From the NCBI RefSeq assembly GCF_004010195.1, contig NC_057755.1, positions 9,589,306 through 9,648,931 of the forward strand: 59,626 bases of DNA. Direction: 5' to 3'. The position numbers and the translations under genes were made by a program. Positions within the stretch are counted from its first letter, which is position 1; every line of letters starts with the position of its first letter. Source of the stretch: Chiloscyllium plagiosum. Its lineage: Eukaryota. Shown piece by piece: positions 1-59,626 of this stretch. Below the pieces are notes generated by a model. It saw only the letters and a list, made by a program, of their open reading frames with translations, did no database searches and had not been told where the DNA came from.

Positions 1-262
1 CAACAGATGCACCTTTCTCTCACGAGTAGAAATGAAGTAACTTTACAGAACGAAGATGATCAGCACATGCCCAGAGGAACAGGGAAATGTCATTATTCTC
101 ATTTATTGTGTTGGCGTTCTTTCTTTCTCTCCATTAAAAGAGATGGATTTTTGATCATGAAGTGACTCATTTTATGAGGAAAGTTTAGTGAAGTGAATGT
201 AAGGATTGCTGGATCTCTCATGAACCTATTGAATGGTAACCCAGACCTGATGAGGCAAATGG

Positions 263-311
263 AGAAAGATGCTGCCTGACCTGCTGTGCTGTTCCAGCAA
301 TAAAGTTTCAA
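263..311. mobile_element. 49-bp remnant of a Penelope-like terminal repeat mini-element with a 16-bp target-site duplication
   Basis: ctgatgaggcaaatgg occurs at 247-262 and 312-327. The insert agaaag+atgctgcctgacctgctgtgctgttccagcaa matches the two outer ends of the element at 21450-21669. Confidence 0.75.
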
Positions 312-359
312 CTGATGAGGCAAATGGCCTACTCTTATTCCTATTTCAAAGAACAAAGA

Positions 360-1065
360 ACACCACAGCGTGGGGCCAGACCTTGCAGACCTGCAAGCCT
401 GCGCTGACACGTTTTGGTGTTCCATAATAAATCTCTCCTCACTTACAGAATCCATATCCCTGTCTTCTCTTCCCATTCATGTTTTCGTACAAGTGCTTCT
501 TAAATGCTGTTGTAATGCCTGCTTCACAATCTCCTCTGGCAGCACATTCCATGCACTCAAACATCCCTTGAGTGAAAAAATAAGCGTGGCTCTCACATCT
601 CGTTTAAACATCCCCCATCCGTCCGCTGCTTCGCACCTAAAGCCAATCACCCCGAGTAATTGGTCCTGTGAAAAAGCCTTAAATTTTCTACTCTAATCAT
701 GCCATTCACTATCTGAGAAACTTATATCATTTTGTCCCTCATTCTCCTGTGTTACTGGGAAAAGAAACAGAGTCGGTTCAACCTTTCTTCATAGTTAAAG
801 TCCGCCCTACCAGGCAATGTCCTGAGCCACCTTTTAAGCACCTCTGCAAAGTATCCACCTCTTTCTGAGTAGTGTGGTAGCAGACTCGTACAACGTATTC
901 CAAGTGTGACCTAAATATAGTTTTATAAAGCTGCACCATAACCTACTTATCTTTATATTAAATGCCACTAGGAATGAAGACAAGTGTGCCACATACCTTT
1001 TTTAAAAAAATAACTTATCTACTTGAGCTGCCCTCTGCAGTGATCTGTAGACTCCCATGCCCTGT
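360..1065 (-). mobile_element. Degenerate CR1 LINE 3' fragment
   Basis: Resembles the other minus-strand CR1 3' ends in the window (cctctggcagcacattccatgc; tattccaagtgtgacc). Confidence 0.55.
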
Positions 1066-1669
1066 ATCAATACAAAACAGTCCGTTGGTCTCACATAAAA
1101 AATGCTCTGGATGAGAAATTTGCATCTTTTTTAATTTTGGTGAATTATGTGACTAAGAAAATAAACTACGTTTTTAGTTTAAACTACAAGATTTAAACCA
1201 CAAGACGAGTGTATGTGTGTGGGGGGTGTGGGCGGGTGGGGGGTGAGTATTATGTACATATGGAGAAATATATGCTTTCATTTAACTTTTCATCAGTAAA
1301 CAGTGTGTATTGTCGCCTGAGTGCACTGATCATGGAGATGTCAATCTGGCAGACATGGTAACAACATTAGATTAAATGCTTGGTTTGTGAAGGAGGGGCA
1401 GGACACAGTTGCCACAGTTTAGATTTTGGCGATGCTGTGAGGGAAGGAAGTGATGCATAAGACAGCAATTTAGCCAAGCTGCATTTTAGTAAAATAGAGA
1501 TGCGAAACTGGATATCTTCGTCCAGACATTAGCTTAATACAGAATTAGTTATGCATTCATATTTCCTGATCCATTGACCATTCATCAGAAAACAGCAGTG
1601 AATGGCATTAAGATTAGAGAAACATAATGAAAGTAAGATGATTGCAGACATGAAGGACAGGAGGATATA

Positions 1670-3575
1670 ATAGATTCAATTGGGGCGATTGAGAGTTATA
1701 AGGTAGCCAGGAAGGATCTGAAGAGAGAGCTAAGAGCAGCAAGGAGGGGACATGAAAAGTCATTAGTTGGTAGGATTAGGGAAAACCCTAAGGCTTTCTA
1801 TAGGTATTTCAGGAATAAAAGAATGACGAGGGTAGGAATAGGTCCAGTCAAGGATAGTAGTGGGAAGTTGCGTGTGGAGGCTGAAGAGATTGGGGAGACA
1901 CTGAATGAATACTTTTCGTCAGTATTCACTCAGGAACAGGGCATTGTTGCCGATGTGAATATTGAATCACAATTAATTAGAATGGACGGCTTTGAAGTAT
2001 GTAGGGAAGAAGTGTTGGAAACTCTGGAAAGGGTGAAAATAGATAAGTCCCGTGGGCCTGATGGCATTTATCCTAGGATTCTCTGGGAAGCAAGGGAGGA
2101 GATTGCAGAGCCATTCGCCTTGATTTTTATGTCCTCGTTGTCTACAGGAATAGTGCCAGTAGACTGGGGGGTAGCAAATGTGGTTACCTTGTTCAAGAAG
2201 GGGAGTAGGGATAACCCTAGTAACTATAGGCCGGTGAGTCTCACTTCTGTTGTGGGCAAAATCTTAGAGAGAATTGTAAGGGATAGGATTTATGCACATC
2301 TGGATAGGAATAATGTGAACAAGGATAGTCAGCATGGTTTTGTGAAGGGCAGGTCGTGCCTCACAAACCTTATTGAATTCTTTGAAAAGGTGACGAAGGA
2401 GGTTGATGAGGGGAAAGCGGTAGATGTGGTATATATGGATTTTAGTAAGGCGTTTGATAAGGTTCCCCATGGTAGGCTACTGCAGAAAATACGGGGATAT
2501 GGCATTGAGGGTGAGTTGGAGGTTTGGATTAGGAATTGGCTGGATGGAAGAAGACAGAGGGTAGTAGTTGATGGCAAAGTTTCTTCATGGAGTGCCGTCA
2601 CTAGCGGTGTTCCGCAAGGATCTGTTTTGGGACCATTGCTGTTTGTCATTTTTATAAATGACTTGGAGGAGGGGCTAGAAGGTTGGGTGAGCAAGTTTGG
2701 GATGATACGAAAGTCGGTGGAGTTGTTGACAGTGAGGAAGGATGTGTCAGGTTACAGCGGGATATTGATAAGTTGCAGACCTGGGCCGAAAGGTGGCAAA
2801 TGGAGTTCAATGTAGGTAAGTGTGAGGTGATTCACTTTGGTAAGAGTAACAAAAAGACGGGGTACTGGGCTAATGGTCGGATACTTGGTAGTGTGGATGA
2901 GCAGAGGGATCTTGGTGTCCATGTACACAGATCTCTGAAAGTTGCCACCCAGGTAAATAGTGCGGTGAAGAAGGCATATGGCGTACTTGCTTTTATTGGT
3001 AGAGGAACTGAGTTATGGAGCCCTGAGGTCATGTTGCAGTTGTATAAAACTCTGGTGCGGCCGCATCTGGAGTATTGTGTGCAGTTTTGATCGCCATACT
3101 ATAAGAAGGATGTGGAGGCACTGGAACTGGTGCAGAAGAGGTTTACCAGGATGTTGCCAGGTATGGTAGGAAGATCGTATGAGGAAAGGCTGAGGCACTT
3201 GGGGCAGTTTTCATTGGAAAACAGAAGGTTTAGGGGTGACTTGATAGAGGTGTACAAGATGATTAGGGGTTTAGATAGGGTTGACCATGAGAACCTTTTT
3301 CCACGTATGGAGTCAGCTATTACGAGGGGGCATAGCTTTAAATTAAGGGGTGGTAGGTATAAGACAGATGTTAGGGGTAGATTCTTTACTCAGCGAGTCG
3401 TGACTTAATGGAATGCCCTGTCAGTAGCGGTGGTGGACTCTCCCTCTTTATCAGCATTTAAACGGGCATTGCATGATAGTGGGCTAGTTTAGGTTAGGTG
3501 GGCTTGGATCGGCGCAACATCGAGGGCCAAAAGGCCTGTACTGCGCTGTATTTTTCTATGTACTATGTTCTATGT
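1670..3575 (+). mobile_element. 5'-truncated, relatively young CR1 LINE (ORF2 reverse transcriptase plus 3' tail)
   Basis: ORFs 1823-2815, 2683-3090 and 3112-3408 carry [37 protein letters not shown], (A)DDTK and VRPHLEYCVQF. There is one frameshift at the FADD motif, two stops, and a tctatgt-type tail. Confidence 0.95.
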
Positions 3576-3579
3576 ATTC

Positions 3580-5180
3580 ACAGTGATGTTCAGCACGGAA
3601 ACGGACCCTTTGGCCGAACTCGTTCATGCTGACCAGATATCCTAACATAACCTATATGCATTTGCTAGCATTTGGTTAATATCCACCTTAAATCTTTCTA
3701 TTCATATACCCATCTACATGCCTTTTAAATGCTCCAAATATACCAGCTTCCGCCACTTCCTCTGGCAGTGCATTCCATGCACGCATCATCGTCTGTGAGA
3801 AAATTTGCCCCTTAGGCCCCTTTTATATATTTCCATTGTTACTCTAAACCTATGTCTTTTCGGTCTCGACTCCCCACCCCAGGGAAACGCCTTGCTAATT
3901 GATCAAATCCTTGTCCCTCATGAATTCATAAACATTAATAAGGTCATCCCTCAGCCTCCGAATTTCCAGGGAAAAAAGTCACAGCCTATTTAGCCTCTCC
4001 AAAAGCTCAAATTCTGCAACATCCTTGCAACTCTTTTCTGAACTCGGACAAGTCTCATAGCTTCTGGATTGCACGCAATATTCCAAAGGTGGCCTCACCA
4101 ATGCCCTGTATAACCACAATATGACCTGACAACTTCTATATTTATTGCTCTGACAAAAAAGAAGCATACCCAAAGCCTTTTTCACCATCCTACCGATCTG
4201 CAACTCTACTTCCAAGGAATATGACCCTGCACTCCAAAGTCTCTTTGTTCAGCAACACTCCCAAGGACCTTAGCATTGTGTGGGCAAGTTCTACTCTGTT
4301 TTGATTTTCCAGAATGCAAAACCATGTAATTATCTAAATTAATCTCCATCTGCCACTCCTCAGCCCATTTGCCCTTCTGATCAGGATCTTGTCGTACTGT
4401 GAGGAAACCTTCTTCCATGTCCACTGCACCGCCAATTTTGGTGTAATCTGCAAACTTACTAATTATGCCTCCTATGTTCACACCCTAATCATTGATATAA
4501 ATGTCAAAAATCGGCGGGAGTGCGCCAAGCACCAATCCTTTTGGCATACCACGGGTAGTAGCCCTCCATTCTGAAAAGCAACCCTCGAACACTGCCCTCT
4601 ATATTCTACCTTCCAGCTCGTTCTGAAGCCAGATGGCTACTTCTCCCTGCATTCCATGTGATATAACCTTGCTAACCGATCTTCCAAGAGGAACCTTGTG
4701 AAACGCTTTAACTAAGTCCACATAGATCACATATACTGCTCTGCCTTCATTAATCTTAAACAAAAACTCAGTCAATTTCCATGAGAAATGATTTCCCATG
4801 CAGAAAGCCAAGCAGCCTATCCCTAATCCGTCCTTGCCTTTCCAAATAAATGCAAATCCTGTTCCTCCAAATTCCCCCGAACAACCTGCCCACCATCGAT
4901 GTCAGGCTCTCTTGTCTATAGTTCCATGACTTTTCCTTTGTCGTTATTAAATAGTGGGATAATGTTATGCAATCTCCAGTCTGCCACCACGCCACATATG
5001 ATTTCCGATGGTCCAAATATCTTAGCAAAGAGCCCAACAATCACTTTCTTACCTTCCCAAAGAGTTCTAGGTTACGCCTGATCAAGTCCAGACAATTTGT
5101 TCTTTTGTGTGCGTTTGAAGACATCCAACAACTCCTCCGCTGTTATACGGGTATTTTTCACGATCTCACCAGCTATTTCC
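3580..5180 (-). mobile_element. Degenerate CR1 LINE ORF2/3' fragment
   Basis: Minus-strand ORF pieces ISKFADYTKIGG, LVRPPLEYCVQS and DLVKAFHKVP. Confidence 0.9.
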
Positions 5181-5319
5181 CTACTCGGATTTTTAATTGT
5201 GTAATCGTAAGGCAGAGATTTTACATGGTTGCAGTGTGTGCTTTCTCGAGTATGAACAGGCGCGAAACGTGTGCTTTTGTTCAATTTCCCATTCGCAGCA
5301 ATGTGCATTATCTTCAAGA

Positions 5320-5650
5320 TACACGCCGAAATTCAACAACGCTCCTCAGACAGCACCTTCCTCAACGACAACCACTTCTATCTAGAAGGTTAAGGGCAAA
5401 AAAAACTTTGGAACACATTCATCTGCAAGTTCCCCTCCGTGCCACTCAGCACCAGAACTTGGAGCTATATCGCTGCCCTGTCCCTGTTGCTGCATCAAAA
5501 TTCAGAACTTCCCTCCCTGAGAACATTGTGGATTTACCGACAGTACATGGACATAATGGTTTCAGAAAGCAGCTCGCCACCACGTTCTCAAGAGGTAACT
5601 GCAGTTTGGCAATGCATGTTGGTGCAATCAGTAATGCTGATGTCCAACGA
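5320..5650 (+). repeat. Interspersed LINE-tail/SINE-like repeat; related copies at about 12130-12330 and 53800-54120
   Basis: The three loci share caagttcccctc...cac, tcaaaa(t)tc...aactccct and cattgtgg. Confidence 0.5.
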
Positions 5651-6204
5651 GTGATCACAATATGGTAGAAATTTGCTTGCATGATCTTCAGAAAGAAATG
5701 GAAAGAGGAGCTTTTGAGATAAAAGTCTTACATTTCGAAAGTGCTATTTCCGCATTTGTAAAATGAAATGTAGAGAAAGGAACACAGTTAAATCTAACTC
5801 TGGTTCGTACTCAGGAATGGGACTTGAAATGTAATGGATGCGGCTTAGCGACGTACTGATAGCAGTATTGAAGCGCCCAACTAAAGGGAAAAAATAACAG
5901 AGCATTGTCTTATGAGGTTGAGGGCGAGTGCTTGGCTTTTAAGAGAGAGTGAATGTTATTCTGAACTGAGACGAAAAGCATCCATGTGATATGACCAGAT
6001 AGCAGTCTCAGATTACAATCGAAAATGGAAAATATGCAACATTTATCTGTGAAATGGAAAGCTGAGATGCTTGCTGGTTTGACAACAATTCGAATTTTAC
6101 CAGAGAAGACCACATTCAGTGCTACTGATACATTAATGACATTGGTGGAGTTACACTTAAATTTGATTGGATATGGAAAGATCCTTTGTGGCCTTGGACT
6201 GAGC

Positions 6205-7170
6205 TTAGAGGATTTGTGTGTTCGCAGGTTTTGTGCTGTCAGGACAGGTCCTGGGAGTGGGGTGTGGGCTGGAGGGAGGCATGAACCTGACGAGATTATC
6301 GTGGATAATCTCGGGAACGCTGACAGGGGTGGGGAGGGAAATGTATCTCAGGTAGTGAAGTCCTTTCGTAGGTAGTGCAAGTGGTGGAGGATGATGTAAC
6401 ATATGCGGAGGTTGGTGGACTGGAAGGTGTGGACCAGGGGGTGTTCTGATCTTGTAGCATTGAGAATTCAAGAGAGGTAGGGCAGGAAGTGAAGGATATG
6501 TGCGGGAGGGTATAGTCAACCACGTGGGTAGGGAAATTCCGATCTTGGAACAAGGAGGCCATCTGGGATTCTCTAAGGTGGAATTAATCTTCCTGCGAAC
6601 AGAATCGGCAGAGGCAGATGATTTGGGAATCAGGGATGACGTTTTTTTACAGGTGGTAGGGTGGGGTGAGGTGCATCATAGGTAGCTGTGGGAGTCGGTG
6701 GGCTTGTATTAGATGCCTGTGGTTAGTCCGTCACCAGTGATGGAGATGGAAAGGCCCAGGAAGGGGAGGGAGATGTTCAAATTGGAGAACGAGAATTTTA
6801 GATCGGACTGAAAGATTGGGTGAAGTTGATGTACTGTTGGATTTCCTCGTAGGCACACGGGGTAACAATGGTACATTCATCGATGTAGAGGATAAACCGT
6901 GGTGGGTGGTGCCGGTGTAACTGCAGAAGATCGACTGTTCCACGTCCCAACAAAAGGTCACGCCGAGCTGTGTTCCATCCGAATGACAATGACGACTACT
7001 TTAGCTTGAAGTAAGTGGGAGGATTGGAAGAAATGGTTGTTCAGGGTGAGGACCAGTTTGGCCGGGCGCATGAGGGTGTAAGTGGAAGAGTACTGTTTGA
7101 GAAGTCGTCAGAGGGAGAAACAGAGAACTTGGTGGACCTGGTCCTTGCGGATGGATGTATATTCGCAGTC
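6205..7170 (-). mobile_element. Penelope-like element RT fragment
   Basis: Minus-strand PPRFILYIDEC...EEIQQYINFT and MASLFQDRNFPTHVV are homologous to the RT at 48821-49606. Confidence 0.85.
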
Positions 7171-7174
7171 CTCT

Positions 7175-8378
7175 GCAAACTTTACTCTGCCAATCTTCTT
7201 AGTTTTATCTGCAATCCTTGACACCCTAAACGTTGTCTCCAAATCCAAATTGTATCTATAAATTGCGAATAATTGCAGTCCCAACAACAACTTATCCCTG
7301 AGGCACGTCTCTACTCAGCAATTGCCAGCCACAATAGCGCTCACCTAGCCCCATTATTTGTTTCCTGTTAGTCAGCTAATCCTCTATAAATGATAATATA
7401 TTATCCCTCACGCCATGCATGCTTATCCTATGCAGCAGCCTTGTGCGGCAACATGTCAAAGGCCTTTTGGAAATCTAGTGGATTCCTATTATCCAACTTG
7501 CTAATAGTGCCTTCATAGAATTCCAAAATATTTGTCAAGCCTGACCAACCCTTCATGAACCCATGCTGTGTCTGCCCAATGGGACAATTTCTATCTAGAA
7601 TGCATTTTAATTCTTCCTTGATAATAGAGTAAATCATCTTCAAACATTCAGAGGTTAAGCTAACCGGTCTGTAATTCTCCAGCTTTTGCAGTTTTCCAAT
7701 CTGCTGGTACTGACCGAGAATCCAACGAAATTTGGAAAATTACCGTCAGTGCACGAGTTATTTCTCCACCCATATTTTAGTACACTGTGATGCATTCCAT
7801 CAGGGTCAGAAGACTTATCAATTCTTAGTTCTCCTGCCTTGCCCATCAATGCATTATCCGTAATAATGATTGCTTACAAGTTCTGATCGACTTTCGTCTC
7901 TGTCAATTATAGAACATAGAACAGTACAGGCACTTCTGCTCTCGATGTTGAAACTACCTGCTGATCCAATCTGAAACCTATCTGTACTACACTATTCCAT
8001 TTTCATCCACATGATTAATCAATGATCATTTGAATGCCCATACAGTTGGCAAGTCTGCCACTGTTCAGGCAGTGCTCTCCACGCCCCTACTGCTGTCTGC
8101 GTAAAGTAATAGCATCTGACATGACATCTGGCCTATATCTATCATCCCTCCATTTAAAGTTATGTCCCTTCTTGTCAGCCATCACCATCCGAGTCAAAAG
8201 GCTTTCATGGTCCATCGAATCTAACTCTCTTAGTTTTTCCTATGTCTCAATTCATTAAAACTCTCAACCGTCTTCTTTCTAACGAAAACAGCCAAAAGCT
8301 CCTCAGTCTTTCGTATAAGACCTTCTCTCCATAGCAGTCAACATCCTAGTCAATTTTCTCTGAACGCTTCCCAAAGCT
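7175..8378 (-). mobile_element. CR1 LINE fragments (RT piece 7175-7905; separate 3' end 7910-8378)
   Basis: QHGFMKG...DFQKAFD in ORF 7428-7643; tagaacatagaac tail at about 7910. Confidence 0.8.
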
Positions 8379-8379
8379 G

Positions 8380-9630
8380 TAGAATGACGTTGGATGAGGG
8401 CGTGTAGCAAACTCTGAATGACTGGATCCAAAGTCCTGATCAATCTGTTTATTTCACGACGGCTACGCTCTTTGGTCGAATCAGCCAGTTGTTGCCTGTA
8501 TTTTTTCCTCGTTGTTCAGTTGTTTGTACTCTTCCAGGTAGTAATCTGTTCCATTCTGAATTACGATTGCTCCTCGGTTACCTGCTGGTTTGATGACTAC
8601 GTTGTGTTTTGTTTTGAGAGCATGGATGGCTTTGCCTTGTGATCGGGTGATGTTTTACTCCATCTTGTGAGTGTGGCCGATGAATCTAGCATTTATATAT
8701 AACCTGACGGTTTAAGCATAAATGTCAAGCGGAGGGCAGCAGCCCTCCGGTGGAGTCCACGTTGATCCCTCCTTTGGTTGCCTATGTTCTGATCCCTGTG
8801 ATGATTGCTCTGGTTCCGCAGTGGGCTCATTGGCATCACTGCTGGCATCTTGAATGAATTTCCGGAGCCTAATTCGTCTGATAAATTTCTTTGTGTCTGC
8901 AGCAAGACCCATGGAACCATTTTTGTGGTGAAGCAGAAATTGTGACCCCTGCTAAGAACTACAATCCCTTCTGGTTAGTGGGTGTGGTCCAATAATTTGG
9001 CAATCAATTTCCCGTGGTAATAACATTTTCCACTTTGCTGCCAGAGCGGGCATGGCTACTGCTGGTGGTGATGCCACGTTTATTCAGTTTCTTGCCCACG
9101 GAGTTCATGCACATCGTGTACTTTTGTCATTTTGCCTGTTTGCCAATATCCCATAAGTATAGTGCTTATCATGAGTGAAGGCTGAGAGTGTGGACTCCAT
9201 CTGAATTTCAAGGTTGCGGCAGTAGAATTGGCGCACAAGACGATTGAGGAGTTTAGGAAAGGTGCAATGGCAAAGTCTTTCCATGTAGTCTGTGTTGTTG
9301 GTCGACTTGAGTGGGTTCGTGATCGGTCATCCTTCTGGCATCTTTTCTGCTGTCCTGCATTTCTGTTGAACCTTGATGTCTGCGTCGATATGTGCGATAT
9401 TCTTGTAGATACTCTCCACTTTGATCCGACAGTTAGTGGTGTCAATGATAGCCAGAATTTGTAGTTGCCACTGTGTGACTCGGGTATACAAAGTTAACAA
9501 TCACACAACACCAAGAATAATCCAACAGGTTTATTTGGACGCTCTAGAATTCGGAGCACTGCTCCTTCTTCAGGTGGTAGTGGAGTATAGGATCGTAAGA
9601 CACAGAATTCATCGCAAAAGATTACCGTGA
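8380..9630 (-). mobile_element. 5' part of a second Penelope-like family (terminal repeat with degenerate hammerhead plus N-terminal ORF)
   Basis: The minus strand encodes KKFIRRIRLRKF, STWTPPEG and HNVVIKPAGNRGAIVIQN (equivalent to IKPADKGGA). 9485-9620 matches the arms of the 14183-14620 palindrome, including cctgaagaaggagcagtgctccgaat on the minus strand. Confidence 0.8.
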
Positions 9631-9649
9631 GAGCATATAACGATAATCG

Positions 9650-11766
9650 TAAAGACTGAATTGAACATTCAATATATTAAATTGGGTAATGAGGAAGTTG
9701 TCAAAAATTGTGATGAATTATTGAGTTCGCGTCCCGAGGAAAATCGAAATGACAGTATCCTAGTGATTACTGCCATACATTGACAAACGTGAAAATAAGC
9801 TGGGAAGGACTAACATAAATATATATGATGCAGTTACAGGAGATGCTGCTCCGATTAAGCAACATTCTTTTTGGCATAATCCTCTAAAGTTGGCACTGAT
9901 CCAGAAGGAGATTTAATGCATGTTACAAGTTCTCACAAGTGAGTGACAGTGACTGGAGCACACTCATAGTAATGACAAAAACAATCCAGATGGCACCCAA
10001 TACTGATGTGTGAGCTATCACCAAGTCAATGCAATTACAAAGATTGATGCATATCGGACTCCATGTTTGGAAGGCTGTGTTCAGAAGATGGGTCAAGCAA
10101 CTTGTATTTCTAACTTGGACTTCGGCAGAGGATAGTGGCAGGTACCTTATTCAGAAATAGCAAAGACAATATCGGATTTTGTAACGTCGAACAATCTGTA
10201 GGCAAAGCCATTCAAGGTGGCTATCAATGCAAGTGATGTGGATGTTAGTGTTGTGCTCTTGCAAGAAGATGAAGAGTTTATAGAAAGACCTATCGGGTAT
10301 TGCTCTTGGAAGGTGAGCATTCATCAGCAGAAATATTCGATTGTTGAGAAGGAGACTTTGAACTTGGTGTTGGCATTAAAATATGTCAGTGTTTATGTTG
10401 CCAGTAACGGATCTGAGACAATCATGCACAGTGATCACAACCCTTTCAAATTTGTGGAGAATCTTAAGGACAAAAAATACTAGGCTGTTTAGATGGAGTT
10501 TGTTGTTATAGCCATTTAATTTGAACATTGTGGATGTGGCAAGTTGAGAAGATGTGATTGTCAACGTATTGTTGAGACATGAATGAGATATGGAGGCGTT
10601 CGGTGGCAGGAGTGCAACAGACTGAAACGGAATGTAGTTATATATGCTTGCACGGCCATGTTCAATATAATCTATTTGTCTGTATAGCGTACCAACCATT
10701 TTTAAAGGCGTTTCAAAATGAAGCCATCTTTCGATGTTGATGCATCCATTTTTTAAGGGGGACGGGAGTAATGAATCAGCTCATTCAACATAGTTATACC
10801 GTCCCTGTTTATTTTATAGACATTTTGAATGACACAGAGTTGAGAAAGCCTGGGGTGTAGGTTTTAAGGGACAATTTGATAGTAACAAGAGATACTGCCT
10901 CAGACAGGCACTTTCACTTTGAAATGAAAGTGCGTGTGGCCAGTTCTCCTTTCTCACCTTTTTTCTGTTTTTTTTTTGCAAGAGTGTGACGGAAGGCGAC
11001 TGGACCCAAACTCTTTGATTCTGTTAGTGCTATCATGAGAACTTGTGTTTGATTTTACCTCTTCTGCCATGTTTTGTTTATGGGGATTTTTGTAAATATT
11101 TTAAACAGCGCCATTGACCTTGGATGATTCGTTCAGTTTTCAGGTATGTTAAGTAATTTGGTATTCTGTTTTCTGTTGTTTGTATTTCATTCAGTCAACT
11201 TGCAAAGACATTTTGTTTTGTTTAAAACTATTTGGTTTGGGCAGCTGATTATCTCCTGGAATGTTCACTGGACACCTCCATAAATCAACTTGCCAAGTTA
11301 GGGTCGGGGCGACATTTTAAAAATATTTTGAGGAGTCTGGTCCAGTCCATAACAGTACTCTCGATCAAGGCAACTTTTCATGTGAAACATAGTCGCAGTA
11401 AAAAGAAAGAAGGCGTTCAATGGAGGTCTTCAGCCAACAAAAGAGAGGCAGCAAAGAAACGAGCTGCTGTGTGCTTTTGAAATTAAGTTGACGTATTTTT
11501 AATAAGTTGCTATTGGATTTTTTTTGGAACAGCATATTTTTATCGAGTTGAAGCAAGATAATAAATAGTTAAGAGAAAGGATGGCTTAGAGGTGTGAATA
11601 ATTGTTGTTGTATTTTCACTTTTAGCGTTAAATTGATATTATTTTGGGTAAATAGTGAAATTCATGGAGTTCTCCGTCACTCATATTTTAACAGTTTACG
11701 AGGCGAGATGAACTTCTCTGGGTGTTTGGTTTAATTAACAGAATGTTTCACCATCGTGTCGTAACA
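9650..11766 (+). mobile_element. Degenerate Gypsy (Gmr1-type) LTR retrotransposon: RT N-terminus, RNase H, PPT and LTR sequence
   Basis: Broken frames read PIKQH, PDGT...YHQVNAITKIDAY and LDFGRG*WQVP. ORF 10217-10483 (NASDVDVSVVLLQE...YSIVEKETL...SDHNP) is RNase H. A purine tract at about 10755-10768 follows RNase H directly. LTR-like DNA ends in ...taaca at about 11354 and 11766. Confidence 0.8.
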
Positions 11767-11897
11767 ATCACAGGATATATGTGGTTGATATAAGTACTCA
11801 TAAATGATGCGATTACTTGGGAGCAGAAACAGTCTGATTTGTTTTTCTTCTTCTGCAAAGAACTCCAGGGAAATTTCTGAAAAAATGTGATCAGAAG

Positions 11898-11911
11898 CCA
11901 CTAGAGGGCAG
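11898..11911 (+). promoter_or_regulatory. CTCF-like core motif CCACTAGAGGGCAG
   Basis: Matches the vertebrate CTCF core consensus (CCAsyAGrkGGCrs); lies in one arm of an inverted duplication. Confidence 0.55.
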
Positions 11912-12861
11912 ACTAGCGTGAGCTTGACAGAAGCAGGAAACCAGACTTATTTCATACTGAAAAAGCAAGGAGGCTTCAGTCAGGCAGACATAATAATAAT
12001 ACTGAAAACAAAAATCATTGCAAAGAAGAAGCAGTTACCACGAGTTTATATTTTGATAAAGCAGACTGTATTGGGAAGATAATTTCCCATTATCATATCT
12101 ATCTACAAGATGCACTGCAGAAATTCACATTTTTTATTTCTGAAATGACATCTCCCAAACCCACATGTGACCACAGATGGAAGGACCATGGCTGCAGATA
12201 AAAAGGAATATCGCCCCCTGCGAATTCCCCTCAAGTCACGAACCATCCTGACTTGGAAATATGTCAGACTTCAGTATCTTTGGGTCAAAATTCTGCAACT
12301 CCCTTCTGAAGCATATTGTGTGTCTACCTATAGCACAAAACTATATGTAAATCAAATAAATAATACAATGATGAAAGCTACCTTAATTTGTGCATTTCAG
12401 TAGTGCTATCAGGAAGTGTGCTGTCTTTTCTTATCTTACGTTGAGGCAGATTCCTTTACATTTCTTACTGCTTAATTCTATCTCCTACCGTTTCCTCAAG
12501 CATATATTGTGGGTTTACAAGTGGATGAAGTGGTATTTGGACGCATAACGAATGTCATAATAATGTCCATTTGAAGATATCCCTATTTCAATCTGTTGTT
12601 ACATCCATATGCTCTTTGATTTAAATTACTATCTAGTGGAGTTTTTTTTTCTACTCATTTGCATTATGGTGTGCTTCACCAAGTTGTAAAATGTTGGTAA
12701 CTGCATTCAATATAAAGATATACAGGTACACCATCCGCTGCGAATTCTTGTCTTCAAATCTTCAATGCAAACACTCAATACAATTTTATTGTGATTTTTG
12801 CCAAACTCCAATCACACTGATCTTTCAGTGTGAAGTAAGTACAAGTCGAGTTTACAATAAT

Positions 12862-12875
12862 CTGCCCTATAGTGG
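12862..12875 (-). promoter_or_regulatory. CTCF-like motif CCACTATAGGGCAG (one mismatch), convergent with the motif at 11898
   Basis: Reverse complement of ctgccctatagtgg. Confidence 0.4.
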
Positions 12876-13224
12876 CATCAGAGCATATTGGTTCGAAATT
12901 TTCTCTGACATTTAATTGTAATTCGTATTCTAAGAAGACTTTTTCTGCTTCCAATTTATCATAGAAGTAAGAACATTAATTTCACTTCCACTTTCTTGAA
13001 TCACACTTTTGCAAAGTTCAATACTGCCACAGGAAATCTATATACCCCATCCGTTATATTTCAAATTGCTTTCCTTTGTCTGAACCAGTGCCAGAGTTAT
13101 TTGTGTTCCCTGGCTGAAATTTACACTCTCTTACCGTCCCAACATCTCTCGCTGTGCCCTTGAGAAGATGGTGGTGTACCTTTCACCGATAAATTTCCTG
13201 TTTTTAAAGTGAATTTTCCCCCTG

Positions 13225-13246
13225 TATCTCTCTCACTTCTCCCCCT

Positions 13247-13277
<31 letters not shown>

Positions 13278-13325
13278 GTGTGTCTCTCTCTCACCCCGCC
13301 ACGTCTCTCTCTCTCTTTTCCTCTG
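13225..13325. repeat. (CT)n-rich microsatellite
   Basis: Read directly from the sequence. Confidence 0.9.
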
Positions 13326-14116
13326 CATCTTTCTCCCACACACCCCTACCCCGGTGCCTCACTTATTGCCTGTATCTCTCTGTTTTCCCACATGTCTCTC
13401 TTTACCTCTGCTTTTGCAGATTCATTATTCCCTTATATTTGTTGACCAGAAAACAATTTGAATCCGCAGCAAATTCATCGAGGGATTTGACAAAAGTTTG
13501 AGTTTTGGGATGGGGCTGAGCCAAGCAGGATTTGCACACTGCAACAGTTTCTGACCGATGTTACACATCTACAATTTAGTGGCTAAGCGATTTTATGTTT
13601 TACATATTTGAGTCTCTCAGAAACTTGGTGCTTGCAAAGTAAGGCAGATGTTGCTAGAACGTGATATTAACTCAGGCAATCGTTGTCAGCAGGTGCTGGA
13701 AGTTGCATTTTAATCGCCTCCAAAGAACTATCACCATTTCATGCGGCTGCGAGGATCTATGAATGGTAATCCAGATCCAAATGAGTTTGGCAGACATTTC
13801 AGATTTGATTATAGCAGCTATTTTAAGTTAGCAGAGCACTGGCATTGAATGTGTAAATAGGAATAAGCAAGAGAAACTGGAGACATTAACACATTTTGAA
13901 AATGATGTACATTGGTCCCAAAGAAGCACTGTAGTATTTCTTACCCTAAACCCCTCGACACAGAGAGTTGTGCAGATGTTAGGGATAATTGCTGAGATTC
14001 TGTCTCAGAATTTTTCTGATGTCGCTGTGACTCTCACATAGCCTCTTCATCTATATCTTAAGGAGTTATGTCACTACCATATATATCCAAATTTGCATCA
14101 AGTGAGTCTAATTTTC

Positions 14117-14120
<4 letters not shown>

Positions 14121-14149
<29 letters not shown>
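14121..14149. repeat. (TG)14 microsatellite
   Basis: Read directly from the sequence. Confidence 0.95.
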
Positions 14150-14152
<3 letters not shown>

Positions 14153-14182
14153 GAGCAGTTAAAATTTCTTCAGGAAACATGA

Positions 14183-14620
14183 TTTGGAGATGCCGGTGTT
14201 GGACTGGGGTGTATAAAGTTAAAAATCACACAACACCAGGCTACAGTCCAACAGGTTTAATTGGAAGCACACTAGCTTTCGGACCGACGCTCCTTCATCA
14301 GGCGATTGTGGAGGGCTCAATCGTAACACAGAATTTATAGCAAAACTTTGCAGTGCGATGTAACTGAAATTAGACATTGAAAAATTGATTGTCTATTAAG
14401 CCTTTCACCTGTTATAACAGATGACAAATGAACGGCTGAACAGACAATCAATTTTTCAATGTATAATTTAAGTTAAATCACACTGCAAACTTTTGCTATA
14501 AATTCTGTGTTAAGATCGAGCCCTCCACAATCACCTGATGAAGGAGCGTCGCTCCGAAAGCTAGTGTGCTTCCAATTAAACCTGTTGGACAATAACCTGG
14601 TGTTGTGTGATTTTTAACTT
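14183..14620. mobile_element. Palindromic non-autonomous Penelope-derived element with a hammerhead motif on each strand
   Basis: Inverted arms of about 200 bp (14216-14413 and 14416-14620) centred on ctgttataacag; a 33-bp unpaired tail at 14183-14215; direct repeat cttcaggaaacatga at 14168-14182 and 14618-14632. Confidence 0.9.
14531..14567 (+). ncRNA. Minimal type I hammerhead ribozyme motif (PLE-associated)
   Basis: CTGATGA 14535-14541, stem II ggagcg/cgctcc, GAAA 14556-14559, palindromic AGCT stem III, CUA triplet, stem I cac/gtg. The mirror copy is on the minus strand at about 14268-14305. Confidence 0.75.
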
Positions 14621-14670
14621 CAGGAAACATGACTCTGATAATCATGACTCTGTTTATCTTGTCCGTAACT

Positions 14671-14692
14671 AGGGACAGATTGCTCTATAAAT
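14671..14692 (+). promoter_or_regulatory. TATA-containing promoter box of the GPCR pseudogene
   Basis: agggacagattgctctataaat is identical to 32694-32715 and lies about 76 bp upstream of the mutated start codon. Confidence 0.7.
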
Positions 14693-14768
14693 TTAGAACA
14701 TTCGCTGCCCTCAGATATATTGCAAAAGAAACATTCAATCTGGATATCTTCCAAATATTCTTCACGGA

Positions 14769-14836
14769 ATATTGCAGCCAATTATTCTACAGATCAGGGC
14801 AATTTATCACCAATTCTGGCACATTCAGAATTTGCG
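14769..14836 (+). pseudogene. Exon 1 of a GPR139/142-like GPCR pseudogene
   Basis: ATA TTG CAG CCA ATT ATT CTA CAG aligns with ATG GTG CAG CCA ATA ATT CTA CAG at 32791. The start is ATG>ATA, the frame shifts, and the donor appears to be gtatgt>ggatgt. Confidence 0.75.
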
Positions 14837-14949
14837 GGATGTGGAGGTGGCAGTAGAGTTCGTCGTTTTTCCTGAAGACCTGAGACAAATAGGTTGTTTC
14901 AAGGATCAGTTCGATATCCATAGCTGTTGTAAACTAATTTCAAAAGTAT

Positions 14950-15860
14950 GCATGAGAATATAGGAGGCATGGTGAGTACATTGGAGGATGACATGAAAAT
15001 TAGTCGCACAGGAGAGAGTGAAGAAGGTTATCTAAACGTCCAACGAGGTCTTCAACAGCTTGACCAGTGAGAAGAGAAGTGGTAAATGGAATTTAGTAAA
15101 GATAAATACAAGGCGTTGCATTTTTGTAAGGCAAATAGAGGCAGGACTGACACAGCTAATGGTCGTTCTGGGGGAGTATTATTGGACAGAGAGACTTTGA
15201 GATGCACCTAAGTATTTCCTTGAAAGAGACATTACATGTGGGCAGGATGGTGACAAAAGGCGTTTGGCAAGTTTGCCTTCACTAGTCAGACCACTGAATA
15301 AAGATTGCGGGGTGTCATGTCGTGAATGTGCAGGGCACTGTTGATGCCACTTTTGAAATACTGTGCATAATTCCACTCGCTCTGCTTTCGGTAAGATGGT
15401 GCTATACTACAATGATGGATAAAATATTTCAAGATGTTGCTGAAAATGCAGGGTTTGAGATATAAGGACGGACTCGATAGTCTATGCCTTTTTTTCCGAA
15501 AAAGTTCGGAGATTGAGGGGGTCACCTTCTCGACGTATATAAAATCATGACAGCATTGATAATTTAAATGCAAAGGTGCGTAAAGGGCAAAGTTTTAATG
15601 TGAGAGGCAAAGATTTAAAAGGAACCAGATGGACATTTTTCACAAAACCGTTGGGTCATGGCTGGAATGCCAGTGGAAGTGGTGGGTAAGGGCACAATTA
15701 TCACATTTAAGAGACATTTCGTCAGGTAAATGAACAGGAAAGGTTTAGAAGGATATGGAACAGAAACAGCCAAATGAGACCAGGTAGGTCTGGGACATTC
15801 TGTTAGCATGGAGGTGTTGGACCAAAGGATGCAATTCTGTGCTGTATGACTCTGAGTCTA
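14950..15860 (+). mobile_element. Old CR1 3' fragment in the pseudogene intron
   Basis: Begins just before a degenerate FADD motif (gaggatgacatgaaaatt) and ends in a ctgtatgactct tail. Confidence 0.75.
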
Positions 15861-16242
15861 TGGCTCCAACCTCTGAATGGTTAGACAGCAGAAAGAGGTG
15901 TCTGACAGAGTTTCTATCAACGTGCCCAGTGAATAGGATGGTATTTGGTAGCGACAGAGAAAACAGTATTTCACCACATATCACAGATAACCTATAATAA
16001 GGACAAGTCACGGTATACTTTGATCAGTTTAATAGTTGAAAACATTTAAATGGAAGACGCTGAAATCAAGCCAAACTTACTGTCTCTCTATCCTGAGTAC
16101 TCCATGCGCTGTTATACCATCATGGCATTTCCAAAATGCATGTGCATTTAAGTAGTGCCATTGGGTATTTTGTCAGAAGATAACTTACTTTTCTTCTCTG
16201 TGTGATCCTGTGTTTTATAAATTTTCTTTGTTTGAATTGCAG

Positions 16243-16436
16243 CCAACCTACCCTTTTCTCCTTCTACGCCCATCTACGTGGTCGCCATGGCTACCACCCT
16301 TCTTCTGATGATAAATTTCAATTTGCATCACATTTTCAGTTTTCATTTTACACATGCCTTTTTCCCCTACACGAGATTTTATTAATTTGTTATCTACGTG
16401 AGCGCTGTCAACCTGAACATGGCAGTATAGTTCACT
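16243..16436 (+). pseudogene. GPCR pseudogene exon 2, 5' part (TM1 end to TM3)
   Basis: Acceptor ttgcag|CC AAC CTA. YVVAMATTLLL, HHIFSFHF and AVNLNMAV*FT align with ORF 36562-37467, with deletions and stops. Confidence 0.85.
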
Positions 16437-18918
16437 CATAGAGCTAGAGACCCAAAGTGTCGGGCATGAACTCTTCATTGGGAATAAGGTATGTGGGCTG
16501 GAGATAAATGGGAGTGGCTGGGACTGGGATCAAGGTTGTTGTGAATGTGATAGGTCGATGAAGGTGGGGTGGGGGGGAAGATGATAGGTCGGAGAGTAGG
16601 GTCGGGTGGATAGGTGGAAGGAAGATAGACAGGTCAGGAGGGAAGTGGCAAGTTGGATGTGGCAGAATGGGATAGAGTGAGGGGGACGGGAAATGAGGAA
16701 ACTGCTGAAATCTACATTAATCCCGTGTAATTTCAGGGTCCCAAGGCAGAAGGTGAGCCTTTCTACCACCAGGCGTCAGGTCGTTTCAGTTTGGCAATAG
16801 AGGAGGCCCAGGACCTGTATGCCCTTGGTGGAGTGGGAGGGACAGTTAACGTGTTCGGCCATGGGGCTGTGGGGTTGGTTGATAAGAGTGTAACAGGGAT
16901 GTTCTCTGAATTGGTCTACAAGTTTGCATCTTGCCTCCGTGTAGTAGTGGAGACGACATCGGGTGAAACAGATACAGTAGATGGTGTGTGTGGAAGTACA
17001 GGTAAATTTCTGTCAGTTGTGGAAAGATCATTTGGGGCATTGAATTGAGGTGAGGGGGGAGGTGTGGAAGGAGGTTTTGAACTTCTAGCATTGGCAGAGC
17101 AAGGTACTGGGAGTGGGGTGTTGGCTGTTGTTGGGGGCATGAATCTCACAAAGGAGTCGAAGAGGGAATGGTCTCTCCGAAATGCAGAAAAGATTGGGGA
17201 GGGAATTATGTCGCGAGTTGCAGGGACTGTTGACAGTGACAGATGTGGTGTTGGATGATGGGATGTATCCAGAGGTTGATGGGATGGAAGGTGAGGACTG
17301 GGGGATTCTGTCCTTGTTGCAATTAGAGTGCTGTGGTTCAAGGACAGAGGTGCGGGAATTGGAGGAGATGTGCCGGAAGGCAGCGTTTCTCAGGTGTGAG
17401 GGGACATTGCTGTTTTAAAGAAGAAGGCCATTTGGGGTGCTCTATTGTTGAATTGGTCGTTGTAAAAGCATATGTGACAGTGATGGAGGATTGGGAATAA
17501 GGAATGCCTTTTTTACAACAGGCATAGTGCGAGGGGCATGCTCCAGGTAGCGATGGGAGTCCGTAGTTTTCTAGTAGGTTACCATGGTTAGTTTGCCGCT
17601 GGAGATGGAGACGGAGATGTTCAGAAATGGGACAGAAGTATCCGAGATGGTCCAGGTAAGTTTGAGTTCGGAGTGGTAGTTGCTGGTGAACTTGATGAAC
17701 TGTTCAAAATCCTCGAAAGAGCACAAGATAGCACCGCTACAGTCATCAATCCCGTGACGGAAAAGGTGGGGAATGGTGTTTTTGTAGCTCTGGAAGATGA
17801 ATTGTTCCACGTACCCGGCAAAGAAGCAGGCCGACTCGGGGCCCATTTTGGTGCCCATGGCTACCACTTAGATTTGAAGGAAGTGAGATGTTGTTGAGGG
17901 TGAGGACCAGTTTAGCAAGTTGAATGTGAATGTCAGTGGAAGGCTGTTGGTTGGTTCAGTGTGAGAGTAAGAAACGGTGGGTTTGGAGGCCTCCATCATG
18001 CGGGATAAATATGTACAGGGACTGTATGTCTATGGTGAAGATAAGGCATTCGGAGCCAGGGGTACGAATGTCTTGGAGGAGGTGAGGGAAGTGTATGGTC
18101 GGAAGTTCCTATACTAAGTTGGACAGGCCAGTGTCAAGGTATGCAGAGGTCAGTTCGGTGGTGCAAGAGCAGGCAGAGAGAATGAGTCGACTGAGGAAGT
18201 CAGGTTTGTCAATCTTGTTTAGGAAGTAGAATTGGGAAGTGCAGAATTTTAGGATTGAGGTTGGAGGCTGTGGGTGGGAAACCCCCAGAGATGATAAGGT
18301 GTGGGTCGTCTGAGGAATGGTTGTTTGGTCATGGTCGTTGACGGGCCTGTTGGTGGAGTATCTGCGAGTTGGTGCCTGCTTTCACTGGAGTACTGGTCGG
18401 TGTGCCAAACCGACTCTGCGCCCTCACTCCCCCCCTCCCCCACCCCCTCCCCCGCCTTGTCTACTCATTTCATGGTGATGTTCGGGTTGGAGTGGAGGGC
18501 TGTGCGTTTTGATGGTCAGAGGCTTGAGTGGGTGAGGTTGTGTACAGTTTGTGGCAGTTGTGTCACAGCAGCATAGAACATAGTGCATTACACTGTAGTA
18601 CAGACCTTTTTGCCATCGATGTTGTGCCGACCTGTGAAACCAGTCCGAAACCCCTCCCTCCTGCACAATTCCATTTTCTATCCAATCACCATTTAAGTGA
18701 TCTTAAATTTGTGGAGTCTACTTCTGTTGCATACAGTGCTTTCCATGCCCCAACTACTCTCTGAGTAAAGAAACGTCCTCTAACATCGGTCCTATATCTA
18801 GGACCCATCCATTTAAAGCTGTGTCATCTCCTCGCCATCACCATCCAAGGAAAAAGGTTTTCACTCTGCCCTTTACCTGACCCTCTGATTATCGTGTATG
18901 TCTCAATTAAGTCTCAAT

Positions 18919-19172
18919 GGGGCTGGGGAAACTGTGACAGTCAGTGTTACTGAATGGAGGGGGTGTGGAACCTGTGACTGTCAGTTTCACTGAGAGGATG
19001 AGGTGGAGAGCCTGTGACTGTCAGTGTCACTGAAAGGAGGGGGTGGAGACCCTGTGGCTGTCAGTGTCACTGAGAGTCGGAGCTGGGGAACCTGTGACAG
19101 TCAGTGTTACTGAATGGAGGGGGTGGGGAACCTGTGACAGTGTCACTGAGAGGAGGGGGTGGGGACCCTGTG
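18919..19172. repeat. Minisatellite, about 6.5 copies of a roughly 39-41 bp unit (ggggtggggaacctgtgacagtcagtgtcactgagagga)
   Basis: Read directly; tandem diverged units with no unique spacers. Confidence 0.9.
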
Positions 19173-19185
19173 AAAAAAGAATGGT

Positions 19186-19510
19186 GGGCGGCACGGTGGC
19201 ACAGTGGTTAGCACTGCTGCCTCACAGCGCCAGAGACCCGGGTTCAATTCCTGCCTCAGGCGACTGACTGTGTGGAGTTTGCACATTCTCCCCGTGTCTG
19301 CGTGGGTTTCCTCTGGGTGCTCCGGTTTCCTCCCACAGTCCAAAGATGTGCAGGTCTGGTGAATTGGCCATGCTAAATTGTCCGTAGTGTTAGGTAAGGG
19401 GTAAATGTAGGGGTATGGGTGGTTTGCGCTTCGGCGGGACGGTGTGGACTTGTTGGGCCGAAGGGCCTGTTTCCACACTGTAAAGTAATCTAAAGTAATC
19501 TAATCTAAAA
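19186..19510 (+). mobile_element. HE1-type V-SINE (tRNA-derived), young copy
   Basis: A/B boxes (gtggcacagtggt; gggttcaattcc), V-domain (gtgtggagtttgcacattctccccgtgtctgcgtgggtttcc...ggtttcctcccacagtccaaaga), CR1-like 3' end and taatc tail. Confidence 0.9.
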
Positions 19511-21449
19511 CAAAAGTCACATTTCAACCTTCTTGTCTGTAAGGAAAACAGTCATAAATCCCTCATACTTGCCTCATAAGACTTTCCCTCCAAACCAGGC
19601 AACATCAAAGTAAATCTCATCTGAACACTTTCGAAACCTTCCACTTCCTTTCCATAATGCTGCGACCAGAACAGTAAGCAATACTCCAAGTGCAGCCCCA
19701 CCGGAGTTTCCTCCAGCAATAACTCTTGATCTGTGGTATATAGCTATCCATCTTCATCGCTAAATTAAACATAACCGAACTGCAGTAACTATTACCAAAG
19801 TGTTCACCGACCTCCAAATTTAACCCTGGCCAGGTTCATTACCCGGTACCAAATCCAATGTGGTCTCGTCTCTTGTTGGCCCACAGTCAACGATCCTGCA
19901 CGGATTGGATTAAAACAAACACCAATCTAAAGTACTTGAACTACAGTATTTTCAGTCTTTATTTGTAATGTTCAAGTCTCTGATAACAATCTGCCTGTTA
20001 CTCTCGCTCTTATCCAGAATTATCTTTGCTATCATTTTCTCTGCATTTCAGAAACTATTCGGCGGTCTGTAGAATACTTCCCACAGGGTGACCTCTCCTT
20101 TTCTGTTTCTAACATCAGCACATACTACCGCAGTAGACGAGATTTCAAACATTCCTCCTGCTACTGTAATACTGTCCATGACTAATAATGGCACACACCT
20201 CCCGCTTTTCTCATCTTCTTTGTTCTTACTGAAACATCTAAATCGTGGAATTTGCAACAACAAGTCCAGTCCTTGCTCTACTCATGTCTGTGAAATGGCC
20301 ACAACATCAAAATCCCAGGTTCCAATCCGTGCTGCAAGTTCAACCACCTTATTTTGGATGCTCCTGGTGTTGAAATCGACACATTTCCAATAACCTTCCT
20401 GTTTGCTGATGAAAACTTCAACCTTGAAAACATGTTTCTGATCTCGCTACTCTCAAGCTCCCGGATACTGGAACTACGACTTAGGTTCCCATGGCCCTGC
20501 TGAATTAGATTAAATCCTGTTGAATCGCATTGGCTTCGTCAGTTTGTAAGAGGTCCAACCTACCATAGAATGAGCCTCAATTATTCAGGTATCCGGAGCT
20601 CTCCCTCCTTCTCCATCTCTGTAGCCACATGTTCATCTGTTCTCTCTTCCCATTCCTCGCCTCTCTCGCACGTGGCACAGGCAACAATTCTGAGATAGCA
20701 ACTTTGTTTATTCCAGCACTAAACTTGCACCCAAGCTCCATGAATTTCAGGAGCTCCAAGCTTATGAAATCCCCATCCTTGTTCTAAATATATTGCCAGT
20801 AGCTCTTTCGACCAGGACTTGTGGTTGCACCCCCGCCCCCTCAAGGATAAATAAAACAGAGACGTCATGAACCCTAGCACTGGGAGGCAACACACCAACG
20901 GTGAGACTCTCTCGTTCCCACAGAACCTACTATCTGTCCCCCTAACTATGGAATCCCTAATGACTAATGATCTGCTCATCTCTCCTCCCCCCAAAAAAGT
21001 ATCCAAAACGGTATATTTGTTATTGAGGGCAAGTGCAACAAGGGTTCCCTGCACTGCCTGCGGGTTCCCTTGACGTCCCCTGACAGTAACCCACTTGCCT
21101 TTTTCTTCTCCTGACGTGTGGCTAAAGTCTTGTAACTCCAGCTTTGCTTGGGTTCGAGGATCTCCAGTTGGGTGCACTTCCCACTGAATAAGCCAGCAGG
21201 GACACGAGTGGTGACCCTTACCTCTCGCATTCTGCAGGAGGAAAGCTCAACTGCCCTAACTTCCATCCACACTGTTCTAAATTCCGAAAGAGAATGTAGT
21301 AAAGTAAAAAATAAATAAAAACAAAAACTAGTTATTTTATCAATCCAGCGCATAGATCGTTTTTGTTTTGTGGTTAGAATGAATGGCAGACACTACCTTT
21401 GTAGTGTTTCGTGTAAGGCAACCAATGAAATATACTACTTCACTTACTG

Positions 21450-21669
21450 GAGAAAGTGAGGTCTGCAGATGCTGGAGATCAGAGATGGAAATGTGTTGCT
21501 GGAAAAGCGCAGCAGGCCAGGCAGCATCTAGGGAACAGGAGAATCGACGTTTCGGGCATTAGCCCTTCGGGCATTCCTGAAGAAGGGCTAATGCCCGAAA
21601 CGTCGATTCTCCTGTTCCCTAGATGCTGCCTGACCTGCAGCGCTTTTCCAGCAACACATTTCCATCTCT
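21450..21669. mobile_element. Short palindromic Penelope-derived mini-element with a hammerhead motif
   Basis: Near-perfect inverted arms across 21481-21669; 31-bp tail 21450-21480; direct repeat ctacttcacttactg at 21435-21449 and 21668-21682. Confidence 0.9.
21573..21610 (+). ncRNA. Minimal hammerhead ribozyme motif
   Basis: CTGAAGA 21577-21583, stem II gggc-taat-gccc, GAAA 21597-21600, palindromic ACGT, GUC triplet. Confidence 0.75.
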
Positions 21670-22089
21670 ACTTCACTTACTGACCAGTCCCATGTCCCTT
21701 TCTGCTCAACCTGCTCTCCGGTATTCACGAGGTAAGTTTATATGATTTTAAATTTACCTTCCTGGTAGTCTCCTGGTCCTCATAGTGGCTTCCTACAATG
21801 TGGCTGCTACTGGCAAAATGGAGATCGCGGAACACACGAGGTTAATTCATATAATTTTAAATTTGCATTCCCAGCAGATCCCTTGACCTCGCTGTTACTC
21901 CTCCTATTGCTACTGCTACTGCAAAAGTGGAGTTGGAAAAGAAGATATCAAGGTGGGTAACAGACCAGCATGGGGTGACAAGGTGGAGTGCGTGTGTTGG
22001 AGGTGGAAGAAGGGGTCTTCGGTGTGTCAGCGGGAATCTCGATGAAAAAAGTGGGCTCAGAAACAGAGGCAGTGGGAAAAAAGAACCTA

Positions 22090-22428
22090 CAACAGAGAAC
22101 AGTACGAGGCAGTACAGGTTTCGAACGTCGATATTGCGTCGACCTGTGGAACCAACCTGAAGCCCAATAACCTACGCTATTCCATTTTCGTACATATGCC
22201 CTATCCAATGATAGTTTAAAAGCCTCTAAAGTTGGCGAGTCTACAACTGTTGCAGCTACTGCATTGCACGCCCCACCATTCTCTGAGAAAATAAACTAAC
22301 TCTGACATCTCTCCTCTACCTATCTCCAATCAATTTAAACCTCTGTCCCCGTCGTGCTAGACATCGCCATCCGAAAAAAAAGTTCTCACTGTCCAAATTA
22401 TCTAACTCGCTGATTATATCCTAGGTCT
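22090..22428 (-). mobile_element. CR1 3' end nested in the Penelope element
   Basis: Same sequence family as 7910-8378, 18574-18913 and 43595-44085. Confidence 0.7.
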
Positions 22429-23156
22429 CAATTGTTCAAAGTCACAGCGTGAACCAAACTCATTAATCCAGAAGCGTAGTGAGATGAAGGTGATGCCTTT
22501 GTTGAGGACTGATCGTTCATCCATAGTAAGGGTAACTTCTGGGAAAATTGCGAAAAATCGGCTGAACTGGGACTTCGACCTGGTGGGGGGTTGGAGCTGG
22601 GGGTAAGGGGGGGAACCACCACCGAAGTGGGCGTGGTTAAAGAATCGAGTATGACATTGTCAACTGAAGTGTCACTCACCACAGGGAGCAGAAGTGATCC
22701 CTCCAGTGGTGCCTGCAGGGCGCAAGTGACATAAAGTATGACAAGTATGACATCAACAATGTCGCCGGCAGAGCTCAGCGATGTCACTGAGGCAGAAGTG
22801 GGTCCACCAGCAACTGTGGGGTCGGTAGTAAAGTACAAGGTACATATCACGTCAGTTCTGGCAGCAGTGGATCTCGCTGTAGTAGTGGCGGTCGTAGACC
22901 CTGCAGCGGTAGTGAAGGTGGCTGTCTTCCTGGTGATCTGGAGCTGGTTGTCTGGACAGTGATTGCGGAGTCTGTATGGTCGACAGTGGCTGCGGTCTGA
23001 GGGGGGTCAGCGGGCATGACGTTTTCATTAGCCGCTGCGGTTGTGGCCAAAGCAGTCACATGGCTAATGGCTCCTTGGATGCTGCCTGATTTGTTGTGCT
23101 TTTCCAGCATCACACTCTCGAATCGGATCTCCATCATCTGCAGTCCACACTTTCTC

Positions 23157-23800
23157 GTGGTGTAGTTCACTGTCTTGTTCATGTTTGATCTAGATGCAGC
23201 CATATGTTGTGAGAATCTGAAAGCAAAGAATTGCAGCTGGAGGACGATATCAGCAACTATATTTAACAACACTGCTGTGGTTTACCGTGTGAAAATAACT
23301 TTTTGTTTTTCATATGAATCTGAACAAGTAATAGAACATGTCCAGTTTGATTTTTTTTTTCTTTTCCAGCAGGTGCAGCATTCTCCTGGATGCAAAGTAC
23401 CTGAACTGTTTGTCTTCCATTTTGTTTGGTATTCTTGAGCAATTCCTTGACAGTCATACGTATTGTAGTCGCCAAAATAGCTCGCAGGGCCATCCGTGTG
23501 TGCAAAAGGGAAGGGGAGAATCGAAGGAAGTTCCTTACTTTACTCTTCGTGAAATTGGGCAACTTTATTGTTCTGTGAATGACACTAGCTACAAGGGCAA
23601 TAGACACTGCAAGTTATCAAAGTGATTATGCAGCTCATGCCTACATTTTCAGTGAATCAGGCTTTATGTTCACGTCATTAAATTCATGTACCAACGAGTG
23701 CATTTATGCAAACTACACAATACATATATTCAGGCAAGAGGTGAAGAAAGTATTGACATCTGCTTCGCCGTGTATTCTTGTATTAGTTAAGCGAAATTAA
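23157..23800 (+). pseudogene. GPCR pseudogene exon 2, 3' part (TM3 to C-terminus)
   Basis: *FTVLFMFDLDAAICCENLKAKNC, AGAAFSWMQST*TVCLPF and ATRAIDTASYQSDYAAHAYIFSESGFMFTSLNSCTNECIY...FRQEVKKVLTS align with ORF 36562-37467. AATAAA at 24062-24067. Confidence 0.9.
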
Positions 23801-24169
23801 AAGTGATAAATGTCATATACCTTGGCTGAATGTGTTGTCCTGTCTCAGAAAATTATCATGAAGTGATCTGAATCACTTGCATTTCACATTCCTCAGTTAA
23901 AATCTGAATGGTTGAAAAAAATGATGAAAACTGTGTATAATTGCATACCGTTTCTTAGAAATTATGTTCGATGTCTTGTGTGAAGTTACATGATGGAATT
24001 TTTTCGCATTTTCTGTGCACCATGCAAATTTACCAGAAATGCAGGGGCAAGATTCTGCTCCAATAAACTCAGACACTCTGGTGGTCAGAAAGGGAATGAA
24101 CAGATTTTGTTAGGTCTCTCTGCCATGCTGCGCAGTTCATGGATCTCCAACAGATGAAAAACTGATTGA

Positions 24170-24900
24170 TTGATTAATTGATTATCACATGAAACTGAAT
24201 ATGTTTAGTAGCAGTACACGCACATCATAACGAGCAAGGATATGCAAGTCACAGAAGGAAAACAAGCAAAGTGGTAGAGACATACAGGTTACATAGCACT
24301 GAGTGTGCTAGGCACGATCAACATTAGCCAGTTCAACGTTACTTGAATTTGAAGAGTGTATTCATCACTTTAATAACGGCAAGGAAGAAGATGTTCTTGA
24401 AACTTGTGTTATGGGTGTTCAAGCTTCTGTATATTCTGCCTGACAGAATAGTTTGTAGGACAGCATTGCCGAGGTGGGATGGATGTTTGTTGATAGTGGC
24501 AACCTTTCTGTGGCAACGATAAGTGTAAATGGACTCTATGCATTGAAAGTTGGCTTCCGTGAAAGTCTGGGCTGTTCACACCACCCTCTATAGTTTCTCT
24601 CAGTCCTGCGATGAACAAATGCCATTGCAGGTTGTTATGCACCCGGACATTATGCTTTCAACAGAGAATCTCTCGATTTTGGTGATGGTCCTTATGGACC
24701 TGCGGAGTTTCCTGAGCCACTTGAGGAAGAAGACATGTTGTGCTTTCTGTACCATCGAATCCACGTGGCAATGCAGGTTGTCGATTACCGTCACTCCTCA
24801 GAACGTGGTGCACTCTATCTTCTCAACTTCAACAGATAGAAGCCTGTTCTCCTCTCTTCCTTCTGAAGTCAGTTATGAGTGCTTTATTGTTCGCCGATGT
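24170..24900 (-). mobile_element. Rex1/Babar-type LINE 3' fragment
   Basis: ORF 24600-24794 (QKAQHVFFLKWLRKL...IERFSVESIMSGCITTCNG) matches the conserved Rex1 C-terminal motif KKAQQRLFFLRRL...IESILSGCITAWYG. Confidence 0.8.
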
Positions 24901-25544
24901 TCAGAGAGGAATTCTTCTCATCGTATCACATTCACGATGGCTCTAAGTGCACTAAGACAGAGATATGTGATGATGCTGTCACTTTGTAAGGTTATTTTGT
25001 TCATTTTCTTTTGTGAGACGAGGTTTTTAGACAGAACTGAAGTATTAGCTACTGAAGATGACGTGTGTAAACAATTTGTGACACCTTGATTTTGTTTTAT
25101 ATATCCTGAACGTGCTTGGTGAGAGCTCACAGATCCAGATTTCTCGGTGTAATCTTTTTCAGTACATCAGAAACTCCTGGGGCGTCAAAAAAAGTTTTGA
25201 AGCATTAGTGAATGTCCCCTGACTGGTAAAATGCTGAACTTTGCTTGATGATTATTTTTTCACCTGGGATTTACTACTGCTTGTAAGAATTTGTGTCTAA
25301 ATGCATCTTTTTTGCCAAGAGGTGTGTTTGTGGGATATTACTGGAAGAGATAATTAGTAACAACTGCCGTATCCCTTGTTTGGTTATCTGTCTTTAACTG
25401 TTTTAGCTTTAGTGTTTCAGTACATTGTGTTTTGCTTAAAGCTGAGTAGTTTGATTTAGTAGCATCTTTAACGTGATACTTCATATCTACCTTGCTAATA
25501 AGGTCTAGGAAACCTTCTTTACTGTTTTAGCTTTATACATTCAC

Positions 25545-25770
25545 TAGGTGGAGGTATTGCTAGGGTAGGCAGCCTTTATTACCTATCTCTAACTTCACAG
25601 AGGTAGTTAAGAGTCAACGGTATTGTTGCAATTCTGGAGTCACAGGTAGGCCAGACTAGGGAAGGATGGCCTATTCCTTCCCTAAAGAAGACTAATAAAC
25701 CAGATGTTTTTATTTTCAACAACAGACTACGGATACGTGGTCATCATTAGAATCTTAATTCCGTGTTTTT
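25545..25770 (-). mobile_element. SINE-like interspersed repeat; second copy at about 36000-36280
   Basis: Both loci share ctggagtcacaggtaggccagac...gatggc...ttccttcc...a(a)ccagatg. Confidence 0.55.
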
Positions 25771-25794
25771 GAAAGGTTCTTGTCTGGTCCATAA

Positions 25795-27485
25795 CACATA
25801 AAATCATAGAGATGTACAGCAAGAAAACAGACCCTTCGGTACATGCCGAACAGATATCCCAACTCAATCTGGTGCCACCGGCCAGCATCCGGCCCATATC
25901 CCACCAAACCCTTCCTATTCATATACCCATCCAAATGCCTCTTAAATGTTGCAATTGTACTAGCCTCCAACACTTCATCTGGCAGATCATTCCACCTGTG
26001 TGAAAAGGTTGCTCCTTAGGTCTCTTTTATATCTTTCCCCTCTCACCCTAAACCTATGCCCGCTAGCTCTGGACTACCTGACCCTAGGGAAAAGGCTTTG
26101 TCTATTTATCTTATCCATGCCCCTTATAATTTTTTATACCTCTATAAGGTCACCCCTCAGCCTCCGACGCTCCAGGGAAAACAGCCCCAGCCTGCTCAGC
26201 CTCTCCCTATAGCTCAAATCCTTCAACCCTGGCAACATCCTTGTAAAACTTTTCTGAACCCTTTCAAGTTTCACAACAGTTTTCCGGTAGGAAGGAGACC
26301 AGAATTGCATGCAATATTACACCAGTGGTCTAACCAATGTCCTGGACAGCTGCAACATGACCTACCAACTCCTGTACTCAATACTCTGACCAAAAAAGGA
26401 AAGCATACCAAACGCTTTCTTCATTATCTTATCTACCTGCGAGTCCACTTTCAAGGAGCTATGAACCTTCACTCCAAGGTCTCTTTGTTCATCGACACTT
26501 CTGATGAATTTACCATTAACTGTATAAGTCCTGCTAAGATTTGCTTTCCCAAAATGCAGCACCTCGCATTTATCTGAGTTGAACTCCATCTACCACTTTT
26601 CGGCCCATTGGCCCATCTGATCAAGATTGTGTTGTAACCTGAGGTAACCCTCATCACTGTCCACAACACCTCCAATTTTGATGTCATCTTCAAACTTACT
26701 ACTGTACCTCTTATACTCACATCCAAATCATTTATGTAAATAACAAAAAGTAGTGGACCCAGCAACGATCCTTGTGGCACTCCACTGCTCACAAGCCTCC
26801 AGTGTGAAAAGCAACTCTCCACCATCCACTCTCTGTCTTCTCTTTCTGAGCCAGTTCTGCATCCGAATGGCTAGTTCTCTTTTTTATCGTGAGACCCAAC
26901 CTTGCTAACCAGTCTCCCATGCGGAACCTTGTCGAACGCCTTAGTGAAGTCTATATAGATTACATCTACCGCTCTGCCCTCATCAATCCTCTTTGTTAAT
27001 TCCTCAAAAAACTTCATCAAGTTTGTGAGACATGATTTCCCACGCACAAAGCCATGTTGACTATCCATAATCAGTCCTTGCCTTTCCAAATACATATACC
27101 CCCTCTCCCTCAGGATTTCCTCCAACAAATTGCCCCCCACTGACATCAGGCTCACTGGTCTATAGTTCCCTGGCTTGTCCTTATCATCCTTCTAAAACAG
27201 TGGCACCACGTTAGCCAACCTCTAGTCTTCCAGCACCTCACTTGTGACTATCGATGATACAAATATCTGAACAAGACGCCCAGCAATGACTTCTCTAGCT
27301 TCCCACTGAGTTCTGGGGTACATACGATCGGGTCCTGGGGATTTATCCACCTTTATGCGATTCAAGACATCCAACACTTCCTCCTCTGTAATTTGGACGT
27401 TTGCAATGTGTCGCCATCTATTTCACTACTTTCTTTCATATCATTTTCGACAGTAAATACTGATGCAAAATATTCGTTTAGTATC
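25795..27485 (-). mobile_element. 5'-truncated CR1 LINE (RT plus 3' end)
   Basis: [40 protein letters not shown] and MEFNSDKCEVLHFG. Confidence 0.92.
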
Positions 27486-27599
27486 CAATCGTTATGGATT
27501 ATAGACTTTTCATAATTATAAATCTTCCCAAGTCAGTGGAAATTGCAGGAAGCAGCATTGTGTGACAACAAGTGCAAGAGAAGTACTTCCAGGGTGAAT

Positions 27600-28330
27600 G
27601 ACACAGTTAGCAAAAGTCATGACAGTGTTTCAGGAAGACGCTGTAAAAGTTTCAAATCAATTAACCTTAGTTAAACTCCCAAGTCAGGGGTTCACATGAC
27701 TCCCCGCCTGGTGTTCACGGAGCATTGACTTGCTTTGTGTTTGCCTTCAGACGGCATACATCATCCAAATTCGACCAATGTTCCTGACTTGGATCAACGA
27801 TCAAATTGCTAAGTTAGTGAAGTCACAAAGATTTCAGAACCAAGTCAGGAAATCTCACAGGCCTCCCCATTCCTAAAAGTGTAGTAGCGATGCTGTGGCG
27901 GAAGAATGATGTTTTGAAGATAAGGGGAGGTTTTGATTCACTGTAGGAGATCACGTAATGGAACGTTTATGGCGAAGGTCTTCCTGTTCTCATGTATCAT
28001 TTATGGATTTTTTTTTCGGTAAGGCATATTAGCAAGACAGAGAGTGCTGTGCAATGGGATGGCATAAAAATCAAAAAGATTTTCAGTCTGGCGCCGTTTA
28101 CATTGTTTAGCATTATAGAGCTCAACTGGTTTGGAGAGATGAGAAGTTTCACATCACTTGGTAACTATTGAATTTTGATTTCAGAACGGCATACATTATA
28201 GGTTAGCGTGTAATATAGACATTAAGGATGGTTGCTGCAATGGATAAGACAAGGTAAGTGATGTGCTAAGGTCTAAACAGTGTACTCAAAGCATATAAAG
28301 GAGATATCTTAAACCCCTAACTTTACCTTA
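27600..28330 (+). repeat. Non-TE intergenic block duplicated at about 45500-46260
   Basis: Collinear matches: agcattgactt...ttcaga, gctgtgg(c)ggaag, actgtagga, tggttt...agat, ttgaattt...ttagcgt, tgctcaaa/tactcaaa. Confidence 0.6.
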
Positions 28331-30116
28331 TTAAAGGCAAGTGCAAGTTTTTTTTTTGCAATGCAGATGTGCTTTTATTGCTCAAACTATTGCTTTGAGC
28401 AAATCACACTTTATTCTTACACTGTAGTGAAAATGCAAACCGTTGCGGAGAGGTATCGAAGAGCCGTCTTGAAACCTGTTTTCAGAAGTAAAATCAATCG
28501 TTATTCTAGCTCTTTTTGCCAATCGTGCAGGAAAGGCCACAGAGCACTCTGAACCTGTCTTTGATGTGGGGCCAAGTTGACCTCCTAATATCTGACTCAC
28601 ATCAGAAGAGAGATCTGTGTAGCTCTCGTGTCCCCAATAGGATACATGATTTTTAAACATTTCAAGTTATAGTAATTACATGCAACATTGGGATCGTTTC
28701 TACCCGCACCCCCCCCCCCCCCCCCCCCCCCCCACCAATCTATGCTTCCATTGCTGTAAATCACCGGATCGATGACGGGCACCCCTATGGATAATCCACT
28801 ACGGGTTTCCAGGCATCATGATACAAGGCCTGCGATCTTTCATTGCATCCCATTAATTCACATTCCAAAGTTAACGGTTTTACTCTTTTTTTCAGTATTT
28901 CCCCTGACTTGCTTACCTGTAAGGGACGTTCAAATTCTATGGTACATTATGATAATTGCAATCTCTGTCAAATTATGTTGTTCATCTTTCTTTAAAACTA
29001 CAAATCACAGGAGAATCAAAGGGACGTTAGTTCTTACTAATTGCTGTAAGATTCATAATAATGCATCTGCTGAAAATTTAGTTTTATATAAAGTTTGATG
29101 TTTGCACCTACTGTCAGAATTCTTTAACTAAAATATTGTGTGCGGCTTCTGTTCCACCTGACCTTCGAGGTTCATTTAGACACTCTTCCTCTACTTTGCA
29201 GAGGCATAACTCAATCTATTCACATGCTGCTTTATTTGACGAAATATACTACCTTTCCGCTGATTTAAACAGAAGAGACACAACAAACAGTGAGACAAAC
29301 TGTCGTACATATGATAATAAGGAAAAGACAAACACATAACCTCAACACCAAGGAGAGGGAAGCACTGAAATCACTAAGAAACGATAAGAACATAATCATA
29401 CTACCAGCAGATAAAGGCAAAATGACGGTCATCCTAGATAAATCTGATCACATCCAAAAAGCACAACAACTACTTGCAGATATCAACACCTACCAAATGA
29501 AGGAATTTGACCCCACACCACAACTCACCAATAGGATAAATAACACACTAAGGAATCTACAAAAAAACGGACAGATAACCAGAGCTGACCTACAAAGAAT
29601 GAAACCGGAAAGCAACAACACCCCCAAATTCTATGGATTACCTAAAGTACACAAACCAGACATCCCACTCAGACCCATCGTATCACTGCCAGGGACATCA
29701 TCATACAAACTGGCCAAAGAATTACAACAGAAACTGAAACACCTGGTCAGCGGATCCAAACACTCGATACAATCAACACAGGAATTCTTGGACATCATCA
29801 GAAATATACACATGTTCAAAGAAGAAACCATGATATCATTCGACGTGACGGCACTGTTCACTTCGATTAACAAAACCCTAGCCAGAGAAACAATAGCCAA
29901 ACTACTGGACGTACAGAACAGAAAACAGGACGCTGAACCTATCAACAAAGAAGGCATACTTAAACTACTGGACTTGTGCCTCACAACACACTTCACATTC
30001 AACAACCAGATATACGAACAAATCAACAGAACACCCATGGGATCACCAATCTCGGGACTCATAGCAGAGGCAGTTATGCAAAGGTTAGAACAAACAATCC
30101 TACCACAAATTCAACC

Positions 30117-30479
30117 NNNNNNNNNNNNNNNNNNNNNNNNNNNNNNNNNNNNNNNNNNNNNNNNNNNNNNNNNNNNNNNNNNNNNNNNNNNNNNNNNNNN
30201 NNNNNNNNNNNNNNNNNNNNNNNNNNNNNNNNNNNNNNNNNNNNNNNNNNNNNNNNNNNNNNNNNNNNNNNNNNNNNNNNNNNNNNNNNNNNNNNNNNNN
30301 NNNNNNNNNNNNNNNNNNNNNNNNNNNNNNNNNNNNNNNNNNNNNNNNNNNNNNNNNNNNNNNNNNNNNNNNNNNNNNNNNNNNNNNNNNNNNNNNNNNN
30401 NNNNNNNNNNNNNNNNNNNNNNNNNNNNNNNNNNNNNNNNNNNNNNNNNNNNNNNNNNNNNNNNNNNNNNNNNNNNNNN
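30117..30479. other. Assembly gap (363 N)
   Basis: Run of N. Confidence 1.
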
Positions 30480-30928
30480 AGGTTTTTGTTGCAAACGTTT
30501 CGTCCCCTGACTAGGCGACATATCAGTGCTTGGGAGCCTCCTTCGAAGCGCTTCTTTGGTGTTTCCTCCGGTGTTTATAGTGGTCTGTCCCTGCCGCTTC
30601 GGTTGTCAGTTTCAGCTGTCCGCTGTAGTGGTTGGTATATTGGGTCCAGGTCGATGTGTTTGTTGATGGTGTTTGTGGATGAATGCCATGCCTCTAGCAA
30701 CATGAATTCGACTGGGACAACACTACTATCATAGGGCAAGCCAGACAGAGAACAGCCAGGGAATTCCTAGAGGCATGGCATTCATTCACAAACTCCATCA
30801 ACAAACACATCGACCTGGACCCAATATACCAACCACTACAACGGACAGCTGAAACTGACAAGCGGCAGGGACAGATCACTATAAACACCGGAGTAAACAT
30901 CAAAGAAGCGCTTTGCAGGAGGCTCCCA

Positions 30929-30970
30929 AGCACTGATGATGTCGCCGAGCCAGGGGACGAAACGTTTGCA
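30929..30970 (+). ncRNA. Minimal hammerhead ribozyme motif in the PLE terminal repeat
   Basis: CTGATGA 30933-30939, stem II gtcgcc...ggggac, GAAA 30959-30962, palindromic ACGT, stem I gca/tgc. The minus-strand copy at about 30490-30530 has a 1-nt deletion in the core. Confidence 0.7.
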
Positions 30971-31649
30971 ACAAAAACTTCCAGCTCGGCGAACAGAACC
31001 ACAACAACGAGCACCCGAGCTACAAATCTTCACACAAACTTTGATTTAAACTTCTCTTTTTTACCATAACTCAACATTGTTAAGCCGACACTCTGCCACC
31101 GGAAATAAAGTTACAACTTTGCCAAACCCATCGATAGTAAGTCAACATGTGAAAGCACAACAGACCATAACAGTCATCAAAGTCGACATTCCGAAGGAGA
31201 GATACATGCTTTCAGCATAATGCCTGCCATATTACCCGTGAAATAAAATAAATCTAAGTCCTGCTCAGCTTGAGTACGTATGGACATAACAATTTATAAA
31301 CTATGCGCGGTACCAAAACTTCCAGACATCTTTAGATTTCACCCCCATTCAGAGATCATTGCTGTCCATTTGTGTTTAGAATTTCTCATTCAAATACACC
31401 TCTCCTCTTATCTAACTCACCCCCAAAAACCAGTTCATTGGTTTTCCTGAGAAGAATGTATCTACCCTTTCCTTTAAACTATGTAATGAGCTCAAATCCA
31501 TTGTGTTCAGAGACAGAAAGTTTAAAGGTCAAACAATACACAGAGATAATAAAAGGTTACTGAAGCTTTATTCGTCAAGGATTCTTAATTTCCAAACAGT
31601 GGTCAATGGTTCTGGACTGATCTACAACATGAATCGTCTACACGAACAA

Positions 31650-32380
31650 AAATCAGAAGAGCCAAATGAAGCAATTCAGGCCATCGAGTCTGCTCTGTCA
31701 GTCAATGGGATGATGCCTGATCATATAATCATCAATTCTGCTCTCTGGCCGTTCTGACATCATCCTTGATTCCTTTACTAATTAAATGTTGTCTATCTGA
31801 AGCTTGAATACATTTGATGAAACAACATTGGCAGCCCACTGCAGTAATTAATTTTACAAATTCACTAAACGCTGACAGAAGAAAATGCTTCCCATTTCCT
31901 TTTTAACTTGTGCATCATTTATTCTGAGGTTATGCCCTCTTGTTCTTGAAACACCATCCTGAGGTAACAAACTATATATAAGACCATCAGATGTAGGGTG
32001 AGAATATATACCATACAGTCCCTCGAACTTTCGCCACTACTCTTTAAAATTCGACTGATTTAGCATTCCTTTTGTTTACATTCACGTTCTTAGTACTCGC
32101 TGTTGATTTTCACACAACAATTTAATCTTAATTTCGAACCACCTTCGCCTTAATAATGTGTAAGGACTCTGCCCACACAGCACTTTGTGACATGAAGTTC
32201 TAACATCTTGTAACCTTCGGAGAGGCGAAATTACTCCTAATACCGATATTAAATTGGCGCTACTTTACTCTGGGACTATCCCCACTGCTCTGTGCATTTC
32301 CAATAAAGGGAAACATCCTCTCAGCTCTTACCTTTCCACACCCCTTAACAGTCCTGTATTTCGCAATATGATCACCTAAA
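31650..32380 (-). mobile_element. Two degenerate CR1-type 3' ends
   Basis: They resemble the reverse complement of the CR1 tail at 35450-35790 (attcaggccatcgagtctgctc; ggaaacatcctctcagc). Confidence 0.5.
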
Positions 32381-32693
32381 AGGCTTCAATTTTTTTGTGA
32401 GGTTGCATGATAAACAAATGATAAATACTTTGGTTTAAATTCATGTAATCATTAGAACTGAAAGAATCCAATACAATAAATGAGAACAATAAACTGTTTC
32501 TATTCCTCCTGGCATGTTCCAATCATTTTTGTTCTGTAATGTTATTCCAATTGTTCATTATCGTGAAAGGCGTACTTGTTATTAAGCTGCGTAACCTCCT
32601 CATGGACAAGGTGGGTGAAGTGGAGCAGTTAACACCTCTTCAGACAATGTAACTCTGAAAATGTTGCAAGATGTTTATTTTTTTCCCTCAAAC

Positions 32694-32715
32694 AGGGACA
32701 GATTGCTCTATAAAT
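32694..32715 (+). promoter_or_regulatory. TATA-containing promoter box of the intact GPCR gene
   Basis: TATAAAT at 32709-32715, 75 bp upstream of ATG 32791; 22/22 identical to the paralogous box. Confidence 0.7.
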
Positions 32716-32790
32716 AGGCAACATAACTGCACTCAAATGCAATGCACGTGAAGCCACCAATCCGGACATATTTCAGACTTTCTTCTGAGA

Positions 32791-32854
32791 ATGGTGCAGC
32801 CAATAATTCTACAGATGAAAATAATTTACTACCCTATTCTGTCTGGCATTCCTG
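32791..32854 (+). CDS. GPR139/GPR142-like class A GPCR, exon 1 (MVQPIILQMKIIYYPILSGIP, phase-1 intron)
   Basis: ATG after the TATA box, IYYPIL start of TM1, donor G|gtatgt. G plus CG from exon 2 makes Ala and restores the frame of ORF 36562. Confidence 0.8.
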
Positions 32855-32974
32855 GTATGTTAGTAATTTAGAAGCATTGGAGAATTCTAATCATGAGGTT
32901 GGAGGCCATTGACAAACAATCTGCTGCATGGATTGGATTTGTTCCTTGTTGAATGTCATTTATTTCAATGCTTT

Positions 32975-33800
32975 GAATATGACAATATGAGGGATGGCTA
33001 TCACTTGGTGGATGACACTAAAATTGGTGTTAGAGTGAGAGCGAAGAAGATTTTCTCAATGTCCATCAACTTGGTTCTCCATCATATTGGTCAGTGGGAC
33101 AAGAAGTGGCAAATGCTATTTTAATAAGTTAAATGAAAATGTGCTGCATTTTGGTACTGCAAAGCAGGGTAGGACTTGGATAGTTAATGGTGGGGGAATG
33201 TTAGTGAACAGAGTTACCTTGGGGTGCAGTACAATATGTCCTCAAAGGTTGCGTTGCATGTAGATGTGGTGTGAGGAAGACATCTATCATGTTTGCTTTT
33301 GCTGGTCAGAATATTTAATATAGACGTTGCAATGGCATGTTGGAGCTCTAGTCGATGATGTCACATATGAAATAATGTAAACAATTCTGTTCACTCTGTT
33401 AAAGAACAGAGTACTTAAACTGGGGAATTCAACTAAAAAGAAGGAAGGAAATTGCTGGATTTGCAGAGTATCAATTATATGGAGAAGCTGGTTAGTTTCG
33501 GGCATTACCTTCCCTGCAGCCCAGAAGGCTGAGGGCTGACCTTGTAGAAATTTATATAATTATCAAGTATTTCAATACAGTAAATACCAAAGGCCTTTTA
33601 CAAGTGTACGGCACTCCTAAACTGGAGGGAGCTGTTTAAAGTGAGGAGGAAAAATTTAAAGGCACCTTACGAGCAATTGTATCACAGAGATGGTAGTTCA
33701 TGCATGGAATGAGCTACTACTGGATTTAGTGGAGGTATGTACAATTATACCATTTAAAAGGCATTTGGCATAGATACATTATTAGGAAATATTTAGAAGG
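32975..33800 (+). mobile_element. Old CR1 3' fragment in the GPCR intron
   Basis: LVDDTKIG...IGQWDKKWQMLF in ORF 32909-33124; same position and start point as 14950-15860. Confidence 0.75.
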
Positions 33801-34036
33801 AAAATGTAATCTCAGTTGTCAGAATTGTACTTGCATTAGAGACAACAGAAAGCAATCTGCATACATCAATGTCATTGGAAAATGATGAAGGCATGATGGC
33901 CACGATCCTTCAGCTTGTGGAAATAGCTTATTTCTTTCGCTTTGATTTCTCTATCAAGTAGACTATTAAGTAGATTCTCATTGTTTGAGAATAAAATGGG
34001 AAGAATCACATATGATTAGTTTTAAATCTTTAGACT

Positions 34037-34165
34037 GGGAGAAAGTGAGTACACTAAATGCTGGAGATCAGAGTCGAGGGTGTGGTGCTGGAAAAATAGA
34101 GCAGGTCAGGCAGCATCCGAGCAGCAGAAGAATTGATATTTCTGGCATCATCCCTTCTTCAGGAA
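34037..34165 (-). mobile_element. Half copy of the PLE terminal repeat with a degenerate hammerhead
   Basis: gagaaagtgag...gctggagatcagag...gcaggtcaggcagcatc...cccttcttcagga matches the left half of 21450-21669. Confidence 0.7.
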
Positions 34166-34419
34166 GGGCAATACTCAGATTATGTTGACTTCATTTTTTT
34201 AATTTTTTCCCTGCGAAGGTAATATTCAGATAGAGTCATAGAGTCATAGAGATATCCAGCATGGAAACAAACGATTCGGTTCAACCCGTCCATGCCGACC
34301 ACATATACCAACCCAAACTAGTCCCACCTGCCAGCACCTGGCCCATAACCCTCCAAACCCTTTTTTTTAGTGTTTATTTAGAATGAAACATTTCTGATAT
34401 ATGAATTGTTTGATCATGG

Positions 34420-35790
34420 GTTATTATAGGCCAGTGAAACTGACATCGATGGTGAGGAAATGCTAGAATCAATTGTCAAGCATGAAATAACTGAGTCATT
34501 CTGAGTCAGCATGGATTCGCTGAAGGGAAATTATGCTTTACAAATCTTCAGATTTTTTTGAGTCTTTGACCAGTAGCTTAGACAAAACTGTATTTGGACT
34601 TTCAAAAGGCTTTTGACAAGGTTCCACGCTTGAGATTATTAAGGAAAATTAAAGCTCATGGCATCGGCGGTAATGCATTGACATGGATAGAGAAGTGACT
34701 GCCAGACAAGATGCAGAGATCTGGAAACTGCGGGTCCTTTTCAGAGTTTCAGGCAGTGACGAGTGGTGTGCCACAGGGGTCAGCATTCAGACCTCAGCTG
34801 CTCAGAATATGCATTATTGATTTGGATGAAGGAATTGAAACTCATATCTCCAAAACTTTTTGATGATATTGAGCTCTGTGGAAGATGAAGTTAAAATTCA
34901 CAGAACATCAGTGTATTCTCCATCAGGTTTATTTGGAGTACACAGTTTAGCAAAGATGCTCCTTCGTCGTGTAGCTCGGTAATCAGGAGAATAAAGAGGC
35001 TGCAGGATTAAATGAACAGGGCTGGCTAAATGGACAAATACTTGGCAAACGCAATGTCATGAGGATTATACAAATTCGTTGCAAAACAGGAAGGCGAATT
35101 ATGATATGAATGGAAGAAGTTCAGGAAATGGTGGAGTGCAACGAGACCTGTGTGTTACGGTGGAACACTCATTGAAGATTGGCATGTCGGTGCAGCAGGC
35201 AGTAAAGAAAGCTCCTGGCATGATCTCCTTCATTGCAAAACGATTTGAGTATCGGAGTAAGAACATCTTGCCGCCCTTATCCTGGTTCTTGGTGAGACCA
35301 CACCTTGAGTATAGTGTGCAGTTTTGGACTCCTAGTCTGAGGAAGGACATTCTTGTTTCTGAGGGAGTCCAGCAAAAGTTCGCCTTTCACATAAATTTCG
35401 CAGAATGAGCAGGGAGTCTTACCGAAACATACAAATTCCTGATGCGATCGCACAGGCTAGATGCAGGAAGAAAGTTTCCGATGTTGGGCATGTCCAGAAT
35501 TAGGGATAAGTGCCTAAGAATAAGGGAAAAAAATCTATTCAGGACTGATAGGAAGAAGAATTTCTTCACTCAGACAGTTTAAAACTGTGAAATTCCTTAC
35601 TCAGCAAATTGATGGGTGCAGTTGATAAGATATATTCAGGAGGGAGTGGGAGGTGGCCCTTGCAGCTAATTCGATCAACGAGTATGTAGAGAGGGTGGTA
35701 ATGGGGCACTGAGATTGCATGATCAGCCATGACCGCATTGAACGGTGGTGCAGGCACTGAAGGTCGCATAGCCCACTCTATTTTCTAGGT
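34420..35790 (+). mobile_element. Degenerate CR1 LINE RT/3' end
   Basis: cagcatggatt (QHGF), gactttcaaaaggcttttgacaaggttcca (DFQKAFDKVP) and LVRPHLEYSVQFW. Confidence 0.85.
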
Positions 35791-36553
35791 TTTTGTTTGT
35801 TTTTTATCAGTTCCCACAATATTCTGATATTGTTATTCAAAATCAAACGTCCAGTTTGGAGCCATTGTGTTCAAGTTTTATGTTAAATGAATCATTCATT
35901 TTGTGCTGAGTTAAGCATAAGAAAATGAGCACTGATTTGCCTGTCAGTCTCCATGTTATTATTATTTTAAAATTAAACATTTAATGACCATACTTAACTG
36001 ACAATAGGGCAGATAAGTGTCACCCTTACTACTGTAGGTCTGGATTGGTATGTAGGCCAGACCAGATTGGGATGGCAGTTTCCTTCCATGAACGATATTA
36101 GTGAAGCAGGTGGGTTTTTAAGACAATCGAGAATTGTTTCGTGGCTATCAATAGTCTCTTCAACCCACACTTTTTATTGAAGTGAAGTTCGACCATCTGA
36201 TGTGATTGGATTTGAATCTGGGTTCCACATTATTGCTTCTGTCTCTGCTTTATCTGTCCAGTAATAACACCTCGTGTCTATCATGAGTATTATGGATAGC
36301 TTCTAGCGTATGCTTTGATCGATGTAGTAGTTCAAACAAATTAATAGTGGATGCTGAAATCAAGCCAATCTTTCAGCCTTGCTATTCTGAGTATCCTAAG
36401 GTTATCACAGGATGGAGTTTCCAAAGCGCATATGCATTTTATTGAGAATGTCATTATACAGAAGACTGAGTAGCAATGTCATTGGATATTTTGGAAAAAA
36501 AAATTGTTTTCCAACTGACCCTGTTTTGTAACTTTTCTTCATTTGACTCACAG

Positions 36554-37467
36554 CGAACCTGGTGCCGATAATAATTCTCACAAGGGGAAACTGCGGCCTT
36601 TCTGATTGTACCTCTGCCTACATGCTGGCCATGGCAGCTGCAGCTCTTCTGATCATGATCGTGAATGTAACTGTGCATCATGTGTTCAGTTTTCATTTTA
36701 AACATTCCATCCTATCGTACACTGGAGTTTGTAAGTTTATCATCTTCATAAACTCAGCCAACCTGTACCTAGCAGTTTGGTTCACAGTCTTGTTCACATT
36801 TGATCGCTATGTAGCTATATGCTGTGAGAGGCTGAAAACAAAATATTGCATATTGAGGACTGGAGCTGCAGTAATAATGGTCACCACTGCTGTGGTTATC
36901 CTTGGAAATATACCCAATTTGTTTGCTTGTGAACCTGAGAAAATAATTGATAATTTACAGTGGGGTTGCCGCACTAAGATGAACTTCTTCACATCTCTCG
37001 CGGGTGTAGCATTCTCCTGGCTACAAAGTGTTTTGATTGTTTGTCTTCCATTTGCTTTCATTTTAATGTTTAATTTCGTGACAGTCAGACGCATTGTAGT
37101 AGCCAACAGAGGGCGCAGGGCAATCCGGGGATGCAGTAGTGAGAGTCAAAAAGATCCAGCTGTGCAGAGTCGAAGAAAATCCATTATTTTATTCTTTGCG
37201 ATATCGGGTAGTTTTATTCTTCTGTGGCTGACAGCAGCCACAAACTTTTTAGCAACAAGGATAGCAAACACTGCACGATATCAAGGTGATTATGCAGCTC
37301 CAGCCTACATTGCCACTGAAATAGGCTACATACCCATGTACTTCAATTCGTGTACAAATGTGTACATTTATGCAGCCGTACAAAGTAAATTCCGACAAGA
37401 GCTGAAGAAAGTGTTGACATCTTCATGGTCAAGTGTCATGCTATTGGTTAATCGAAAGGAAAAGTGA
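36554..37467 (+). CDS. GPR139/GPR142-like class A GPCR, exon 2 (spliced product about 325 aa)
   Basis: Acceptor ctcacag|CG AAC CTG; open frame with hydrophobic TM segments, RGNCGLS, FTFDRYVAIC, LPF, RRKSIILFFAISGSFILLW and NSCTNVYIY...SKFRQE; AATAAA at 37727-37732. Confidence 0.9.
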
Positions 37468-37999
37468 AGTGTATCATATTCTCTGTCTCCTTCTGTTCTC
37501 CTGTCTCAGAAAATGCTAATATAGAAACTAACACCTCTTAAATTCGATTTCCTCAATTCAAATCAAAATGTTTCGATATATAGTAAAGATCACTCTGTAT
37601 TTATGCTCTATTTGTCATGAGTAAGGCTATCTGCCTTTTTTGTGTCAAATAAAAATGGTAGAATTTTTTTCGCTGTTTGAACACGATCAAAATTATGTAA
37701 AACTCCAGGTGGAACATTATATTCACAATAAACAAAGGTCAATGTTCAAGGGGGAGACGCATGCATTTTATTATTTTTTTCCTGCAATCCTGCGTGGTCA
37801 TGGAATCGCCAAGTAAAGAATAAAAGATAAAATTGAAAGATTTCGCATGCCAGAATTGAAAGGTCAGCAGGTCATACTTGTGAAATTGTGGACCCATGCT
37901 TGGAGATAACCCTAAGAACTGGGAGATATCACGTGGTCAGCGTAAGCTACTATTCTTCGGGACCAATTTTTCATTTCATTAACTGTCCGGGAAAACCAA

Positions 38000-38445
38000 T
38001 AAGTCTACGCTTGGATTTTAGCCAGCCATGAATTGCCTGCTGTAGTTAAATAGAGACAAGCGAAAACTGGAGGAAAGATATCTCCTCTTCTGCCTCAGGA
38101 GCCTACAACCTCACGGCCTCAAATGTGAATTCACCAACTCCCAAATGCCCCTATCACTCACTCCATCTCAGACCGAAATTCAGCAGCAGTCCCTTGGGCT
38201 GACCCACCTATTTATCTCCATTCCCACTTATCCGTTCCACTGTTGTCACCGACCTATCGCACTCGCCTCCTACTTTTGACCACATTTCGTCATCCCACTT
38301 CCTTTCTCCTCTATCACTATTCAAGTCTTAACCACCTACCCCCTCCCCAGTCTTGGTGAACAGTTCTGCTCAAAACGTGGACTCTCTTGCTCCTCAGACG
38401 CTGCCTGAACTTCTGTTTTGCCAGCTGCACACTTTATCGACTTTT
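38000..38445 (+). mobile_element. Degenerate PLE 3' fragment
   Basis: Resembles 50040-50450 (aatgtgaattcacc; ctcctcagacgctgcctgaac). Confidence 0.55.
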
Positions 38446-38465
38446 CCTGTATTTAACCATTTCAG

Positions 38466-38800
38466 GGTGGAAAGGTGGCTCAGTGGTTAGCACTGCTGCC
38501 TCACAGTGCCAGGGACTTAGGTTCAATTCCCACTTCAAGCAACTGTCTTTGTGGCGATTGGACTTTCTCCCCGTAGCTGCGTTGGTTTCCTTCGGGAGCT
38601 CCGGTTTCCTCCCACAATCTAAAGATGTGATGATTAGGTGAATTGGCCATGCTAAATTGGCCGCGGTGTTAGCTACATTAGGTAGGGGTAAATGTAGGGG
38701 AATAAGTCTGGGTGGGTTGCTCTTCGGAGGATCGTTGTGGACGTGTTGTGCTGAAGGGCCTGTTTCCATATTGTAGGGAAGCTAATCTAGTCTAATCTTA
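38466..38800 (+). mobile_element. HE1-type V-SINE
   Basis: Aligns with 19186-19510. Confidence 0.88.
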
Positions 38801-38894
38801 CCCAATCAGTTGTATATTGTATGTCAATAGTAACTAAATGATTAGGTTCCTGGTTCATTGTTGTAGATTTGATTCTTAACCTCTTTGTATAGGT

Positions 38895-40550
38895 TAGAGT
38901 GGAGCTGGAAACGCACAGCAGGTCAGGCGGCATCTGAGGACCAGGAAAATTGGCAAAAGCTCTTCATCAAGAATGAGGCAGGGAGCCTCTGGCGTGGAGC
39001 GATAAATGGGAGTCGGTTGGGCGGGGGAGAAGATAACTAAGTATACAACAGGAGATTGGAGGTGGGGATGAAGATGATAGGTCAGAGAGGAGGGTGGAGC
39101 GGCTAGGTGAGAAGCAATATTGACAGGTAGGACAGGACATGCGGATGGTGCTGGGCTGGCAGGTTGGAATTGCGTTAAGGTTGGGGGCGGTGAAATGAGA
39201 AAACTGGTGAAGTCGACGTTAACGCCCTGGGGTTGAAGTGTTCCGAGGGGGAAAATGAGGCATTCTTCCTCAAGGCGTTGGGTGGTGAGGGTGTGGCGGT
39301 GGTGGACGCCCAGGACCTGCATGTCCTTGACAGGTTGGTGAGGGAGTTGAAATGATCTACCACGGGCTTGTGTGGTTGATTGATGTGGCTGTCCCAAAGA
39401 TGTTCCCTGAGAAGGCATCCAGTCACCCTAATATAAAGGAGACCGCATCATAGGAGCGGATACAATAAATGACATTGGTGGGTATAGAGGTTATACTTTG
39501 ATGGATTCTGGAAGGCTCCTTTGTGGCCTTGGATTGACGTGGGGGGAGGTGAGGGTGCAGGTTTTGCAATTCCTGTGGTCGCAGGGGAAGCTGCCAGGAG
39601 GGGAGGGTGGGTTGATAGGGGGCGTGGACCTGACCAGGTGGCCACGATAAGGAACGGTTTTTGCGGAAAGTGGATGGGGTAGTGATGGAAATATAAACCT
39701 GGTGGTGAGTCCATTTGTAGGGGAAGGAATGACGGTGGATGATACAGATGAGGAGTTTGGTAGAGTGGAAGATGAGAACCAGGGTGTTCTGTCCTTGTTG
39801 CGGTTGGAGGGGTAGGATTTGAGGGCAGAGGTGCGGGGCATGGATGAGAGGCCATCTTAAACAACGTGTGAAGGGAAATTACATTCATGAAAGAAGAAGG
39901 CTATCTGGTCTTTTCTATGATGGAACTGGTCCTCCTGGGATCAGATATAGCGGAGGCTAAGGAATTGGTACACGGGATGGCATTTATGCATGAGGTAGGG
40001 TGGGAAGAGTAGTAATCCAGGTAGCTGTGGGAGTCGGTGGGTTTGCAAAAATTGTCAGCGTTAAGTTGGTCGTCATTGATGGAAATGGGGAGGTCCAGAA
40101 AGGGGAGAGAGGTATCAGAGATGGTCCAGGTGAATTTAAGGTCGGGGTAGGATGCGTTGCTGAAGTTGATGAACTGCTCAACGACTTCATGGGACCACAA
40201 GGTGACGTCAATGCAGTCATCAATGTAGCAGTGGAAGAGGTGTGGAGTAGTGCCGTTGTAACTACAGAAGATGGATGTTCTACAATGCAAAGATAGAGAC
40301 AGGCATAGCTAGGGCCCAACCGGTGCCCATGGCTATCACTTTCTTCAGGAGGAAGTGGGAGGATTCGAAGGAATTTTTTTTAAGGTTGAGGACTACTTCA
40401 GCCAAACGAATGAGAATGCCAGTGGAAGGGTACAGGTAGGGACATCGAGAGAGGAAGAAATAGAGGGCTTGGTGGCCCTGGTCATGGTGGCTGGAGGTGC
40501 AGAGGGATTGAATGCCCATGGTAAAGATGAGGCGTTCGAGGTCGGGTAAT
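38895..40550 (-). mobile_element. 5'-truncated Penelope-like element (RT, GIY-YIG, terminal repeat)
   Basis: HLFHCYIDDCI...KFTWTIS...KPTDSHSYLDY, PCDHRNCKTC and LREHLWD. Confidence 0.9.
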
Positions 40551-42540
40551 TCCCTCCCAGCAACTCTGTTGTCCTTAATGAACTTGCAGAGTTCTTTTGG
40601 GTTATCCTTACCCCTATCTGATAAAGCTGATTTACGTCTGCTTTTTGCCTCCTGATTTCCCTCTTGAATGTCTTGCAACAGCCCGCAACACTTGCATGGA
40701 TTCAGTTGATCCCCTGTTATATATATTTGGCATATCCTAACTTCTTTTCTTAACCAGAGCCTCAGATTATCTGGTCATGCAGAGGTACCATTGATACTAG
40801 ACTTGCCATTCACACTAACAAGAGCAGACTGTCTCAGGCCTCTCGTTATCTCATTCTTGAAATCTTCCTAGGTTGCAGCTGCCCCTTCTGAAGCCTCAAC
40901 ACGACCGGTGCTTCTACCTACCTTTGTGCCACTGGTAAATTTAGTTGCGACGCTTTCCATTCCTTCATTCAGATCACTCATATATAAAGTGAATAGTTGC
41001 ATTTCCAATACTCAGCCCCGTCTAACGCCAATAATCACCAACTGTCATCGTTAGAATGACTCCTTTATTCCCACTCTGTATTCTGTCAGTCAGCCAGTTC
41101 TCTATCATGCCAATACCTTGTTCCTAACACCATGGAATCGCACTCGATTTACCAGCCTGTTGTGGAGGACAATATCAAATGTCTTGCCGAAATGCAAATG
41201 GTAACGTCAACTGGCTCTCCTTTGTCTAAAGTGCCCATTATATTCTCAAATCTTTCAGACAGATTTGTCGGGCTTGACTTTCCATTGATGAAACCATTCT
41301 GCCTCAGCCCGGTTTTAATATATATTTCCAAGTAGTCTGCAAACCCATCCTTACTAATGGACTCGAAAATCTGAAGGACGACTGAGGTATGAGGAGATGA
41401 CTTGTACTCTCCTGTATTTCTCCTGCATCATTTCTTATCAGGAGTTATAAAAGAGCCATTTTCCAATCTTCCAGGACACTTCCTCAGTCCAGTGATTCCT
41501 GAAAGATCGCTGCCAAAGCACCTGTGATCTCCTCAGGTAACTCCTTCAGAACTGTGGAAAATAATCCCTCTGGTTCGGGTGATTAATGACTTTCGGACTT
41601 CTCAGCTTCCCTAACATCTTCCTTTTCTTGATGGGCATCATATTCACCTCTGCCTCTGACTCTCTTGAGCTTCTAGTTTTCTGCCGGTGCTTTCACCATG
41701 AAAAATTGCCCATTCATTTCGTCTGAAAATACTTTTTTACCATGGCTTCTTCTCCAGCCTCTATTTTTTAGTGGTCAAATGTCCACTCTTGCATCTCTCT
41801 AACATTTACACATCTGAAAAGCTTTTGCAATTTTCACCTATATTATGGTCACCGATCCAACATAGTTCCCTTACTTTCACCTGCCTAATCAATCAACCTC
41901 ATAACGCTACAGTTATTACAGAGCCACCTGCTTCCTCTTCGTCTCTATCACAAGAAGATCCAGGAAAAAAAAACATATTGTGTTCAAGTAATGTGGCTAA
42001 TTTGATTTTTTGAAGTCCATCTGCATATTTAGATTACCCATGCTTTTTGAAATAATGCCTTTCCAACAAATCTTTTCCATCGTTTGATTGATTTTCTGCC
42101 TATTAACCTGACAACTGCAAGGAGGCCCACATTCAAATCGCATGAGAGCACTCTGCTTTGCGATTTTTTAACTCTATCTACTCAGATTCTACATCTGTCG
42201 ACTCCATATCAATTCTTGCTATTGATCAGACTTCATTACTTACTGGCAAGGCAACTCTATCCTCTCTGTCTTTCCTTGTGATAGGACGTGTATCCTTGGA
42301 TATTAAGTCCCCATCACTCCATTCCTGACAAATTCAATCTGTGCAAAAAGCTAATGTTCCTTTATTTGTGTACTGAATACATTTAAGTTCAATACGCTAT
42401 TACCCCCTTCTCATCCTTGTCGCCTTATCTGGCGTGCTAAAGTGAAATTCCTATTCCTTTCGATGCTCACTGTTCTCTTACTGGTAAAGAAATTAGAATA
42501 AAGTCTTCTGAGCCGTCACCCTTTAATTAGTTCGAAGTCC
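40550..42540 (-). mobile_element. Degenerate CR1 fragments
   Basis: RQNGFINGKSSPTNL...DKGEPVDV (41149-41331) and KDNPKELCKFIK. Confidence 0.65.
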
Positions 42541-43594
42541 TTCTAATGTCAATTTGCACCATACATTCGTCTAAGTTGTTCTGAAAGCTTCATGCAAATT
42601 ATTCAAAGACTGCATGCATTAAGATGAGAAAGTTTCTCTCAATATGAATATATTGTTTTCAAACATAGACTTTTTTTTCTCTCGAAATGTTGATGCTGTT
42701 GACAAGGGCTGCGTTATAGAAGAACAGCAGTTCAGGTTGCATTCAACGAGTAGGAGATTCAAAGATTCGGGCATAAGCTCTTTATCAGTTGCGTGTCAGA
42801 ACTCTTTCGATCAGTACATAAATATTGTTGTATGTTTTGTCCATATGTAAATATAGTGATGAACTGGAGATGATTGTATTCATATCTAAATATTTTATTT
42901 GGACCATCAGTGTCTATATATAAACATTGTATGCTGTACCAGCTTTTCCTAAATAAGCAGACTACAAATGAGTACAGTACTCCACATGGGGTCTCGCCAG
43001 CATCTCGTACATTTGCAGGCAAACTTCGTAAGCTTGAATACAGACTGCCTTCGAGATGACGGCCGACATTCCATTAGCCTTACCATTTTGTGCTCCGCCT
43101 GTGTGCTAGCTTCCTGTGTTGTATGCGCATTTGCGTTCTTTCCTTATTTAAATATTACACTTTTCTTTTGTTCACAATATATCTCTTCATATTCTATTTG
43201 ATGACATTTTGTGGACTTAAATAACCTTTCAATGCCTGTGTCTAAACTGCTTGTCTCCTTCTCACAACTTCTGCTGCCACTTACTTTTGTGTCAACTGCA
43301 AATCTAGCTCCTGCACATTCACTTCGAATCTCTACTTGTTCAGATATAGAGTATTGCATATTATACATTCATGTGTGTTACTACAAATATATATGCATAT
43401 AATTGCTATCTACATTGTTGTATTTTGGAGCACTTGAAGTCCGATGTATAAATAATGCTGTTTATTTGAACTCCTCATATTTACAATCGGGTATTCAGGC
43501 TTTTCACATTTATATATAAACATTACTGTGCTTTGGAATTGGGCTTAGTTTTGCATAAATATTGTTCTGTACTGGCACTGCTCGTGATTATATA

Positions 43595-44085
43595 ACATAG
43601 TACATAGAACACAGAATAATACAGCGCAGTACAGGCCCTTCGAAATTTGATGATTCACTGACCTACAAAACGGGCCCATTTAACTTACAATAATCCATAT
43701 TATATTTATCCAATATACATTTAAATACCTCTAAAGGTGACAAGTCCATGACCGTTGCAGGCAGGGCATTCCACACTTTTACAACTCATTGTGTACAGAA
43801 CGTTCTTCAGACATCTATCCTGCATCTATCACCCCTCAGCTGAAAGCTATGCCCAGTCGTGCTAGTCATTACCATCCAAAGAAAAAAAGGCTATCATTGT
43901 TCACCCGTAAGAATCCTCGAAACGTTTTGTTTGTCTCCATTAAGTCACCTCTTAATCTTCTTCTCTCCAACCAAAGCAGCCTCAAGTCCCTCAGTCATAC
44001 CTCATAAGACCTTCCCTCCATTCCAGGTAACATCTTGGTAAATCTCCTCTGAACACTTTCCGAAGTTGCTGTGTTCTTTCTCTAA
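43595..44085 (-). mobile_element. CR1 3' end
   Basis: acatagaac tail and tacaggcccttcg; same family as 7910-8378. Confidence 0.7.
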
Positions 44086-44089
44086 TGAG

Positions 44090-45380
44090 GTCGACCCATT
44101 GTCTCAGCTTGCTCCTACCCCACCGAACTCATTTCAGTACGTTGATACTGGCCTACACGCCCGAGTCCAGGATCTTTACACATACATTCGAGATACCACC
44201 CATGCTCTCAAATTCCCGGGCCCCTAACGCCTCATATTAACCATGGAAATCCAATCACTCTACACCTCCATCCACCGTTCCCCGGGTCTCCAAGCACTCC
44301 CTTCCTTCCTCTCCCGACGTCCAGACCAGTACCCTTCCACTGACACTCTAATTCGTTTGGCTGAACTGGCTCTCACCCTGACCAATATCTCCTTCTAATC
44401 CTCCCAATTCCTCCAGATGAAAGGGGTAGCCTTGGGCACCCACATGGGCCCCAGCTATATCTGTCTCTTTATTGACTATATCGAACAATCCACCTTCCTT
44501 AGTTATACCGGCACCACTCTCAAGCTCTTCTTCTGCTACATTGATGACTGCATCGGCGCCACCTCATACATCCGCGAGGAGGTTGAGCAGTTCATCAACT
44601 TCACCAACAGATTCCATCCCGACCTTAAATTCACCTTGACCACCTCTGAGAAATCCATCCCCTTCCTGGATCTCTCCATCTGCATCAATGATAACCGACT
44701 TGACACTGACATTTTTTGCAAACCCACCGACTCCCATACCTCTCTGGATTCACCTCATCTCACCCTACTTCCTTCAAAAATGCTATCCCGTATTCCCAAT
44801 TGCGCCGCATCCGCCGTATCTGCTCCCAGCAGGACTAGTTTCACCACAGAACACACCTGATGGCATCCTAATTTAAAGAACGTAATTTCCCCATCCCACG
44901 TGGTTGAAGATGCCCTCCAGCGCTGCTCATCCATGACCTGCACCTGCGCCCTCAAAATCCACCCCTCCAACTGCCACAAGGTCACAATGCCCCTGGTCAA
45001 TGTGGACTTCACCAGTTTCCTCATTTCCCCTCCCCCCCCCCCCCACTTTACCTCAGTTCCACCCTGCCAGCTCAACACCATTCTACTGATATGTCCTACC
45101 TGCCAATCTTCCTTCCCACCTATCCGCTTCACCCTCCTCTCCGACCTATCCCCTCCATACCCAACTCCATCCACGTATTTAACTCTTGGCTACCTTCTCA
45201 CCAGCCACAACCCACTCCCGTTTATCTCTCCACCCCGGAAACTCTCTCCCTCATTCCTGATGAAGGACTTTTGCCCAAAATGTCGATTTCCCTGATCCCC
45301 GGATGCTTCCTGACCAGCAGTGGCTTTCCACAGTAATCGACACTCTGATCTCCAGCATCTACTGTCCTCACTTTCACTGT
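44090..45380 (+). mobile_element. Internally deleted Penelope-like element
   Basis: GVALGTHMGPSY...CYIDDCIG...KPTDSH (44417-44860); terminal repeat with mutated hammerhead ctgatgaaggacttttgcccaaaatgtc at about 45258-45285. Confidence 0.88.
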
Positions 45381-45499
45381 CTTGTCCACTTTCTCACTTT
45401 CTGCCAAGCCAATAATTATTGTCGACGCTGATAACTGAGAAATGAGTGACATTGACTGGAAATTGACTGGCTTGAGTGACAGCGAGTGTACTGGTTCTA

Positions 45500-46260
45500 T
45501 TTCCATGATGAATGGCGCAGTTAGCGAGAGGGTGATACTGAAGAGCAGACCGAGTCGTCAGTGAAGCCCAGAGTCTCGAATCTCAAGTTTACACAGCATT
45601 GACTTCTTGTGAATCTGTTTTCAGAGATCACGGATCTTCCGAATTCACCTGTTGATGGAAAGAAACGTGCTCATGTTGCTGAATTATATGGACATACAGG
45701 GATAAAATTTCTGTTTTAAGGGAAATCACAAATAATATAGTCCAAATATCCGAAAACTCATAGCAATTTCCATTCCAAGCACTGTAGCAGTGTTGTTTTA
45801 GCTGTGGAAGGAATATTTTGTGATAAATGGATGCTGTTGCTGGACTGTAGGATGTGAGACAATAGGATTATTGCACGAAAGACCTTCCACATTACACTAC
45901 CTTCAATAGAAAGAATTGTGAATTTTGTGGAATTGCTCATATTACCAAGATAGAGAAAGTTGTACAATGGGACGAACTTATACAAAACAAGGGGATTTGT
46001 AAATTTGGTGCAGATTATAGAAGATGAGACTTTTTTATTTTAGGTAGCTGGATTGGTTTACAAAGATCAGACATTTTGTATACTTTGGAATTTTTGAATT
46101 TATGTTACACAGAATGTATGAATTTTAGCGTTTGGTGGAGTTTTGTGAGACAGGGAAGTTTAATCAATTGCTGAAACAATAGAAATAAAACTGGTGTGTT
46201 ATGGATAGACACGCTGCTCAAAATAAATCACGGAGGTCATTCGTAAACTTTATCTTCTTT
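45500..46260 (+). repeat. Second copy of the intergenic block at 27600-28330
   Basis: See the entry for 27600-28330. Confidence 0.6.
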
Positions 46261-48646
46261 AAAAGCAAGTGTAAGGTTTGGTTTCCAGCTGTGATTTGAT
46301 TGTTCAAATTATGAAGCAACAGACAGTTTATTTTTAAAACAAAGTCTGAAAAAACAACAAAGATAAAATAACTTGCATAATTGTATCTCTGCAGAAATGC
46401 TGAACAAAGTGCTTTTTAAAAAAAAGATAGCACATGAATTGTTCCAATATTGCATTTCTCATATGCTCATCCTTGGCAATAGCAAATTCAACTTAAAAAG
46501 ACTGACTTCATTTGCTTTCTCCTCCAGTTGAGCAGAAGAACCATGTACAGAATGAAATTAGCAGCTGATAAAGGACTCAATTTTTTACACTAACAGAGAG
46601 ATAGAGATAGAAAGAGTGTGAGTTTTCGCGAGCAACTTTAACTGCAAAAAATACCACTTCAGGAACTGAACATTAAATTGAAATGTTGGTTCTCTGCGAG
46701 CTTATCTCCAGCTTGTCATCTTTGTTTGACAATTTTATTTTAAATAGACAAACCTTTCCATGTTGCAAAATCTCAATTCCAAGTTTGCAATATACCTTTT
46801 CAAGACGAGCTGGACAGTGAAAAACCCTCTTAACTGAATATCTCATCACAGGTGTTTGGACCAGAAACGAGTACAGAATTAGAGAAAATTATAGGAGAGA
46901 AAGGATGGGCAAAATACAAAGATGGTAAATGCTTATCGAGAGATTTTAAAAATGGATGACCGTTTCAATAAGGAAAGGTTCCATTATAGAAACTAAAGGG
47001 TACAGTGATCATATTGGAATTTGTTGAATGTGGTGATGTTTATCTCAGTTGGCTAATGGCAGCGTTAAAATGCAGAGTGACGCTAATCATGTAGTTACAT
47101 TTTCCTTGCCAGCTGAGGTTATCTTTTACCTTTGCACCCTCTCACCTGTCTATTTCATTGTGATCATGATGAGAAACGTCACACGAGTTGCCTCTCTGTG
47201 ATGACTGATTGCTCCTGTGGTACGTTAGCGCCATTGGTATAAAATTGTAGAACACATAATTATTCACCAAATGGTTCCAGCAGCAAATTAGATAAGAAGG
47301 CCGATCAACATTAAATGATACATTAGATACAATTTGTTCAAGCAGCATGCGAACATTTACTTATGAAGCGGATTAATGGGCTGAATAGTTCAATGCATCA
47401 GACAGGAATAAAACGCATTGTCACCTATTTGCATTTTTTCATGATCACTCCCCATTCATTCGGTAATCAGGAAACACAGAGTAAGTTCTGAATATGCAGA
47501 CTGACCTTCGTGCATATGATTAGTTCGCATCCTCCACAAAGAAATATTCATGTCTGAGCGGATTTTCAATCCCAATATTTATTTAGTGCTACACACACAG
47601 CGCATTATGTCTTCATCCACGATTAACATAAAATACAGGTACATCTAGCATCACCCAGTAACCAAGGAAAACATGTTGATCATCTTCACCAAGTTTAAAA
47701 ATAACAAATAAAACACTCTACCCATGTACCACACAGCCCCATCGCCACAACCCACATGAAATGCCATGGCATTGATGTGCACTCATCACCAAATTCATCA
47801 GGTGATGTCCTCTAGTCCTCGGCTTTCCCGCAAGGGGAAACAATCTTCCCACGACTAAAATAAAACAAGGAAATTCCGATTCTAGAGGTCTGAAACTTTT
47901 AAATACCAGAAGTGCTGAACAAACTCAGCGAGTCCAACAGCACAAGTGCAAGAAAATAGAACTACCGGTTTGAGTTCAGCGAACCCTTTTCAGAATTTCT
48001 GCAGTAATTTTTCCATATCTACCCAATCCCAATCAATTTCATGAGAAATCTTCTAGGTTTCGGTCAGGTTTACCTTAACATCTCCGTTACCAAGACCATT
48101 CAGGTTCTTGTTCCTGAACACTCAGCAAGATCTCATCCTTCTTTAAATCTCCAAAGTGAAAAAAAGCCTTGCCTGTAAAACCCATGTGTGAATTCGTTTA
48201 GCTCAGTTGGTTGCTTTGCAATACTGAGTGAAGTAAGCAGTGTGGGATTACCTTCACCACCATGTAATGTTCCATGAAGGATTTTTTGTACCAACCTCTC
48301 ACATTGCCTGAAGTATTGTAATCCTCAGGTAAAACTATGAACAGTCATCTTTCTCTAATTCGTGAGCAATGCCCTGGTGTATCGCCATTTTACCTGAAAA
48401 TAAAACAAATCAAAGAAGTACCAACCTTGCGTATTACTTCGGAAATGCAGTATCATATTGAATTGTCAGTGTAGCGCATTTTGTTTGGCAAACATAGAAC
48501 GAAGAAAATGCACTCGGAAACGTCTGTATGTGATTACGTGTGTGAAGAACTAAAACGAGGAGACTTCTATTGTACCATCAAATGCTATTGAATTTCGTTA
48601 TTTGGAAGCTTATTCAGAGTTTGTCTAAACTCAGTATGTACCAGAT

Positions 48647-50492
48647 GCTCCTGCCCGACCTATTGTCTCAGCATGGTCCTGCTCCACTAAACTCAATTCT
48701 ACCTCGACACTGTCCTATCCCCCTCGTCCAGGAACTCCCTACATATGTTCGAGACACTACCCACGTCCTCCACCTCCTCCAAGATTTCCGTTTCCCGGCC
48801 CCCAACGTCTCATCTTTACCATGGATATCCAGTCCCTCCACACCTCCATCCGCCATGACCAGGGCCTACAATCCCTCGTTTTCTTCCTCTCCCGACGTCC
48901 CCAAAAGTACCCTTTCACCAGCACTCTCATTCGTTTGGGCGAACTGGTCCTCACCCTATATAATTTCTTCTTCGAATCCTCCCACTTCCTCGAGACCAAA
49001 AGGCTAGCCATGGGCACCCGTATGGGACCCAGCTATGCCTGTCTCTTTGTTGGCTCCGTAGAACAGTTTATCTTCCGTAATTACACCGGCACCACTCCCC
49101 ACCTCTTCCTCCGCTACATTGATGACTGCATTGGCGCTACCTCCTGCTCCTGTGAGGTGGTTCAGCAATTCATCAACTTCACCAACACATTCCACCCTGA
49201 CATTAAATTTACCTGGACCATCTCTGACACCTCCCTCACTTTCCTGGACCTCTCCATCTCCATTAATGAAGACCGACTTGACACCGACATTTCTTACAAA
49301 CCCACCGACTCCCACAGCTACCTGGATTACACTTCTTCCCAACCTACCTCCTGCAAAAATGCCATCCCGTATTCCCAATTCCTCCGCCTCCGCCGATTCT
49401 GCTCCCAGGAGGACCAGTTCCACCACAGAACACACCAGATGGCTCCTTCTTTACAGACTGCTATTTCCCTTCCCACGTGGTTAAGGATGCCCCCCAACGC
49501 ATCTTGTCCACATCCCGCACCTCCGCCCTCACACCCCACCCCTCCAACCGTAACAAGGACAGAACTCCCCTCGTGCTCACCTTCCACCCTACCAACCTTC
49601 GCATAAACCAAATCATCCACCAACATTTCCACCACCTCCAAACGGACCCCAACACCAGGGACATATTTCCCTCCCCACCCCTTTCCACCTTCGACAACGG
49701 CCGTTCCCCGTGACTACCTGGTCAGGTTCACGCCCCCCACATCCCTCCCTCTCGTCCTGGAACCTTCCCGTGCCACCACGGGAAATGCAAAGCTTGCATT
49801 CACACCGTTGCCCCCAGCTCACCTCCATCCAAGGCCGTAAAGGAGCCTTCCACATACATCAAAGTTTTACTTGCACATCCACCAATATTGTTTATTGTAT
49901 CCGTTGCTCCCGATGCGGTCTCCTCTTCATTGGGGAGACTGGACGTCTCCTCACAGAGCGCTTAAGGGAACTTCTCTGGGATACCCACACCAATCAACCA
50001 CATCGCCCTGTGGCCAAACATTTCAACCTATCCCTACACTCTGCCGAGGACATGGAGGCCCTGGGCCTCCTTCACCGCCGCTCCCTCAGCCCAATACTTC
50101 AACACTAGGGCATCGATGTGGACTTCAACCGTTTCCTCATTTCCCCTTCCTCCACCTCGCCCCAGTTCCAAACTTCCAGCTCAGCACTGTCCCCATGACT
50201 TGTCCTACCTACCTATCTTCTTTTCGACCTATGCATTGTACCCTCCTCCCTGACCTATCATCTTTATCCCCTCCCCCACTCACCTATTGTACTCTATGCT
50301 ACTTTCTCCCCACCACCAATTCCCCGCTCATTTATCTCTCCACCCTTCACGCACTCTGCCTGTATTGCTGATGAAGGGTTTTTACCCGTAACGTCGATTT
50401 TATGCTCCTCAGATGCTGCCTGAACTGCTGTGCTTTTCCAGCACCACTAATCCAGAATCTGGTCTCCAGCATCTGCAGTATTTGTTTGTACC
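48647..50492 (+). mobile_element. 5'-truncated Penelope-like element (Neptune-like by inference): RT, Cys-rich linker, GIY-YIG, terminal repeat
   Basis: MDIQSLHTSI...AMGTRMGPSYA...LRYIDDCIG; NIVYCIRCSRCGLLFIGETGR...ERLRE; hammerhead remnant ctgatgaagggtttttacccgtaacgtc at about 50368-50395; possible duplication tatgtac(c)agat at 48635-48646 and 50493-50503. Confidence 0.93.
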
Positions 50493-51304
50493 TATGTACA
50501 GATAAGTGTCCTTTCTCAATGATTCTCTCTCAGTGAGTTCACTTTCCATCACTTAATGCGCTGGCAAAAAAAAAACAGCTATCTCGGTAATACTCATTGT
50601 TTGTTTTTGTAATCAAAACTCTCCGAAATTTGTGGTCTTCAACTTCACAACTTACCAGAAGTATTTTGACTTGAACACCCGAAACTTAATCGTGTATACC
50701 ATTGGGAGTCTGCATATATCCCTAATAAATATATGTTGAAGATCAGTTATTTTCAGAAAGAAATGGAATGAAGCAGGGATGTATGCAGGGGACAGTTGAC
50801 TTGAATCACTCTCCCGTTACAAACTATGTCTCCAGAAAGCCAGTTTATTTGTGAGATGTTTCACGATTCAGAATTTTCTGATGTTCTGATATTTGCATTG
50901 TCCAGCCTTGCAACTATTTCACGATCAGGACCTGGAAAAATCTGTGGAAAAAAAAAAACAGAATCAACATTTCGTGTACAACAACATTTCTTCAAAATTG
51001 AAGAACATGCAGTGTGTTAGTTTAATAATGGCATATCCTCCACACCACTTCCATTTCTTTTTGGTTGGAAATTTAAAGTTGATCAGCATTTATGAGCGTT
51101 TATTTTGGACTGCTGTTTTGTATATTCCATCATATCTACTAGCAACTGACATTACCTGTATGCTTCCTAACGGCATTAGTTTATGCCTTGTGCAGGGCTC
51201 ACCGATGCAGAATTCATGCACAAAGAGAACAGGCGTTGAAGTGAAGTTATGTCAATATAAAATTACCTTAGTCCCACACTCTCATGAGAGATGAACAACT
51301 CTTA

Positions 51305-54300
51305 TGTTTTGTCCTGAGGCACACTGCTTCACTCCAACTAGAAGGATGAATAATCATGCTGTCCTGGATCAAATGTAACTTTCTCAAGATATATTAAGAA
51401 AATAGCCGAGACACTTCTTTTTCTTCTCTTAAATGTACATGTCAGGATTTGATATTCATATGCATTTAAACTAGTCAAGTTTCCAGATTTGAAGCAAAGC
51501 ACACTTTCTAAAAAACAGAAATTACACCCAAAGAAAGAATAAATAAAGAATTAGCTTACATGTAAATCTACCAAAATACGTAACAGAGTAATAGATACTG
51601 TAACTATGACATATTAACTGTTGCAAAACAGTAAAATCACATAAACATACGCTGAGCAAAGGCAAATATAGAGAATTAGATTGTCTTACATGCAGGACCA
51701 ACAGCAAGAAATCATCAAAAGAAAACTTTGAGACACTGTCGCTGGGAAAAATGCACTGCAGCTTCCAAACTGTGGCCAGAGCACAGATTCTACGGCTACT
51801 ATTGAAAAATCAAACGAAAAAAAATCTCATTCTATGTGAACTTGGCAACACCCATTCAGACTGGTTCTATTCATCCAAGTGAAGGAAATGACCTCAAGCC
51901 TTCTTACCAGTATTCAATACACAGTTCAGCCGCTCTGCTTAAAACTCTTCTTCAACAATAAAAAAAGGAGAAAATACAGCTCATAAAGTCATAGAATCGT
52001 CACACCTCCCTCTGAAGTAATGAACTATCAATACAACTAAATGGAAAGAACTGTGGCTGCTGTATATCACCAAAAAACGAAGAGCAAGAAGTTTCTGGAA
52101 AAGTTCAGCCAGTTTGGCAGCATCTGTGAAGAAATATTCCAGTTAACGTTTTATGTTCAGTGACGCTTCCTCAGATTATACAATGGCGTGTCAATTTTTT
52201 CAAACTATCAAGCTTAATATGTAAGTACAGTACAATACATGTAGTGTACATGGAAATCACTCTAACCATGAAAATATTGACCACTACTATCTACTGCAAT
52301 CCATTTCTTAATACCAGTGAACGCGTCCATCTTCTTTCCAATGAAGTCATGTCAACATGTCGGGAATTACATTTGCTAGTACTGATGTGCTTATTTTTCT
52401 CGTTGAATGGCAGCAATAATAAGCTCCATCAAAATATTCTGGAATTCGTATACTTAACATGCTTCAAAACTATGAGGTTTTATGACTTGTACGTACAAAT
52501 ATTTAAGACACCTTACTAGAAATATACATATTGAAAATTTGCAACTCAAACACCAACATCAGGATCTCTTCCTCATCAATTGAATATTTCCGTTGGTGAT
52601 GATCCAAATTTCTGAAGAAATACACAGGAGGTTTCCTAACTTCTTTTGAACGTCTTTAGAGAGTATAAGACTGACATCCACATCATTCATGTCAATAACC
52701 ACTCTGTCAGGCTTTCTACAATAAGGTGTTGATAACGTTGGGGTAGATTTCAGACTGTCTTCTGAAATACCATTATCCAGTCAATTTTTCTTCACTTCTT
52801 CAATAATTCAGTGAAGCAACTCACTGGTAAAATTCAACATTCACATCCAATAAAAACCATTTCGCCCCATGAATCAAAATACGTCCTTCTTTGTTGATGG
52901 TATGGGACATTCCCCAACAATATTTGTTTTCACATCCCGTGGGGACCTCTGTCCATGTCTAAGGAACGTGACTTGGACATTTTCTAATGCAATTTATCTA
53001 CGTTTCTCACTAAGCCCTCTTCTCGTCGGTGATTGAACAATTCGGATAGATGCTCCAACTGTTTCTTCCATGGGTGACAAGGATCACTAGGCTATCGATG
53101 TACACTATACAATTGGGTAATCGCGAAATACCAATATAGGCTTAAGTTTAAAATATGTCTCGTGAATGATCGATTGTGCACGATTTTGAATTGGTACAGT
53201 CCACTCCGTGCCATGGAAGAGGAATTTTTTTTGTTAAAAGTATCTGTCAATGTCCTCAGACCAGTCGATTTTAGAATTATAAATTCGTCTGTCTCACTTC
53301 CTCAATACACTCTTCCAAACACGAATGAGGATGTAAATCATAATTTGGAATTGCACTGACTTGGTGATGGGGCACACATATTCGTGAAGTACCATATGGT
53401 TTTGGCGCTTTTACTATTGGGTAAGCTCCAGTTATTGTGATCACATTGGCAATGGTGCCTTTGACATACATTCACTCTCTTTTTGAACGCGCACAAACTT
53501 TACAGGGTTAAGTCTGTAAGGATGTTGCGTAATTGTAAGGGCGTTCCTATACCTACATCAAGCATATTGAAATGAGTACTTCCCAGCTTATTTCCACGTC
53601 TCTGCATGTGACTGCAATCATTCTTTCTGATTATTTTGATTTTCCTCTGGAAGCTAATTTATTAATTTATCTTATTTTATGAGAACTTCCTTATTGTCCA
53701 AATGAATCTGAGGAATATTCCATTCAGAAACACCTGGAATTTGTTCCTCAATCTGTATTGGAAAATGTTCTCATTCTGCTTTCATTCCCGATCGAAATTA
53801 TTTTTCAGCATAATCACGTGACTCCATGCATCCTGAGACAATACCTTCCAAACCCATACTACTTATACCTAGAAAGACAAACGCTGCAGTCAGTTGAGAA
53901 CACCACCACTTGCACGTTCCCCTCCAAGTCACTGACCGCCATTTCTTCACAATCGTTGGATCAAAATCATGGAATTCCCTCCCGACCAGCATTGTGGGAC
54001 AACCCACAGCATGTCGACTGCAGTGATTCAAGAAGACAGATTACTATTACCTTTTGAAGCGCAAATAGGAATGGGCGGTCATCGCTTTGTCATCCAGCGA
54101 CGCCCAAGACCCGCCAAGTAATTTTTTTAACAAAACCTGAACGAATTATTTCTATCCGGCGTTGTTATGAAGTCATTCACCTCCCTCAACTTTCGTACTA
54201 TTGATATGGCCCATAAGTTGTGCTTTTAAAGGTTGTCCTACCTACTGGAAGTAACATTAACACTTTAACTCGACGTGCAGAATTGTGCACTTTTGATTTC

Positions 54301-54720
54301 TTGTCTGCTTTCTACGTCATCTCATGCTATGCAAATTTAAAATGTGTTGAACGATTTCACCTGCTGTATTTTATTTATTGCCTGAAATTTGACACATTTT
54401 TCAAATGTGTGTTTTCTAAACTCTGACACACCAATGTTTCCTTAATTCATTTCAATGAACCTCTCACCACATGCTCAAAAGACGAATTCAAATGGGCTGA
54501 ATATGTTTGATTCACGAGGTGTATCCCTAACTGCAAGAAGTTACAAATGGAATTCCTTTATTCCAGTTCTTGTGGCAGTTTGGAATATAAGCCCTGTTCG
54601 TGGTCTTTCCAGATCAATGCCACCATTCTAATGTTTGTCAGATTCTGGGTAGAAGATAATGGATTTGCATGGCATTATTCGTAAATTAACCAAAAACTGG
54701 CCTTCATTGTTCGTTAGGAG
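51305..54720 (-). mobile_element. Degenerate Gmr1-type Gypsy LTR retrotransposon: integrase, RT, RNase H, PPT, 3' LTR (51305-52004)
   Basis: Minus strand: FYPES...NWNKGIPFV...FSPFEFVF (integrase, about 54680-54400), then QHPYRLNP and PIVKAPKPYGTSRICV (RT, about 53530-52750), an RNase H region, purine tract agagggagg (52013-52005), then a TGTGA...ACA LTR. Confidence 0.8.
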
Positions 54721-54728
54721 TGAGTAAC

Positions 54729-54730
<2 letters not shown>

Positions 54731-54794
<64 letters not shown>
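54731..54794. repeat. (AG)n microsatellite
   Basis: Read directly from the sequence. Confidence 0.95.
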
Positions 54795-54797
<3 letters not shown>

Positions 54798-55169
54798 AAG
54801 GTGCATATGGGAAGTTAGATTTTTTCATTTAAAACATGCGTACCTTGAGAGACAGTGGCCTTCATTTTCGGGAGGGGCGACGCATCAAAGACCAAAGGGC
54901 TACTGGAAAGGTAATTTTTCCCAATGAAGGGGAATAACTTCGATCTTCAGTGGTTTTCATGTTCCGGAGGAGTGAGAGCGAGAGGACCAGGGTAGATGGG
55001 AAAGTAAATTTCTCTCTTGAAAGGGATTTATCTTGAGCTTCAGCGGTCTTCATTTGCAGCCACGGTGAGAGCGAGGAGATGAGTGGGAACGGTTGAATTG
55101 CGATCTGGGAAGGTGAGTTAGCTGATACATTTGGGCTGTGTCGTAAGACGAGACATTACAAGTGTTGTA

Positions 55170-55500
55170 AAAAGTGAAGACTGCAGATGCTGGGGATCGG
55201 AGATGGAGTCATGGAGACATGGAGATATACAGCATGGAAACAGACTTTTCGTTGCGACCCGTCCATGCTGAAAAGATATTCCAACCCATTCTAGTCCCAC
55301 CCTCAAGTACCTGGCTCATATCCCTCCAAAACCTTCCCATCTGCTTTCCCCGAAGCCCCAATCCAACTTCCATTTATCAATCACAAACTGTGGTCCACCA
55401 GATTCATTCCTGATGAAGGGAGTCAACCTGAAAAGTGAATTATTCAGCTCCTCGAATTTTGCCTGACCTGATGCCCTTTTGCAGCATTCTACTCTTGATT
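55170..55500. mobile_element. Old PLE terminal-repeat element interrupted by a CR1 tail
   Basis: aaagtgaagactgcagatgctgg on the left; cctgatgaagggagtcaacctgaaa...gcctgacctg on the right. Confidence 0.55.
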
Positions 55501-58420
55501 ACACGTGTAGGGTCCCCAGCCGCTCTCCTTCTCTAACCAAATCATGAACTCGGTGGTGTGTTAGTAAGGTAATGTTTTGTTAATTTCTTTTTTTTACACG
55601 CGTGATTTCTTTTCTTGACTAAACTAACTAAGCTTAAAATAGAAGGATATCTCAGACCCGTTTTATGCTCTTATGATTAATCTGGGAGCTCGGGGACACA
55701 GCTGATGTCCCTAATTCTGTAATGGGCAGAAAGTTTGTTCCGCTGCGCCTTTTGTAAAACTGCATGAAGTCTGTGGAGCTGTGGATGGGCTCACTTGGAA
55801 AAATACACAATGTTGAGGGGTTCATGGACAGCACGTTTATTAAATTGAACACACTGCAAATTAGTATTGCTGAGGGAGAAAGGGACATGTGACCGAACGG
55901 GAGGGAAAGAGCAGGACAGCATCGCAGACGTCGCCTGTGGTCATCTCTCTCCTCAGCAGGTATACCGTCTTGTTTACTGTTGGGGAAGATGGGTCACCGG
56001 GGAAGGCAGCAGTAACTAGGTTCATGGCAAAGTGATAGGCTCTGCTGTACAGAAGGACGGGAAACAGTTTGGAATGGCTAATGTCATAGGGAATTCAATC
56101 GAAAGCGGAGTAGGTAGGCGAGTCTGTTGTCAAAAACGAAACTCAGAAATGATGTGTTGCCTCCCAGGTGCACGGGTCAGGCTTGTCTCAAATTGTCCTT
56201 TGAATAGTCTGAAGGTTGAGGGGAGGGGATGCAGGTGGTGAACAGACAGTTGTTGTGGTGCATAAAAGGCACCAACGATAGAGGTAGAAAATGGGGTGAG
56301 GTCCGACAAGTAGAATGTAGACAGGAGGAGCCAAGTTAAAAAGTAGAACCTCAAATTTAGTAATCTCAGGATTGCTACCAGTGCCACGTGCTAATTGGAT
56401 AAGCAATGAAAGAAAAGGCAGGATGGACGCGTGCCTTGAGAGATGTTACAGGATGGAATTCTTGGGGAGGGGAAGATATTAGAAAGTGAATGTTGTACAC
56501 CTGGGCCACACTGGAAGCAAGGTCCTTGGCGTTGCTTTTGCTAACGCTGCTGGGAATGATTTACTTTAATGTGGCAGGGGGTTGGGAACAAATTGAGGAC
56601 TTTATTGGGCAGTAAAAAGGTAGTAACTAAAACCTGTAAGGACCGAGATAATCAAGTAAACTTGACTAAGTAGAATAGCAGGCAGGGAGGAGATGATAAA
56701 TGTAAAGTGACTAGTGGTTTGAGGTGCATTTGTTTTAATGCAAGAAATGTAGTAGGTAATTCAGATGAAATCAAGGGTTTTGATTATTACTGGGCAGTAT
56801 GCTGTTATTGTTATTTACTGAGACTTGGTTGAAAGAAGGGCATGATTGGCAACTATATATCCCAGTACATCGATGTTGCTTCTGGGATAGAAAAGGAGTT
56901 AAAAGGGGTTGTCGGCATGTATTATTGCTCAAAGAGGATAATTCAGCCTCTTTGGACGACTGGAGAAGTGAGGAAATATGGAAATATGTGCAGCGCTGGG
57001 AATAGGAAGAGTGCCGGAACAATGTTGGGGTGGAACGATAAGTTGATGAATAGCACGCATGCAATAGAGTTATAAACACGTGAACACATTATGCAAAGAT
57101 GTAGGGGTTTTTAATTATCCCAACATTGATTGGGTTTTCACGTAATATTAGACCTCGAGATGAAGCAGTGTTTGTAATGAGCTTCCAGGAGGGAATTCCA
57201 GAGCAGTTTGCAAATAGTCCAACTCGTTAAGGGGCCATACTCGATCTGGTGTTGGGGAATGATCTCAGCCAGGTGTTTAAAGTTTCAGTCGAGAATTGTT
57301 TTGGGAATAGTGATTACAATTCCATAAGTTTTAGAATACTCATGGACATAGAGAAGAAAGTTCATATAGTAAGACTGCTAATTTGGGGGTAGGCAAACTA
57401 TACCAAAATTAGGCAGGGAATGGGGAATGTGGATTGAGAGCAGCTATTTGAAGGGAAAACCACATTTGATATGCGGGAGGCTTACACACTGATGTTGATT
57501 AGAATGAAGGAGATCCATGTTCCTGTAAAAATGAGGGATAGAAATAACAAGATTAGGGAACCATGGATGAAAGGTGAAATTGTGAGGCGACTTAAGAGGA
57601 AAAGGAAAACATGCATAAAGCTTAGATGACTAAAGACAGGCGAAGCTATGGATGATTGTTAGGAATGTAGAGATAATCTGAAAAGAGGAATTAAGAAGGC
57701 TAGCAGGGATCATGCGATATATTTAGGAAACAGGGTTATGGAAAATTCCAAAGACTTTTATTTATATTTACGTTGCAAGAGGTTAGCTAGGGAAAGGGTT
57801 GGTCCTCTCAAAAACATAGGAGGAAAGTTATACGTGGATTCAGAGAAAATGGGTGAGATCCTTACTGAGTACGTTGCATCATTATACACTGACAAGAGGG
57901 AGATGTTGGATGCTGAGATTAGAGATAGATGTTTGATTAGTTTAGGTCAAGTTGGGATCAGGAGAGAGGAAGTGTTGGGTATTCTATATGATATTAAGTT
58001 GGGCAAGTACCTTGATCAAGATGGGATCACTTCCAGAATACTGAGTGCAAAAAGAGATGGACTGGTTGTGGCCTTAACAGATATCTTTGTAGCATCATTG
58101 ATAACGAGTGAGGTCCTGGAGAATTGCTGATGCAGTACCTTGCTGAAAAAGGGGAGCAGAGATAATCTAGGAAATTAAACACCAGTTAGTCTGACGTCGG
58201 TGGTAGGAAAGGTGCTTGGAGAAGATACTGATGGATAGGATCTTACTCCCATTTGAAAGAAGATGCGCTTATCAGTAATAAGCAACGTGCAGGGGAGGTC
58301 ATGTCTTCCCAACTTAATAGAATTCTTTGACGAAGTGACAAAGTTGATTGATAATGGAAGGACAATAAATGCCATGTAAATAGATTTCAATGTGGAATTT
58401 GTTAAGGTTCCCCACAGTAG

Positions 58421-58890
58421 TGTTACAACAAGAGGTATACTCTCCTGCTTCATTTAAAACCAGCAACCCAGAAAAAGATATATACCGTGCAATAACCTGT
58501 AAAAAATCGAATGACCAAGAAAAATGTAAAGTAAAACTTAACAACTTTATTTCTTACAATATAAATGAGAATTAATAACTAATCATCATTTATAAATTAT
58601 TTCTCTACTCTACATTTTATCTTCTCTTCTATTATACTATTCCGATAAACCTCCCAATTAATATTTACAAAACAACATTTCTTATCTCAAAACAGGCTTA
58701 TCAAAATATGTTCTTGTTTTTGGATCTTCCCGTGTCTTCTTTTCTCTTTGTTAGGAATTTCTGCGTCAGAGGTTACTGATCGAAAAGATACTTTTAAGAG
58801 AGAGGTCTTTTCAAGCAATCTGGTGCATGTTAGGCTTTGCAGTTCTCCTCTCAACTGTTCAATTTGGCACCGGTCTTACACCCCAGTCAG
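58421..58890. mobile_element. Probable solo-LTR-like insertion within the CR1
   Basis: AT-rich block starting tgttac that replaces CR1 RT sequence between KVPH and the DD motif. Confidence 0.4.
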
Positions 58891-58967
58891 ATGATCTAGT
58901 TTGAAGGTGACACTACGATTGATGAAGTAGCAGGTAGTGAAGAGGACTGTCAATGAATACAGGAGAA

Positions 58968-59257
58968 TTAGATTAGATTAAATTGCTTACAGTGTGGAAA
59001 CCGGCCGTCAGCCCAACAAGTCCACATCAACCCACTGAAGCGCAACCCACCCAGATCCATTCCCCTACATTTACCCCTTCACCTAAAACTGCAGGCAATT
59101 TAGCCTAACCGGCATATTTTTGGATTGTAGGAGGAAACCCACGCTGACACGGGAAGAATGCATAAACTCCACACAGAGATTCGCCTGCAGTGGGAATTGA
59201 ACCCGGGTCTCTGGCATTATCAAGCATCAGTGCTAACCACTGTGCCACCGTGCCACC
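58968..59257 (-). mobile_element. HE1-type V-SINE inserted in the CR1
   Basis: Reverse complement of the 19186-19510 family (gtgctaaccactgtgccaccgtgcc; ttagattagatt tail). Confidence 0.9.
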
Positions 59258-59626
59258 TAATAAAGACAGCTTGGAGAGTTGGGCAGTGAAATAACGGATG
59301 GTGATCGATCCGAGCAAATATGGTGTGATACACATTGGAAGATTCAAATTAAAGAGCAAACTGCACAGTAAATGGAAAAGCTATGGGGAAAATTGATGTC
59401 CAGTGGGTTCTGAGTGTTCAGGTACATTTTTCCCTGAAGATGGCAACGCAGGTCAATGAGCAGTCAAGAAGGCATACACCGTGCTTTCCTTCATCGGATG
59501 GGATATTGATTACGAGAGTGGACAGTTGGAAAAGATTTCTGTTACACCACATTTGGAACACTGTGTACAGTTCTGGTCGCCACATTACCGAAAGGATGCA
59601 GCATTCTTTGTAGAGATTGCAAAGGA

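Follow-up and report, generated by a model that had tools for sequence, protein, structure and literature searches.

The window analyzed here is a 59,626-nt stretch of Chiloscyllium plagiosum DNA that contains a tandem cluster of rhodopsin-family GPCR genes or pseudogenes (14671-16436, 23151-23803, and 32694-37467) that have a promoter block in common and a short first exon; within this cluster, 36547-37467 is an open 7tm_1 frame of 306 aa. Upstream of the first GPCR copy, at 14168-14632, is a palindromic insertion bounded by a target site duplication (TSD). The promoter block of this copy starts 39 nt, and its TATAAA 54 nt, after the right TSD, in agreement with the distance of about 50 bp given in a first-pass annotation of this DNA, and its GPCR-like exon remnant at 16242-16436 contains stops and frame breaks. 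The features of the insertion and of the related sequences in the window are as follows.

14168-14182, no strand: left TSD, 15 nt, present as a single copy in the paralogous promoter
14178-14182, minus strand: 5-nt overlap between target and template, reading TCATG on the sense strand
14183-14215, minus strand: Penelope tail, 33 nt, on one arm only, corresponding to the consensus of the loose ends behind 14620 in family contigs
14216-14414, minus strand: left arm, assigned to the last ~200 nt of the pseudo-LTR, with the minus strand as sense strand
14270-14304, minus strand: minimal type I hammerhead motif with a stem II mismatch at 14284, predicted cut after 14273
14409-14420, no strand: head-to-head junction, a perfect palindrome of 12 nt; the two arms share their first family base
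14415-14620, plus strand: right arm, assigned to the pseudo-LTR end without the tail, with the plus strand as sense strand
14532-14566, plus strand: minimal type I hammerhead motif, intact, predicted cut after 14563
14618-14632, no strand: right TSD, of which 14618-14620 also extend the arm (microhomology)
14671-14691, plus strand: promoter block with TATAAA (14686) of the GPCR-like pseudogene, common to the paralogue at 32694
8505-9632, minus strand: older relative, 75% identical, with a pseudo-LTR end and tail (9632-9457) leading into the N-terminal part of a decayed Penelope-like ORF
21435-21682: fold-back of another Penelope-type family, with a 15-nt TSD, a 31-nt tail, and arms of ~90 nt with unequal starts
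30482-30978: inverted pair beside a Penelope-type reverse transcriptase (RT) ORF

The two copies of the TSD, CTTCAGGAAACATGA, were identical at 15 of 15 positions, and this sequence occurred exactly twice in the whole window. A direct repeat of this length was obtained in 1 of 500 dinucleotide shuffles of 14150-14900. The host promoter has a 15-nt tandem near-duplication of its own at 14625-14654, which overlaps the right TSD. When aligned without gaps, the arms (14216-14415 and 14421-14620) were complementary at 182 of 200 positions (91%), and none of the 18 differences between them formed a compensatory pair. A gapped alignment gave 184 identical positions of 199 and led to a spacer-free palindrome, CTGTTA/TAACAG, centred at 14414/14415; the right arm contains a 7-nt tandem duplication (14417-14423 and 14424-14430). 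The hairpin formed by both arms had a computed folding energy of -296.8 kcal/mol (z score, -34.9), and the 33 nt of the tail did not pair with the opposite arm. The distance between the TSDs was 435 nt, or 438 nt when the 3 nt common to the arm and the right TSD were counted, and no ORF of at least 100 aa overlapping the element was found in the ORF list of the window. The size of 438 bp, the inverted arms of about 200 bp, the unpaired 33-bp tail, the 15-bp target duplication, and the lack of coding capacity that had been reported from a first reading of the sequence were thus all recovered.

In the paralogous GPCR-gene promoter at 32623-32833, which is ~70% identical to the right flank, the left flank, a single copy of the target, and the right flank are contiguous. 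Contigs of three organisms (A, B, and C) were aligned to 14396-14960. For organisms B and C, the match of the single-copy flank contigs began precisely where the target does, at 14618, and the 43 and 263 letters that preceded it, respectively, did not match the arm, which is the sign that would be expected of an empty site. For organism A, another sample (X5) gave a flank contig that started 3 nt inside the arm and had 0 differences over 346 nt; this seems to be the sign of a filled allele, although it consists of two diagnostic letters only. Because the paralogue has the target once and the B and C contigs match from the start of the target, we regard the insertion, on sequence grounds, as real. 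The flank differed from that of B by 20 letters in ~290 and from that of C by 9 letters in 178; the insertion would have occurred soon after the splits from B and C, which fits the 9% mutual divergence of the arms.

The arms are identified by alignment as the last 200 nt of a Penelope-like pseudo-LTR. In the older relative, the region that follows the pseudo-LTR end and tail (9455-8505) matched P0011, an 881-aa RT/endonuclease protein, with 34% identity over 335 aa (E, 8e-38); this older copy is cut off by other sequence, and a further 76% identical fragment of the same lineage lies at 34885-34968. A HMMER search with the decayed neighbour ORF returned 16 proteins, and a word-indexed protein search with a 73-aa piece of that ORF returned two candidates, neither of which was significant. 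P0011 itself has an RVT_1 domain (E, 3.8e-10), DKG and YIDD motifs, a C-x4-C-x2-C linker at 743, and a YVGET endonuclease motif. The link from the insertion to a full RT/endonuclease is indirect, running via the 75% identical neighbour and not via the 14168-14632 copy itself. The tail contributed a connection of its own: its frame, VQHRHLQIM, was identical at seven of nine positions to the stretch of P0003 that leads up to and includes the Met, and likewise for P0005. Because this frame aligns to the Met of the ORF, the tail extends as far as the start codon, and template sequence also covers the last 5 nt of the left TSD. The ATG within these 5 nt (14178-14182) coincides with the parent ORF's start codon; the Ile-Met codons dictate four of the five overlap bases, and the remaining one is at a wobble position. 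Together, the tail frame and the neighbouring ORF matched proteins of Penelope-like elements (PLEs) and upheld the Penelope assignment that had been proposed for this DNA. The features of endonuclease-containing (EN+) PLEs found here were the pseudo-LTR identity, the one-sided 33-nt tail, the inverted 5'-truncated copy, and a TSD with an empty site. A zinc finger-like linker between the RT and the endonuclease is present in Neptune and also in Nematis (PMC8557442), and the linker of P0011, a 34% relative of the neighbour copy, points to one of these two groups; the parent element was probably of the Neptune type.

Two minor observations concern these sequences. On the sense strand, 14216-14245 contains a branch-point-like TTTTAAC, a pyrimidine run, and a CAG before the start codon, resembling a 3' splice site, and the tail-less end falls beside this candidate site; introns in Penelope pseudo-LTRs have been described (PMC2377424). 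In addition, the predicted protein P0004 has butyrophilin-like Ig domains joined to the N terminus of this Penelope ORF, which is probably a gene-model fusion.

The numbers of contigs that matched one arm in the three organisms were 33,996, 49,248, and 41,786, and the parent Penelope-like family is thus very abundant. The summed contig depth, which is not a measure of copy number, dropped ~100-fold from the 3' end toward the centre. Among the 18 loose ends listed (of 718), 280, 284, and 736 contigs ended behind 14618, 14619, and 14620, respectively, in X5, and 414, 414, and 1,111 did so in X9; beyond these positions, the contigs listed continued either with the tail or with unrelated DNA. Since hundreds of contigs end at 14618-14620, the tail-less end is therefore a family-wide terminus, and family contigs end both with and without the tail. 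In the other direction, the family continues past the centre of the element, as seen from a loose end before 14424 in X9 (38 contigs; agreement, 0.81). Family motif scans of viral contigs, metagenome contigs, and prokaryote genomes found 0 loci.

A hammerhead motif had been claimed for the 3' arm of either strand, and motifs of the minimal, dimer-requiring type were indeed found at both positions. The predicted plus-strand motif (core at 14535) is complete, with a 3-bp stem I, CUGAUGA, an extra A, a 5-bp stem II with G10.1-C11.1, GAAA, an AGCU palindrome, and the predicted cut after 14563. In the minus-strand motif (core at 14301), stem II is broken by a G.G mismatch at 14284. With respect to the type I core, stems, palindrome at 15-16, and UH site, the plus-strand motif has all of them and the minus-strand motif differs by this one mismatch. 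A hammerhead descriptor, written post hoc, gave 3 matches in the window versus 0 in 100 shuffles. A search of Rfam gave no match to its hammerhead families at the gathering score or up to an E value of 10; the 21 weak sub-gathering matches to Rfam were to models of the microRNA, sRNA, and snoRNA types and mostly reflected the hairpin. Among the 40 family variants listed (of 95), those in the motif affected loop II, CpG sites, and position 17, and none fell in CUGAUGA.

The suggestion that the hairpin could mask the ribozyme was borne out by computed folding. In full-length transcripts of either strand, the cores were unpaired with a probability of 0.00, and each hammerhead is thus predicted to be fully masked by the other arm. 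Minimal hammerhead ribozyme (min-HHR) motifs cleave poorly and only as dimers (PMC4209133), and the computed active dimers lay 15 kcal/mol (plus strand, -17.7 versus -32.7 kcal/mol) and 17 kcal/mol (minus strand, -8.7 versus -26.1 kcal/mol) above the best folds. The claim of a working ribozyme in each polarity was not sustained, since the two hammerheads are one sense-strand motif duplicated by inversion, and both are paired to the other arm. One motif copied twice head-to-head is necessarily found once per strand by geometry. We infer that the hammerheads are passengers that are not needed for anything at this locus and that the element has no function.

The centre of the palindrome provides information on how the element was formed. 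At this point the family reads TT-CT-AA and the element reads TT-AT-AA. Because other copies continue there with the sequence TT-CT-AA, the starts of the two arms fall on one and the same base of the family, in a mini-palindrome of the template. Both arms also have the same minority family letter, at 14486 and 14350, as expected from one source, and both junctions have microhomology with the target, of 5 nt at the left, tail-bearing end and 3 nt at the right, tail-less end. Taken together, the above-described results make it highly probable that 14168-14632 is a dead, one-off product of Penelope-like insertion, consisting of an inverted truncated copy, a tail, and a TSD and reduced to two 200-nt ends.

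The simplest order of priming and joining that we infer is two-end priming, to which we would give about an even chance. The GIY-YIG endonuclease would cut the two strands 15 nt apart, and each 3'-OH would prime reverse transcription on the pseudo-LTR RNA. The left 3'-OH would prime at the start codon through the 5-nt microhomology, which would generate the tail, and the right 3'-OH would prime 33 nt further in through the 3-nt microhomology, leaving this end without a tail. Both cDNAs would then stop at the TT-CT-AA mini-palindrome of the family, anneal or be joined, and be filled in. In vitro, a Poseidon protein cuts and extends both strands, with two RT start sites bounding the tail, and initiates reverse transcription at sites that are not homologous to the cut DNA (PMC11167929). 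The microhomology found here contrasts with this non-homologous initiation, a difference that one locus cannot settle. A second route, to which we assign a somewhat lower chance, is that a single cDNA folded back and primed itself at this mini-palindrome, as has been proposed for junction palindromes (PMC3846280). Fold-back fits the centre equally well, but a further step would be required for the product to end at the boundary of the tail. The mechanism that gives rise to Penelope inverted repeats with a one-sided tail is treated as still open in the field (PMC8557442, PMC11167929). As a single locus among very many Penelope stumps, the element is of little note. Its value lies in documenting the insertion reaction cleanly: the target was verified, both junctions have microhomology, the tail stops at the start codon, and the centre falls on a mini-palindrome of the family. 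Such measurements, made on thousands of copies in the genome, would separate two-end priming from self-priming fold-back.

We considered whether the element is instead a propagating, non-autonomous palindromic unit, the whole hairpin of which would be transcribed and re-inserted in trans by Penelope proteins, with a hammerhead in each polarity. Equal arm starts and a spacer-free, perfect centre would also be expected of a fixed palindromic unit, as would the minority letter shared by both arms at 14486/14350, although this letter is equally expected from the one template of a one-off event. Pseudo-LTR ends suffice for mobilization in trans (PMC3846280). The first-pass annotation had proposed such a mobile unit, and the contigs gave it no support. 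No contig lay on 14396-14414 or crossed the centre, where the depth was 0, in three of three contig runs; this test is weak, as the centre of the element's own locus was missed in X5 too, and it argues only against a large family with this same centre. Of the 15 joints listed (65 in total), 7 were between opposite strands, and these lay at 14424, 14453, and 14526-14533 and none at 14414/14415. Five of these seven, from three organisms, clustered at 14526-14533, 2-9 nt upstream of the hammerhead core; recurrent fold-back centres do therefore exist in the family for shorter units. The element was also the single copy in the 59.6 kb of the window, the two older relatives not being palindromic.

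Also against such a unit, the cores are masked, stem II of the minus-strand motif is broken, and there is one motif per strand, although such motifs need a dimer (PMC4209133). RNA editing was examined as a possible trace of a transcribed stage. On its minus strand, the left arm (14241-14408) had 5 A-to-G and 0 U-to-C changes among the 40 variants listed (of 95), which would be compatible with editing (P = 0.06, post hoc); the other arm had no A-to-G excess on the same strand, and we did not accept editing as an explanation. The right arm had three C-to-A changes relative to the listed family letters. For these reasons, a propagating unit is unlikely. We consider it similarly improbable that the element is a founder or member of a palindromic family, perhaps A-to-I edited, whose masked hammerheads open only on unfolding by a protein or a second molecule. 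In viroid-like rod RNAs, ribozymes in both polarities serve the rolling-circle replication of a circular RNA, and a propagating unit would, if true, be a chromosomal, viroid-like ambisense ribozyme element. The rod-like fold and a hammerhead motif that can be read on either strand are shared with such RNAs, whereas the two motifs of the element, which lies in chromosomal DNA, are mirror images of a single motif, and a near-perfect duplex seals each of them.

We judged it very unlikely that a one-off insertion has since acquired a regulatory role at the neighbouring GPCR gene, whether as a hairpin, a source of small RNA, or a promoter disruptor. The position of the element, 39 nt upstream of a promoter block that is conserved with the paralogue, is compatible with such a role, and RNA from read-through transcription would fold into a very stable hairpin. 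However, the GPCR copy is decayed, with stops and frame breaks in its exon remnant and loss of the first-exon ATG of the paralogue, the arms have drifted without compensation, and the element is upstream of the TATA box and hence outside the expected transcript. An assembly or amplification artefact from a chimeric fold-back read can be dismissed almost entirely: palindromes are a known artefact class and the centre is bridged by no contig, but the arms differ at 18 of 200 sites and by the 7-nt duplication, the TSD is exact on both sides with the target held once by the paralogue, and the flank contigs start 3 nt inside the arm in the organism A sample (0 differences in 346 nt) and at the TSD in B and C.

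The architecture of 14168-14632 is already in print. Published accounts include an inverted truncated copy with a 30-40 bp tail (Craig et al. 2021, PMC8557442), palindromes at inverted junctions with 8-10 bp TSDs in rotifers (Arkhipova et al. 2013, PMC3846280), opposite-strand min-HHR pairs 100-700 bp apart (Cervera and De la Pena 2014, PMC4209133), and inverted terminal repeats of variable size (PMC2377424). Head-to-head inverted pseudo-LTR ends, a one-sided tail near the ORF start, a TSD, and a junction palindrome are shared with the EN+ PLE insertions described in PMC3846280, PMC8557442, and PMC11167929. Compared to these insertions, the element has no ORF or third repeat between its arms, its TSD is 15 nt instead of the 8-10 of rotifers (PMC3846280), its tail ends at the start codon and not inside the ORF, and it has microhomology at both junctions where initiation in vitro was non-homologous (Frangieh et al. 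2024, PMC11167929).

The hammerhead motifs share with the metazoan PLE min-HHRs of PMC4209133 the CUGANGA core, the extra base before stem II, G10.1-C11.1, the palindrome at 15.1-16.1, the lack of a stem III loop, and the arrangement as an opposite-strand pair a few hundred bases apart. The Schistosoma min-HHRs have 7-8 bp in stem II and 4-5 bp in stem I, versus 5 and 3 bp in the motif predicted here (PMC4209133). Non-LTR retrozymes (Cervera and De la Pena 2020, PMC7229834; Li et al., bioRxiv 10.64898/2026.07.22.740005) are likewise non-coding, PLE-derived, and a few hundred bases long with a type I hammerhead, but they are head-to-tail tandems with at least two hammerheads on one strand, in contrast to the single head-to-head pair with one per strand here. 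An assignment to the retrozymes was rejected, the element having one motif per strand, head-to-head, and no tandem. A description of such an element or of its motifs in sharks was not found in the literature searched; the supplements of PMC4209133 and of bioRxiv 10.64898/2026.07.22.740005 may hold motifs from cartilaginous fish.

Two further fold-backs, of other Penelope-type families and with other arm lengths, were present in the window. The one at 21435-21682 has a hammerhead-like core at 21577 with an ACGU palindrome. The other belongs to a region (29269-31040) that comprises a Penelope-type RT ORF, an N gap (30117-30479), and the inverted pair at 30482-30978, which includes sequence of the endonuclease end and, at 30933, a minimal hammerhead.
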